Source: an uncultured cyanobacterium
GTDB taxonomy: Bacteria > Cyanobacteriota > Cyanobacteriia > Cyanobacteriales > Nostocaceae
Assembly: GCA_963706595.1 (NCBI GenBank)
Contig: OY970166.1
Span: forward strand, 32,001-96,000
DNA length: 64,000 nt
Reading direction: 5' to 3'
The notes beneath the pieces are model-generated. The model saw only the letters and a program-made list of their open reading frames with translations. It was not told the DNA's origin and did not search any database. The translations under genes were made by a program, and so were the position numbers. Of this stretch, positions 1-64,000 are shown in pieces. The stretch's first letter is position 1, and every line of letters starts with the position of its first letter.

Positions 1-204
1 TGTCGTGATTTTGGGGTTCCTTGTGCCGATGGGATTACGATTGATCTGAAGCTATCTCATCAGGCGATCGCGGAAGCAATTGGTTCAACTCGTGTAACCG
101 TAACTAGGTTACTAGGAGATTTACGTGAAAAAGAGATGATTTCTATCCATAAAAAGAAGATTACCGTGCATAAACCTGTGACTTTAAGTCGGCAGTTCAC
201 TTAA
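1..204 (+). CDS. ntcA: global nitrogen regulator NtcA, C-terminal part (truncated by window edge)
   Basis: Frame 1 translates to [67 protein letters not shown], the CRP-family HTH of NtcA; followed by the usual DUF3084-yqgF genes. Confidence 0.97.
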
Positions 205-262
205 AAGTCATGAAATTTTGCTAAAATGTGGTAAACTCAGGGGGTCTATCATAGACATTAAA

Positions 263-433
263 GCCTGCCCGTGAACTGCGGGAAAGTAAACGCCCAAGAC
301 TTGAATCAACGGTTCACGGAAACAACACTCGGCCTGTTTTGGCAAACAGGGTGTGCCTGAGAACCCAATTAATTGGGATATACGAGGCAAAATCTTTGTA
401 GAATCTCACTATCCCTAGTAGTGGGAGTATCAA
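263..433 (+). ncRNA. orphan TnpB omegaRNA-like / IS200-IS605 right-end-like structured element
   Basis: Ends TGTAGAATC-hairpin-GAGTATCAA, paralleling the right end of the TnpB element in this window (TGTAGAATC-hairpin-GAGTGTCAA); several internal hairpins; no adjacent tnpB ORF. Confidence 0.55.
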
Positions 434-487
434 AAGGTAATCAATGAAAGTAGTAGGCTGTATCTGGAAGCATTTCGGTAGCTAAAG

Positions 488-1873
488 ATGACCACCGGGT
501 ACATCCTTATCGCAGCAATGTTAATTTTGGGGGGCGTAATTGCCACCGTGGGCGATCGCATTGGCACACGAGTTGGCAAAGCACGCCTCTCACTGTTTAA
601 CCTTCGTCCTAAAAAAACGGCTGTATTGGTAACTATCTTTACAGGTGGATTGATCTCGGCATCAACATTAGGAATTTTATTTGCTGCTGATGAAGGATTG
701 CGGCAAGGGGTATTTGAGTTAGAAGATATTCAAAAAGACCTGAGAAACAAGCGGGAACAGCTAAAAATTGCGGAAACTGAGAAAAGTCAGGTAGAAACTG
801 AATTAAGTACAGCTATTCGTGAACAAAGTAAAGCACAGCAAGACTTGCAGGTAATTAATAAGTCCTTACAAGCAGCTAACGCTAAACAACAAGCAACAGA
901 AACTCAACTTCAACGGACTCAAAAGCAATTAGGTGAAATAGTAAATCAGTATCAACAAGCCTTAACTGAACTGCAAAGCGTTTACAATCAAAGAGAGACA
1001 TTGCAGGGGGCGATTGAAGAACTGAGGGCAGAACGACAACGACTTTTTGCGGAAGCGAAAACAGCTATTAACCAACGCGATCGCAAAATTGCCCAACTGG
1101 ATAGAGTGATCAAAAAACGCAATCAAGAAATTGCGGCGCGAGAGCAAGTGATAGCGACAAGGGAATCTCGCCTCAAAGAATTGGAAAGACAACAGAATTA
1201 TTTAGAAGCAGAAGTCGCAAGGCTGGAAAAATATTATCAGTCATACCGTGACCTCCGTTTAGGTAAGCTGGCATTGGTTCGCAATCAAGTTCTGGCTGCG
1301 AACGTGGTTCGCGTTAATCAAGCCAGTGCAGCTCGTGAAGCAGTCACACAACTTTTGCAAGCAGCTAACCAGAATGCCAATATATATTTAACTGAACCAG
1401 GAGAAAATCCGACAAATAAAGATTTGCTCCCTATTACCCAGAAAAGAGTAGAGCAAATCAGCCAGCAGATTAAAGATGGTCGAGAGTACGTTGTGCGAAT
1501 CTTCTCTGCTGGTAATTACGTTAGGGGAGAAAACCAGATCGAATTTTTTGCAGATGCAGCCCGAAATCAACTGGTTTTTTCAAAAGGTGAGGTACTGGCG
1601 ACAACTACTGCTGATCCCAGAACTATGACATCTTATCAGCTATCGCAAAGACTCGATTTGCTGATTTCTGCTTCGGAATTTCGGGCGCGGAATGCCGGAA
1701 TTGTCGAGGGTGTGTTAAGAGAAGGGACTCATTTACGCTTTTTCTTACAACTAAGACAGTATAATCAACCGTTAGAAATCAAAGCGATCGCCAGTGAAGA
1801 TACATATACAGCAGGACCTTTAAGAATAAAGCTATTGGCAATTTTCAACGGGGTAGTTATTTTTAACACCTAA
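488..1873 (+). CDS. DUF3084 domain coiled-coil membrane protein
   Basis: N-terminal GGVIATVGDRIG..KARLSLFNLRPK motif, two TM segments, long coiled coil; conserved position after ntcA. Confidence 0.88.
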   Translation: MTTGYILIAAMLILGGVIATVGDRIGTRVGKARLSLFNLRPKKTAVLVTIFTGGLISASTLGILFAADEGLRQGVFELEDIQKDLRNKREQLKIAETEKSQVETELSTAIREQSKAQQDLQVINKSLQAANAKQQATETQLQRTQKQLGEIVNQYQQALTELQSVYNQRETLQGAIEELRAERQRLFAEAKTAINQRDRKIAQLDRVIKKRNQEIAAREQVIATRESRLKELERQQNYLEAEVARLEKYYQSYRDLRLGKLALVRNQVLAANVVRVNQASAAREAVTQLLQAANQNANIYLTEPGENPTNKDLLPITQKRVEQISQQIKDGREYVVRIFSAGNYVRGENQIEFFADAARNQLVFSKGEVLATTTADPRTMTSYQLSQRLDLLISASEFRARNAGIVEGVLREGTHLRFFLQLRQYNQPLEIKAIASEDTYTAGPLRIKLLAIFNGVVIFNT

Positions 1874-1923
1874 AACTATAAAATAATTCAAAAATGTATT
1901 CATAGAATTAAAGTGTATTTTTT

Positions 1924-2367
1924 ATGACTTTTAGTGAATTTTCACCAACCCAACCAGTGATTTTGGGCTTCGACCCCGGTAAAGATAAATGTGGTCTAGC
2001 AGTTATGGGACTAGATAGGCAATTGTACTACCACCAAGTTGTGACGGCACAAAAGGCGATCGCCACCATTGAGACATTACGTCAACAGTTTCCTGTTTCC
2101 TTACTGGTCATGGGTAATCAAACCACCTCGAAACAGTGGAAACAGCAACTGAGTGAGGTCTTAGTAGAGCAACTAAGTATCATTTTAGTAGATGAGCGCT
2201 ACAGCACCTTAGAAGCACGCGATCGCTATTGGCAGATGTATCCACCCAAAGGGCTAACGAAACTCTTGCCACAGGGCATGAGACAGCCACCGAGACCCAT
2301 AGATGACATAGTTGCTCTCCTCTTAATTGAAAGATATTTAAATCGCCTGACTACGAGTGTTGACTGA
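1924..2367 (+). CDS. yqgF: YqgF/RuvX family pre-16S rRNA processing nuclease
   Basis: LGFDPG, VDERYST and IDDIVA RNase H-fold motifs. Confidence 0.85.
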   Translation: MTFSEFSPTQPVILGFDPGKDKCGLAVMGLDRQLYYHQVVTAQKAIATIETLRQQFPVSLLVMGNQTTSKQWKQQLSEVLVEQLSIILVDERYSTLEARDRYWQMYPPKGLTKLLPQGMRQPPRPIDDIVALLLIERYLNRLTTSVD

Positions 2368-2375
2368 TAACTGAT

Positions 2376-2672
2376 CTAAAGTTCAGCCCTAATAGTAAAA
2401 GCATAATCTCCTCCAGGCTCTAACTGATAATCCTGTTGTTCCAAGAAGCGACCAAGGGGTTCTTTAATCAAGGCGCGACCTTGGGAAGGCTTCACAGACA
2501 GTTCTCCTCGGCGAAAATGCCATTGGAAATGCCACTCGAAGGAACCCGCACTTACTTCACCCTCAAGAAAGCCGAGTTGCCACGATTGACGGATAATTCT
2601 GACATGGGCGGTAGTTTCTGGAAGACGTTTGGCACTCACAATGCTTTGTGTCACGTGTGGGATAACAGCCAA
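2376..2672 (-). CDS. DUF3146 family protein (true start possibly GTG at 2639)
   Basis: LPETTAHVRI...GRALIKEPLGRFLE..DYQLEPGGDY, a conserved cyanobacterial small protein. Confidence 0.8.
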   Translation of the reverse strand: MAVIPHVTQSIVSAKRLPETTAHVRIIRQSWQLGFLEGEVSAGSFEWHFQWHFRRGELSVKPSQGRALIKEPLGRFLEQQDYQLEPGGDYAFTIRAEL

Positions 2673-2726
2673 ATAAATAGGCTACTTCTTTTATTTACCA
2701 AACTTATCTAAAATATACAAATTGAC

Positions 2727-3374
2727 ATGGACAAGACCGTAGCTGACCTTCGCAAAGATTACACCTTAGAAGGTTTGAGTGAAACCGAGATTCACCCTAA
2801 TCCGTTTATTCAATTTAAAAAATGGTTTGAGCAAGCACTAGCAGCCCAACTTCCTGAACCTAATGCCATGACTCTGGCTACTGCTACACCAGATGGTCAG
2901 CCTTCAGCAAGAATGGTATTACTGAAAGATTTCGATGAACGAGGCTTTGTTTTGTTCACCAACTACAACAGTCATAAAGGACAAGAACTAGCAGCAAATC
3001 CCCAAGCAGCTTTAGTTTTTTGGTGGGCAGAATTAGAACGCCAAGTCAGAATTGTGGGAACAGTTGAGAAAATTTCTTCAGAACAGTCTGATAGTTATTT
3101 CGAGATGCGTCCGCCCAATAGTCGCTTGGGTGCGTGGGCTTCTAATCAAAGTGAAGTAATTGTTGGGAGGGAAATTTTAGAACGACAATTGCAAGAATTC
3201 CAGCGCCAATATGAAAATCAGGAAGTTCCTCGTCCACCTCATTGGGGAGGCTACAGAGTTATCCCCAGAGAAATTGAGTTTTGGCAAGGTCGCTCCAGTC
3301 GTCTGCATGACCGCTTGTTATATACTCATTTGGATAACAATGGCATTTGGAAAATTGAGCGCTTGTCGCCTTGA
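2727..3374 (+). CDS. pdxH: pyridoxamine 5'-phosphate oxidase
   Basis: [16 protein letters not shown] and [13 protein letters not shown] motifs. Confidence 0.97.
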
Positions 3375-3515
3375 TATCATGTCCGTTTAATTCGTTACGA
3401 TTACCACAATCATGTCACGCCACCCCCAACCCCTCCCCGCAAGCGAGGAGGGGAGATAAAGCAAAGCTTTGGCAGAGGTTTTCGCGTTTTGTAAGTATTC
3501 AACCGGACTTGATAT
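3374..3515. repeat. MITE-like element carrying a CCCCTCCCCGCAAGCGAGGAGGGG hairpin
   Basis: Imperfect terminal inverted repeats ATATCATGTCCGTTT / AACCGGACTTGATAT; the internal hairpin recurs at about 8001, 9203, 32038 and 33843/35483. Confidence 0.7.
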
Positions 3516-3556
3516 GAAGACTGAGGCAATTAATTTGGAATTTGCAATTTTAAAAG

Positions 3557-3635
3557 TAGGGTGTGTTGTCGCGTAGCGCAACGCACCATCCTAAATTATC
3601 GGTGCGTTAGGACTAACGTCCATAACACACCCTAC
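3557..3635. repeat. GTAG-type REP doublet (REPIN-like)
   Basis: GTAGGGTGTGTT...AACACACCCTAC inverted ends with internal palindromes; related half copy at about 51480-51512. Confidence 0.65.
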
Positions 3636-3657
3636 CTTTTCACCCCTGCTTCCCTGC

Positions 3658-4557
3658 TTACTCCGTGGCTACTTTGGGATCAGGTGCAAACTGAACCCTG
3701 GGATCTGGCATAAAGGTATATCTCAGGTAAATTCCGCCCCAGATGAAGAGGATAATTAACAAACCACCAATACCCAGGGGACTAGGTAGCCAAAATACTA
3801 CTTCTATGTGGTTGAGTTCACCGGGTTTGAGCTGCCATACTAATTGCTGTCCTTTCTTTTGCGGCTGGATCGCAGTTTCAGTTTGTTGAATATTTTTGGC
3901 TCCCCAAGGGGTTTTTAAGCTAAATTCTAGGTCGAGAATTGACCCCGTATCAGATAACACGTTACCTCTGCTGGCAATTAAGGAGAGCGATCGCAAGTCT
4001 AAATCATAAATTAATCGATTCCTCACTAACAGCACAAAATTGTTCTGATTGATGAGTAAATTAGATTCAATTTTCGGTAGTTCTGACGCAGATGCTTTCT
4101 GCAAAGCCTCAGATTTTTGATTAGTCCGAGAGTTGAAAAAATCATTAAATTTCTCTTGCAACTCTTGACCATTACTGAAGGGAATTTTCACAATAATTTC
4201 TTCTGGAGAAATCCGTTGTGTTTTACCTCCTAGTTGACGGGTGCGCCGTTCTATGCTGTGTAACCATTCATATACATAATCACCACTAAAACTGGTGAGT
4301 CGTTCTCCCAATTTAATATGCTGTACTATTTCGCCATTATTGGCATTATTGAAGGTAACACCGGCATCGTACTTGACACAACCAGTTAGCAGCAGTGACG
4401 ATAACAGAACTAGCCACAAAATAGGATTTTTGAGCGGAAAGATCCGACGAATGAGATTCCGACCAATCAGCTTGATCAATAATGCCATTTTGATCAACAC
4501 AAAACTTAATGCTCTGATGAATCTCACTAAAATCTTTCTGAAAATAGAATAATTCAT
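3658..4557 (-). CDS. DUF3153 domain lipoprotein (true start probably downstream)
   Basis: LLTGCV lipobox, C-terminal WLPSPLGIG plus TM helix. Confidence 0.8.
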   Translation of the reverse strand: MNYSIFRKILVRFIRALSFVLIKMALLIKLIGRNLIRRIFPLKNPILWLVLLSSLLLTGCVKYDAGVTFNNANNGEIVQHIKLGERLTSFSGDYVYEWLHSIERRTRQLGGKTQRISPEEIIVKIPFSNGQELQEKFNDFFNSRTNQKSEALQKASASELPKIESNLLINQNNFVLLVRNRLIYDLDLRSLSLIASRGNVLSDTGSILDLEFSLKTPWGAKNIQQTETAIQPQKKGQQLVWQLKPGELNHIEVVFWLPSPLGIGGLLIILFIWGGIYLRYTFMPDPRVQFAPDPKVATE

Positions 4558-4782
4558 ATATAGGAACCACCAAGGACGTTAAGACATAAACGGATAATCA
4601 AACTTAGACACCAAAAGAGTTTTAACCCACTCCCCAGAAGAAGCAGGGGAGCAGGGCGCACCGGAGTAAGGGGGAGTAAGAAATTATTTTAAACTTCCGG
4701 TTACTTAACAAGCATTCTTCTTCTCCCCTGCCCCCTGCCCCTTTTCCTCTTCTCCCTACTCCCCAGCTATATCTCCCAAAAA

Positions 4783-5301
4783 CTAAAAACTCAACCAAGC
4801 CAAGTACGAGAGTGTTAACACAATAACAATTAGTGCTACCCCAATAAAGCGATTATCTTGGGTATTCACTTGGCTAAGGTCTTCTAATTCTGGTTCAGCA
4901 GGTGCTTGACGAGAAGCTTTTGCGTAATTTCCAGATGCCCGAATTTTGGCATCATTATCAGACAATGTGCCTAAATCTGGGATTTCCGTCATCCACTCAC
5001 TGGGGCGTTGGAGTTTCGGGGCTTTTAAAATATAAAGTAAATCCTTTGCTTGTTTACTCGTTTCTGGAAAAGGATGGCGTTGGAGTTGTTGACAAAGGGC
5101 GATCGCTTCTTCTGTGCGCCCGGCTGCTTCATAAGCTGTTACCAGCCAAATTTCAACTTCACCTCCAAGGCGAGAATTTCGAGATAACAAGGCGCTGGCT
5201 TTTTCCAGATTTTCCACAGCTTCTCGATATTTCCCATTTTCAAAGTTAAGTTTTCCAGCCTGATAACGACTTCTGGCAATTTCTAAACTTTCTGTACTCA
5301 C
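4783..5301 (-). CDS. TPR-containing membrane-anchored protein
   Basis: TPR-like helices, APKLQRPSEW motif, C-terminal TM. Confidence 0.75.
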   Translation of the reverse strand: MSTESLEIARSRYQAGKLNFENGKYREAVENLEKASALLSRNSRLGGEVEIWLVTAYEAAGRTEEAIALCQQLQRHPFPETSKQAKDLLYILKAPKLQRPSEWMTEIPDLGTLSDNDAKIRASGNYAKASRQAPAEPELEDLSQVNTQDNRFIGVALIVIVLTLSYLAWLSF

Positions 5302-5435
5302 GTTTTACACACCAATCAGCACTACTTTTAATTTGTCGATGTCAGCAATTTTCTGAGAATTTTATGAACATCTGACACAATGGAAGTTAATCAACTTAAA
5401 ATTTTAACCAAGTAGCTGCGGCTTTTAGGTATCAA

Positions 5436-5960
5436 ATGCAGGTGAGCAAAAATATGCTAAAAATCAAGCATTTACCACTGAATTGGCTGGGAATGGGAAT
5501 AATTTGCGCTGTAATCAGCGCTACAATTACTCCAGTCGCTGCCCAGAACCTCATCATCATTAATAACTCTGTGAGGATTAATCAGTCGCCTGCTGTTGGT
5601 TCTTTTATTTATGGTAGTCCGATTCCTACCCCCATGCCTGTAAATCCAGCGACAGGGTTAGTTCCCAGGTGTAGCAGGAATCGCGAATATTGCTCCTATC
5701 CCGTTTTCAGGCAGAATGTGAACAGTAATTTTGGGTTAATTAATCCCACACTAATTAATCCTGTAATTCGTGACTCCACCCTAGTCAATCCAGTGATTTT
5801 CAATAATTCACGGCAAACTACACCATTGAGAAGGCGATCGCCAGTGAAGATGAATCGGCATCGTGTCAGATCCACAGGGCGATCTGCTGGTAGCGGTGCT
5901 TCGCGATCGCCCTTAATTTTGAACTATCCCAGGTCAAACTCAGAATACTCACCGTTTTAA
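5436..5960 (+). CDS. hypothetical secreted protein
   Basis: Signal-peptide-like N-terminus, [10 protein letters not shown] and repeated LINP motifs. Confidence 0.6.
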
Positions 5961-6850
5961 GTGAACTGAGAACCAAGGATCATCGTGCCAATACCACCAT
6001 CAGTAAATACCTCTAGTAATAGAGCGTGGGGAATACGACCATCAATGATATGTGCTGCACTTACGCCTTGAGCAAGCGATCGCACACAACAATTCACTTT
6101 TGGAATCATCCCACCGCTAACGATACCATTGGTAATCAGTTCACGGGCTTGGCGAATATCTACTTTCGGAATCAAGCTAGATGGATCTTTGTAATCTTTG
6201 AGAATACCTGGTGTGTCAGTCAGTAAAATTAACTTTTCCGCACCCAAGGCTGCCGCAATTTCCCCAGCCACAGTATCAGCGTTAATATTGTAAGCTTGTC
6301 CCTTCTCGTCTGTGGCTACACTAGACACCACAGGAATATAGCCATTACTAGAGAGAGTTTCCAAAATTTTGATATTTACACCACTGACTTCCCCCACAAA
6401 CCCGATACCTTCTTGATCCTGGGGACGGGCTGTAATCAAATTACCATCCTTACCACACAGTCCCACCGCCAAGCCCCCAGCCCGGCTAATCAGGGAAACA
6501 ATTTCTTTATTAACTCGACCCACCAAAACCATCTCCACTACATCCATAGTGGGCGCATCGGTGACACGCAGACCATTTTTAAATTGTGCTTCAATACCCA
6601 GTTTAGTTAACCAACTATTAATTTCCGGTCCACCACCATGTACCAGAATGGGACGTAAGCCAACGCAGGATAAAAAGACAATATCCCGCATTACTTTGTC
6701 TTTCAGGGTGCTGTCTTTCATGGCTGCACCACCATATTTGACAACAACAGTCCGACCCACAAATTGTTGAATGTAAGGTAGGGCTTCGCTGAGTACACGG
6801 ACACGAGTAGCTTCCGTTTCCCTGATATATTCCGAATCGTTATCCATCAC
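5957..6850 (-). CDS. argB: acetylglutamate kinase
   Basis: [23 protein letters not shown] and GGMIPKV motifs. Confidence 0.97.
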
Positions 6851-6995
6851 GAGGAGCTATTGAGATTTAAAACTTATTTAGTCAGTTTAGAAGAATTTGG
6901 AACCTGCAACAATCTTTCCGAATTCCTGGTTCTTCTCTGGGGCTTCCTTTGCTGCGAGGACAGTTTTCCATTACAGCATTATCAAAGTTTCCGGC

Positions 6996-7033
6996 TCCCT
7001 CTCCTTAGTAAGGAGAGGGTTGGGGTGAGGTTT
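6996..7033. repeat. REP-like hairpin CCCTCTCCTT-AGT-AAGGAGAGGG with GGGGTGAGGTT tail
   Basis: Palindromic stem; same family at about 32098 and 32221. Confidence 0.7.
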
Positions 7034-7072
7034 TCTAGGGATTTATACAAAATCCAGATGCTCCCAATCCCA

Positions 7073-7921
7073 TCAACCGCCGCCCATATTCATCGCCGCT
7101 AACATTGCTTGCTGACTTACCTGTTTATAAACAGTATCTAAATATTTCGTCACCACATCACCAGCCGTGGAACTTACGGTACTTTCTTCAGTTTTGGCTA
7201 AAGGAATCGCCCCCAATAAATCTAATACCGTTTCGCTACCCGACGGCGCAATCACAACTAAGGAAGACTCTAGCGGTTCATGATATTGCCAAAAATCATT
7301 AAGGTTAACAGAGGTTTGGGGTTGAGTCGTCGGCTGTTTAACATCAGATGTTTCAGGTCCTGTCACTTCCACCTTAGCACCGCGTAATTGACGTAAATCA
7401 CTGATAATTTGCTCTTTGGTGCGGCCGCGTAATTGAAACAGCACAAACGGATCTTCACTGAAGCGATCGCCTAACTGATAGTATACAGCACCAATGTGTT
7501 TACAAGGATTTGCTTTATCAGGACAAGAGCATTTACTGTGAACATCAGACAATGTAAACGGAAACAAAGACAAACCATTGGACGTAAACACTTCCTCAAT
7601 ATTTTGCGGCATTTCCCCAGCTAACAGCTTCGCGGCAAAAATTGCTCTTTGGGACATAGTTTCAATTACATAACCCCATTCTTCCTCACTAAAATTGTCA
7701 ATAGAAAGAGAAACCTTATAAGGATCAGGTTCACTACCTTGGACTCTAGCTAAAACCTTTGCCCCTTTAAACTCAATATTTAAAACATTACCCTGACGAG
7801 AATAATTTCTCGCCCGTTCTAAACGCTTTTTAAACCGATAAGAATCGAGTAACTCCAGCCACTTTTGTGACCACCATTCTCTACTTGCTTGTAAAGTATC
7901 GTTATTCATAAATAAATGCAA
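7073..7921 (-). CDS. SWIM zinc finger protein (partner of SNF2 helicase)
   Basis: CSCPD..NPCKH SWIM motif; DPFVLFQLRG. Confidence 0.9.
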   Translation of the reverse strand: MHLFMNNDTLQASREWWSQKWLELLDSYRFKKRLERARNYSRQGNVLNIEFKGAKVLARVQGSEPDPYKVSLSIDNFSEEEWGYVIETMSQRAIFAAKLLAGEMPQNIEEVFTSNGLSLFPFTLSDVHSKCSCPDKANPCKHIGAVYYQLGDRFSEDPFVLFQLRGRTKEQIISDLRQLRGAKVEVTGPETSDVKQPTTQPQTSVNLNDFWQYHEPLESSLVVIAPSGSETVLDLLGAIPLAKTEESTVSSTAGDVVTKYLDTVYKQVSQQAMLAAMNMGGG

Positions 7922-7966
7922 AACTTTGGCTCAGGTATACAAGCAAAATCCTAGTAATAAAAGGCT

Positions 7967-8052
7967 TATAGCCTTTACTAATCACATAAGGTACATCATA
8001 GCCCCCTCCTCGCTTGCGGGGAGGGGGTTGGGGGTGGGGTTCTTGTACCTAA
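7967..8052. repeat. MITE/REP-like repeat overlapping the Rpn stop codon
   Basis: Matches the reconstructed empty site of the copy at 33809-35546 through TCTTGTACCTAAA. Confidence 0.8.
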
Positions 8053-8984
8053 AAATATACATTATTTGATAACCAATTTCGCAAATCTTCCGCAGTATTT
8101 AAATCAAATATTGCCTCTCCTAAAGCCTCAATAACTTCTATATTTAGACTCCTAATTTCAGTGTCTAATTCACTATCAATTTGTCCAATTTTTTTATTAA
8201 TTTGACGGAGAATTAAATTTTTTTCTCTTTCAATACCTCTTTCAATACCTGTCTCAATTCCCTCTTCCATCCAACTGGTGACAATTTGCATAACTTCCTC
8301 CTTCTCTTCCTTGATTAATGTACCTATTTCTGCTTGAAATTTCTCTTCTTCTATTTTATTCAATCTCAAATACGTGTCAATGAACCCTGATATCAATTGC
8401 ATTTTAGCTGGATTTAATTTTAAGGTAACTAATAACCTTAAACATTCTGCTTTGACTTTTGGCCTATCTTCTGGTGCTATATTCATTTTTGACATCAAAG
8501 CCGATGCAACTGGATTTGGACGAATTAAAAAGTCCCGCCAGTTAAGTTGATTCAGTTGCACTACTTGATAATTAAATTTTAGCACTTCAAAATCAGGAAA
8601 GTTGATTTGATAGTTATTCACGGCTACGGTTTTGGGTGAGTCGTAGGAAAATATAACTATCGGATATATTGGCAAATCCAATTTTTCATCTAATCTCGCA
8701 AAATAACGGAACATTCTTTGATTAAATTTCGGTCTTGCACCTGATTCGGCTTCAATATGAATCACAAAGTAAGAAGGTTGACCGAGAAATTTAACTTTAA
8801 CTATTAGGTCAGTTTCATATTTGTCGCCTGCGGTGACATCCGTAAATATTTCTTTGTCTAAAAATGTAATCGATGTGGTGTCTATATATTCGATAACTTG
8901 AGGAAAGAATAATTCTAGAAACTCTACGAAAAAATTTGATATTAGTTCTTTGAATAAGCGGTCATGGTCTATCTTGTTTGTCAT
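8049..8984 (-). CDS. Rpn/YhgA-like PD-(D/E)XK nuclease with DUF4351-type C-terminus
   Basis: DHDRLFKEL, TDLIVK..HIEAES nuclease motifs, RMFRYF, EEGIETGIERGIERE repeats. Confidence 0.88.
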   Translation of the reverse strand: MTNKIDHDRLFKELISNFFVEFLELFFPQVIEYIDTTSITFLDKEIFTDVTAGDKYETDLIVKVKFLGQPSYFVIHIEAESGARPKFNQRMFRYFARLDEKLDLPIYPIVIFSYDSPKTVAVNNYQINFPDFEVLKFNYQVVQLNQLNWRDFLIRPNPVASALMSKMNIAPEDRPKVKAECLRLLVTLKLNPAKMQLISGFIDTYLRLNKIEEEKFQAEIGTLIKEEKEEVMQIVTSWMEEGIETGIERGIEREKNLILRQINKKIGQIDSELDTEIRSLNIEVIEALGEAIFDLNTAEDLRNWLSNNVYF

Positions 8985-9040
8985 CTTGTTATCTTAGTAA
9001 AGAAAATTGAAAAAAAGCTTTAATTGCGCTCCTATTTTCA

Positions 9041-9250
9041 TATAGCTTTTCCTAATCATATAGCCATCCTATTTGATTTATGAATTTATCGAACCGCCTT
9101 CGCGCAGCGTATGCCCCCAGGGCTTTAGTCGCCAAGGTCGCCAAGTGAAGAAGTAAAGAGGTTTAGAAATGATTTAGGACGGATATATAAGCTATATCAT
9201 AACCCCCTCCTCGCTGGCGGGGAGGGGGTTGGGGGTGGGCTTCTTATACT
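9041..9250. repeat. second copy of the same MITE with a different MITE nested at 9059-9187
   Basis: Outer TATAGCTTTTCCTAATCA...CCCCCTCCTCGCTGGCGGGGAGGGGG; inner element TATAGCCATCCTA...TAGGACGGATATA at a duplicated TA. Confidence 0.7.
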
Positions 9251-9263
9251 ATTTTATTGTTCT

Positions 9264-12200
9264 TTAAACTTCATCCTCCTCAATTATGGCACTACGATCA
9301 AGAATGAGTAAATCACGCAATTGGTTAGTATCCATTTCAGTTAACCATTCCTCACCAGTATTAACTACTTGTTCAGCCAATTGTTTTTTACTTTCAATCA
9401 TGTCATGAATTTTCTCTTCTAACGTGCCAGTACAGACAAATTTATGCACTTGCACATTCCGAGTTTGACCAATACGAAAAACTCTATCTGTCGCTTGATT
9501 TTCCACTGCGGGATTCCACCATCTATCAAAGTGAAATACATGATTAGCCCTAGTTAAATTCAAACCTACCCCACCCGCTTTTAAAGAAAGAATCATAATT
9601 GGAGGTCCTTGGGGGTCGTGTTGAAAACGGTCAATCATTTCCTCGCGTTGTTTTTTCGTGCTACTACCATATAAAAAGAATATTTCTTTGCCAAGTGTTT
9701 GCTGTAAATGAACTTTTAATAACTTACCCCATTCAGCAAATTGAGTGAAAATTAAAGCCCTATCTCCTTCCTCCAAAGCCACATTTAACATTTCATCTAG
9801 TCGTTGCAGTTTGGCAGAAGTATGTTCTTTTAATGTAGCTGCTTTCAAATATTGGGCTGGGTGATTACAGATTTGTTTCAATTTGACAAGTAACGCTAAA
9901 ATCATCCCTCGACGTTGCAAACCTTCAGCAGATTCAATTTCTGCTAAAGATGCTTCCACTACTTGTTGATACAGCGCAGCTTGTTCAGCAGCCAGACCAC
10001 AGAAAACCGTCATTTCTTGCTTTTCTGGCAAATCTTGAATAATATCACGATCTGTTTTCAGCCGACGCAGAATAAACGGTTGAACTAAACCCCGCAATTG
10101 ATTTAAAGATGCAGTATCACCATACTTTTCAATTGGCATAGCAAACCGTCTCTGGAAAAATTGGCGATTTCCCAAATACCCAGGATTAAGGAAATCTAAA
10201 ATAGACCACAATTCCTGGAGTTTATTTTCTACTGGTGTTCCTGTTAAAGCTATCCGAAATGTAGTTTTTAATTCCCTTACAGCCTTTGATTGTTTCGCTT
10301 CAGGATTTTTGACATTCTGGGCTTCATCTAATACAACTGTCTGCCAATCAACACTTTGCAAAGACTTAATATCACGGTGGACGAGTGAGTAACTGGTAAT
10401 AACTACATCGTGTTTTTGGACTGCTTCTACAAACGCTTTACCTTTGAGACGTTTATCGCCGTGGTGCTGTAAAACTTTCAGAGTAGGCGCAAATTTTTTA
10501 ATTTCTCTTTCCCAGTTACCTAAAATAGAAGTTGGACAAACAAGTAAGGTGGGATTTTCCAGTGCATCTTGTTCTTTGAGGTGCAGTAAAAAGGCAATTA
10601 ACTGAATTGTTTTCCCCAGTCCCATATCATCAGCGAGACAAGCACCCAAGCCCCAACGTTCTAAGAAAGCTAGCCAAGCCGCCCCTCTTTCTTGATAAGG
10701 TCGTAACTGTCCTTGAAAATTGGCAGGTGTGGGGAGGGGTGCAATGGTTTGATTATTCGTTAACGCCCCTATTAACTCTTGCAATGTACCAGATGCTTCA
10801 AAACTGACCACAGGTAACTTTTCAATCGCCTGGGTATCTCCAGAACTCAGACGTAAAGCATCTTCCAAAGAAAGTGTCATTTCGTCTTTGCGAGAAGCAA
10901 AAAATGTCTGTGCTGTTTTAATATCCTGGGGTCGCAATTCCACCCATTCACCGTTAATTTCTACCAGTGGGCTATTTAAAGCTACCAGTTTATTAAAGTC
11001 AGTTTTAGAAATAGTTTGTCCACCAATAGCCAATTGCCATTGAAAATTTAGTAAACTTTGTAAACCCAACCGACCCTGTTTTTTCTTTTGAGTTTCTGCA
11101 CTGATTTTTAAACCTAAACGATTCGCCCATCCTTCACGATTTGTCAAACTAGGAGGCAAAATTACCCCCAAACCACTATCTTCAAATCGCCAAGTTACAG
11201 ACTTGATAAATTCATAAGCTTGTAATGGGTTGAGGCGAGAAGATTGGGGATATTCTGTTTCTAAACTCGGTGTAAGAACTGGATATAATCGGGAAGCTAA
11301 ACCCAACCCCCGCAATAAAGTTTCTTGGGGTTGATCAATGGTGCGATTTTGATAAACTAATTGTTCAACTGGGTGATGCCAAATAGTTGCCGCATCTACT
11401 AAGAAATTTTCATCATCCGCAGCTTGGAGAAAATATGCCAATATCCAGTCTGTCGCGCCAGAGGCAGGGGGAAGCAGTTGAAAACAGGCTCGAAATAATG
11501 CTTTTCCTACCAGTTGGTATTGCAACGGCATCGTCCAAGATTTCAGTGCCGCTTCTAATCTTTCTACTTCCATTGCATCTGCATTGACTGTGTGAGATGC
11601 ACTGGTTAAACCTTGCAACCACTGTCTTACCGCAGATGGTAAAGATGCTAAAATTCTAGTTTCTAATAGAGGTTGAGAAGCTAACATCCCTCGCACTTGG
11701 GTATCTATCGTACTGTTGAGAAATCCTAATAATAATTCTTGCGGTTGAGTGGGGAAATCTACATACGTTATGGATGAAGAAGATTCCTCCCCACTCCCCA
11801 TTTCCTTCCGATAAGTACGACAAGCTAAGGGCATCTTTGCCGCAAATCTTTCTAAGCGAGTTCCGTCCACAGCACTGTCTAAAAGTACTTGCCATCTAGC
11901 AACAATAGAACTATCAGCTTGCCTTTGGATAGTTGGCAAAAACTTACATCGGGAAATTAAATCCAAACTCCAACGGGCAATTTGTGACCAAAAACGTAAA
12001 TCTCCACCGAACAAAGTATCCTCTTCCCTCGCAGCATTCAAAGGAACAGCAGCGAGAAATTTTATTGCTTCAGAGGGGTTGAGACAAAACCCCTCTACTC
12101 GCCACGGTTGAAGATATTGGGGTGAATTGATTTCCGAACCCAAAGTAGCAGAATGTAAAGGGGAAATAAATTCTATTTCTTGCTGATTGTTTTCTGAGAT

Positions 12201-12506
12201 ATGAGTTGGTAAATCAATGATTTGAGAGTGCGTTGGTAAGCTGATTTTAGTAGCAGTTGTACTTTTACGAGTTCGCCCAGTGGCAGCTACAGCAACTTGG
12301 GTTGGCTGCATTAAGCTAGGAATTTTAATATTCTGAGAACTTAACCACTCACTCAACTCAATTGGTGACATTACCAATGGATGTAGTGGTATATCTGGTG
12401 ATGCACTCAGAGCAAAATCGACTCGTGATGAACGCCAAGTTTCACCCCAGATAAATAAACAACTATTTTGATTTCTTACTAACCAATTACCGTGTAGAAT
12501 TGCCAT
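9264..12506 (-). CDS. SNF2-family (SWI2/SNF2) ATP-dependent helicase
   Basis: LADDMGLGKT, LDEAQ, LTGTPVEN and DRWWNPAVENQATDR motifs. Confidence 0.95.
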   Translation of the reverse strand: MAILHGNWLVRNQNSCLFIWGETWRSSRVDFALSASPDIPLHPLVMSPIELSEWLSSQNIKIPSLMQPTQVAVAATGRTRKSTTATKISLPTHSQIIDLPTHISENNQQEIEFISPLHSATLGSEINSPQYLQPWRVEGFCLNPSEAIKFLAAVPLNAAREEDTLFGGDLRFWSQIARWSLDLISRCKFLPTIQRQADSSIVARWQVLLDSAVDGTRLERFAAKMPLACRTYRKEMGSGEESSSSITYVDFPTQPQELLLGFLNSTIDTQVRGMLASQPLLETRILASLPSAVRQWLQGLTSASHTVNADAMEVERLEAALKSWTMPLQYQLVGKALFRACFQLLPPASGATDWILAYFLQAADDENFLVDAATIWHHPVEQLVYQNRTIDQPQETLLRGLGLASRLYPVLTPSLETEYPQSSRLNPLQAYEFIKSVTWRFEDSGLGVILPPSLTNREGWANRLGLKISAETQKKKQGRLGLQSLLNFQWQLAIGGQTISKTDFNKLVALNSPLVEINGEWVELRPQDIKTAQTFFASRKDEMTLSLEDALRLSSGDTQAIEKLPVVSFEASGTLQELIGALTNNQTIAPLPTPANFQGQLRPYQERGAAWLAFLERWGLGACLADDMGLGKTIQLIAFLLHLKEQDALENPTLLVCPTSILGNWEREIKKFAPTLKVLQHHGDKRLKGKAFVEAVQKHDVVITSYSLVHRDIKSLQSVDWQTVVLDEAQNVKNPEAKQSKAVRELKTTFRIALTGTPVENKLQELWSILDFLNPGYLGNRQFFQRRFAMPIEKYGDTASLNQLRGLVQPFILRRLKTDRDIIQDLPEKQEMTVFCGLAAEQAALYQQVVEASLAEIESAEGLQRRGMILALLVKLKQICNHPAQYLKAATLKEHTSAKLQRLDEMLNVALEEGDRALIFTQFAEWGKLLKVHLQQTLGKEIFFLYGSSTKKQREEMIDRFQHDPQGPPIMILSLKAGGVGLNLTRANHVFHFDRWWNPAVENQATDRVFRIGQTRNVQVHKFVCTGTLEEKIHDMIESKKQLAEQVVNTGEEWLTEMDTNQLRDLLILDRSAIIEEDEV

Positions 12507-12822
12507 GTACTAACTACTCAAAGTTTAATTAAACTAAAATCATTAATTATTGAATTTTACTGTAACATGAATAAACATAATTACTTCTATCTATGTTGTA
12601 GACGTTGCCTACTGGAAAAATAAGTAAGTGGGCGACAATAAACCTAAGTTAAATTTTGTATTTTAGCTCGTAGTAATTTCTCTCAACTCTTAATTCAGGA
12701 CTAAAGTCCTGACTACAAACCTTGAATTATTTACGACGAATTACTTATTGCATATCGGACAAAATACAAGCATTCAAATATTGAATATGATAAATTCAAG
12801 TAATAATCAAAATTCATAAAAT

Positions 12823-13377
12823 TTGTTGCTAATGAAATTCCCTTGTAAACAAGTTTTAAAAAATGACTTAGCCATCGAACTAGATTATATGAAGCCCGAA
12901 GAACAGGAGGAGGTGAGAACATTACTAAATGTCATAATTAATGAGGGCAAAACTTACCCCCAAAATAAACCTCTGTCGCAGGAGGCATTTGCAGCTTACT
13001 GGTTAAGTCAGGATGCCTTCGTGGTGAGGACATCTGCTCAAGATACGACACACAATCCAAAAGAAGTGCTGGGGGCATTTTATCTAAAGCCTAACTTCCC
13101 AGGTATGTGTAGCCATATTTGCAACGCTGGTTTTATTGTACAACCTGGGTTGCGCGGTCAGGGTATTGGAAGGTTTATGGGCGAGTCCATGCTAGCGATC
13201 GCAGCAAACCTGGACTATGAAGCCGTGATGTTCAATTTGGTCTTTGCAACTAATATACCTTCAGTTCAACTCTGGCAGTCCTTGGGATTTGAGATTATTG
13301 GCAATATTCCGCGTGCGGTGAAGCTAGCAGATGGGCAGATAGTAGAGGCACTAATTTTCTATCGGGCTTTGGGTTGA
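12823..13377 (+). CDS. GNAT family N-acetyltransferase (start uncertain)
   Basis: SHICNAGF, RGQGIG acetyl-CoA motif, FNLVFATN..LWQSLGF. Confidence 0.85.
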   Translation: MLLMKFPCKQVLKNDLAIELDYMKPEEQEEVRTLLNVIINEGKTYPQNKPLSQEAFAAYWLSQDAFVVRTSAQDTTHNPKEVLGAFYLKPNFPGMCSHICNAGFIVQPGLRGQGIGRFMGESMLAIAANLDYEAVMFNLVFATNIPSVQLWQSLGFEIIGNIPRAVKLADGQIVEALIFYRALG

Positions 13378-13478
13378 ACGACTTGTTTATCTTTGTGTGT
13401 ACCAGAAGTCAGTCTGAGGGCAGAAATGTTAGGATTGCCACAGAAAGAGAAAAGCAAAAGAGAAGGAAAAAAAACTGA

Positions 13479-15635
13479 ATGGCAGAAGTTGATAAGTCAA
13501 TATCCTTTGATGGTAGGGATATTAGACTGAAAGTAGGCTTACTGGCTCCCCAAGCTGGTGGGTCGGTTTTAATAGAATCAGGGGATACATCTGTTTTAGT
13601 GACGGCTACGCGTTCCAAGGGCAGAGAAGGAATAGATTTTCTTCCCCTGACGGTGGATTATGAAGAAAGATTGTATGCCGCAGGTAGGATTCCCGGAGGA
13701 ATCATGCGGAGAGAAGGTCGTCCACCAGAAAAAACCATTCTGACTAGCCGGCTGATTGACCGCCCCATGAGACCTTTGTTTCCTTCATGGTTGCGGGATG
13801 ATCTGCAAATTATCGCCTTTACGCTGTCGATGGATGAGTTAGTACCACCTGACGTTTTAGCAGTGACTGGTGCTTCCATTGCTACTCTGATGGCACAAAT
13901 TCCGTTTAATGGACCAATGGCGGCAGTGCGGGTGGGTTTAGTGGGTGATGATTTCATTATTAACCCCACCTATGCCGAAACTGAGAACGGCGACTTGGAT
14001 CTAATTGTGGCTGGTTCACCCCACGGTGTGATCATGGTGGAGGCGGGAGCCAATCAATTGCCAGAGCAAGATATTATTGAAGCAATTGATTTTGGTTATG
14101 AAGCGGTAAGAGATTTAATTAAAGCGCAGCAAGATTTGTTAGCGGAAATGGGTCTGAAAATTGTGCAGGAAGCACCACCAGAGGAAGACCCCACTCTGAG
14201 CAATTATATCCGCGATCGCGTCAGCGATGATATTAAGAAAATTTTGTCTCAATTTGAATACACCAAAGCCCAACGGGATAACGCTTTGGATATTGTAAAA
14301 GAGCAAGTTGCGAGTGCGATCGCCGAATTACCAGAAGAAAATGAAGTTCGACTGGCTGCAACTGCAAATAACAAAGCACTTGGTAACACCTTTAAAGACA
14401 TCACAAAACACTTCATGCGCCGTCAAATCGTTGACGACAACGTGCGCGTTGATGGTCGCAAACTCGATGAAGTCCGTCCTGTCTCTTGTCAAGTTGGCGT
14501 TTTACCCAAGCGAGTCCACGGTAGTGGTTTATTTAATCGCGGTTTAACCCAAGTATTATCCGCCTGTACCCTGGGTACTCCTGGAGATGCTCAAAACCTC
14601 AACGATGACTTGCAAACAGACCAATCCAAACGTTACCTGCATCATTACAACTTCCCTCCGTTCTCAGTTGGGGAAACTAAACCGATGCGTTTCCCAGGAA
14701 GACGCGAAATTGGTCACGGTGCTTTAGCAGAACGAGCGCTCATCCCTGTGCTACCGTCAAAAGAAGCATTCCCCTACGTGATTCGTGTCGTTTCGGAAGT
14801 GCTTTCTTCCAACGGTTCCACTTCTATGGGTTCAGTGTGCGGTTCCACTCTCTCCTTGATGGATGCTGGTGTTCCCATTCTCAAACCCGTAAGCGGCGCA
14901 GCAATGGGTTTGATTAAAGAAGGTGACGAAGTGCGAGTCCTGACTGATATTCAGGGCATTGAGGACTTCTTAGGCGATATGGACTTTAAAGTTGCCGGCA
15001 CAGATACCGGAATTACTGCCTTACAAATGGATATGAAAATATCTGGTCTGTCATTGGATGTAATTGCCCAAGCTGTCCACCAAGCGAAATCAGCCCGGTT
15101 GCATATTCTGGATAAAATGCTCCAGACTATCGAAGAACCAAGAGTTGAAACCTCACCCTATGCCCCACGTCTATTGACTATCAAGATTGATTCAGACATG
15201 ATTGGTCTGGTCATTGGACCCGGAGGTAAAACCATCAAGGGCATCACCGAAGAAACTGGTGCGAAGATTGACATCGAAGACGATGGCACTGTGACGATTT
15301 CTGCTGTGGATGAAAGTAGAGCGAAGAAAGCCCGTAACATCATTCAAGGCATGACTCGTAAGTTACACGAAGGTGATGTTTATGCCGGGCGTGTGACTCG
15401 GATTATCCCCATTGGTGCATTTGTAGAATTTCTGCCTGGAAAAGAAGGCATGATTCACATTTCTCAATTAGCTGACTATCGCGTTGGCAAAGTTGAAGAT
15501 GAAGTAGCTGTTGGGGATGAAGTGATTGTCAAAGTGCGCGAAATTGACAATAAAGGACGAATTAATCTCACACGTTTAGGTATCCACCCAGACCAAGCGA
15601 CTGCGGCACGAGAAGCTGCGGCAGTGAATCGATAA
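13479..15635 (+). CDS. pnp: polyribonucleotide nucleotidyltransferase (PNPase)
   Basis: Two RNase PH domains, [18 protein letters not shown] and S1 domains. Confidence 0.98.
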
Positions 15636-15782
15636 ATCGATTGGGGATTTTAGATTTTTATCTAAAATCCGCGATGCCTAGATTCAAGGCATCGCCGTGG
15701 GTTTCGGAAGTTTAAAATCAGAGTCGCAGGACTGAAAGTCGCGGCTATAGAAACAAAGCCTGCGTTCGCAGGCTCGCTACAT

Positions 15783-16952
15783 TTAGTCAACCAGAGAACT
15801 GACAAATTTCTCTAACCTCTCCATCCCTGTTTCAATAGTTGCCATATCAGTGGCGTAAGACAAACGAATGTTTTGGTCAGCACCAAAGGCAATGCCAGGA
15901 ATTACTGCTACTTGCTGTGCTTCCAAGAGGGCGTTACAAAATTCTAGGGACTTCAGACCTGTTTTGCTGATATCAGGAAATAGATAAAATGCGCCATCTG
16001 GTTTAGCACAACTCAGCCCCGGAATGGCGTTGAGTCTGTCTGACATTACTTGTCGCCGTTTAGCGAAAGCTTGGCGCATGGTTTCTACGCAGTCTTGAGA
16101 ACTTTCTAAAGCCGCGATCGCACCATATTGAGCAAAGGTACACACATTCGATGTACTGTGTCCTTGAATGGTACTAGCCGCTTTAATAATTTCCACTGGA
16201 CCAGCTAAATAACCCAGTCGCCAACCAGTCATGGAGTAAGCTTTCGCGAACCCGTTGCTGATTAAGGTGCGGTCAAAAATTTCTTTACCCAGAGAACCAA
16301 TACTGATGTGCGTAGCACCATCGTAGAGAATCCTTTCGTAAATCTCATCAGATACGACAAAAATATCTGCATCCACTACAACTTGCGCCAGTGCTTTAAT
16401 TTCATCTGGCGTGTACACCATCCCAGTGGGATTCGATGGGGAATTGAGAATAAATAACTTGGTTTTCGGTGTAATTGCTTGACGTAGTTGCTCCGGAGTA
16501 ATTTTATAATCCGTCGCCGCATCTGTGGTGACAATGACTGGGTTTCCACCAACTAAAGTCACCATTTCCGGGTAACTTAGCCAATAGGGAGCCGGGATAA
16601 TGACCTCATCACCCGAATCAATCAGGGCTAACATCAAGTTAAACAGAGAATGTTTACCGCCATTGGTGACAATCACATTCTCTGACTGATAATCAAGACC
16701 ATTCTCAGTTTTCAGCTTATGGGCGATCGCTTCCCTTAACTTTGGTTCTCCTGCTGCTGGTCCATACTTGGTTTTTCCTGATTCCAAAGCTGTCGCTGCT
16801 GCGGCTTTGATGTGGGCTGGAGTGTCAAAATCCGGTTCTCCAGCGCTGAAACTACAAACGTCTATTCCTTCAGCCTTCATGGCCTTAGCTTTAGCTGCGA
16901 TCGCTAAGGTTAAAGAAGGTGTCACCTTACTTACTCGTGCTGCCAGCTTCAT
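15783..16952 (-). CDS. class I/II PLP-dependent (aspartate) aminotransferase
   Basis: [13 protein letters not shown] and [13 protein letters not shown] motifs; start taken at MKLAARV. Confidence 0.92.
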
Positions 16953-17039
16953 GCTTAATTTATTTGGCAAATCTCTCACTTATCTAAGGATATCTCACAA
17001 TCCCTACACAGATTTGCCTTTTTTTATTCCTGAGCTAGT

Positions 17040-17702
17040 TTAAAAGCCAAACATCTGTACAGCGTACATCCGGCCATTCGCCCCAATTACCACTCCATAA
17101 CCAAATTTGGTGTATTTTTCGGTGAGGAGATTAGCACGGTGTCCATTACTGTACATCCAACCGCGTTGAAACTTTTCTGCTTCTGTGTAAGTTAATCCCC
17201 AGCCTTTAGTCTGACTCTGAACAATATTTTCACCAACTCCTTGAAGTGGGCTAGTACCGACTGCAACGTAGCGATCTTGGGGAGTTTTGCCGTCAGGGGA
17301 AATATGATCGAAGTATTGGCGGTCAAACATATCCTGTGCGTGGAGTTGTGCGGCGAGGGATAGTGCAGAATCTTCTTCCAAAGGCGGCAAATTATTCACA
17401 GTGCGATCGCGATTTACTAGTTCTAATGCAAAACTTCTTAACTCCGGTAGCGATCGCAAATTTTCGGCATTCCAAATTGTTGCTTTTGGCTTGCCTATTT
17501 TCCAGTCCGCGCCACCATTCCCGTTGTAAAGACCCGCGCCCAAAAGCCCATAAGGCGAGAGTTCAGTCCAGAAGTAGTTAATATCTAGTGGATAACCTCG
17601 TAATGCCTGATTAATGAAATGGGTAGTCGGGCCAGATACCAACACCACTGTAAACAACAGAATGTATTTCCACCAACTTTTGACGGGGCTTTTTGTTTCC
17701 AT
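17040..17702 (-). CDS. CAP/SCP domain protein
   Basis: HAQDM..YFDH, GENI and WMYSNGHRANLL motifs. Confidence 0.88.
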   Translation of the reverse strand: METKSPVKSWWKYILLFTVVLVSGPTTHFINQALRGYPLDINYFWTELSPYGLLGAGLYNGNGGADWKIGKPKATIWNAENLRSLPELRSFALELVNRDRTVNNLPPLEEDSALSLAAQLHAQDMFDRQYFDHISPDGKTPQDRYVAVGTSPLQGVGENIVQSQTKGWGLTYTEAEKFQRGWMYSNGHRANLLTEKYTKFGYGVVIGANGRMYAVQMFGF

Positions 17703-17990
17703 AATCAGAAAACCACTGAATTATTCCTGCATCTGCGTAATTTATACATTACACAAAAATTAGGCACTTGTTATATTTATTGCTATTCAACACCATAGCA
17801 CATTTTTAACAATGGTTTTCAGTAGTTCGTACTATTCGGCTGTTGATCAAATAGTTATTAGTGAGTAGGTCAGCACAATTATTTCATCGTTACAATATTT
17901 GGATTTGGCGAAGTTTTACAATACTTTTTTATTCCCTACCCTTAAGGGTACTAATAGCGAGTATCAACAGAGATCAAAGTTCAGAAGCCG

Positions 17991-18615
17991 TTATTGATTA
18001 GAACCGCCAGTAGCATCACCTGGGGTAGAAGTACTACTATCAGACGGATCATTTTTCGTACTTGGTGTGACGGTATTACTAGAAGTACCGCCTTCGTTTT
18101 CTGAAGTAGAAGTATTATTCGTTGGACTGGTTGGGCTTTGTACTGGTTTAGGACTTGGCTGAGTTGGAGAAGGCGTTTTTTCTACCGCAGGCTGTTGGGG
18201 TGGAATAGTAATATTAATATCCGGTTGGCGAGGTGTAGATGGGGGTGTAACCGGCTGTTGTGGAACAGGTATAAATACAGGTACTTCCTTCGTTGTTTCA
18301 ATTATCGTCGTTTGTGGTTGAGGAGATGGAGTAGCTGTGGGACTGCTGTCAGTCGGTACAGGAACCAAAACCGGCACAGTATTAGTATTGTCTTGAACCT
18401 CTACCTTATTGCTTTGGTTGAAGTACCAAACTCCACCTACAATCAAACTCAACAGGGAAGTAATGATAATACCTAACAGCAAACCACGAGTAGCATTGTT
18501 CTCGTCACGTTCGGCTAAATTGTTTTCAGTGGTTATTGTCCGGCGTGTGTCAGTATTACCATTAATATCAGTATAAGATTCTTGCTTGACTTCACTATTT
18601 TTTCAATCTATTCAC
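17991..18615 (-). CDS. Pro/Thr-rich single-pass membrane protein; 5' part out of frame at an A6 run (about 18598-18603)
   Basis: The frame stays open upstream of 18482 (..ESYTDINGNT..RDENNATRGLLLG); deleting one A joins it to GTG at 18615. Confidence 0.6.
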
Positions 18616-18666
18616 TCGCGCATCTCAAGATTCTGAGATATGTTCTTGCCGAGTGCCAATTTCTCG

Positions 18667-18990
18667 TCAGTTTTTCGGAGTTAGCTCTTGTCCCCGCTTG
18701 CCACTTTCAATAGAATGATCGACCGCCCCTGGTGTCTTGATAATGACTTTTTCTTTCTTTCTTTCTTTGGTAGAATAGTAGGGTTTAATCGCCTCTGTTT
18801 GCACTACAATTTTACGTTCTTGGTTGCCATAATAAGGCTTAGATACAGCTATGTTGTGGTCTTTTTCCTGATAATAGCCCTCAGCTTGGACTGGAGCAGT
18901 AGGTAAGCTGATCAACCACATTAAACCAGCCAATAATACTATGGTTAATTGACGATGCAATTTATTAAATATTTTTCGGATATTCAACAT
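18667..18990 (-). CDS. hypothetical secreted protein
   Basis: AGGAG RBS, signal peptide ending PVQA, two KPYY repeats. Confidence 0.65.
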   Translation of the reverse strand: MLNIRKIFNKLHRQLTIVLLAGLMWLISLPTAPVQAEGYYQEKDHNIAVSKPYYGNQERKIVVQTEAIKPYYSTKERKKEKVIIKTPGAVDHSIESGKRGQELTPKN

Positions 18991-19203
18991 GGTAAAAGTC
19001 GTCTCCTAAGTCTTTCATAAATGCTTAAATATTAGGAGATTCTTCATTGTTTTAACGTCTTCCTCTAGGATAGTGACGTGTATATAAAAAGTATCATTAT
19101 TAGTTATTAGGGCGTTGCTGAAACCAACTATGAATTTAAATGTAGAGACGTTCTATATAACGTCTCTATTTTGTCACAGATGTCCGCAGACTCCCCATAA
19201 TTC

Positions 19204-20286
19204 CTAAGCTATAGTCACATCTGGTGACAAGTAAACATCCTGAATTGCATGAAACAGTTTCACACCTTCCTCAAAAGGACGCTGGAAAGTTTTCCGCCCA
19301 GAAATTAAACCCGTACCGCCAGCCCGCTTATTAATTACTGCTGTCCGCACAGCTTGGGAAAAATCATCTTTACCAGATGCACCACCAGAATTAATTAGCC
19401 CTGCACGTCCACAGTAGCAATTAAGCACTTGATAACGAGTTAAATCAATCGGGTGATCACTTGTTAATTCTGTGTAAACTCGGTCATTAGTTTTGCCGTA
19501 ACTCTGATTAGTCGCTTTCGCTACTGCACTATAACCATGATTACATTCGGGTAACTTTTGTTTAATAATGTCAGCTTCAATGGAGACACCCAAATGATTG
19601 GCTTGTCCGGTGAGGTCAGCCGCAAGGTGATAATCTTGTTCTTGTTTGAAAGCGTTATTACGCAGATAGCACCAAAGAATTGTCACTAAACCCAGTTCAT
19701 GGGCGTATTTAAAAGCTTGGCTGACTTCCTGAATTTGTCTAGCAGATTGTTCTGAACCAAAGTAAATTGTCGCGCCTACCGCCACAGCACCCAAGTTCCA
19801 AGCTTGTTCCACATCAGCAAACAATATCTGGTCATATTGATTGGGAAAAGTTAGCAGTTCGTTATGATTAATTTTAGCGATGAAGGGGATTTTATGGGCA
19901 TATTTACGCGAAACGCTACCTAATACACCTAAAGTCGTCGCAACAGCATTACAGCCCCCTGCTATTGCCAATCTGATAATATTTTCGGGATCAAAATAAA
20001 TCGGATTAGGCGCAAAAGATGCCCCGGCTGAGTGTTCAATTCCTTGGTCTACTGGTAAGATAGACAAATAACCAGTATTTGCTAACCGACCGTGAGAGTA
20101 AAGCTGCTGGAGATTACGCAAGACTTGAGGATGGCGATCGCTATTTATCCAAACTCGATCTATAAAATCTGGGCTTGGTAAATGTAGTAAATTCTGAGAA
20201 ATTTTCGCTTTGTAGGTGAGTAAGTTTTCTGATTCTTTACCTAAGAAAGATTGGATAGAGTTAGCCTCTAAAAGCGTTGTATTCAC
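19204..20286 (-). CDS. fbaB: class I fructose-bisphosphate aldolase (FbaB/DhnA type)
   Basis: [17 protein letters not shown] and GLISGRK motifs. Confidence 0.95.
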
Positions 20287-20784
20287 TGAATTTTCCCCTA
20301 ACTTTAGTCCATGACAAAAATAATTACTAATTCATAGTTAGTTAAATTTTCAAGAATAATAGTGAAGAACCACAGATAAATTGACCTGTATTTCCTGTGG
20401 GAAAGCAGTCGGTGTTGGAAAATGCGTTTACATTTACGTTTATCTGTGGTTACTAATAATAATTAGGATTCTTGCCATAGTTCTATTTTAAATTTTCATC
20501 TGATTAAGTCATATACCAAAAGACACAAATCCCCTCAGCTTTTGTCCTCAGAACAAGCAGCATGGAATATTCACGTGGGGTATATATCTGCAATGGGTTA
20601 TGGTTCTTGTGGTATAATACCATCTCAGCTTTTGAACTGATGCCAAAAAATGTTTCCCAGTACTTTGCCCAAAAAATAACGTACTCAATACGAAAGTAAA
20701 TGATCGCTGAAGGCTCTGCATGATTGCAACACAGTCATACACCAGAAGAACACATTTAAAATATTACAACGAAAAGAGTTAAGT

Positions 20785-21573
20785 ATGCTGGGAGCGATCG
20801 CAGGAGACATTATCGGCTCTGTATATCAGGGTAAAAATTTTAAAACTAAGGATTTCCCGCTTTTTAATAGACAATGCCGCTTCACTGACGATACAGTTTT
20901 GACTGTGGCAGTAGCAGATGTGATTCTCAACGCCGGCAAACCTCCAGTTAGTAGTCAATATATCGACCAATTAAAGTTGTACTATCGCCACTACCCTTAT
21001 GCTGGTTATGGGCGTAACTTTCGAGAGTGGGCGAACTCTAGCCGACGCGAACCATACAACAGTCTGAGTAATGGTGCAGCTATGCGAGTGAGTCCCATTG
21101 GGTTTGCCTTTAATGACTTGGAGACTGTATTACAACAAGCGCAGATTAGTGCGGAAATTACCCATAACCATCCTGAAGGCATTAAGGGCGCTCAAGCTAC
21201 AGCCGCCGCCATCTTTCTAGGGCGTACAGGTCATGATAAAGGGAAAATTCATTCTTATATTCAAAATACCTTTGAATATGACTTAGAGCGCACTCTGGAG
21301 CAAATTCGACCGACTTACCAATATGATCCTACTTGTCAGGGTTCTGTTCCCCAAGCAATCATCGCTTTTTTAGAATCTCAAAATTTTGAAGATGCTCTGC
21401 GAAATGCCGTCTCAATCGGTGGTGACAGCGATACCATTGCTTGTATTACAGGTAGTATTGCTCAAGCATATTATGGTGGTGTACCCAAAGCGATCGCCCA
21501 ATCAACAATATCTCATTTAAATCAACATCTTTCCACTGTTACCGAAACCTTTATGTTTCAGTACTGTAATTGA
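20785..21573 (+). CDS. ADP-ribosylglycohydrolase family protein
   Basis: GAIAGD, FTDDT, NGAAMR and GGDSDT motifs. Confidence 0.92.
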   Translation: MLGAIAGDIIGSVYQGKNFKTKDFPLFNRQCRFTDDTVLTVAVADVILNAGKPPVSSQYIDQLKLYYRHYPYAGYGRNFREWANSSRREPYNSLSNGAAMRVSPIGFAFNDLETVLQQAQISAEITHNHPEGIKGAQATAAAIFLGRTGHDKGKIHSYIQNTFEYDLERTLEQIRPTYQYDPTCQGSVPQAIIAFLESQNFEDALRNAVSIGGDSDTIACITGSIAQAYYGGVPKAIAQSTISHLNQHLSTVTETFMFQYCN

Positions 21574-21621
21574 CCAATAGTTCCTTGGTGCTACAAGCCC
21601 CCAGATTTATCTGTGGGAGCA

Positions 21622-21667
21622 ATCTAAAACCTAAAATCTAAAATCTAAAATCTAAAAATCTAAAATT
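21622..21667. repeat. STRR heptamer (CTAAAAT)n, degenerate
   Basis: About 6 imperfect tandem copies. Confidence 0.75.
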
Positions 21668-21750
21668 AAACAATCCGGTTTCAATCAGCCAAATTTCTAC
21701 CATAGTTCTCAAGCTGAGTGTGAGAACTATGGAAGCCCTTTGAATTTGGA

Positions 21751-22053
21751 TTATATCTGACCGCTAAAGGCAGGCTTTACTTTGCGGTCAAACCTTTCCC
21801 CCAAGTCTTCGGAAATTGTTAAAGTACCTGGTTTACAGCGCTTGACATTCACAAGTATTCCTTGCGCCCCTTCGACCTCCAAATCTTCTATGTAGCCTTT
21901 GAGTGCGACATTAGCATCAGTGGAACTCAAAAATGGACCGAAGTAGTAAGTACAACTGGGATTTTGCGTCACAATCTCCACCCACCAAGCTAGGCCCAGG
22001 TTGTGGAATGTGTTAATCAATGATTCCTTCAGGTTATGCCAAATTGTTTGCAT
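21751..22053 (-). CDS. DUF1816 domain protein
   Basis: WWVEIVT..P.CTYYFGPF...GYIEDLE.EGA motif. Confidence 0.85.
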   Translation of the reverse strand: MQTIWHNLKESLINTFHNLGLAWWVEIVTQNPSCTYYFGPFLSSTDANVALKGYIEDLEVEGAQGILVNVKRCKPGTLTISEDLGERFDRKVKPAFSGQI

Positions 22054-22151
22054 GGTTGTAGCCGATTTATCAATGTGGTACTGAATATTAAAGGAAAGGA
22101 TATTGTGTTGTTTTTCTTTTACATTTCTTTATACTCTTTTACTGTCTTTTT

Positions 22152-23123
22152 TTAAAGAGGTTTTGGTAATTTATCTAGGTACAAAGTGTTTAAAGAGCGT
22201 TGGCGATAGATTTCATAAAGCGCCATACCTGCCGCCACTGAGGCGTTGAGACTAGGAGTTTTGCCCAGGAGAGGTATTGAAACCAAGACATCGCAGGAGC
22301 GCTGTGTCAGCATACCCAGCCCTTCGCCTTCGGAACCGATGACCAAAACGATCGGGCCACTGAATTTAACTGTATGCAGGGGTTCGCTTCCACCGCTAGC
22401 AGTACCATAAATCCAAAAGCCAGCTGCTTTCAATTCTTCTAAGGCGCGACTGAGGTTAACTACTCTAGATACAGAAAAGTTTTCTAAAGCACCTGCTGCC
22501 ACTTTCATCACGGTAGAAGTAATGCCCGATGCCCTTCTTTGGGGGATGACCAATCCCTGAGCGCCTATGGCTTCAGCCGTACGAATAATTGCTCCCAAAT
22601 TGTGGGGATCAGTAATTCCATCAGCTACCACAATGACAGGATCAGTCACAGATTTCGCTTGTGCAATTAAATCGGTTAACTCCATGTAGTCATGGGGGGC
22701 TACTTGCGCCGCGATACCTTGGTGATTAGCCCTATCAGTAATGTGGTCTAAGCGTTTTGGTTCTACTTCATCAATAACTGTGCCATTTTCCTTCGCTTGC
22801 AGGAGCAAATGATGAAAGCGGTGGTCGTAACGCAGACGAGTAGTAATCCAGATGCGGTTTAGTCCCCGTTCACCTTCTAAGGCGCTCAAAACTGGATGCC
22901 GACCATAAATGAGATCACTATCTTCTGGTGGTTTTGAGGCTACTGGGGATGCTTGGGGATCAATGCGATGTGGGCTTGGGTTTCTGGATACAGGCTTTTT
23001 ATCTCGCTCTCCGACGCGGGGACTGCGGATAGAACTAGGAATGATCCGCTTGGCCTTTAACTTCAGAGTTTGCCCACGATTCTGTTCGCTAGGAGTCTGG
23101 ATTTTCCTGGGTTTACTTGTCAT
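22152..23123 (-). CDS. rlmB: 23S rRNA (guanosine-2'-O)-methyltransferase RlmB
   Basis: [16 protein letters not shown] and SLNASVA SPOUT motifs. Confidence 0.93.
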
Positions 23124-23220
23124 ATAAGTTTTGGGTATAGTTTATTGGGTGGACGTTGTGATGCTTTGAATTTACTCAAGCCCAAGTGCTGAGTTTCCTA
23201 TCCTGAGATTGAGTCGCTTA

Positions 23221-23742
23221 CTATTTCTCTAGATGGAGTTTTTGCAACAATTCAGTTAAGCGTGGGAAATCGGAGAGATACAGGTAGCCAATTAAAGTTT
23301 CTAAACTTGTTGCCTGTTGATAGATTTTGGGATCAACCCGCTTAGGTCGTCCTGAAGCGGCGTTACGGCCTCGACGGACAATTTCTAATTCGGCTGGACT
23401 CAAATGAGGAGTAAGCGATCGCAAATGAAGCGCTTGTGTTTCGGCTCTTACCTGTGCTACTACCAAACAGTGGTAGGTTTTTGTCTGCTGCATAGGCAAC
23501 AGATAGAACATCCTAACATATAATTCATAGATTGCGTCACCTATATAGGCTAAAGCCAACGGCGACATTTGTTGTATTTGTGAATGAGTAATCTGTAGTG
23601 GTAATGTCCCGGTGGTTGCCAACAATGCTTGATGCCAAGACAAATCCGGTGTAAGGGTTTCATCTTGTCCATCTAATAGCTCTTTTTCCTGTGATGTCAC
23701 AAATTCATCATTCCTTAACTGGCTGTTGGCAGGGATCTTCAC
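23221..23742 (-). CDS. mrnC: Mini-ribonuclease III (start probably near 23700)
   Basis: LAYIGDAIYE, RRGRNA and ATSLETLIGYL motifs; upstream of rlmB. Confidence 0.9.
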   Translation of the reverse strand: MKIPANSQLRNDEFVTSQEKELLDGQDETLTPDLSWHQALLATTGTLPLQITHSQIQQMSPLALAYIGDAIYELYVRMFYLLPMQQTKTYHCLVVAQVRAETQALHLRSLTPHLSPAELEIVRRGRNAASGRPKRVDPKIYQQATSLETLIGYLYLSDFPRLTELLQKLHLEK

Positions 23743-23951
23743 AGAGCTTTAATTGGTCTATGGTTTCTGAAACCAGCCATGTTGGTACACCTAAGATCAT
23801 CGAGAATGTCAAATATTATTTCTTAATTTTAACCTTTTTTGATTAGTAGTTGATCTTCAGGAGCAATCTATTGTATCAGATAACCAAGCTATTAACCAAG
23901 CTATTTGACTAACTTGACTAGTATGTGGATGTTAAATATTACCTAATTTTT

Positions 23952-23981
23952 AAACCTCTCTCGCCAGGAGAGAGGTTTTTT
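23952..23981. terminator. intrinsic terminator hairpin
   Basis: AAACCTCTCTC-GCCAG-GAGAGAGGTTT with T/A tails, downstream of the STAS gene. Confidence 0.65.
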
Positions 23982-24061
23982 GTCAGCGGTTTGTAAAAAT
24001 TAAGCTACCCAGATATAATTTCGTTCAGATGAGTGTATGTCTCTAGATAAAGCGATCAAGA

Positions 24062-24457
24062 CTACTTGATGTTTTCTAAAGCCGCATCAACTGAAGTTTG
24101 CAGGGCTAGAAACTTTTCTAAGCGAACAAGCTTGACCGTTTGAGTGACGCGGGCATTTGTGACAATTTGCAAAGTACCACTGGCAGTTTGAGCTTGTTTA
24201 GCTAGCTGCACCAGAGCGCCCAGGCCGGAACTATCAACAAAGTCAATTTGTGAGAGATCCAGGATAATATGCTTTGGACCCTCATCAATTTTACTGCCAA
24301 TTACCTTGCGAAACGTCGGCTCAGAAAATGCGTCTAACAAACCTGTGAGGCGGAATAGCTGACAGTTATCCCGGACTTCGCGAGTACCTCTCAGGCTCAC
24401 GGTTAGATTTAGTGGTTCAGCAATAATTCCCTCCTCATGGTTAAAGTAAACGCTCAA
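24062..24457 (-). CDS. STAS domain anti-sigma factor antagonist
   Basis: LDLSQIDFVDSSGLGALV phospho-Ser motif. Confidence 0.92.
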   Translation of the reverse strand: MSVYFNHEEGIIAEPLNLTVSLRGTREVRDNCQLFRLTGLLDAFSEPTFRKVIGSKIDEGPKHIILDLSQIDFVDSSGLGALVQLAKQAQTASGTLQIVTNARVTQTVKLVRLEKFLALQTSVDAALENIK

Positions 24458-24498
24458 GTATAGATGGTTTTAGCACAAGTTGTCTACAACCTGCTGGG

Positions 24499-25859
24499 TT
24501 GACACTCACCGAATTAGAAATTCGGGGATTCTACATTCACTGACTCGCCGTTAGACGACAGGCTTGCGCCAACCGCCCAAGAGGGCAAATCTCCTGTAGC
24601 GTAAGTTCCGGTATGCCCTACCGTACTGAGTCCTAGTCTCAAAATATTGATTGCGGCATTGGTATCTCTGTCTTCTACATATCCGCAATGTGGGCAAACA
24701 TGAGTCCTTGTAGACAAAGATTTCTTCACTTTCTGTCCGCAGTTAGAACAATTTTGGCTTGTATTATGGGGTGGCACTGCAACAGTTACCGAACCATATT
24801 TATGACCAAAATATTCTAACCAAGCGCGAAAAGTATACCAACCAGCATCACTAATCGATTTAGCTAGATGTCGATTTCTTACTAGCCCTTTCACATTTAA
24901 ATCTTCATAGGCTACCAAATCATTAGATTGGATGACGGAGTACGCTAATCTCTTGCAATACTCTTTTCGTTGCCTACTTACCCTTAAATGCTTGCGAGCA
25001 TACCTATTTCTAGCTTTGTGGTAATTGTTTGATTGCCGTTGCTTGGCTTTTTTCTTAGCTGCACTAAACTTCTTGGATTTCTTGCGGTTAGCACGGTTTA
25101 ACTGTTTTTCTGACTTACGGTAGAACTGGGGAGAAGGTTCTACATTACCTTTGTTATCAGCAATGAAGTATTTCAATCCCAAATCAATGCCAACTATTTG
25201 GTTCGTGGGTTGTTTTTCCACTCTCACATCAACATCAACCGCAAATTGAGCATAGTATCCGTCAGCACGACGCACCAAACAGACACGCTTAATTTGCTTG
25301 ATGTCATAGTAATTAAGGTCGTAAGTCCCTTTTAGCTTGAGAGTGCCAATACCTTTCTTATCTGAGAAGGTTATGGCAATTCTTGTTTCTGAAAGCTTCC
25401 ATCCGGTTGATTTATATTCAACTGAACGGCAATTTTTCTTGAACTTGGGGAAACCCTTTTTACCCAAAACCTTTTTCTTGCAGTTATCGTAAAACCGAGC
25501 TATTGCACTCCAGGAACGTTCAGCAGCAGACTGTCTAGCCATTGAGTTGAGTTCATCAGCAAAGGAAAATTCAGCGGCGAGTACCGCACAATATTTATTG
25601 AGGTCATACCTACCAATGTTTTTATGATCCATCCAGTAGCGCAAACACTTATTTTGGATGAACTGGGAAGTACGAATCGCCTCATCAATAGCGCGATACT
25701 GCTTGTCTTTTCCTTTGACCTTGAACTCGTAAACAATCATGGTTCGACCAATTGACCACAAATTTATGTTACCACAATTGACATAAGACGGCTAAATGAA
25801 TTTAGCGCATTCGCTTAGATCCCCCGAATGGAATTCGGGGGTTTTACGCATCACGGCTC
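24499..25859 (-). mobile_element. IS200/IS605-family element encoding only TnpB (IS891/IS1341-like)
   Basis: Minus strand reads TTAT|GAGCCGTGATGCG with left hairpin CCCCCGAAT-TCC-ATTCGGGGG; right end CCGAATT-TCT-AATTCGG-TGAGTGTCAA; no TSD, no tnpA. Confidence 0.88.
24514..25740 (-). CDS. tnpB: RNA-guided endonuclease TnpB
   Basis: RuvC motifs GIDLG, YEDL and DRD.NAA.NI; CSNC/CPHC zinc ribbon; start taken at MIVYEFK. Confidence 0.95.
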   Translation of the reverse strand: MIVYEFKVKGKDKQYRAIDEAIRTSQFIQNKCLRYWMDHKNIGRYDLNKYCAVLAAEFSFADELNSMARQSAAERSWSAIARFYDNCKKKVLGKKGFPKFKKNCRSVEYKSTGWKLSETRIAITFSDKKGIGTLKLKGTYDLNYYDIKQIKRVCLVRRADGYYAQFAVDVDVRVEKQPTNQIVGIDLGLKYFIADNKGNVEPSPQFYRKSEKQLNRANRKKSKKFSAAKKKAKQRQSNNYHKARNRYARKHLRVSRQRKEYCKRLAYSVIQSNDLVAYEDLNVKGLVRNRHLAKSISDAGWYTFRAWLEYFGHKYGSVTVAVPPHNTSQNCSNCGQKVKKSLSTRTHVCPHCGYVEDRDTNAAINILRLGLSTVGHTGTYATGDLPSWAVGASLSSNGESVNVESPNF

Positions 25860-25863
25860 ATAA

Positions 25864-25894
25864 GGGAGTAGGGAGTAGGGAGTAGGGAGTAGGG
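25864..25894. repeat. STRR heptamer (GGGAGTA)x4
   Basis: Tandem copies directly flanking the IS left end. Confidence 0.8.
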
Positions 25895-25954
25895 GGAAAG
25901 AAATTTACGCAAAACTTTTTTCACTCAAAACTTTCCTCACTCAGCACTCAGCAC

Positions 25955-27109
25955 TCAGCACTTCGATAGCCGGGAAGTTCGCATTGTTTGGACAAATTGC
26001 TCAAATAAGTAGTCAGCATCGTGAGGGCCAGGACTAGCTTCTGGGTGATACTGAACGGAGAATATAGGCAGAGACTTATGACGGACCCCAGCCACCGTGC
26101 GGTCATTGAGGTTGAGATGGCTAACTTCGATAACTCCCACAGGTAATGAATCTGGGTCAATCGCAAAACTGTGGTTTTGGCTGGTAATTTCTATCTTCTG
26201 CTGTAGTCCTGCGGGCTGGTTTAAACCACGATGACCAAATTTGAGTTTATAAGTTTCTGCCCCTAGAGCGTGACCTAAAATTTGGTGTCCCATACAAATA
26301 CCGAATATGGGTTTTTGACTTTCCAGCAATGCTTTAGCAGTGGTAATGCCTTCAGTGACGGCGGCTGGATCACCAGGGCCATTGGAAAGAAAGATGCCAT
26401 CTGGGTTGTATTTGAGAATTTCCTCTGCTGATGTATCTATGGGAACCACGATGACTCGACAACCGTAACTGGCTAGGCGACGCAAAATATTCCGTTTTAC
26501 ACCAAAGTCCAGGGCGACAACTGTGAAAGGTTCCCCCGAATTTACTAGAGATTCTGAGTTGAATTCCCAGGCTGGAATTGTCGCCTCTGTCCATTCATAG
26601 ACAGAAGGGGTGGAGACTTGACGCGCCAAGTTTAAACCAGCCATGCTAGGTGCTGCCTGTACAAGTTCTAACAATTCCACTTCATCGAGAATTGATGTAG
26701 AAATACCACCATTCATGGCTCCTAATGTGCGAATTTTGCGTGTGAGGGCGCGGGTATCAATGCCGTAAATACCAGGGATTTGGTGCTGATGGAGGTAATC
26801 AGGCAGGGATTGTGTTGAGCGCCAGTTACTGGGACGATGACAAATATTGCGTGCGATCGCTCCTTGCACTTGCGGCCGAGCCGATTCTTCGTCTTCAATA
26901 TTGATACCAGTATTCCCTAATTCAGGATAGGTAAAAATGACAATTTGACCGCAATAGCTAGGGTCAGTCAGGACTTCTTGATATCCAGTCATGCCAGTGT
27001 TGAATACCACTTCCCCGATTTTGGTTCCCGTTGCACCAAAAGACCAACCGCGATAAGTAGTTCCATCGGCTAAGACAAGTAGAGCAGGTATTGAGTCAGT
27101 CAGGGGCAT
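25955..27109 (-). CDS. carA: carbamoyl-phosphate synthase small subunit
   Basis: [28 protein letters not shown] and [12 protein letters not shown] motifs. Confidence 0.98.
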
Positions 27110-27449
27110 AGGTGATTAAGACTTCCATGATAGGTTTAAATATTGGGCATGGGGTGTTACCCCGATTTCCAAAGAGGTAATTCTTCTCTCTACCCCCAAG
27201 AAGTGTAGCAAAGCTTGACCTTGGATATAGTGGAAGAATCATGATCTTGATTGTGGAAATTTATTTAGCCGTCAACAGTCAGCAGTTAACAGTCAACAGT
27301 TAACAGTAAGCAGTCTTGAGTCCTCAATTTAGCTAATACTGCGAATATCAATTATCTCATCTGGCACTCCCTACACTTGATTTTCTAGGATTTGGTCAGA
27401 ATCGGTGGCAAAACAAAACTAAATTTGCAGTCCCTTACATTAAGTAAAA

Positions 27450-28508
27450 TTGAAGTTAATTATGCTTCAGTCGTTTTTATCTCGTGCAACCCTGATTTTT
27501 ATCTCCAGCACTCTCGCAGTTTTGGGTGTTGCTTGTAATCAAAAAAAATACACTTCTGGGACTATTAGCCATCAAAATTCTGTAGTCACTGACAATTTGG
27601 CAGTTTCGCCTCCTGTGGAACCTATAGCACCACCAGCATTGCCAGCACCGAAAGCACTACCACCGTCAGCACCCGAAAGAAATTTTTTTGAGCTGGCGCT
27701 AGATAAAGCGGTAGGGGCTTGGAGCATCAGTCAATCGGCTCAATCGCCAGATGATTGGCAGTTGGTTGTCAGTCAGTACCAAGATGCGATCGCGCTCATG
27801 GAAAAAGTGCCGGAACACAGCTTGGAGTTTGACACAGCCCAAGACAAAATTTTCCAATACCAAGGTCAGGTGAAAACAGCCCGACAAAAAGCTACTCCTC
27901 GCCCTGTCCCGTTACCAAAGCCTGAGAATCAGCCCATCGTCGTGGCTGTTCCCCAGCCTCAAACCACTCGTGAGCCTACCCTAAATCCACCTGCATCCAG
28001 ACCACAGCCACCAGTTAAATCCATTGCGCCGATTTCCGCATTACAAGCCCCAGACAAAGCAGTATTTACTGCCCCCATCAAACGACGCATGGGTGGAACG
28101 CCAATTGTAGAAGTCATTTTCAACAATCAGCAGAAATTTGAAATGATTGTGGATACAGGAGCCAGTGGTACAGTGATCACCCAAGAAATGGCTAATGCTT
28201 TGGGAGTTGTGCCAGTGGGAACAGCTAAGGCCAATACTGCCAGTGCCAGAACTGTAGAATTTCCCATTGGTTATGTTGATTCAATGGCAATTGCTGGGGT
28301 AAAGGTGAATAGAGTTGCAGTGGCGATCGCAGGCGAACAGTTAGAAACTGGATTACTAGGTCACGACTTTTTTGGCAACTATGATGTCACCATTCGACGC
28401 GATGTGGTCGAGTTTAGTCCGCAATCACACTTAGAAATTAATGCTGTAGAAACTCAACCAGCTGTGCCAATTTTTCCCAAGCCGAACCAGACCGAAGAAT
28501 TTCCCTAG
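27450..28508 (+). CDS. lipoprotein with C-terminal retropepsin-like aspartic protease domain
   Basis: LGVAC lipobox-like, Pro-rich linker, IVDTGAS and GLLGHDF motifs. Confidence 0.85.
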
Positions 28509-29502
28509 ATAAACTCACACCTTGAGCATGGTCTAACAACGGAATTGCCCCCGCTACTTGCAGTGCCAAGGAAGCATTTAATGCTACAGCGTCCTGTTGT
28601 GCCTGAGTTCCCTTACCTTGTAATACTGCCTTCAGAATCACTGCATTTTCTTGAACATCTCCACCCCGGAGGGCAGCGAGGGTAGCAGTATTTACGCCCA
28701 CTTCTTGAGGATTGAGAGTAGTTAAATGCACTTCACCCTCTGATAAAACTGCCAAATCCGTGATATCTCCTAACCCAGCCTCATCCAGTCTTTCTCGCCC
28801 ATGCAGGACAATCGCTTTTTGTTTACCCAAATTATTTAACGCTTGGGCAACAGTTGTTAAAAGTTTGGGAGTGAATAGCCCGACTACTTGCCCACTGGGA
28901 TGTAATGGATTGACTAATGGTCCAAGTAAATTAAATATTGTTCGGACTTTGAGAGTTCGTCGCAAAGAACCCACAGCTTTGAGTGCAGGATGCCACCCAG
29001 GAGCAAATAAGAAAGTTATCCCTACTTCTTGTACTGCCGCTTGCACCTTTTCCGGAGCAGCACCCAGATTGACTCCCAAAGCTTCCAAGACATCCGCGCT
29101 ACCTGTCAGACTTGACGCGGAACGATTGCCATGTTTAGCAACGGGGACACCGTAGGCAGCAGCAACAAAAGCAACTGCTGTGGAAATATTAAAAGTTGAT
29201 GACCCATCGCCGCCAGTACCACAGGTATCTATGAGATTGGGAACTAGGGTTTGGGTGGATATTTGCTCAGTCCCCAGTCTTGATTGAGATTGTAATACTT
29301 CCGCCATCCCCGTCAATTCTTCGGCGGAAATGCCTTTAAAGTTCAGCGCTGTTAAAATTGCCCCTGATAATTCTGGGGGAACAGCCTCAGTTAACCACCC
29401 TTGCATCAATTCCGAGGCTTGAATGCGAGTCAATGATTGACTATCCATTAATTGTTGCAGCAGCAGATGCCAGTTAGCAGAGGATGCTGGAGAAGTTGCC
29501 AT
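28438..29502 (-). CDS. trpD: anthranilate phosphoribosyltransferase
   Basis: [30 protein letters not shown] motifs. Confidence 0.97.
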
Positions 29503-29744
29503 AGTATTACTTGGTTGTAGGGTGTAGCTCAGTTGAGGATAGGAGCTATCCTACCGAAAAATGGGAACCTACTGAAGAAGAGGCAGGGGGATAGGGAGCA
29601 GGGTGCAGGGTGCAATGCATGATTTAAGCCAAATTTAGTTAAGAGAAGGTTATAAAGTACGCAAGTTTTAGGTAAAATCAAATAATTGTCGGATTTTATT
29701 CATAGAATTTCATTCTGAAAATGCAGAATTTATAGGAGGAATTA

Positions 29745-29954
29745 TTGTATACCTCAAAGAGTGTTCAAGTCGGGGATAAAGTTTTGATACTACGTCCAGC
29801 TTATGTAATCGGAAAAGTTGGCGTAGTTTGTGGGTTCGAGTCAAACTCGGATAGTCAAGCTAGCAGGCGTTGTATTATCCAAATAGAATCGGAAAATATT
29901 GTGGTGTCACTCACCCCGGACGAGTTTCAGGGACTTAGCCCGGGATTTAAATAA
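29745..29954 (+). CDS. small hypothetical protein, KOW/SH3-like
   Basis: AGGGAG RBS; VQVGDKVLI..GKVGVV pattern. Confidence 0.5.
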   Translation: MYTSKSVQVGDKVLILRPAYVIGKVGVVCGFESNSDSQASRRCIIQIESENIVVSLTPDEFQGLSPGFK

Positions 29955-29956
29955 TT

Positions 29957-30223
29957 TCACAGTGTTGTCGGTGGTTCTATGTCTTGAGCAATGCTCAGTT
30001 GTTTTTTGCTGCGTTTCAACTGCTTCCAAAGAGTTTTAATTTTTTTATAAGCTTGTTCGGGAGTCAGTTTCCCAGATGTTTCTAAATTGGAGATGTAGCC
30101 CACTCTTTGAGCAAATTCTTGCAGATTGGCATTAAATACTAAATGTTCTGGCCGAAATTGACCATAATAGCGACTGCGAGGGTAAATAAAGTTGTTTTTA
30201 TCGTCCTGATTAGGCTCTGCCAT
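29957..30223 (-). CDS. conserved cyanobacterial small protein
   Basis: YYGQFRPEHLVFNANLQEFAQRV..LETSGKL motif; G-rich RBS. Confidence 0.8.
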   Translation of the reverse strand: MAEPNQDDKNNFIYPRSRYYGQFRPEHLVFNANLQEFAQRVGYISNLETSGKLTPEQAYKKIKTLWKQLKRSKKQLSIAQDIEPPTTL

Positions 30224-30388
30224 CAGTTGACCCCCCTATTAATTAGTTTTTCATCAATACTAAACTAATGTAACTATTGGCGTGACTAATTTTCTGCCAA
30301 TTTGTCAAAAGTTTTTCTCAGGATGGTCGATGAAGCTGAAAAATATGAGAGACACGAAATTCGTGCCTCGAAAAGGTTTGGTAATCTT

Positions 30389-30577
30389 TCAGAAAAGATT
30401 TTCTTCCCCATGACGAGATGTATATGTGGCTACTACAACTTGTTGTGGTGTCAATTGACTAATGGGGGCTGGTTTCATATCCCGGTAGTCTAGCAACTGC
30501 ACTAAAATTAAGTAGGCGATCGCTAACAGAATAGAAATTGCACCTGTAATCACTGCCACAATTTTCGAGCGATCCAT
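30389..30577 (-). CDS. small single-TM conserved protein
   Basis: MDRSKIVAVITGAISILLAIAYL..LLDYR.MKPAP; GAGGA RBS. Confidence 0.7.
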   Translation of the reverse strand: MDRSKIVAVITGAISILLAIAYLILVQLLDYRDMKPAPISQLTPQQVVVATYTSRHGEENLF

Positions 30578-30706
30578 TAATATTTCCTCTCAGTACTTTT
30601 TATACATATTATAAAAGTTTACACAAAATATCCCATGAACCTGATCATTTATGATAATTGATATGCACTTCCAGCAAATTTAAATTGGGTAACTCAGCGT
30701 ATAAAT

Positions 30707-32020
30707 ATGGATAAACAACCGATACAAGTAATTGGAGGTGGACTAGCTGGGACAGAAGCAGCTTGGCAAATAGCCCAGGCTGGAGTGCCGGTGATTCTCC
30801 ATGAAATGCGCCCAAGTCGCTTTAGTCCTGCCCATCATACCGAACATCTGGCAGAATTAGTCTGTAGTAATTCCTTTGGGGCTATGGCAAGCGATCGCGC
30901 TACCGGATTATTACATGAAGAACTACGTCAACTCAACTCTATTGTTATTGCCAAAGCCGATGAACACTCGGTTCCGGCTGGTGGGGCGTTAGCCGTAGAC
31001 AGAGGGCGATTTGGTCAAGACTTGACGGAAACCTTATGTAACCATCCTTTAATTGAATTTCGCCGGGGTGAAGTCCCAGCAATTCCTGAAGGAATCGTAG
31101 TTTTAGCCACGGGACCTTTAACCAGTCCTGATTTAGCCGCAGATTTGCATCGCGTGACGGGGATGGAATATCTCAGCTTCTTTGATGCGGCGAGTCCCAT
31201 TGTTGTGGGAGAATCGATTAACCATGATGTAGCTTTTATGGCATCGCGCTATGACAAAGGTGAGGCGGCTTACCTAAACTGTCCGATGAATAAAGAGCAA
31301 TATCTGCACTTTTGGTCAGAACTCCGTCAAGCTGAACAAACTGAAATCAAAGACTTTGAACGGGAAACAGCCAAGTTTTTTGAAGCTTGTTTACCCATTG
31401 AAGAACAAGCACACCGGGGAGAAGACACCATGCGTTATGGTCCTCTGAAACCAGTGGGATTGTCTGATAGTCGCACAGGGGAACGTTCCTATGCAGTGGT
31501 ACAACTCCGCCAAGAAGATAAAGCTGGTCAACTTTGGAATATGGTAGGATTCCAAACTAATCTGCGTTGGGGTGAACAAAAGCGAGTTTTCCGGCTGATT
31601 CCCGGTTTAGAAAATGCCGAATTTGTGCGGTTAGGAGTCATGCACCGCAACACTTTTTTGAATGCACCGCAATTAATGCACTCGACTTTGCAATTTAAGC
31701 AGCGTCCAACTTTGTTAGCAGCTGGACAGTTGATTGGGACTGAAGGTTACAGCGCAGCCGCAGCAGATGGTTGGTTAGCGGGAACTAATGCCGCCCGGAT
31801 AGCTTTGGGTAAGGAACCATTAACAGCACCACCAACTACAATGATGGGGGCGTTATTAGAATTTATTAGTTCAGCTTCACCGAAGCATTTTCAACCAATG
31901 CCGCCAAATTTTGGTATTATGCCGGATTTAGGGGTGAAAATAAAAAGTAAGCCGGAGCGTTATGGACGTTATCGCGATCGCTCTTTGGCTGACTTAGCAA
32001 GTTGGAAAAATCAGTTTTAA
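30707..32020 (+). CDS. trmFO: FADH2-oxidizing methylenetetrahydrofolate-tRNA-(uracil-54)-methyltransferase
   Basis: [25 protein letters not shown] and GVMHRNTF motifs. Confidence 0.97.
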
Positions 32021-32317
32021 GAAACCCCTCCCCTAGCCCCTCCCCGCAAGCGAGGAGGGGAATTTAGAATTAAAAATTTCACCTCTAGATAAATTGTCCC
32101 TCTCCTTGGTAAGGAGAGGGACAGGTTTTGCATCGCAAAACCAGGGTGAGGTTCTTCGCTGAGTTTAAACCGCAAGCGACGAGAGGAACGTAGAAAAAAT
32201 TTCACCTGTAGATAAATTTTCCCTCTCCTTACCAAGGAGAGGGACAGGTTTTGCATCGCAAAACCAGGGTGAGGTTCTTCGCCGAGTCTAAACCGCAAGC
32301 GGGGAGGGGAATTTTAG
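32021..32317. repeat. tandem composite REP array (two ~125-bp units plus a partial third)
   Basis: CCGCAAGCG starts at 32044, 32170 and 32293; each full unit holds a CCCTCTCCTT/AAGGAGAGGG hairpin and GGTTTTGCATCGCAAAACC. Confidence 0.85.
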
Positions 32318-32382
32318 ATGTTAGATTTTGCTAAATTTTGGGAATAATGCTGTTAATGGTTGCAATTGCCTAAATCAACAGC

Positions 32383-33567
32383 ATGAGATCGCTATTTTTT
32401 CCCCAAACAAAATTATTTAATTTATCTATTGCATTATGCTGTGTTTTGTGCATTGCCTTCCTATGGCTGCCAGTATCGGCAAATACCACACCATCAATTG
32501 ATACTCTCAAACAACAGCAGCAACAAATTAAGCAAGAACGTGAGAAAACGATTCAGGAGCGCGATCGCCTGACTAATTTGCAAGAAGCAGCAGAAAATCG
32601 GCTAACTGGTTTAAAGCAAAACTTAGAAACTACAAATACATATATTCAAGATAGTGAGTTACGATTACGCCTAGCTACCGAACACCTGCAAGCATTAGAA
32701 GCAGATTTAGTGGTGACAGAAGGTGATTATGAGAAAAGTCGCACAGCAACTGTGGCTAGATTGCGATATCTTCAGCGATCGCCTGCTTCGCAAGGATGGG
32801 CGGTTTTGCTACAAAGCCAAAATATCAGCGATTTTATCAGCCGTCGTCGTCAACTGAAGTTAGTTTATCAGGCTGACCAAAAGATTTTAGCGAAACTCAA
32901 CGCCCAAGCCAACCTGATAAATCAGCAAAAAACGGCTGTAGAAGTGCAAAAAAACGAAATTGCTTTGATTCGTCAACAGTTATTGGTACAAAAAGCCGAT
33001 TATCAAATTCAGGCGGAATCACAGTCAGAATTAATTGTACGTTTAAATAGCGATCGCCTAGCTTTAGAAGCCGCACAAAACCAGCTTGATAGAGATTCTC
33101 AAAATTTATCAGTCTTGATTCAAAACAAAGTTGCAGAAGCGCAAGCCAAAGCCAACAGCCAGAGAAACATCCTAATTCGGGGAACTGGAATACTAGCTTT
33201 TCCCAGCAACGCCCGCACTAGCAGCGCCTTTGGGTGGCGCATACATCCGATTTTAGGATATCGTCGCTTTCATTCCGGGTTAGATTTTGCCGCCAGTTAT
33301 GGTAGTAAAATTAGAGCCGCCGATTCGGGAAACGTGATTTTTGCAGGTTGGTACGGTGGTTATGGCAGAACCGTAATTATCGATCACGGTCAAGACAAGA
33401 CTACATTGTATGCACACGCCAGCGAGTTGTTTGTTGCTGAAGGACAATCTGTAGAACGAGGACAGGCGATCGCGGCTGTCGGTTCCACAGGTTTATCTAC
33501 CGGGCCTCACCTGCATTTTGAAGTGCGTCGCAATGGTACACCCGTAAACCCTGCTGATTATTTCTAA
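32383..33567 (+). CDS. M23 peptidase / EnvC-like murein hydrolase activator
   Basis: Signal peptide, coiled coil, HSGLD and STGPHLHFE motifs. Confidence 0.92.
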   Translation: MRSLFFPQTKLFNLSIALCCVLCIAFLWLPVSANTTPSIDTLKQQQQQIKQEREKTIQERDRLTNLQEAAENRLTGLKQNLETTNTYIQDSELRLRLATEHLQALEADLVVTEGDYEKSRTATVARLRYLQRSPASQGWAVLLQSQNISDFISRRRQLKLVYQADQKILAKLNAQANLINQQKTAVEVQKNEIALIRQQLLVQKADYQIQAESQSELIVRLNSDRLALEAAQNQLDRDSQNLSVLIQNKVAEAQAKANSQRNILIRGTGILAFPSNARTSSAFGWRIHPILGYRRFHSGLDFAASYGSKIRAADSGNVIFAGWYGGYGRTVIIDHGQDKTTLYAHASELFVAEGQSVERGQAIAAVGSTGLSTGPHLHFEVRRNGTPVNPADYF

Positions 33568-33572
33568 AGTCG

Positions 33573-33581
33573 TGCTATAAT
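33573..33581 (+). promoter_or_regulatory. extended -10 promoter of tRNA-Arg
   Basis: TG-C-TATAAT, 12 nt before the tRNA. Confidence 0.7.
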
Positions 33582-33593
33582 CAGGAAATGTTA

Positions 33594-33666
33594 GGGCGCG
33601 TAGCTCAGTGGATAGAGCAACAGATTCCGGTTCTGTGGGTCGGGGGTTCAAATCCCTCCGCGCTCG
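33594..33666 (+). tRNA. tRNA-Arg(CCG)
   Basis: Acceptor GGGCGCG/CGCGCTC, D arm TAGCTCAGTGGATAGAGC, anticodon arm ACAGA-TTCCGGT-TCTGT, GGTTCAAATCC T arm; CCA not encoded. Confidence 0.97.
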
Positions 33667-33861
33667 TTTTTTTTATCAGACTAACAATAAAGCAGAAAGT
33701 TGATTTTCTCTCAATTCACCTCATTCTACCCCAGAAAGCACTACTGGGGATAAGTGGTTAATTGAGGGACTTCCTAATAAACTAATATTGCGTTAGCAAA
33801 TAACCATATATAGCCTTTACTAATCACATAAGGTACATCATAGCCCCCTCCTCGCTTGCGG

Positions 33862-35482
33862 CTATCCATTACCCACATCTTTCTTAACATGGCTGTAAAG
33901 CAGACTGTGTGGGGATGACATAGCTTCCATGAGAGGGGATGGTTGACAAACTAGACAAAACATGAAAATGAATATATCTATATTGGGATGCGATCGTTAA
34001 CCAGAAACATCAGATGGGGAGTGGGAATGGAGAAGTTTCCAGGTAGCGGCGATATCGTGTAATCGCCGTAAACCCCGCCAAATAGTTTTAACTCCCGGCT
34101 CACCATCTCCCTTGCGAGCCAGAAAGCCGCCGAGAGTGGCAATCATTCGCACCGCTTCTCGTAAAGATGGAGGTTTTTTTGGTGGGGTGGGATTTTTGTT
34201 GACAGTGGCACATAAAGATTGCCATTCATCAGTTTCTAAAACAGCATCAGAGGATAAATCAGGGTGAACTCGTGAGGAGTAAGTTAGCCATAATAAACGC
34301 CAAGCGACAACAGAATAAGTGGCTAGTGCCATATTGATGCGGTCAGCAGTGGACAATTGTAATTGTTCAATTCTACACCCACTCTTTAGAGTGTAATGAT
34401 AGCGTTCTATCAACCAACGATAGGTGTACCATTGCACACAACGCGCGGCATCTTCTAAGTTATGAATCTCAAGGCTGGTGAGCAATAACCAACTAATAGG
34501 ATTGACTCCGGGTGGTGGATGATCTTCTGATGCCAGAATTACTTGTAACTTGACAGGTTTTAGCTGTGAACGCCCGATGTGATGTAATGGGACTTGGATA
34601 TCAACACTAGTGAATCGAATTGTAAGTATCGCTTTTCTAGCACTATGTTCTGGACTGCGTTTGACCTCTGCTGTCAGTGTTCCATTGGGTTCAATTTGGC
34701 GGATTGCAAGATGTAGATATTTCGCACAATGGTCAACTTTGCGGTTGTGAGTCCCACGAATTAACAAATGGGAATTTTCTGAACGTTTGAGATTAAATAA
34801 GTCAAATATGTCTGCTTCTGAGTCACCTATTGTCACCACTTGAATCTCTGATGGGACTGAGCTTTGTGTGACTTCTAATCCATCTAACCAGCGCTGACTT
34901 TCTTTTAAAAGTGTTTCCCTTTGACGACGTTTTTTCGCTATGCCCAAATTTTCAGGTGGTCTAGCCCATACCTGCTGTTCAATAATTCCTAACGGCACTC
35001 CATTACTTGTGGCAGCAAATGTTGAATGTACTTTCAATCCTGATGATTGACGATGGTCAAGATAACCCACACCTTTAGTTTTGGGGTGGTCTGTTAAATC
35101 TATGTTTGTTGTGTCTTGAATCGCTAAGACTATTTGATGTTCTTTGATTCTTTCGATTGTGCTATTTATATGCCCTTGACGAATTTCACTGGCGGGAAAA
35201 TATGGTGATTTCCAAAAGTTATATGCCGCTTTGGTTGCTGCCATATTTCCGCTCGCTTGTGGTACGCTGCTATCCGGCTGTGCGGCTAAGTCCTCTACTA
35301 TCTTGATTAACCGCTTGTTTCGACGAAGGTCTCCTAGGTCTACCCCAGACAGTTCCTTGGCTGCCCACTTTTCCATGATTCCATTACCCGATTCTGTTCT
35401 CTCCACACTATACTTAGCAAGCTTTTTCCCTTTATATTAAGTATCTTGTTGGATTGTTAAGAAAGATGCGGGTAATGGATAG
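33862..35482 (-). mobile_element. IS4-family (IS50/Tn5-like) insertion sequence
   Basis: 28-bp TIR CTATCCATTACCC(A/G)CATCTTTCTTAACA with 1 mismatch; direct repeat CTCGCTTGCGG at 33851-33861 and 35483-35493. Confidence 0.95.
33997..35406 (-). CDS. IS4 family transposase (Tn5-like)
   Basis: LGDLRR..RL N-terminus, QDTT, GDSEAD, Y..RW.IE (YREK) and LGGFLARKGDGEPG motifs. Confidence 0.95.
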   Translation of the reverse strand: MERTESGNGIMEKWAAKELSGVDLGDLRRNKRLIKIVEDLAAQPDSSVPQASGNMAATKAAYNFWKSPYFPASEIRQGHINSTIERIKEHQIVLAIQDTTNIDLTDHPKTKGVGYLDHRQSSGLKVHSTFAATSNGVPLGIIEQQVWARPPENLGIAKKRRQRETLLKESQRWLDGLEVTQSSVPSEIQVVTIGDSEADIFDLFNLKRSENSHLLIRGTHNRKVDHCAKYLHLAIRQIEPNGTLTAEVKRSPEHSARKAILTIRFTSVDIQVPLHHIGRSQLKPVKLQVILASEDHPPPGVNPISWLLLTSLEIHNLEDAARCVQWYTYRWLIERYHYTLKSGCRIEQLQLSTADRINMALATYSVVAWRLLWLTYSSRVHPDLSSDAVLETDEWQSLCATVNKNPTPPKKPPSLREAVRMIATLGGFLARKGDGEPGVKTIWRGLRRLHDIAATWKLLHSHSPSDVSG

Positions 35483-35581
35483 CTCGCTTGCGGGGAGGGG
35501 GTTGGGGGTGGGGTTCTTGTACCTAAACAGACTAGGAAACGCTATAAGCTAACTACTTACCCTGGAAATACAGGAAAACTT

Positions 35582-36010
35582 ATGAACTCAAGCACCCATG
35601 AAAATGACTTTTATGCTTGGACAGCAGAACAAGTAAACCTATTAAAAACCCGGCAACTTGATCAAATTGATTGGCAGAATATCGCCGATGAAATAGAAGA
35701 TATGGGACGCTCAGAAAAACGACAACTAGAAAACAGATTAGAAATCTTAATTACGCACCTCTTAAAATGGCAATTTCAACCTAACTTGCGCTCTCGAAGT
35801 TGGCAATTAACCATCAAAGAGCAACGCCTACGTTTAGAAAAACTTCTCCAAAAAAACCCTAGTCTTCAACCTCATCTAACTGAAGCCATCGAAGATGTTT
35901 ATCCTCTGGCTAGCATTAGCGCCGAAAAAGAAACTGGATTATCATTATTTCCGGCAATCTGTCCTTACACCCTCACAGAGATTATATCTCCTGAATTTCT
36001 ACCAGAGTAA
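35582..36010 (+). CDS. DUF29 domain protein
   Basis: DFYAW, EIEDMGRSEK, HLLKWQFQP..RSRSW, NPSL and FP..CPY motifs. Confidence 0.92.
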   Translation: MNSSTHENDFYAWTAEQVNLLKTRQLDQIDWQNIADEIEDMGRSEKRQLENRLEILITHLLKWQFQPNLRSRSWQLTIKEQRLRLEKLLQKNPSLQPHLTEAIEDVYPLASISAEKETGLSLFPAICPYTLTEIISPEFLPE

Positions 36011-36158
36011 ATCATCAAACTATCATTTGATGTACTCTGGGAAATCCTGATGAGTGAAACAGTTTTATCAACAACGTAATGCTCAAACCTACTGGTGCGG
36101 CAAGAATAAAATATTGATAGCCAATAATTAATTATTGACCTATATTTTTCTTGATTTA

Positions 36159-37532
36159 TCACTTTTTCACTAAAAAATAGGCTGTAGCATACTCAGGTAA
36201 TTGGCGGATATGCTGCGTAAATTGTTGTCGATTCTTAAAAGTTCCGGCTAAGAAATCCAGTTGATGCAGATTTGGTAAAAATGCGCCACCTGTATCCGCC
36301 ATTACTCCCATTTGTAACTGTTTGCGCCCATTTCTAGTATGTTCAATTACTACTACTCTACCTAAGCCAATATTCAGGATGTCTCCCGCAAATGTTACCC
36401 CTGGCTTGATGGAAATTTTCGCATTTATATTATGTCCATAACCTTTGATAGCGTCTACTTCTCGAAAGTACCAGTAACGCTTTTGTGATGTGGCTTTTAA
36501 TCCCGGTACAAAAGAAATACCATTATTCCTATCCACATTGAAATATGCTTGAGTACCATCGGTAAAATTAATCAGGATTGTTCCCTGCATTAAGGCTTCT
36601 TCTAAACCAGCGCGGGTTAAATAAGCTAAAGGCTTGACTCTACCATATTCTTTACCCCCCGGTTCATAAATACCTGATAAAACATCTTGTTTTGTGTATC
36701 TCCTGTAGAATTTATCAGCAATATTGTCTTCTTTTAAACCGTAAAGTGGTACATTATAAGTAGATGTCTTGGTGTGAGAACCTGTATGCTCGAAAACAGC
36801 ATATTTGGTAATTCTGACTTGGTTCTGCTTCTGATTACTAGGATTATGGGCAGTCCATTTAATAACTCGGAAATTGTTATTAATAAAGTCTGAATTTTCT
36901 AATCGATTGGGGCGATTGTTGGCAATATCATCTTTTAATACAGTAATCATGAAATCTAAAGTTTTGATAATATCTTCTACAGTCACTCCTTGAGTACCCA
37001 GCAGCCCTTTACGAAAAATGTTTGGGTCTTCAGCCGCGTTGTCTTGAAAATATTCTCTCGTGTTTACCAGAACGCTTAATAAATCTGCTTGATTAACATT
37101 AACTTTAGTTGTGGGTAGTTTTCCCGGACTAAAAACTTTATTACCTTGAATGCTAAATTTATACTTTTGCCACTCATCAATGACTGGATAACTGACAGGT
37201 ATTGATGCTTGAGATATCTCAGATGTAGAGGTATTTTTTGGGCTGATACTTTGATGGGATAGCTGAGGGAGAATAACGGGGTTCTGGAAAATTGTAGCTA
37301 GTCTATGAACAGGTAAAATTGTCGGGAGTGAAATCTGGGATTTCGTTAAAAAAGAATTTGCTGACTGAGTAACTAATAAAGGCTTTTCAGCCTGATGTTT
37401 TGAAATTTGGGGTTGATTTTTTGACTGCGTATATAAACCACTACTAGCCGCACCCACAAGCAATAGAGTAGCAAAACCTAATGTGAAGCGGAGTTTTTGG
37501 GTTGAAAAGATATGCATAAGCTGGAAAATCAA
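36159..37532 (-). CDS. MltA-like / 3D-domain lytic transglycosylase
   Basis: N-terminal signal anchor; MQGT, C-terminal ADTGGAF...LDFLAG 3D-like motif. Confidence 0.6.
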   Translation of the reverse strand: MIFQLMHIFSTQKLRFTLGFATLLLVGAASSGLYTQSKNQPQISKHQAEKPLLVTQSANSFLTKSQISLPTILPVHRLATIFQNPVILPQLSHQSISPKNTSTSEISQASIPVSYPVIDEWQKYKFSIQGNKVFSPGKLPTTKVNVNQADLLSVLVNTREYFQDNAAEDPNIFRKGLLGTQGVTVEDIIKTLDFMITVLKDDIANNRPNRLENSDFINNNFRVIKWTAHNPSNQKQNQVRITKYAVFEHTGSHTKTSTYNVPLYGLKEDNIADKFYRRYTKQDVLSGIYEPGGKEYGRVKPLAYLTRAGLEEALMQGTILINFTDGTQAYFNVDRNNGISFVPGLKATSQKRYWYFREVDAIKGYGHNINAKISIKPGVTFAGDILNIGLGRVVVIEHTRNGRKQLQMGVMADTGGAFLPNLHQLDFLAGTFKNRQQFTQHIRQLPEYATAYFLVKK

Positions 37533-37881
37533 GTTATGATATTAAATAATAATGGCAATTTCTCGATTTTCAACTATATCAAATTGATCAGGCTGGAACT
37601 GTTGATCCAATGAGGTCATCATAGCTGTTGAATTTATCAGAGACAATGCAGCTTAAGTGTGTTTAATTATACAGAAATAATTCAATCTAGACTCTGGAAA
37701 CGTCGGACATGGCTGGAGATTATTTTGTATGATTATAATAATAGTAAAAAAATCTACATCTTCGCCTGCTAACTTAGAGCATAATATTTAATTTTGATCT
37801 AGCAACGCCTAAACTTTCTGGAGTTGCGTAAATTGCTGGTCAAGTTGAAAATAAATAGGCGAAGCACACGGGGAAACTGAC

Positions 37882-39309
37882 GTGAGTTATGGATTTGATT
37901 ACGATTTAGTGATTATCGGCGCGGGTGTAGGCGGACATGGTGCAGCCTTACACGCCGTTAGCTGTGGTTTGAAAACAGCAATTATTGAAGCTGCGGATAT
38001 GGGAGGAACCTGTGTTAATCGGGGCTGTATCCCTTCTAAGGCTTTGCTGGCAGCATCGGGACGGGTGCGGGAGTTACGTAATGCCCACCACCTGAAATCC
38101 CTGGGGATTCAAGTTGATCATGTCACATTTGACCGCCAAGCGATCGCCGATCATGCTGGCAATTTGGTATCGAAAATTCAAGGCGATTTAACTAACAGCC
38201 TCAAACGTCTGGGAGTCGATATTATCAGGGGTTGGGGCAAAATTGGCGGCACTCAAAAGGTGACAATCACCGGGGATGGTGTTGAAAAAACTGTCACAGC
38301 CAAAGATATCATTCTTTCCCCTGGTTCAGTACCCTTTGTACCACCAGGAATTGAAGTAGACGGCAAAACCGTTTTTACCAGCGACCAAGGCGTAAAATTA
38401 GAATCTTTACCAGAATGGGTAGCGATTATTGGTAGTGGTTACATCGGGTTGGAATTTTCTGATGTTTACTCGGCTTTGGGCTGTGAAATCACGATGATTG
38501 AAGCCCTAGACCAATTAATGCCAGGATTTGACCGGGATATTGCTAAACTGGCAGAACGAGTTTTAATTACTCCTCGTGATATTGAAACCAAAGTTGGCAT
38601 ATACGCGAAAAAAATTACTCCTGGTTCGCCGGTGGTGATTGAATTGGCAGATTTCAAAACCAAAGAAGATATTGATGTGATTGAAGTGGATGCTTGCTTA
38701 GTAGCCACAGGACGCATCCCCGCTACTAAAAATCTGGGTTTAGAAACTTTAGGTATAGAACTAGACCGACGAAACTTTATCCCCGTAGACGATCGCATGG
38801 CTGTGCTTTCATCTGGGGAAGTAGTACCTCATGTTTGGGCAATTGGTGACGCTAACGGCAAAATGATGTTGGCACACGCTGCTTCTGCTCAAGGTATCAT
38901 CGCCGTAGAGAATATTGTGGGGAGAAACCGTGTAGTAGACTATCGCAGCATTCCCGCCGCCGCCTTTACTCACCCAGAAGTCAGCTATGTGGGTTTAACA
39001 GAAGTAGCCGCTAAGGAATTAGCCCAAGCTGAAGGCTTTGAAATCGCCACCAGTAAAAGTTACTTCAAAGGAAATTCCAAAGCCTTAGCCGAAAACGAAT
39101 CTGACGGTATGGCGAAGGTAGTCTATCGCAAAGATACTGGTGAGGTTTTAGGTGTCCATATCTTCGGAATGCACGCCGCCGACCTAATTCACGAAGCCTC
39201 AGCTGCGATCGCCCATCGTCAATCAGTCCAAGACCTCGCCCATTTAGTCCACGCCCATCCGACACTTTCCGAAGTGTTAGATGAAGCCTATAAACGAGCC
39301 GTAGTTTAG
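37882..39309 (+). CDS. lpdA: dihydrolipoyl dehydrogenase
   Basis: [13 protein letters not shown] redox disulfide, GSGYIGLE and HAHPTLSE motifs. Confidence 0.97.
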
Positions 39310-39315
39310 CCCCTT

Positions 39316-39406
39316 GTAGAGACGCGATTCATCGCGTCTCATTCATCTCATTCATCGCCTCTCATTCATCGCCTCTCATTCATCGCCTCTCATTCATCGC
39401 GTCTCA
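39316..39406. repeat. GTAG-REP palindrome followed by tandem 14-bp ATTCATCGC(C/G)TCTC copies
   Basis: GTAGAGACGCGATTCATCGCGTCTC, then about 4 tandem copies of its 3' arm. Confidence 0.8.
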
Positions 39407-39440
39407 TTCTCATCAAAAAATCACATTCCGCACTCAAATT

Positions 39441-40349
39441 ATGCAAATTCGTCGCCGTTCCACGAACACAACAATTAATGTTTCTTTTTTACGTTATCAG
39501 TCTACTTTGCCAGATGTAGAACCAAATAATATTTTGGAAGAAATTGTCTGGCATAAAGAAATTGAAATTGGCAAAATGCGGGAAAGGCGACCTTTAGCAC
39601 AATTGCAAAAACAGGCACTTGCAGCACCGCCAACTCGTGATTTTATTGCCGCCCTCAGACAAGGCAAAACCCAGCCAGCATTAATTGCTGAAGTCAAAAA
39701 AGCTTCCCCTAGTAAAGGTGTTTTACGAGAAGATTTTGACCCAGTAGAAATTGCTTCTGCATATCAAAAAGGTGGGGCTAGTTGTCTTTCTGTTTTGACA
39801 GATACTAAATTCTTTCAAGGTAGTTTTGAAAACTTATCTAAAGTCCGGGAAACCGTCGATTTACCGCTTTTGTGTAAGGATTTTATTATCTATCCTTATC
39901 AAATGTACTTAGCCCGCATTCATGGTGCAGATGCAGTTTTGCTAATTGCAGCTATTCTCAGTGATCAAGATTTACAATACTTTCTCAAAATTGCCAATGC
40001 GATGAAAATGAAGGCTTTGATTGAAGTTCATAGTTTGGCAGAACTTGACAGAGTATTAGCATTAAATGGGGAATTTATCGTCGGAATTAATAATCGTAAT
40101 TTAGAAGATTTTTCTGTTGACCTGCAAACTACCTGCGAATTATTAGCAGCACGAGGTAGTCAATTACAAGAACGGAATCTTCTAGTTGTCAGCGAGTCAG
40201 GGCTACATACTCCAGAAGATTTGCAGATAGTCCAACAAGCAGGCGCAGCGGCTGTATTAATCGGTGAATCTTTAGTTAAACAGCCTGATCCAAGTTTAGC
40301 GATCGCTCATCTATTTGCGGAATTTTCAACTCCTGAGACATCAATGTAA
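39441..40349 (+). CDS. trpC: indole-3-glycerol phosphate synthase
   Basis: [25 protein letters not shown] and VSESG motifs. Confidence 0.97.
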
Positions 40350-40441
40350 TAAGCAAATATTAGTTTAGTGTGTAACAATTTTGGCATGAGTTCCAACTCT
40401 GACTGAGAAAACATCCCATATTTGAAATATTACATCAACTA

Positions 40442-40690
40442 ATGGAGCAAATTCCTTTACCTTCGCCTATTCACTACGAACTTTTACTGCAACTCTTAGA
40501 AAGACAAACTATGTCAGCCGTCAGTCAGAACCCTGATTTACGGAATCAAGTCAATCAACTCATTATCACTCTGCGTAAAGCAGCAGCGCAACAGAAGCAG
40601 CTAGAAAATATTTGCCAATTTTCCGCTTTGGGAGTAGATCATCGTTGGTCAATCAATCATCATGCATCCCAAGTTATCACACCTGATTGA
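40442..40690 (+). CDS. DUF5340-like small conserved protein
   Basis: PLPSPIHYELLLQLLERQT..QLIITLRKA motif. Confidence 0.78.
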   Translation: MEQIPLPSPIHYELLLQLLERQTMSAVSQNPDLRNQVNQLIITLRKAAAQQKQLENICQFSALGVDHRWSINHHASQVITPD

Positions 40691-40698
40691 CCCCTATT

Positions 40699-40758
40699 GT
40701 AGAGACGCGATTCATCGCGTCTTTCATCGCGTCTTTCATCGCGTCTTTCATCGCGTCT
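40699..40758. repeat. GTAG-REP palindrome with (TTCATCGCGTCT)x4
   Basis: Four exact 12-bp tandem copies. Confidence 0.8.
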
Positions 40759-41101
40759 CCCACTCTATAAAAAATTTGCTCACATCTTGTATTTGTACCC
40801 CGATTTGTGAGATTCTAAATAAGCTCCAATCAAGAATTCAGACAAACTGGGTAGAAAATTTGATGTCTCTTAGCCGCTAGCTAATCTCCAAAATTTTAGG
40901 TTATTTTAAATATACATAAATGGTTGCAAAAGTCAAGCTAATCATAATTTAGCTTTAATATACTTTTCCTATAGATTTCCTATAGATTTGCAGACTATAG
41001 CCAAGTATTTTGGATGTATATGCAGGTAAATCTAAGATTCATCTCCAGAATTTAACTATCCGCCTAGACTTTTAACTTTTATTTAACTTTAGGACAAACA
41101 C

Positions 41102-42256
41102 ATGGAAAATAAGTTGATGCTAATGATTCCTGGCCCCACACCAGTGCCAGAGGCGGCTTTGCTGGCATTAGCCAAGCACCCCATTGGACACCGCACCAGT
41201 CAGTTTAGCAACATCATGGCTGAGGTGACAGAAAACCTCAAATGGTTACATCAAACTCAAAATGATGTGATGATGCTGAATGTTAGCGGTACTGGTGCTG
41301 TAGAAGCGGGAATGATTAATTTTCTTTCTCCAGGCGATCGCATTCTAGTTGGCTCCAATGGTAAATTTGGAGAACGCTGGGTAGAAGTCGGCGAAGCTTA
41401 TGGTTTGAACGTCGAAGCGATTACCGCCGAATGGGGCAAACCTTTAGACACAGCGCTGTTTGCTGAAAAACTGCAAGGTGATACCGAAAAGCAAATCAAA
41501 GCCGTAATTATTACCCACAGCGAAACCTCCACAGGTGTGTTGAATGACTTAGAAGCTATCAACCGCCTTGTGAAAGAACATGGTGAAGCTTTAATTATTG
41601 TGGATGCAGTTACTAGCTTGGGTGCATTCAATTTGCCCATAGACGCTTGGGGTTTGGATGTGGTCGCTTCTGGTTCTCAGAAAGGCTACATGATTCCTCC
41701 CGGACTAGGATTTGTTTCCGTTAGCCCCAAGGCTTGGGAAGCTTACAAAACTGCGAAGTTACCCAAATATTATCTAGATTTAGGTAAATATCGCAAATCC
41801 ACAGCTAAAAATACGACTCCCTTTACTCCGCCTGTAAACTTGATTGTGGCTTTACACACCACATTAGGCATGATGAAGGCAGAAGGCTTGGAGTCAATTT
41901 TTACACGACACCAACGATTAAAAAATGCCACTCGTGCGGCTGTTAAAGGTTTGAATTTACCTTTATTTGGGTCAGATGATTATGCTAGTCCGGCGATTAC
42001 GGCTGTAGCTACACCAGGAATGGAAGCGGATAAAATTCGCTCATTGATGAATAAGCGTTTTGATATTGCCTTAGCTGGCGGTCAAGACCATCTGAAAAAC
42101 CAGATTTTCCGCATTGGTCACTTGGGTTTTGTGAGCGATCGCGATATTCTTAGCTGTATAGCCGCCCTAGAAGTTACTCTCACTGAACTTGGACACGAAA
42201 ACTTTACTCCCGGTGGTGGTGTAGCCGCAGCAGCGAAAGTCTTCACTCAGTCCTAG
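41102..42256 (+). CDS. class V PLP aminotransferase (serine-pyruvate/alanine-glyoxylate type)
   Basis: MIPGPTP, HSETSTG, DAVTSLG, SGSQKG and FRIGHLG motifs. Confidence 0.93.
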   Translation: MENKLMLMIPGPTPVPEAALLALAKHPIGHRTSQFSNIMAEVTENLKWLHQTQNDVMMLNVSGTGAVEAGMINFLSPGDRILVGSNGKFGERWVEVGEAYGLNVEAITAEWGKPLDTALFAEKLQGDTEKQIKAVIITHSETSTGVLNDLEAINRLVKEHGEALIIVDAVTSLGAFNLPIDAWGLDVVASGSQKGYMIPPGLGFVSVSPKAWEAYKTAKLPKYYLDLGKYRKSTAKNTTPFTPPVNLIVALHTTLGMMKAEGLESIFTRHQRLKNATRAAVKGLNLPLFGSDDYASPAITAVATPGMEADKIRSLMNKRFDIALAGGQDHLKNQIFRIGHLGFVSDRDILSCIAALEVTLTELGHENFTPGGGVAAAAKVFTQS

Positions 42257-42550
42257 TCAAAAGAAGCAGGGGAGCAGGGGGCAGGGAGCAAGGGGGAAAC
42301 CTGAGACGGAGCTTGTACAAGTCCCAGTAAGAGCGCCCTAGAAGGGCGGGGCTTGTACCCATGTTCCGCTCCGCTTCACAGCTACTGGGCAGGGATTTCT
42401 CCCCCTGCTCCCTGCTAGAAAGCCCCTCCGCCTCTTCGGTCAGCAAATTCTCCCCCCTAAACCCTTCGGGGATGCGCCTTCGGCGTAGTGCAAGGAGGGA
42501 TTAAGGGGGGTAAATTCAGTGCGGGACTTACGGCGTAACAGTTAAATTAT

Positions 42551-42582
42551 AAAGAGCGAGTTAAATATTTAACTCGCTCTTT
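42551..42582. terminator. perfect 32-bp palindrome, probable bidirectional terminator
   Basis: AAAGAGCGAGTTAAAT|ATTTAACTCGCTCTTT between convergent genes. Confidence 0.7.
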
Positions 42583-42801
42583 GAATGCGTATGGAAATAA
42601 GTAAAAATGGTAACAGTTAATTCTCTGGTCTATCAGCCTTCGGACAAGGCAGAACGGACATGACATACCTCAATTCTCCTGTATGGAACTCATACTTATA
42701 ATAATTAGAACAACGATTGCCACCAAAATATGATCTGGTCAAACAGATGAAATCAAGGAAAAAGCGGTATTTAAGTTTTGTTCAGAATTATACAAGCTGT
42801 A

Positions 42802-42993
42802 TTATGCCGTTTCCAGCCAGTCATAAATTTTTTCTAACTGTTCTAAAGTAATTAACCCATACTGCCACAGAATCATCGGTAGGGGACCTGGATCTTGTTC
42901 CCGATGTCGGAGGGCAACGGCAAGGGATGCCGCAGAAATTGACAAATCTTCCTGGAGAAAATGAATCAGTCGCGAATATGTTGATGGTGGCAT
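42802..42993 (-). CDS. DUF2949 domain protein
   Basis: FLQEDL...PLPMILWQYGLITLEQL..IYDWL; strong AAGGAGGTGA RBS before ATG 42993. Confidence 0.88.
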   Translation of the reverse strand: MPPSTYSRLIHFLQEDLSISAASLAVALRHREQDPGPLPMILWQYGLITLEQLEKIYDWLETA

Positions 42994-43513
42994 TTGTAAC
43001 TCACCTCCTTTAATTGAATGTATTGTCATATAACGATTTACCATTTCTCAGTAGCCCGCAGCTAATATTTCATTGGTAACTGATATTTACCGGATAAACA
43101 CTTGAAAAAATTTGGTTAAATTGATCAAACAGACCTATCTCACAGATAAAACTAGAAGATTTTCACGTTAGAGCATCACTTATCTGCTCAATTCTCCAGA
43201 TTAAAATTACTCAGGTCTAATTTTGTCTCATTTTTTTGACTATGATGGTTGATTTCATTACACATTTAGTAGCAAAGATTCCATAGCTAATACTCCCTTA
43301 TGAGCCTCCGTTGACACTTACGCCAAAAGGAATATTTTTGGCATCCAAAGCGTAGAGATGTGATTTTACCTTGAAACTGCAAATTTGACCATGATTGAAA
43401 ACATATAAATAGTAGTGCTTCAATCTGCTTTTTTATACCTACGGCATAGTTTTTTAACACAACTAGATCAATTCCAGATTCGCCGCAGCTTACAGCAGAA
43501 AGCCGGGGAAAAT

Positions 43514-44039
43514 TTATGGCTGTAGATTTCCCATATCTAAAAACTCAATTTTGATTCGATCTCCATCCCGTAAATTTAATTCAGCAGCTCGTCCAGAACG
43601 TAGTTCAATCACCGTATCAATGGGAACATTCGGTCCAATAGGTTGGGCAAGGTTCACTCGTGCAGGGAGGTGCAGAATCTTGAATATACTTAATTACCCC
43701 ATTTTGTAAAAACACCATATCCAGAGGAACGGGGACATTTTTCATCCAAAATCTGACTGGTTGTGCAGAAGGAAACTGGAATAACATCCCCTGATTATCT
43801 GGTAAAGCCGGACGATACATTAAGCCCTTGGCCTGTTGTTCCGGTGTTCGTGCCACTTCCAATTGAATTCTCGTACCATTAGATACAATTGCTTCCGCAG
43901 AAATTGGGAGCATTTGACCAGTGAATGCTGTGGTTTGGCTGTTGGGGGTGGGTGTGGTTGATTGTGCTGGTGTTTCCATAGAACAGCCCATTAGTAAAAC
44001 ACTCAGTAGCATCGGGACTAAACTTAGCCAACGCATCAT
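43514..44039 (-). CDS. DUF192 domain lipoprotein, frameshifted near 43637
   Basis: LMGC lipobox, GLMYR, GMLF and FWMKN motifs; removing one T restores YGPNVPIDTVIELRSGRAAEL... to TAA at 43514. Confidence 0.8.
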
Positions 44040-44367
44040 ACAATTTTTGATTTTGTAATTTAATTTTCGATTGTACAGAACTTATGCCAAAAAGCACACG
44101 GAATTTAGTTGTTTTTTCTGTGTAGGGGTGAATTGTTAAATGGTGATTCTACAGGGATGGATCAGATTAATCTATCTAGCTGGGATCTGTAAGCGGATAG
44201 CAGATGATCAGCTAATATACTGATCCAGGTGGGCAGAATGCTCAACGCCACAAAAGATTTGTTTCTCCGCAATATGTAAATTAAATTTGGGTCAGTTGAG
44301 TGGATACCAGTGTCTCAAGTGAGATTTCCTCAAAATTCACAGTCTTCAGAAAACGGTTATCCCTGTA

Positions 44368-45039
44368 TTGGAGCTAAATATATGGAATTGTAGCTCTTCA
44401 GTTATGAGGTTATTGATGAAACTTAGAAAATTATTGCCGGAACTTTTTAAAACAAGTATAGAGAATGTAGCACATAAAAATATTCTCTCGCAGTTGGAAA
44501 AAAAAGTTTTAGCAGAAATGAATCAGGTCAGGATCTATCCTGCGGCATACCTCCCTATGCTGGAACACTGGAAACGGCAATTTCAAGGCACACAGGTGAG
44601 GATATCCGATAATATTTATTTGCAAACTCAAGAAGGAGTCAAAGCAGTTGATGAGGCGATCGCATTTCTCAAGTCAACTGATCCTGTGGCAGGATTAAGT
44701 ATATCTGTGGGAATGTCTTTAGGTGCGAGAGATCACGTCAAAGACCAAGGTGCAAAAGGCATCATAGGTCATGATGGTAGTGATGGTAGTAACCCATTTA
44801 CCCGCATCAACCGCTATGGGACATGGCAAATTACCGCAGGAGAAAACATCAGCTATGGTTCCAGCACAGCCGAAGATATTATCATGCAGTTAATTATTGA
44901 TGATGGCGTACCGTCGCGCGGTCATCGCCACAATATTTTTAACCCCGCCTTTAAAGTCGCTGGTGTAGCCTTTGGAATTCACAGCACATACAGGCAGATG
45001 TGCGTCATTACCTACGCTGGCGGATATACCGAGAACTAA
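44368..45039 (+). CDS. CAP/SCP domain protein (start probably near 44416)
   Basis: [15 protein letters not shown] and [16 protein letters not shown] motifs. Confidence 0.88.
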
Positions 45040-45078
45040 GGGACTTCCAATTAAAAAAATATTCCATTGCTGAGGTAG

Positions 45079-45372
45079 GCAGGGGAGAAGAGGCAGGGGG
45101 GCAGGGCGCAGGGTGCAGGGGAGAAGAGGCAGGGGGGCAGGGCGCAGGGTGCAGGGGAGAAGAGGCAGGGGGGCAGGGCGCAGGGTGCAGAGGGGAAATT
45201 AAGACTTCCCAATTCCCAATTCCCAATTCCCAATTCCCAATTCCCAATTCCCAATTCCCAATTCCCAATTCCCAATTCCCAATTCCCAACTCCCAATTCC
45301 CATTCCCCAACTCCCCACTCCCCATTCCCCACTCCCCACTCCCCACTCCCTACTCCCTACTCCCCACTCCCC
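45079..45372. repeat. compound tandem repeat: 36-bp unit x3, (AATTCCC)x11, then degenerate (ACTCCCC)n STRR
   Basis: Units counted directly: 45079-45186; 45211-45287; decaying heptamers to 45372. Confidence 0.92.
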
Positions 45373-45378
45373 AGCTAT

Positions 45379-46234
45379 ATGTCTGATATTTCCCCAACAG
45401 ACTGCAAACCTCAACGTCTACATCCAAGGTGAAGGATTCCCCATTCTCGGCTTACATGGTCATCCTGGTTCTGGTCGGAATCTTTCGGTTTTTACCAATC
45501 ACTTATCCCAGCGTTACCAAACCTTTGCCCCAGATTTACGTGGATACGGCAAAAGTCGCTGCAACGGCAATTTTGAGATGTTAGACCATTTGACCGACTT
45601 AGAAGCGCTTCTAGACCGCTATCAAATCGAAAAATGTCTCATATTGGGATGGTCACTGGGTGGGATTTTGGCGATGGAAATGGCCTTGCGACTACCAGAA
45701 CGGGTAACTGGTTTAATTTTGGTGGCGACAGCAGCTAGACCCCGTGGTAATCATCCCCCCATTAGTTGGCAGGATAATCTCTATACTGGGATTGCGGGGA
45801 TTGTGAATTATCTGCAACCGAGTTGGCAATGGAATATTGATACTTTTGGCAAGCGATCGCTCTTTCGTTATTTAATTCAACAACATACCCCCACGGCATA
45901 CAATTATCTTGCCCAGGAAGCAGCACAGGCTTATTTACAGACATCCTCTCCCGCAACTCGCGCCCTGTATACTGCCCTAAGATCCGGTTACAATCGGCTC
46001 ACAGATTTACAGCAAATTCACTGCCCTAGCTTAGTCCTAGCTGGAGAACAAGACCGTCATATCACAGCCGAATCAAGTTTAGAAACAGCGCGACACCTAA
46101 AAAATAACCAATACCATTCTTATCCCAATACCGCACATTTATTTCCGTGGGAGATTCCCCAACAGGTATTGGGTGACATTGATATTTGGCTAGAAGCACA
46201 TCCCCAGGTTACAAAATCTCTTCAAAGTTCGTAG
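45379..46234 (+). CDS. alpha/beta hydrolase; ATG 45379 is out of frame by one base at a C4 run
   Basis: The frame of ORF 45578 extends upstream through LHGHPG and PDLRGYG; GWSLGG nucleophile elbow; catalytic-type D and H in GEQD and TAHL. Confidence 0.85.
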
Positions 46235-46311
46235 TTGGGCTTTAGCCCTTCTTTGTGCGTGTCACTTCAGCTACAAGAGATGAGAGGACTAAAGTCCTCA
46301 CTACAAACTTT

Positions 46312-49300
46312 TCATTCCGATTCCGCTAACAATTCTAAAATCAATTGCAGAGGAATATCCACATAATCGGGACGATGATTAAGTTCATGTTCAAGCGCCT
46401 CAATAGCCTTTTCCAACAGATAGGCAAAAAGCAGTAATTGTAATTCCCCCTGCGTCCTGGGTAAAAACTCATTTTTCCCAGCAGTTTCTAAATAAGAATT
46501 GCAAAAAGCAGCACTCACCCAGGTATACCAAAACTGCGCCCATTCTTCCATCAGAGGCAGACTTTCCAGACGAATCATGCCAGTTTCTAGTTCATAGCGC
46601 AAAGCTTGAGTCACCGCATAATTAAAGGATACCAGGATTCGGGCAACATCTCTTAAAGGCGATCGCTTGCGGCGGCGTTCACTCAAACTGCGAGCTGCTT
46701 TACCTTCAAAATGAGTAATAATAAAGTCTTTGCCAGTGTACAACACTTGCCCCAAATGATAATCACCATGATAACGAGTTCGTTTGGCGATAATTTTTTG
46801 ATTTACAACTAACTGGAAACGTGCCAAAATCTCTTGTTGCTGATTGAGAACATCTGCTGCTAATTCCTGGATATGAGATGGTAAATATTCTGCCCGTTCT
46901 CTTAGCAATCGGAAAACTCGCCCGGTCAGGTTGCGCGCATCTTGATAGATAGAACGTTGATAAAATGATGAAAAAGGTTCTGGGGCAAAATCGGGATTAT
47001 CTGTATTTGTAGCCAACGCAATATGCAGTTCAGCTGTAGATTTACCCAACATTTCCGCATTGGGGAGGTAGGAATTAATGGTTTGGTTAGCCAAGTCGGG
47101 AATATCAGTTCTCTGTAAATCCAGTAGAGAACCTGATGGAATAGGAACTTCGGTAATAGTTGCCTGTTCTGTAGTTACAAGATCAAAATAATGACGCAGG
47201 CTATCCAAAGTGTAATCCCAGCCACTGCGAGTATTTAGAATCAACTCTTGTAATATGCCTACAGTCATCGGTAGGGCGGAACTATCGCCAAATCTATCGG
47301 GGCGACGGTACTCTAAAGCCCCAGCCACAGGTAGAAAATGTTGCAAGCGTTTTTTCTCGCCCAAGAAACGCCGAATTTCTAAATCCGGGTGCATACCTGC
47401 TTCAAATTTACGGAAGAGTTTCAAACACAGATCGCCGGATACTATATAAGTATTGGTTTGTTCTTCTTCTTCAACAATAGTTGGATGATTATCGGTGTCC
47501 TCTGAGTATAACTGTGAGCATAAATCAGTGGTTGTGGCAAATAATTCTCCTGTTATTCCTTTATATATACGATGATCTGCTATAGCCTCTAATAATGCAG
47601 TCAGAAAATTTTGATCTACTAAAGCATCAAATAAAATTCCCGTTTCTGGAGTTTCCCTTTGTACTTGCAGACGTGAAATTACAGCTTGGGGCATTTCTGA
47701 CAACAGGTGCATTGCTTGATTATCTGCTGCATAACCCAGAAATAAGAGATACGTTTCGCGGTTTCTGTCGATGTAATCTACCTGCAACCACACCATCTGG
47801 GCTAATTGCTGATTGTAGGGTATGGCGATCGCTTCGACAATTTCTACTGATTGCACAGTTTGGTTTTTACCACCAAACCATTTACAGGTATATAGATAAT
47901 CTCGCAGTGTTGATTCCAGAACACCTTTTAAATCTCGTTGTGAAATCACATTTTGCCACTGTTCATTCACAACTAGTGTGGGTAACTCAGCTTGGGGTTT
48001 CGGCGGTTGAGTCAAACTAGGTTTACGTTTGAGGATAAACCAGTAAAATCCGTAGGGACTCAGACTAAGAAAATAAGGCGATTCTCCAATGGGTGGAAAC
48101 TCCGTGTAACCAAAAATTTCCACTGGGACTAATCCATTGAAGTCTGATAAATCTAATTCTGCTGTCTGCACATAATGAGATAAATTAGCGACTACCACGA
48201 TATGTTCTTCAGCATAGGTGCGGCTGAAAGCAAAAACTTTGCGGTTATTGGGGTGTAATAATTCAAAGTTGCCTTTACCCAAAGCCTGAAATCGGTTACG
48301 AGTCGCAATCAACCGTTTCATCCAATACCAGAGAGAATTAAAGTTAGCCCGTTGTGCTTCCACATTGACTGCTTCATAGTGATATTCTGAGTCAATAATC
48401 ACGGGTAAATGTAAGCGTTGGGGATTAGTGCGACTAAAACCAGCGTTACGGTCAGAACTCCACTGCATGGGAGTCCTTACACCATTGCGATCGCCTAAAT
48501 AAACATTATCACCCATGCCAATTTCATCACCATAATAAATTACCGGTGTTCCTGGCAGGGACAATAACAAACTATTGAGTAATTCGATTTGACGGCGGTC
48601 ATTGCCTAATAATGGTGCTAATCGGCGACGAATACCTAAATTTAACCTCATTACCGGGTCTTGGGCATAAACCCGATACATAAAATCTCGGTCTTCATCT
48701 GTAACCATTTCTAAGGTCAATTCATCATGATTACGCAAAAACAAAGCCCATTGACAGTTATCAGGAATATGGGGAGTTTGTTGGAGAATATCCACAATGG
48801 GAAAATTGTCTTCCATCTGGAGGGCGATAAATAAGCGCGGCATCAGAGGAAAATGAAAGTTCATGTGACATTCATTACCATCCCCATAATATTGGGCGGC
48901 ATCCTCTGGCCATTGATTAGCTTCAGCTAAGAGCATTTTTTGCGGATGTTTCGCGTCAATGTGCGATCGCATCTCTTTCAAAAAAGCATGAGTTTCCGGT
49001 AGATTTTCGCAGTTCGTTCCTTCCCTTTCATACAAATAAGGCACTGCATCCATGCGTAATCCATCTACGCCCATTTCTAACCAAAAATCTAAGACATCAA
49101 ATACTGCTTCCCTAACCAGAGGATGATCATAATTTAAATCTGGCTGATGAGAGTAGAAACGATGCCAGTAATAAGCTTTGGCTACTGCATCCCAAGCCCA
49201 ATTAGAAGTTTCAAAATCTTGAAAAATAATTCGCGCTTCTGCGTATTTTTCCGGCGTATCACTCCACACATAAAAATCACGTTCTTGACTGCCTTTGGGG

Positions 49301-49671
49301 GCGCGACGTGCGCGTTGAAACCAAGGATGTTGATCAGATGTATGGTTAATAATTAACTCAATAATTACCCTAATACCACGCTGATGAGCAGCAGTCAATA
49401 ACTTTTTAAAGTCTTCTAATGTGCCATAAATGGGGTTAATACTGGTATAATCAGCAATATCATAACCATCATCTTTCAATGGTGACGGAAAAAATGGTAG
49501 TAACCAAATAGCAGTAATACCTAAATCTTGCAAGTAATCTAGTTTTTCTGTCAGTCCCCGCAAGTCACCAATTCCATCACCATTACTGTCAGCATAAGCG
49601 CGAATAGGTACTTCGTAAATAATCGCGTTTTTAAACCATAATGGATCATCTTTCAAGATTAAATTTGACAT
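46312..49671 (-). CDS. treS: trehalose synthase (maltose alpha-D-glucosyltransferase) fused to a maltokinase-like domain
   Basis: GH13 motifs NHTSDQH, RMDAVP, AEANQ and RNHDE; C-terminal HGDYHLGQVL kinase-like domain. Confidence 0.95.
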   Translation of the reverse strand: MSNLILKDDPLWFKNAIIYEVPIRAYADSNGDGIGDLRGLTEKLDYLQDLGITAIWLLPFFPSPLKDDGYDIADYTSINPIYGTLEDFKKLLTAAHQRGIRVIIELIINHTSDQHPWFQRARRAPKGSQERDFYVWSDTPEKYAEARIIFQDFETSNWAWDAVAKAYYWHRFYSHQPDLNYDHPLVREAVFDVLDFWLEMGVDGLRMDAVPYLYEREGTNCENLPETHAFLKEMRSHIDAKHPQKMLLAEANQWPEDAAQYYGDGNECHMNFHFPLMPRLFIALQMEDNFPIVDILQQTPHIPDNCQWALFLRNHDELTLEMVTDEDRDFMYRVYAQDPVMRLNLGIRRRLAPLLGNDRRQIELLNSLLLSLPGTPVIYYGDEIGMGDNVYLGDRNGVRTPMQWSSDRNAGFSRTNPQRLHLPVIIDSEYHYEAVNVEAQRANFNSLWYWMKRLIATRNRFQALGKGNFELLHPNNRKVFAFSRTYAEEHIVVVANLSHYVQTAELDLSDFNGLVPVEIFGYTEFPPIGESPYFLSLSPYGFYWFILKRKPSLTQPPKPQAELPTLVVNEQWQNVISQRDLKGVLESTLRDYLYTCKWFGGKNQTVQSVEIVEAIAIPYNQQLAQMVWLQVDYIDRNRETYLLFLGYAADNQAMHLLSEMPQAVISRLQVQRETPETGILFDALVDQNFLTALLEAIADHRIYKGITGELFATTTDLCSQLYSEDTDNHPTIVEEEEQTNTYIVSGDLCLKLFRKFEAGMHPDLEIRRFLGEKKRLQHFLPVAGALEYRRPDRFGDSSALPMTVGILQELILNTRSGWDYTLDSLRHYFDLVTTEQATITEVPIPSGSLLDLQRTDIPDLANQTINSYLPNAEMLGKSTAELHIALATNTDNPDFAPEPFSSFYQRSIYQDARNLTGRVFRLLRERAEYLPSHIQELAADVLNQQQEILARFQLVVNQKIIAKRTRYHGDYHLGQVLYTGKDFIITHFEGKAARSLSERRRKRSPLRDVARILVSFNYAVTQALRYELETGMIRLESLPLMEEWAQFWYTWVSAAFCNSYLETAGKNEFLPRTQGELQLLLFAYLLEKAIEALEHELNHRPDYVDIPLQLILELLAESE

Positions 49672-49880
49672 TTGATCTAGTTCGATAAATCTAAAAATAG
49701 GTTTTCAGGTGGAATCATTAACCCAAATTCCGGAATAATTTCTGATAATTGCGAGTTAAAACTGTGATTAGAGACTTGATGTACTCACAAAATAGCCAAA
49801 ATGATCACTTTATCCATCTAGCAGAAGTAAGAACAATCAATCAATCAATAAATTAAATTATGTTAATTTTCGTAAAAATA

Positions 49881-49973
49881 CAGGACTTACGCAAAAACTC
49901 TCTCAAACCTTTATTCCTCTGTGTTCTCTGCGTCTCTGTGGTTCGTTATTCCGTAATTTGCGCGTAAGTCCTA
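49881..49973. repeat. MITE with AGGACTTACGC terminal inverted repeats
   Basis: CAGGACTTACGC ... GCGTAAGTCCTA. Confidence 0.75.
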
Positions 49974-49987
49974 AAATATTCTCATCA

Positions 49988-50076
49988 ACATCTCCGAAAA
50001 AGAATATAGAGACGTTCTATAGAACGTCTCTACAAGGGTTCACCGCAGACGCATATTTAAATTCGGTCGATGTCTA
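49988..50076. repeat. MITE/REP element containing AGAGACGTT-CTATAG-AACGTCTCT
   Basis: Imperfect TIR ACATCTCCGAA / TTCGGTCGATGT; similar palindrome at about 19143-19168. Confidence 0.6.
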
Positions 50077-50171
50077 ATGGAGTTTGTAGTAACGGTTGAA
50101 GCATCGCTTCCAAATCTGGTTATATAGCTAACTACGTACTAAATAACAACTCAATTACTTCTATGCTTTGT

Positions 50172-51212
50172 TTATAAATCTTTCAGCAATTCAATCACAT
50201 GAGATTCAAATCCGGCGGTACGTTTGTGAATTGTTTCAATCACCGGAATTGATAATGTACTAGGAAAATTAATCACGAAATTGCCTATCTGTATACCTAG
50301 AGGGCGTAAATGTCCACCGGGTAATTCTTGCCAAAATTCTTGCGGTGGTTTTCTCAAAGTATTGATAAACCAATCACAAGTATCACGAGCAATATTATCT
50401 GATTTAAAGCGCAGTATAGCCAGTAAATTAAATAAATTACTATCCTTAATTAAGGCATAGGTTTCTGCCGGTGTTGGTTTGACATCAAAACCAATTTTAG
50501 TAATGAAGTCAGCTAAAAATTTAGGTTTAATCGCACTATCAAGACCTGTATTCACAGGAGCTAATAATACAGATGCTTGTCCTTTAATAAAGATACTGGC
50601 AATTGTGACTTTTGGATCATTTGAGGCTATTTTTTGAGAATTTGTATCTGGCTTTAGGTAAAATTTCACCAGTTCAATAGTTTTGTCCCGTTGGTGCTGA
50701 ATGTCATTAATTAATATCTCTAAATCTGTAACTATGCTTTTGATTTTACGCTCATTTTTTTGACTATTTGATGTATCTGATGTTTCTAACACTAACTGAC
50801 GAATAAATCTTTCTAGTGCTTCTGACTCAGTAGGTAAAGCAGTAAATCCTTCTAACAGAGAAATATACTTACAGCCAATGCTATGTCCCAGCCATGAAAA
50901 GTTAGTATCATTTAGATAAACGTGACAATCATAACCTAACAATTTAGACCTTCTCACAAGTTCGGGGATGATTTCATATTGTTCTCTAATGAGAAAGCCA
51001 GCTTCTTCATAGTGGTTAAAAGTGAAGTTAAAGGGAAGAATAATGATTGTATATTGCTGCTCGAATAAAGTTTTCAATAAATGTTGATAAAACAGCATGG
51101 GGACAAATGTCCCAAAGAAAGCCCCACCAATAAATTGAATGACTCCTTTCGGTTGGGGATGTAGAGCAACCCAACTGTGAGAAACTGGTTGAAATTTCAT
51201 TTTTGATTTCAT
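50172..51212 (-). CDS. DUF1350 family alpha/beta hydrolase-like protein
   Basis: PKGVIQFIGGAF, WLGHSIGCK nucleophile motif, PTPAET and LPGGHL motifs. Confidence 0.82.
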   Translation of the reverse strand: MKSKMKFQPVSHSWVALHPQPKGVIQFIGGAFFGTFVPMLFYQHLLKTLFEQQYTIIILPFNFTFNHYEEAGFLIREQYEIIPELVRRSKLLGYDCHVYLNDTNFSWLGHSIGCKYISLLEGFTALPTESEALERFIRQLVLETSDTSNSQKNERKIKSIVTDLEILINDIQHQRDKTIELVKFYLKPDTNSQKIASNDPKVTIASIFIKGQASVLLAPVNTGLDSAIKPKFLADFITKIGFDVKPTPAETYALIKDSNLFNLLAILRFKSDNIARDTCDWFINTLRKPPQEFWQELPGGHLRPLGIQIGNFVINFPSTLSIPVIETIHKRTAGFESHVIELLKDL

Positions 51213-51373
51213 GGTATTTCTAATTTGGTAATCAGATAACTAAATATTTTGGTTATTCTGGCTGATAATTGAACTGGCGGTTTTCGGTTGAGTGAGGTAG
51301 AAGAACCTTCTCCCCGCCAGCGAGGCTAAGATGTACATACCAGTAAGAAAGTCTCACCCACATTGCTTTGAAG

Positions 51374-51477
51374 CTAGTACAAGTCGGCGTAAATAAACAG
51401 ACCATTCAAAATCCGTGAAAAGCCCATTTTATAAGCTTTTTGACTTTTGACTTTTGACTTCCGCCCTGCGGTACTAG
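51374..51477. repeat. CTAG-ended MITE with (TTTTGAC)n
   Basis: CTAGTAC...GTACTAG ends; related inverted copy at 61884-62011. Confidence 0.72.
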
Positions 51478-51542
51478 GATGGTGCGTTGCGCTAGGCGAC
51501 AACACACCCTACAAAACTTTCTCTGCCTTTTCGGTCAGAGGC

Positions 51543-52223
51543 TTACTCTAGTTTGTCGAGGCGCTCAAACATTAAGTCCAGTAATTCTTGTTGATCATTT
51601 GTTGAAGTAGAGTTATCGCCTAATTGAGCGGCTACTAAATCTTTCGGAACAAATAGAGATTTTAAACTCAGGAAACTACCACCACTAGCTGTGGGTAGAC
51701 TGTAAGCGATTTGATCAAAGTCAGGAAGTATCTGACTAAGATCGTTGGGTAGGAAGGTTCCCCGTTGCTCAGGAGTAACTAGCAGCTCATAAGTTGGTCC
51801 TCTCAAAGCCAATCTAGAGATGTTGACATACCCACGAATTTCTAAATCTTTTACTCCTTTTAAAAAGTCTAAATTATTCAGATCAGGTAGTAAGGTAACT
51901 AATGCTGTATCGTGAGCCGGAATCCTCAGATCGAAAGTAAATCGTTTAGGATCTGCTGTTGGTTTCAAATCAACAAAGTTATTCACACCAAAAATATCGG
52001 CTGCTATCACAGTGTCATCTAGATTTAAATTTGGTGTTGTTGCTATAAATTCTAGTCTTAATCTGGCAACAGCATTAGTAGTATTAGCAATGGTTAAAAA
52101 GTAACCTTGAACAACTCTACGAGCAACTTTTTCGATTTGGTCTGCAATCGCTGGGGGTAAGACAACTGTAGGAGCAGGAGCAATTGGCTTCACAAGTAAT
52201 TCAAATGTTGAAACTAGTGGCAT
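51543..52223 (-). CDS. hypothetical protein of unknown function
   Basis: 226-aa ORF with GGAG RBS; beta-rich; no family recognised. Confidence 0.75.
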   Translation of the reverse strand: MPLVSTFELLVKPIAPAPTVVLPPAIADQIEKVARRVVQGYFLTIANTTNAVARLRLEFIATTPNLNLDDTVIAADIFGVNNFVDLKPTADPKRFTFDLRIPAHDTALVTLLPDLNNLDFLKGVKDLEIRGYVNISRLALRGPTYELLVTPEQRGTFLPNDLSQILPDFDQIAYSLPTASGGSFLSLKSLFVPKDLVAAQLGDNSTSTNDQQELLDLMFERLDKLE

Positions 52224-52471
52224 GATTTTTTCTCCAGAAAATGTAGTTTATGTCTCAAAGTTTGTAATAATTACCATTGCTTAAAGAATGGCAATTATTA
52301 CGAAATTGATGTAATTTGGTAGCTGAAAAATTCTTTTTTAGCTACTAGTTATTCCACAAATTTATATTTTTTATTTACGCAAGATTTGTAATTTTCGTAA
52401 TATTTCTTTACAAAGACTGGCTGTGGGCGATCGCATTATCCTCAAATGCCCTATTAGTGGCAGCAAGGAGA

Positions 52472-52500
52472 GCGTTGGCGTAGCCCGTCGTAGACATCGC
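52472..52500. repeat. SDR5-type 21-nt element inserted in a HIP1 site
   Basis: GCG[TTGGCGTAGCCCGTCGTAGAC]ATCGC; removing the 21 nt restores GCGATCGC. Confidence 0.8.
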
Positions 52501-52973
52501 TCTTTTCAATCTCTATACTTGTGCTTAAATAATCTCGCACCCAGTCACAGCCGGATTTTACCCAACTGTCGGAAGCGATAGATATAAAATGGTGAATTTG
52601 GCGCAAGTTGTCCCTTCAGAGGAATTTGGCGCATGAATGCTGCTGTTGCTGTATTTTTCGTCCTCTAAAATAAGTTTCTATTTTGGATAGTTAAGTTGCG
52701 GGCTTAAACTTCTATCAATTTTGGCAAGTTATAATTTTTAGTGTAAAAATTAAATCAGTCCCCAATCAGTGCGTAGGCAATAATCAATTCCAGAAATTCA
52801 AATATGTTAAGCAATGTAGAAGTATAAAATCCTCACTAAAAGCTCTAGTGCTTTTGCTCAGGGTGCAAGATGAAGCAGCTTTAATGATTGACAAACATTA
52901 ATACTGATCCCTGCTGTCGTTTGTCAAGTTTGCCTAAAATTTACTGCCAATTATCAAGCTGAATATTTTAAAT

Positions 52974-55900
52974 ATGGAAACAGGATCGGAATTATTACAT
53001 AACTTTTTATCTTCTGAGAACTATATACCGCATGGGCATTGCTATCTTTGGCAAAAGCCTCTGGTGGGATTACATTTGGTGAGTGATGCACTGATCGCGA
53101 TCGCCTATTTCTCGATTCCAGTCATGCTGATTTACTTTGTCAATAAGCGCGGGGATATGCCCTTCTCCAAAGTATTTGTTTTATTTGGCGGATTTATTAT
53201 CCTCTGTGGCACAGGACACTTGCTGGATATTTGGACTCTGTGGCATCCAGATTACTGGGTATCAGGCATTGAACGAGCTATCACGGCTTTAGTGTCTTGT
53301 TATACTGCATTACAGCTAATGGAACTTTTACCACAATTTCTGTCCATGCGATCGCCAGAACAACTAGAAGCCATTAACCAAGAATTAGAACAGCTAGTCG
53401 CCGAACGACAAAGCACAGAAGAAACCCTACAAATGATTGTGGCCGGTACTGCTTCTGTAACTGGCGATGATTTTTTCCCAGCCCTAGTGCAGAATCTGGC
53501 AACGGCATTGGATGTGAGTTATGCGTTCGTTTTTAAAACCATTGATGACTCATTACAAAAGGTAGAGAGTATTAATTTTTGGCAGGTAGATCATCTGGGA
53601 GAGAACTTTGAATATGAATTGATCAACACTCCCTGTAAGCATGTAATTCAGAATAATATGCTGTGTGCGTATTCTAGTGGATTGCAAGACATTTTTCCCC
53701 ACAACCCATTGCTAGAGAAATTGGGCGCACAAAGTTACATCGGGGTTCCCTTGCTGGATGTCAATGAAAATGTCATTGGTAATCTGTGTATTGTAGATGT
53801 CAAACCCCTGGAAACAAGCGATCGCACCAAAACACTCTTACAAGTCTTCGCCGCACGGGCTTCTACAGAACTACAACGCAAATGGGCAGAAGAAGAAAAA
53901 CACCGCGCTTATGAAGAACTGGAATTTCGAGTTGAAGAACGCACAGCTGAACTTGTGGAGGTTAATCATACCCTAGAAGTCAGAATTCAAGAACGAATAG
54001 CCACAGAAGCCGCAATCAGGGTAATGGCAGAGAGAGAACAAGCCACCACCCATATCATCCAACAAATGCGTCAAAGTCTCAATCTGGAATCGATTTTCCG
54101 GGCTACCACTGCGGAATTACGCCAAGGTGTAGAATGCGATCGCGTCTTGATTTATCGCTTTAAACCCGATTGGAGTGGCGAATTAGTAGCCGAATCCGTC
54201 TCCCTAAATTGGGATTCTGTGCTTTCCCCACTAAGCCAAAATAGTAAAATCACAGAGGTTTCTGTGGATCAGAACAACTGTGTAATTACGCAACTAACCG
54301 ATTCAGAAGTATTAATCCGTGATACTTACTTACAAAATAACGCCGGCGGAATATATCACCAAGAACATAGATATTGCTGTGTTAATGACATCTACCAAGC
54401 CGGATTTGACACCTGTTATCTTGAGCTTTTAGAACAATTACAGGCACGGGCTTATATTATTGCGCCCATCTTTTGTGGTCATCACCTTTGGGGCTTGTTG
54501 GCAGTTTACCAAAACGGCAGCCCCCGACAATGGCAAAACCCAGAAATTCAGATTGTTACCCAAATTAGCAGTCAACTTGGGGTAGCTGTGCAACAGGCAG
54601 AATTATTTGCCCAAACCCAGGAACAAGCCGAAGAACTCAAACGAGCTAAAGAAGCTGCTGATGCCGCTAATCTCGCCAAAAGTGAGTTTCTGGCAAATAT
54701 GAGCCATGAACTGCGGACTCCACTCAACGCCATTTTGGGTTTTACCCAGTTGATGCAGCGAGATCACACCTTGTCCTCTGAACATCAAAGGTATACAGAA
54801 ATTATTAACCAAAGTGGTGAACATCTGCTGGGGCTAATTAATAGTGTGCTGGAAATGTCCAAGATTGAAGCCGGAAGATTGACTTTATATCTAGGAGAAT
54901 TTGATCTGCATAACTTGCTGCATAGTTTAGCAGGAATGCTAGAACAGAAAGCCATCTCTAAAGGCTTACAACTAATTTTCGAGTGTGATGCAACTGTACC
55001 CCAATACATCAAAGCTGATGAAAACAAACTGCGTCAAGTCCTGATCAATTTGTTGGGTAATGCCATCAAGTTTACTAACAAAGGACAGGTAATTCTGCGA
55101 GCTAGGTGTCAAGAGTTAGAAAAAACTGCTAACTCAGGATTTTCCCAGCTATACAATTTATTTTTTGAAATTGAAGACTCTGGAACTGGAATTGCCTCAG
55201 AAGAAATTGGCAATTTATTTCAAGCTTTTCAGCAAACACGCTCTGGACGGCAATCGAAAGAAGGAACAGGTTTAGGATTGCGAATTAGTCAAAAATTTGT
55301 GCAATTAATGGGAGGCGAAATTACTGTTGAAAGTCAGTTAGGTAAAGGCAGTTGTTTCAGATTTCATCTCCAGGCTGATTTGCCAGAAGCCGTTGTCATT
55401 GCCCAATTATCTGCTCCCACTCTTGATGTAGTCAGTATTGCTTCAGGACAAACAAAATATCGCATTTTAATTGCTGAAGATAATTCGGCTAATCGTTTGC
55501 TCTTGAGTAACATCTTAAGCCGTTTAGGTTTAGCAGTCCAGGAAGCCGAAAATGGCGAACAAGCCATCGCACTTTGGCAAGAATGGCAACCTCACCTCAT
55601 TTTTATGGATATGCAAATGCCGATCATCGATGGTTATCAAGCGGCTCGGCAGATTCGTAATTTAGCACAAAATTTAAACAATCAAAATGGGCAAATCACC
55701 CCTACAAAAATCATCGCCCTTACAGCCAGCGCTTTTACAGAACAGAAGCAAGAAAGTTTAGACGCAGGTTGTGATGATTTTGTCAGCAAACCATTTCTTT
55801 GGGAAGAAATTTTAGAAGTCCTTGCCAAACATCTACAAATAAAATACGTCTATAAAACCACTACGGTCAATAAAATTTCTCCATCCCCAGATTATGTTTT

Positions 55901-56108
55901 GGATGCTGCTGCTTTAGCTATTATGCCAGTTAGCTGGATTGCCCAATTACACAAGGTTGCCGCCCAAGGCAATGATAGCAGTAGTCTGCATCTTGTTGCT
56001 CAAATTCCTGATGAACAAACTGGATTAATTGCATCTCTCACTCAATTAATTGAAACCTATCAGTTTGATAAAATTATCGCCCTCACTCAAACATTTAATT
56101 GCTCATAA
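52974..56108 (+). CDS. hybrid sensor histidine kinase: ethylene-binding TM domain, GAF, cyanobacteriochrome GAF, HisKA, HATPase, REC
   Basis: SD.LIA.AYFSIP and ILCGTGH (ETR1-like); [42 protein letters not shown]. Confidence 0.92.
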
Positions 56109-56113
56109 AAATC

Positions 56114-57394
56114 ATGGATATCTCTGTAGAACATCAAGTATTTGTTGCTGATATTTTAATTGTTGATGACAAATTAGAAAACATTAAATTTTTATCGGAA
56201 TTTTTATGTAAAAATAACTATCAAGTCCGCAAAGCTATTAATGGACAAGCAGCATTAACATCAGTGAACTCATTACCACCTGACTTAATACTTTTAGACA
56301 TTAATATGCCAGGGATGGGAGGATATGAAGTTTGTCAACACCTGAAGAATAATCCAGAAACTTCGGCAATTCCTGTGATATTTTTGAGCGCTGGTAATGA
56401 AATTAATGATAAAATTTTAGCTTTTGAAGCGGGAGGAATTGACTACATTACTAAACCATTTAATTTGGAAGAGATATTGGTGAGAGTCCAAACTCAGTTA
56501 AAGGTGCAACAATTACAAAAAAATTTACAGGCTCGTAATCAGGAGATTCAAAGTATGCTCCTAGAATTACAGAAAACCGAAGCTGCACTCATTCAAAAAG
56601 AAAAACTGGTTAACGCTTCTCAAATTACAGCCGGAATTTCTCATGAAATTAACAACCCACTCAGTTTTATTGTTGGTAATCTCAAACCTGCATCTGAATA
56701 TAGTGAAAACCTAATTACCCTAATTGCACTTTACCAAAATGCCTTTCCAGATGCAACTCCAGAAATTATTAACTTTATTGAAGATATTGATTTAGATTTT
56801 TTAATTACAGATTTCAGAAGAATTATTAACTCTATTAATACGGGAGCAGAACGGATTCGTTCCGTTATCAATGCTATGCATATTTTCTCCCGTCTTGATG
56901 AATCAGGTATTAAACCCATCAATATTCAAGAAAGTATGGAGAGTGTCCTGACTATACTACGTTATCAACTTGTTTTAAATAACGGAGCAGTCAACATTTC
57001 AGTTGTCAAAAATTATCAAGATACACCCAAAATTTTAGGACAAGCAAATTTATTAAATCAAGCTCTGCTAAGTATTTTACAAAATGCTATTCAGGCTTTA
57101 GAATCAAAAGTTACTTCAGTTATTGACAGTTCATTTAACCCGACAATCTGGCTCAATATATCCACAACAGAGCAACAGCACATCAGAATTAGTATTAAAG
57201 ACAATGGTATAGGAGTTGCTTCAGAAAATCAATCTCATTTATTTGAGCCGTTTTTTACGACGAAACAACCAGGAAAAGGAGTGGGATTAGGTTTATTTAC
57301 CAGCTATCAAATCCTCACTGAATTTCATCAAGGTACTTTAACTTACCATGACTGCGCTGAAGGAGGTTCAGAATTTATTATTGAGATTTCTTAA
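56114..57394 (+). CDS. hybrid response regulator / histidine kinase (REC-HisKA-HATPase)
   Basis: IVDD, LLDINMP, HEINNPL, DNGIG and GVGLGL motifs; start taken at ATG 56114. Confidence 0.9.
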   Translation: MDISVEHQVFVADILIVDDKLENIKFLSEFLCKNNYQVRKAINGQAALTSVNSLPPDLILLDINMPGMGGYEVCQHLKNNPETSAIPVIFLSAGNEINDKILAFEAGGIDYITKPFNLEEILVRVQTQLKVQQLQKNLQARNQEIQSMLLELQKTEAALIQKEKLVNASQITAGISHEINNPLSFIVGNLKPASEYSENLITLIALYQNAFPDATPEIINFIEDIDLDFLITDFRRIINSINTGAERIRSVINAMHIFSRLDESGIKPINIQESMESVLTILRYQLVLNNGAVNISVVKNYQDTPKILGQANLLNQALLSILQNAIQALESKVTSVIDSSFNPTIWLNISTTEQQHIRISIKDNGIGVASENQSHLFEPFFTTKQPGKGVGLGLFTSYQILTEFHQGTLTYHDCAEGGSEFIIEIS

Positions 57395-57555
57395 AATATC
57401 CTCATAGTTAGTAGGAAAACAACCCACCGCTAGGCGGAAAAATGGCGGTAAAAAATTAGACTTTTTAAACAACCTCTAAGACAATTTTCCTAAATTATCG
57501 GTAATTTAAAAGACAAAAGAGCCATAATTTTTCTTTTGTCTTTTACTTTTGACCT

Positions 57556-58014
57556 TTATAAACTGGCGTAGCCAAAAGTAGTATTGAATTGGCGACACCA
57601 TATCGCTACAGATTTGAAATCTGCCAAATTCACATTATCAGGTAAAGCGTAACGTTGAGTACCATTGATCTTTTGTAGCGCCGCAATACTCACATAATCT
57701 TTTTCTTGAATACCAGAGACTGGTGGAGTTGCAGAACGATGCAAAATTACAAATAAGTCAGGGCCATTATCAGTTTTGAAATTTTGATCAAACTCCAGGT
57801 AAGGTTTACTAGCTTCAGTAATTACACTGACTTTTCCCTGAGTTGGATGTTCCGCAGCCTGAAAATTTCTAGCCTCAGCAACTGGACTGGCTAAGGTTGT
57901 TGCAGTTGGCGTTTGAGTATCTGTTTTATTTGAAGTTACCTCTGTTGCACAGCCGACGCTGATTATGGTAACGATACCCAGAATTACTAAATGCTGGAAC
58001 TTCATAGCTTTCAC
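57556..58014 (-). CDS. DM13 domain lipoprotein
   Basis: SVGC lipobox; GPDLFV, G.QRY and SVAIWC..F..TFG motifs. Confidence 0.88.
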   Translation of the reverse strand: MKAMKFQHLVILGIVTIISVGCATEVTSNKTDTQTPTATTLASPVAEARNFQAAEHPTQGKVSVITEASKPYLEFDQNFKTDNGPDLFVILHRSATPPVSGIQEKDYVSIAALQKINGTQRYALPDNVNLADFKSVAIWCRQFNTTFGYASL

Positions 58015-58122
58015 ATCCTCAAATTTATTTATACAGTATTTTCTGTGGCGATCGCACTCGACATTGAATGCCGCAGATTCCCTAAATCGAGTATTTTATT
58101 TTAGGTTATCAGTATTTGCAAA

Positions 58123-59739
58123 TCAAATAGGGTTAGCTAATTTCCACAGCAAATAATCATTGTTACTATAAACCACATTGCTTGTAGATTTATATCTAGT
58201 TTCTAATTCACCGCGCCAAGTATCTGAAGGATTGAGTAAAAAAATGTCAGTAAAACCAGCAGGGATATCAGGAATATCTTGATTTTTTACTAATTGAAAT
58301 CGTACTTTTGGCTGTACAAGATAACTCAAAGAAAAAACGTTTCCATAATTAATTCCTTCAGCATCACTAATTAAAAGTGGTTTCTCAGCCTCATTAATAG
58401 TCTTAGCAACTTGTGGATTACCATAGCTAATTCCCTTATTCCACCAAGTCTCAGATGCGTAGCTTACCCTAGAAGAAACAAGCCCACAAACAATAATCAA
58501 TCCCAAAATCACTTGCCAAATTCTGCGGCGTAATCCAATGTGGTTATGTATTTGCGTAGTTAGTAGATAAGCCACAGCAAGTTGAATCCCTAAATAAGCA
58601 GATATTAAATTTTGTTGTGAATTTAAAACTATGCTTTCACAAAATAAATTTGGCACTAATTTAGCGATAACTGGTACTATGATCAATGTCATAATAAACA
58701 ACCAGACTTTATAATTAGTTGTTCGACAGAGAAAATACATTGCATATCCCACTAGGAGTAAGAAAATTGATGAAATTAAATAGCCCAGAAGGTTTTCTAA
58801 GCTAAGATTCAAATCAAAAAAAATCCGACTTACCTGCATTAGCCAAGGGGGATTTAAAGGCATCAGGGGTGTCTCGTTTTTGATGACATCTGCTGATATC
58901 AGAAATTCCAAGGAATTGGCTATTACAATCATCATCCAAGGCATGAAGGCTAAAAAACCCAAAGATGACGCTATTAAATAAGCTCTAACTGTTTCAGTTA
59001 GTTGAAACTTTGTAGCTGTAATTACATAAATTCCCTGAAATACAGCTACAAGAACACTCAATAAACTTGTGTAAAGACTAACCGTCAAAGTTACTACGTA
59101 AATTCCCCAGATCGCAAAACGGTCTGGAATTTGCTGTCCTTGTGCTAATTCATGATGCTCTGTTGATTCCATCCGCATAGCGCGCAAAAGTGACGCGCTG
59201 CATACTATGATGGTTACTAACCACAGACTATCTGCTTGTGCTTCTTGAGCGTAAAGTATATAGATAGGAGAGATTGCCATCAGAGCGATCGCTAACCAAG
59301 GTACTGAGAATGGCACCTGAAATAATTCTCGGCATAGCCAATAAACACACGGAAACACGAACAAGCTGATCACAGCAGATAAACTTCTAATTACGGTGAC
59401 TGAATTCCCAAATATTTGCACCCATAATCTAGCTATTAAATAATAAAGCGGTGGATGTTGTGGGTTTTCCGTTGCTAGAGACATAATTGTGCCACTAAAG
59501 CCTTTTTCTCGATCAGGACTTTGGAACCTAACAAAACCTTCTCTACTAATTACGCCACCATTAAATATCTGCTGTTTTACTTCATCTACTGTGTAGCCAG
59601 AAATTCGCAATGATGTATAAGTTTCATCATGAGAGTAAACTTTACCTTCAAGATTGACAAAGCGAAATAATATCCCCATTGCCAACAAAAAGATCAGAGA
59701 AAACCGCAACCAACTCGGAACGAAAGCGAAGTTCCGCAT
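58123..59739 (-). CDS. GT-C fold glycosyltransferase (GT39/PMT-like)
   Basis: HDE, HPPLYY and SP..ILYAQE motifs, many TM helices. Confidence 0.85.
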   Translation of the reverse strand: MRNFAFVPSWLRFSLIFLLAMGILFRFVNLEGKVYSHDETYTSLRISGYTVDEVKQQIFNGGVISREGFVRFQSPDREKGFSGTIMSLATENPQHPPLYYLIARLWVQIFGNSVTVIRSLSAVISLFVFPCVYWLCRELFQVPFSVPWLAIALMAISPIYILYAQEAQADSLWLVTIIVCSASLLRAMRMESTEHHELAQGQQIPDRFAIWGIYVVTLTVSLYTSLLSVLVAVFQGIYVITATKFQLTETVRAYLIASSLGFLAFMPWMMIVIANSLEFLISADVIKNETPLMPLNPPWLMQVSRIFFDLNLSLENLLGYLISSIFLLLVGYAMYFLCRTTNYKVWLFIMTLIIVPVIAKLVPNLFCESIVLNSQQNLISAYLGIQLAVAYLLTTQIHNHIGLRRRIWQVILGLIIVCGLVSSRVSYASETWWNKGISYGNPQVAKTINEAEKPLLISDAEGINYGNVFSLSYLVQPKVRFQLVKNQDIPDIPAGFTDIFLLNPSDTWRGELETRYKSTSNVVYSNNDYLLWKLANPI

Positions 59740-59826
59740 AACCTAATCTGATTCAGATAAGAAGAATTAACCGCCGATAAACGCCGATAAATTCAGATGT
59801 TTAATTTTTGATAGCCATAACTGCGG

Positions 59827-59852
59827 AAAAACCCCCGAAAATATCCGGGGGC
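59827..59852 (-). terminator. terminator of the ndh/NAD kinase operon
   Basis: CCCCCG...CGGGGG stem followed by TTTT on the minus strand. Confidence 0.55.
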
Positions 59853-59906
59853 TGGTATATTTCACAGACAACTTGCAGCAAAAGCGCTCGGTAGACACCC
59901 AATAAA

Positions 59907-60833
59907 TCAATTACGGTGATTATTACTGTAGCGAACCCTTGTACCTGCCCAAAGCAGCTTCTCACGCAGCGTCTGATAATATGAATTGTTCTCTCGCAAA
60001 ATAATAAACTTCGCCCGACAATCAGCCATCCGCACATCAACCCGATGTCCAGGCCAAATCGACGTAGATAAGACCCCATCCATCCACAGCTTTGTACTCA
60101 AATCATAGTCTCCCAAAGGCCAGATGCTGACCACAGAACCAGGAGGTAAAACTAGAGGGCGACTAGAAAGACTCATGGGACAAATGGGAGTGATGGTAAC
60201 CGCCTCCATACCATCGTGGATAATGGGGCCATTAGCAGAAACGGTATAACCAGTAGAACCAGTGGGAGTGGAAATAATCAAACCATCCCCCACATATTGA
60301 TCGATTACCTCACTATCAATTTCCATTTCCAGAATAGAAGTGATCATGCGGTCAGCAGAAGCGGGTTTCACACAAAATTCGTTCAAAGCCAAGTAGCGCT
60401 CAGTCACAGGTTCCAAATTCGTGCGTTGACCCTCATACACCGCCGCTTGTAGCATCATCCGCCTCTGGATGGCATAGCGATCCTCAAATAGTCGATCCCA
60501 AACTTTCTCTGTATCTTGAAACTCATCTACAGACTCGGTTAAAAAGCCCAGATGACCGCCAATATTTACACCCAGAATGGGTATACCAGCAGGGGCTAAA
60601 TGTCTAGCACTGGTTAAAACAGTACCGTCACCACCGAGTACCAAAGCCAAATCAATGGGTTGAGTTGCAGAAGCCAAAAACACCGGGTAAGGGTTATCTT
60701 TTGGCCCACTAGGCCCCATCAACACGTGACAATGGCGCTTTTCTAGTTGTTTAGCACAAAGTTCAGCCCAGCGTTTACTCTGGGAATCTCGTGCTTTATA
60801 AGCAATGATTACCTGCTTGAGTTGCACGCACAA
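59907..60833 (-). CDS. NAD(+) kinase
   Basis: LGGDGT, GHLGFL, LNE and TPTGSTGY motifs. Confidence 0.96.
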   Translation of the reverse strand: MCVQLKQVIIAYKARDSQSKRWAELCAKQLEKRHCHVLMGPSGPKDNPYPVFLASATQPIDLALVLGGDGTVLTSARHLAPAGIPILGVNIGGHLGFLTESVDEFQDTEKVWDRLFEDRYAIQRRMMLQAAVYEGQRTNLEPVTERYLALNEFCVKPASADRMITSILEMEIDSEVIDQYVGDGLIISTPTGSTGYTVSANGPIIHDGMEAVTITPICPMSLSSRPLVLPPGSVVSIWPLGDYDLSTKLWMDGVLSTSIWPGHRVDVRMADCRAKFIILRENNSYYQTLREKLLWAGTRVRYSNNHRN

Positions 60834-61139
60834 TTACCACTTCAGGAGATTAAACTGCTCCATATCGACGGTATCGCGGTTGCGATAAATGGCCAGCACA
60901 ATGGCTAAACCCACCGCCGCTTCAGCAGCTGCCACGGTAATCACAAACACTGTGAATACCTGACCCTTAATTAAAGTTGAATCGAGAAAGTTGGAAAATG
61001 CCATTAAATTCAGATTAACAGCATTCAGCAGTAACTCAATTGACATCAACACCCGCACGGCATTACGACTGGTAATTAAACCATAAATACCAATACAAAA
61101 CAAAGCTGCTGCTAGTAATAAAAAATACTGGAGTTGCAT
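60834..61139 (-). CDS. ndhE: NDH-1 subunit NdhE (NuoK)
   Basis: [10 protein letters not shown] and [11 protein letters not shown] motifs. Confidence 0.97.
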
Positions 61140-61205
61140 GGATTCTCGTATCCCTTCTCAAAACAATCTGGCTTCTGACTTGCGATTCGCATAATATCGC
61201 AAATT

Positions 61206-61820
61206 TTACTCTTTGGTTTCGCTACCCGCCGATACCAAGTCTCTGGGGCGTTCTGGCAAAGTCAAAACAGTTTGTGGCAAATCTGAGGGTGTTGTTGGTT
61301 CTGGCAAATACTCGCGACGTGCCAAAATAATCGCTCCCACCATCGCTATCAGCAACAAAATTGAAGCCAGTTCAAAAGGCAGTAAAAAGTCAGTGAAGAA
61401 ATGCTCACCAATCACAACTATAGAACTTTCTGGAGCTACAAGAGCAGGTGTTGAGTATGCCCAAGGAGTCCCCAATACCATCACACTCAACAGGCCAAAT
61501 AATCCCAGGCTGACAACCCCTGTGAGGACTTTCCGCAGCCCCGCACTGGGAAATGGCGCAAAATCTTCCCGCTTGTTCACCAACATAATGGCAAACAAAA
61601 TTAGCACGTTAACTGCCCCAACATAAACCAGCACCTGTGCTGCTGCTACAAAGTCACCATTCAGCAACAGGTAAATTCCCGCCATGCTGATAAACACGCC
61701 CCCCAGCATAAAGGCAGAATAGACAACGTTCGAGAACAGCACTACGCCTAAAGCTGCCCCAATCATCATCACGCCTAATATGCCTAACGCAACAAACTGT
61801 ACTCCTTCGGCTAGATTCAC
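61206..61820 (-). CDS. ndhG: NDH-1 subunit NdhG (NuoJ)
   Basis: AQVLVYVGAVNVL and LLPFELAS motifs. Confidence 0.97.
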   Translation of the reverse strand: MNLAEGVQFVALGILGVMMIGAALGVVLFSNVVYSAFMLGGVFISMAGIYLLLNGDFVAAAQVLVYVGAVNVLILFAIMLVNKREDFAPFPSAGLRKVLTGVVSLGLFGLLSVMVLGTPWAYSTPALVAPESSIVVIGEHFFTDFLLPFELASILLLIAMVGAIILARREYLPEPTTPSDLPQTVLTLPERPRDLVSAGSETKE

Positions 61821-61883
61821 TTTTTCCGATCCTTTTTGATTTCCAATAAATCTTAACTGGTAATCGTTAGTACCGATTACCTA

Positions 61884-62011
61884 CTAGCACCGCAAAGCGG
61901 AAGTCAAAAGTCAAAAGTTTACCCTGAGCGAAGTCGAGGGGTCAAAAGTCAAAAGTGTATATAATCGGCTTTTGATGGATTTGAAGTCTAAATTCCGCGT
62001 AGCGGCGCTAG
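61884..62011. repeat. CTAG-ended MITE with (GTCAAAA)n; its end overlaps the ndhI stop
   Basis: CTAGCACCGC ... GCGGCGCTAG termini. Confidence 0.72.
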
Positions 62012-62601
62012 GCATTGGTCTTTTCTGTTTGTTCTACCAGGTCTTCTGGACGAGAACCAGCACGAGGTGCATCAGCAGGCAGGTCGTGAGGTTCCATGAC
62101 ACCCTTGGGTAAGTAAGCTAGTTCGCGCAGTGGTGTAACCATTGGGTCATTTGTGACTTTGTAAGGCAGACGACCTAGGGCTACGTTGTCATAGTTCAAT
62201 TCATGGCGATCATAAGTGGATAGCTCATATTCTTCTGTCATTGATAGACAGTTAGTTGGGCAGTATTCCACACAGTTACCACAGAAGATGCAAACTCCAA
62301 AGTCAATGCTGTAGTGTTTGAGCTTTTTCTTTTTGTTGGCTTTCTCAAATTCCCAATCCACTACAGGCAAATTAATCGGACAAACCCGAACACAGACTTC
62401 ACAGGCGATACATTTATCAAACTCAAAGTGAATCCTGCCGCGAAACCGTTCGCCAGGAATCAGTTTTTCGTAGGGGTACTGTACGGTGACTGGGCGACGC
62501 TGCATGTGGTCAAAAGTTACAGCTAACCCTTGACCAATGTAACGTCCAGCTTGTACTGCTTCTTTGGCGTAATCACCAACTTGTTTGAGGAACTTTAGCA
62601 T
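62008..62601 (-). CDS. ndhI: NDH-1 subunit NdhI
   Basis: [12 protein letters not shown] and [12 protein letters not shown] 4Fe-4S motifs; start MLKFLKQ. Confidence 0.97.
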
Positions 62602-62680
62602 TTTTAGTGTTTTTCTCTCTCTTTTCAATTCTGGATCTGGGATTTGAGATTTCAGATTCAATCTAAAATCTCAAATTGGT

Positions 62681-63800
62681 TTATCCACCAAAGGCGAAGG
62701 GAAAGGCAAGTTTCAGGGCTGCGGTGACTAGAAGATTAACCAAAGCCAGTGGCAACAAAAACTTCCATCCTAAATCTAGCAATTGGTCAATCCGCACCCG
62801 TGGTACTGTCCAACGCAACAAGATGGCGATAAACACTAGCAAATAGGCTTTGATTAGGGTCATGACGATACCCAAAGAAGCCGTTGCTACCTGCAAGACG
62901 GGATTAAATTCACTTACTCCGAACCAATTAGCTATGACGTTAACTGGAATTGGGAAAGTCCCAACCACCCAGGTATAAAACTGCTACTAGTAGAGCAGAA
63001 AGCACTAGGTTGACGTAGGAACTGAGGTAAAACAGCGCGAATTTCATGCCTGAATATTCGGTCTGATAACCAGCGACAATTTCTTCTTCCGCTTCCGGGA
63101 GGTCAAAGGGTAAGCGTTCACATTCAGCCAGGGCTGCTATCCAAAAAATTAGGAACCCTACTGGTTGCCGCCAAATATTCCAACCGAGAATACCATAGCC
63201 AGATTGCTGGTTGACAATATCAATGGTGCTGAGGCTGTTAGACATCATGACGACGGCTAACACGCTCAAGGATAGCGGAATTTCGTAGCTAATAGACTGA
63301 GCCGCAGCCCGCAAGCCACCTATGAGGGAATATTTGTTATTGGATGCGTAGCCAGCCATTAACAACCCAATAGGGGCAATGCTAGAAAACGCAATCCACA
63401 AGAAAATTCCCATGCCCACGTTTGTAATGACAATATTCTGTCCAAAGGGGACAATCAAATAGGACAGAAATACTGGCAGTACGACTAAAATGGGACCGAT
63501 GGTAAATAGCCACGCATCAGCTTTTGCTGGTACGATATCTTCTTTAAATACCAGCTTGAGACCATCGGCGACTGGAGCTAGTAAACCAAAAGGTCCAATA
63601 AATTCTGGACCAATGCGCTGCTGTACTGATGCCGAAATCTTCCGTTCTAACCAAACACAGACTAGTACCCCCACTGTTGCTCCAATGAGCATCAGTATCA
63701 TTGGCAAGGGCATCCATAAGGCTTTGGCTGTCCCTGCTGGTATGCCTAAATCCATGACGGATTTAATAAACGTTCCTTGGAGGTCAATTCCTGAGTTCAT
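62681..63800 (-). CDS. ndhA: NDH-1 subunit NdhA (NuoH), frameshifted near 62950 in this sequence
   Basis: ERKISA..QQRIGP and [12 protein letters not shown] in one frame; [13 protein letters not shown] in the next; removing one base rejoins GGWDFPIPVN. Confidence 0.93.
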
Positions 63801-64000
63801 GTTTCTGCTCTTTAAGTCAACTGAAGTATGAAGTGTGAAGTTATAAAGTATAAAATTCGGCTCCTTCATCCTTCATCATTCATACTTTTATGCTTTGATG
63901 AAGACGCTTGATTGATAGCTGGCGTGGCGAAGCCATAGATTTGTGCCAATTCCCATGCCTAGTATATCGTCCAATGGTTTTCAGCCCTTGAAGCTATACA

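Follow-up and report, generated by a model that had tools for sequence, protein, structure and literature searches.

Positions 208-433 of the analysed DNA, a window of 64,000 nt from a contig of an uncultured cyanobacterium, very probably represent a left-truncated copy of an omegaRNA-bearing PATE (palindrome-associated transposable element). This copy is likely to be an immobile relic in near-neutral drift and not a working guide-RNA gene. Elements of this kind are already known, and the window copy is one decayed member. A first-pass annotation of the same DNA had offered three readings of the segment, which lies between ntcA and a DUF3084 gene (Table 1): a non-autonomous IS605 relic with an omegaRNA, a transcribed stand-alone guide RNA loaded in trans, or a structured leader of the DUF3084-yqgF operon. 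The first of these was supported, because scaffolds homologous to the core of the segment occur at tnpB 3' ends, because it carries the same right-end module, and because a tnpB ORF and a functional left end were both absent from the element, as indicated by an ORF scan and by comparison with complete copies.

Table 1. Features of the ntcA-DUF3084 locus and of the tnpB element in the window (positions refer to the window; strand as read 5' to 3').
Feature	Position	Strand	Remarks
ntcA, 3' end	1-204	+	Stop codon 202-204
Inner remnant of the left end	208-243	+	Starts at TCATGAAA; two tandem extended -10-like boxes (219-227, 229-237)
Family-conserved extended -10-like box TGGTAAACT, predicted promoter	229-237	+	Predicted transcription start near 244
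OmegaRNA-type scaffold, 190 nt, helices P0-P6	244-433	+	35 of 39 family pairs intact; covariation, model R1, homologues at tnpB 3' ends
Right-end module TGTAGAATC-hairpin-GAGTATCAA	397-433	+	Terminus TCAA at 430-433
"Guide position", first 20 nt of the flank, native spacer	434-453	+	
Conserved native DUF3084 leader	434-487	+	Spacer query 226-283 matches at 84-100% identity in family-f1 genomes without the element here
DUF3084 gene	488-1873	+	Pfam PF11283, 113 bits
RuvX/YqgF-like gene, 3' of DUF3084	1924-2367	+	PF03652, 35.7 bits
tnpB-only IS200/IS605-type element of the same end group	24499-25859	-	Right end at 24499
tnpB, 415 aa	24514-25761	-	Pfam OrfB_IS605, Cas12f1-like TNB; right-end frame directly 3'

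The complete ntcA ORF (L001:811-1497) matched the NCBIfam model TIGR03697 (NtcA_cyano) with 381 bits (cut-off 245), and its portion inside the window encodes the Crp HTH domain. A spacer of 283 nt (205-487) separates this nitrogen regulator gene from the DUF3084 gene, and 3 nt lie between the ntcA stop codon and the start of the element. ORFs of at least 40 aa in this spacer were a 60-aa TTG frame (208-390) and the tail of a 49-aa frame (430-579); both are located on the minus strand and are chance-sized. Within 3 kb, no tnpB- or tldR-like ORF was found beside the element.

All sequence motifs named in the first-pass annotation were present where it had placed them. These included two -10-like boxes (TGCTAAAAT, 219-227, and TGGTAAACT, 229-237), a 5' hairpin CCCG-TGAACTG-CGGG (268-282), a stem formed by CCTGTTT (333-339) and AAACAGG (344-350), CCCAATTAATTGGG at 364-377, and a right end composed of TGTAGAATC (397-405), a hairpin and GAGTATCAA (425-433). 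Complementarity of 269-276 (CCGTGAAC) to 312-319 (GTTCACGG) was likewise present; it is, however, peculiar to this copy, where it competes with helix P1 of the repeat family described below. Although both tandem -10-like boxes occur, only the second is conserved in that family. The segment had also been described as highly structured, in agreement with a minimum free energy for 240-460 of -68.8 kcal/mol, compared with a mean of -53.8 kcal/mol for shuffled sequences (z -3.57; 0 of 200 shuffles as low).

Comparison of orthologous loci showed that 208-433 is foreign to the ntcA-DUF3084 spacer, where, in this genome and in three congeners, it replaces approximately 112 nt of conserved ancestral sequence. 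When 61 genomes, among them this one, were searched by BLAST with the spacer, 34 gave matches, and in most of these the matching part was only query positions ~226-283 (window 430-487), which constitute the leader before the start codon. The spacer was then compared across 27 loci at which both flanking genes occur. Five congeners (G001, G002, G003, G009, and G010) have a conserved spacer of another sequence, ~166-192 nt long, with the organization TAAAAGCAATTGGGGAGG...TTTCAGCTATTGCCAA...CACAAG/ATAATG..GAAAGTAGTAGGCTG. Among 18 genomes of other genera, 13 had a recognisable version of this conserved form, and the other five contained other sequence between the same conserved edges. The element was found at the orthologous site in none of these 18 genomes and in three of the eight congeners whose spacer was read (G008, G006, and G005). 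In two further congeners (G004 and G007), the BLAST matches begin at query positions 241 and 230, respectively, and cover the leader only. For the G007 copy of the element, a clean empty site was not visible in comparison with this genome, as the spacer is too diverged.

In all four element-bearing genomes, the element sits between TAAAAG and AAGGTAAT. Divergence from the ancestral spacer begins between 207 and 208, and the right junction falls exactly after TCAA, between 433 and 434. Independent confirmation came from the contig of one relative, in which 207 is joined to 434, with 226 letters skipped and 112 others in their place. Alignment of the intergenic regions across relatives, which the first-pass annotation had proposed as a check, revealed element-free conserved spacers at the site in most of them, and its suggestion that the segment could be a native structured leader of DUF3084-yqgF fails on this point, as most relatives have a different conserved spacer here. 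Location between ntcA and DUF3084 and strong folding would both fit a native, riboswitch-like cis-regulatory leader of DUF3084-yqgF or a 3' element of ntcA. However, absence from the site in all five other congeners and all 18 genomes of other genera whose spacer was read, together with the occurrence of the same RNA beside unrelated genes in other genomes, leaves this explanation next to no probability.

A BLAST search with 236-433 as query, run on 201 genomes of the taxonomic family, detected a repeat family in 25 of them. The search for further copies suggested in the first-pass annotation gave a divided result: a single copy in this genome and multiple copies in relatives, located at unrelated sites that were all intergenic. 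Many copies with random flanks had been named there as the mark of a plain MITE; this description fits the family in relatives, while this genome holds one copy. Aligned copies shared a core of ~190 nt that ends in GAGTGTCAA, beyond which flanks were unrelated. All copies end in GAG(T/C)(G/A)TCAA, and relatedness of the flanks ceases from the next base on. On the other side, a TGnTAnnAT box is located 6-7 nt before the GTCAG..AAGAC start of the core. This box and the motif TCATGAAA / GGATGAAAGC recur in family copies, and the box at 229-237 aligns with TGGTAnAAT or TGCTAnAAT in nearly all of them.

An 8-helix structure, which was drawn by hand on one copy and is somewhat favoured by that procedure, was counted on 20 copies and had 84.1% of cells paired, in comparison with 35-50% when partners were slid. 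Double-sided changes occurred at 26 of the 39 pairs, and none of 500 shuffles reached any of the five measures. RNAalifold, applied to a plain MAFFT alignment, recovered only part of the structure. A covariance model of the scaffold, R1, gave 18, 50, 26, 22, and 13 matches (E ≤ 0.01) in five genomes, the weakest of which were 3' ends of tnpB genes. With a threshold of E ≤ 1e-8, R1 detected the family in 27 of 61 relatives, corresponding to 8 of 10 congeners, 21 of 36 genomes in the family, and 5 of 25 from other families of the order, with 1-26 copies per relative.

Searches of Rfam with positions 1-1000 of the window (E ≤ 10) yielded nothing relevant; Rfam has no model for this clade, so that this miss is uninformative. 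With a complete PATE, a tnpB-linked scaffold and the tnpB locus of the window as queries (E ≤ 1), nothing but a tRNA was found. A distant BLAST search of the plasmid collection with 208-433 gave no match. No published description of this cyanobacterial family was found in the literature covered, which lay outside subscription journals. The family can be described as a covarying guide-RNA mini-transposon with a predicted promoter that is absent from Rfam and spread across filamentous cyanobacteria, with up to dozens of copies per genome. Model R1 could be used by genome annotators and by those who mine TnpB guide RNAs.

A connection of the scaffold with tnpB genes was investigated with a panel of 22 TnpB-like frames of this genome and one from another genome (G031). 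Four R1 matches occupied the final ~200 nt of TnpB frames and extended as far as the right end, with scores of 104.5 bits for L083, 92 bits for L088, 81.4 bits for L093, and 77.8 bits for L098. The L083 protein has HTH, OrfB_IS605, and TNB domains. Scaffold-carrying TnpBs of this type are homologous to the TnpB of the solved ISDra2 TnpB-omegaRNA structures (8bf8, 8exa, 8h1j; E 4e-32). Moreover, the C-terminal tail of the L083 frame gave tblastn matches in three tnpB-less copies, i.e. the scaffold read as protein. Judged by these relationships, the core 244-433 is a TnpB omegaRNA-type scaffold. Inspection of about 1.5 kb of flank on either side revealed a TnpB body upstream of none of 39 tnpB-less copies. 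Near L083- and L098-type elements, no Y1 transposase ORF of at least 80 aa was present in the 2.5 kb upstream.

In this genome, the best R1 matches after the window copy itself were the 3' ends of two tnpB paralogues (26 and 20.6 bits), of which the tnpB in the window scored 26 bits; these scores rest mostly on the last 35 nt, the AGAAUC-hairpin-GAGUGUCAA module. The right-end module is common to the tnpB element of the window and to other elements of the same genome. In line with the first-pass annotation, 24499-24535 gives TGTAGAATC-hairpin-GAGTGTCAA when reverse-complemented. The predicted left boundary of this tnpB element is 25859, following TTAT (25860-25863), and the left-end hairpin resembles that of the right end.

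Complete members of the family were found in G008, the congener whose orthologous copy most resembles that of the window. Its three identical complete copies have different flanks, and each consists of a 114-nt left end placed directly after TTAT and a 180-nt scaffold ending in GAGTGTCAA; the bases before them are ...CTTAT, ...TTTAT, and ...TTTAT. The left end comprises a hairpin like the right-end one, a GGGATGAAGGC motif, a second hairpin and the -10-like box. Copies of the same plan, preceded by TTAC or TTAT, occurred in other genomes. The G008 left end was near-identical to a sequence upstream of the tnpB at 2407340-2408563 in this genome, and this sequence, too, is preceded by TTAT. On this evidence, the family is a protein-free IS200/IS605 element with ends in common with resident tnpB elements, and thus an omegaRNA-bearing PATE.

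In the parts of the preprint by Meers et al. (PMC10055086) that deal with PATEs, such elements are said to "often encode omegaRNAs", which TnpBs encoded elsewhere must use in trans, and omegaRNA-encoding PATEs are noted for Geobacillus stearothermophilus as protein-free IS200/IS605 derivatives. As far as those parts describe PATEs, the cyanobacterial family resembles them in being multi-copy and without an ORF, in having left and right ends of IS200/IS605 type with look-alike hairpins, in inserting after TTAT and ending in TCAA, and in carrying a TnpB scaffold for use in trans. In contrast to that description, a TG-extended -10-like box immediately precedes the scaffold and is strongly conserved in the family, and the scaffold is nearest to the L083-type TnpB clade, while the left end matches another tnpB element. 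Such a combination of the left end of one tnpB group with a scaffold closest to another TnpB clade represents a chimeric build, which fits a use of transposase, nuclease, and guide RNA in trans across elements. The window copy differs further by the absence of the outer left end, which makes it a truncated relic.

This truncation was evident from alignment with complete copies, which is possible only from TCATGAAA (208) onward. The window copy retains ~36 nt at the inner edge of the left end and lacks the ~80 nt further out, where complete copies have the hairpin and the TTAT junction. Two ends, as expected of a PATE, were thus found in the family (G008 copies) and not in the window copy. As the outer left end is missing, the window copy should be immobile. 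The left junction is identical in G008 and G006, and a further deletion was found there in G005.

A proposed history of this copy starts with insertion of a complete element, the right end of which probably came to lie beside AAGGTAAT. The outer left end, including the TnpA hairpin and cleavage site, and most of the ancestral spacer would then probably have been lost in a subsequent deletion, after which the truncated haplotype would have been inherited by the four genomes. Several observations touch on this history. IS200/IS605 insertion deletes no target DNA, and replacement of the spacer would therefore need a second event, which speaks against a simple history. Ancestral bases at the right junction are TTCAC or CTGC and not TTAT or TTAC, so that the original target motif was not recovered. 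In a DUF3084 tree, the four element-bearing genomes did not form one clade, and G005 paired with G001 at 87/96. A 21-nt stretch of DUF3084 was missing in all four element-bearing genomes and present in the five other congeners and one outgroup; this shared absence is a second shared character of the element haplotype and favours a common history.

Decay of the orthologous copies was compared with that of the adjacent gene. Identity of the element to the window copy was 0.868 in G008, 0.809 in G006, and 0.754 in G005, as compared with identities at third codon positions of DUF3084 of 0.805, 0.852, and 0.784, respectively. Stems were kept no better than unpaired parts. Of the 39 family pairs, 35 were kept in this genome, 32 in G008, 35 in G006, and 26 in G005, where helix P3 was lost by deletion. 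In the window copy, two substitutions created the 269-276/312-319 pairing mentioned above, and the minimum free energy fold prefers this pairing over P1. Taken by their sequences, the copies look like the products of slow decay, under weak constraint at most. Two features speak against the relic reading: the scaffold is largely intact, and a TG-extended -10-like box is retained in all four orthologues. The higher identity of the window and G008 elements (0.868) than of third positions (0.805) is consistent with weak constraint.

If the RNA were used as a guide RNA, its guide would by construction be the native flank. Positions 434-453 are native DUF3084 leader, conserved with or without the element. 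When the genome was searched for guide matches, as the first-pass annotation had suggested, 434-453 matched only its own locus with up to 3 mismatches per 20 nt, and that locus is preceded by TCAA and not by the TTAT or TTAC of the family. A 16-nt guide with one mismatch gave three genome matches, none directly after TTAT or TTAC; such near matches are unremarkable for an AT-rich 16-mer. Any TnpB loading this RNA would be aimed at a TAM plus AAGGTAATCAATGAAA, a site absent from the genome, and would have nothing to cut.

These results bear on the possibility that the segment is a working stand-alone guide-RNA gene with its own promoter. In that case its RNA would be loaded in trans, either by a TnpB or by a nuclease-dead derivative of one, and would direct cleavage or binding at a match to 434-453. 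Such a gene would be expected to have the intact scaffold and promoter-like box seen here, and candidate partners exist, as 31 TnpB-like matches and 6 matches to Y1 transposases were found in this genome; that PATE omegaRNAs are used in trans has moreover been proposed in the relevant part of PMC10055086. However, the TnpB of this genome closest to the scaffold-bearing L083 clade was only 35% identical to it, with no scaffold beside it detectable by R1, and no tnpB-like ORF stands beside the element. In combination with the native origin of the guide, the lack of a TAM-preceded match, and the near-neutral drift of the copies, this makes a working guide-RNA gene very unlikely. The domesticated guide suggested earlier is unlikely as well, given a native conserved flank, no second genomic target, many family copies with unrelated flanks in relatives, and drift at about the rate of third codon positions.

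Transcription was assessed from predicted signals and public RNA data. A simple scan of the + strand, which demands a -35 hexamer, predicted no promoter. The -10-like box was retained in three orthologues as TGGTAAACT, TGGTAGAGT, and TGGTAAAAT, with the TG-extended form in all four copies. If the TGGTAAACT box left in this copy is active, transcription would begin near 244, and the RNA would extend through the scaffold into the DUF3084 leader. A simple scan of 100-600 identified no intrinsic terminator, and such an RNA would therefore be expected to run into DUF3084. None of the public RNA runs held half of the 1.2-kb stretch. One metatranscriptome contig (X2; 192 nt, depth 2.6, 0 differences) covered 286-477, across the 433/434 junction. 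This contig has no strand and no ends and could derive from DNA carry-over; the region may be transcribed across the right end. Further shallow contigs from RNA libraries covered 603-753 (X5) and 582-779 (X1), and the uncovered parts carry no meaning.

These data relate to the idea that the relic was exapted as a promoter or 5' leader, being kept because its promoter drives, or its RNA modulates, DUF3084-yqgF after deletion of the ancestral upstream spacer. Replacement of a conserved spacer by the element, a -10-like box that points at DUF3084 and persists in all orthologues, the lack of a terminator in the simple scan, and the RNA-library contig that bridges the right junction and extends to 477 would all be compatible with this idea. 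The low depth and strandless nature of that contig, with the possibility of DNA carry-over, drift of the element at about the third-position rate, and loss of a helix in G005 count against it. The operon could moreover be served equally well by transcription that continues from ntcA or by a promoter within the conserved leader 434-487. On balance, exaptation appears unlikely. A combined scenario, in which the retained promoter and scaffold, with the DUF3084 leader as a fixed guide, would be loaded by a distant TnpB or dead TnpB to control DUF3084-yqgF or police alleles of the locus, is highly improbable. A truncated, drifting relic of an omegaRNA-bearing PATE is the reading retained here.

Comparison with other known systems placed this relic further. 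As in ISDra2, the scaffold of the related tnpB elements overlaps the tnpB 3' end and stops at the right end, with the flank as guide; unlike ISDra2, the window copy has no tnpB, and it matched no curated Rfam RNA family. TldRs are described in the part of PMC10705468 concerned with them as nuclease-dead TnpB homologues that act as transcription factors with fixed guide RNAs. On that description, a TnpB-type guide RNA located by a host gene and outside a mobile element is a common trait. In contrast to TldR systems, the window element has no adjacent tnpB- or tldR-like gene, its guide has no TAM-adjacent target, and it is conserved in four congeners only, with near-neutral drift.

Nezha and other cyanobacterial MITEs, in so far as they are covered by the pertinent section of a review (PMC3184786), are similarly short, structured, multi-copy, non-autonomous and intergenic in related cyanobacteria. 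According to that section, Nezha resembles its parent ISNpu3 in its terminal inverted repeats and in the direct repeats that flank it. In contrast, the family of the window element has neither terminal inverted repeats nor direct repeats and has asymmetric ends of IS200/IS605 type. Identity with Nezha was rejected, as Nezha is an element of the former type related to ISNpu3.

The ancestral upstream spacer itself contains a conserved TAAAAT box and a covarying long-range helix. The relic has displaced this conserved, structured spacer after ntcA, and the four element-bearing genomes are thus natural deletion mutants of that unexplained spacer.

The ntcA-DUF3084 spacer that was replaced by the element (window 208-433) is itself conserved and structured in relatives that retain its ancestral form (orthologous spacers L006, L007, L009, L010, L012-L016, L019, L021, and L023). 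Its long-range helix, GGGGAGGTGGAG ... TTCCACC..CC, has both strands altered between genera (e.g., GGGGAAGCAGAG/CTCTGATTCCCC), and between these strands lie a T-run and a conserved GGTAAATCTAAAAT box. The ancestral spacer is gone from the genome under study and from three congeners.

The conserved leader of the DUF3084 gene carries a GTA-N8-TAT motif 25 nt upstream of the start codon. The NtcA-box consensus is GTA-N8-TAC, from which the leader motif differs by one base. In some relatives (L002, L003, L004, L012, L015, L019, L023, and L025), the leader also contains a 22-nt insertion (ATGCCTCCGGCACAC...GTGAA) with a small hairpin, at a site between window positions 473 and 474. This insertion is missing from the genome under study and from congeners G001 and G002, and its presence or absence is independent of that of the element. 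Within the DUF3084 gene, the five congeners that retain the ancestral spacer, as well as one outgroup, have a 21-nt in-frame stretch (window ~1046) that is missing in all four element-bearing genomes (4/4).

Elsewhere in the genome under study, six further right-end modules were detected without a TnpB match within 400 nt upstream (see table). Each of these is another solo end or a PATE-like relic, and they belong to different subfamilies. With R1, the covariance model of the element's guide-RNA scaffold family, two of the six scored 19-20 bits.

Locations of right-end modules with no TnpB match close upstream (labelled solo) and of other features (G000:C1, contig of the genome under study; L083, locus with a tnpB gene whose 3' end holds a related scaffold)
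Feature	Location	Strand	Sequence
Solo right-end module, end	G000:C1 1004192	+	GAATC-hairpin-GAGTGTCAA
Solo right-end module, end	G000:C1 1678441	+	GAATC-hairpin-GAGTGTCAA
Solo right-end module, end	G000:C1 5009039	+	GAATC-hairpin-GAGTGTCAA
Solo right-end module, end	G000:C1 5140331	+	GAATC-hairpin-GAGTGTCAA
Solo right-end module, end	G000:C1 5254961	+	GAATC-hairpin-GAGTGTCAA
Solo right-end module, end	G000:C1 1344289	-	GAATC-hairpin-GAGTGTCAA
Tandem heptamer, four copies	window 25864-25895	-	TACTCCC
Short divergent frame	L083 (oriented) 1-155		start MKTDYIRIKTTF...
DUF3084 leader motif	window 450-463		GTA-N8-TAT

The left end of the window's tnpB element is predicted to lie at a TTAT, and the tandem heptamers immediately precede this TTAT. 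The short divergent frame of L083 is located just upstream of its tnpB gene, and a similar frame precedes tnpB in L098. Congener G008 has three identical PATE copies, and the one at locus L103 (contig G008:C126) is embedded in a piece of another tnpB gene; the sequence flanking this copy shows 71% identity to residues 360-408 of a TnpB from the genome under study.
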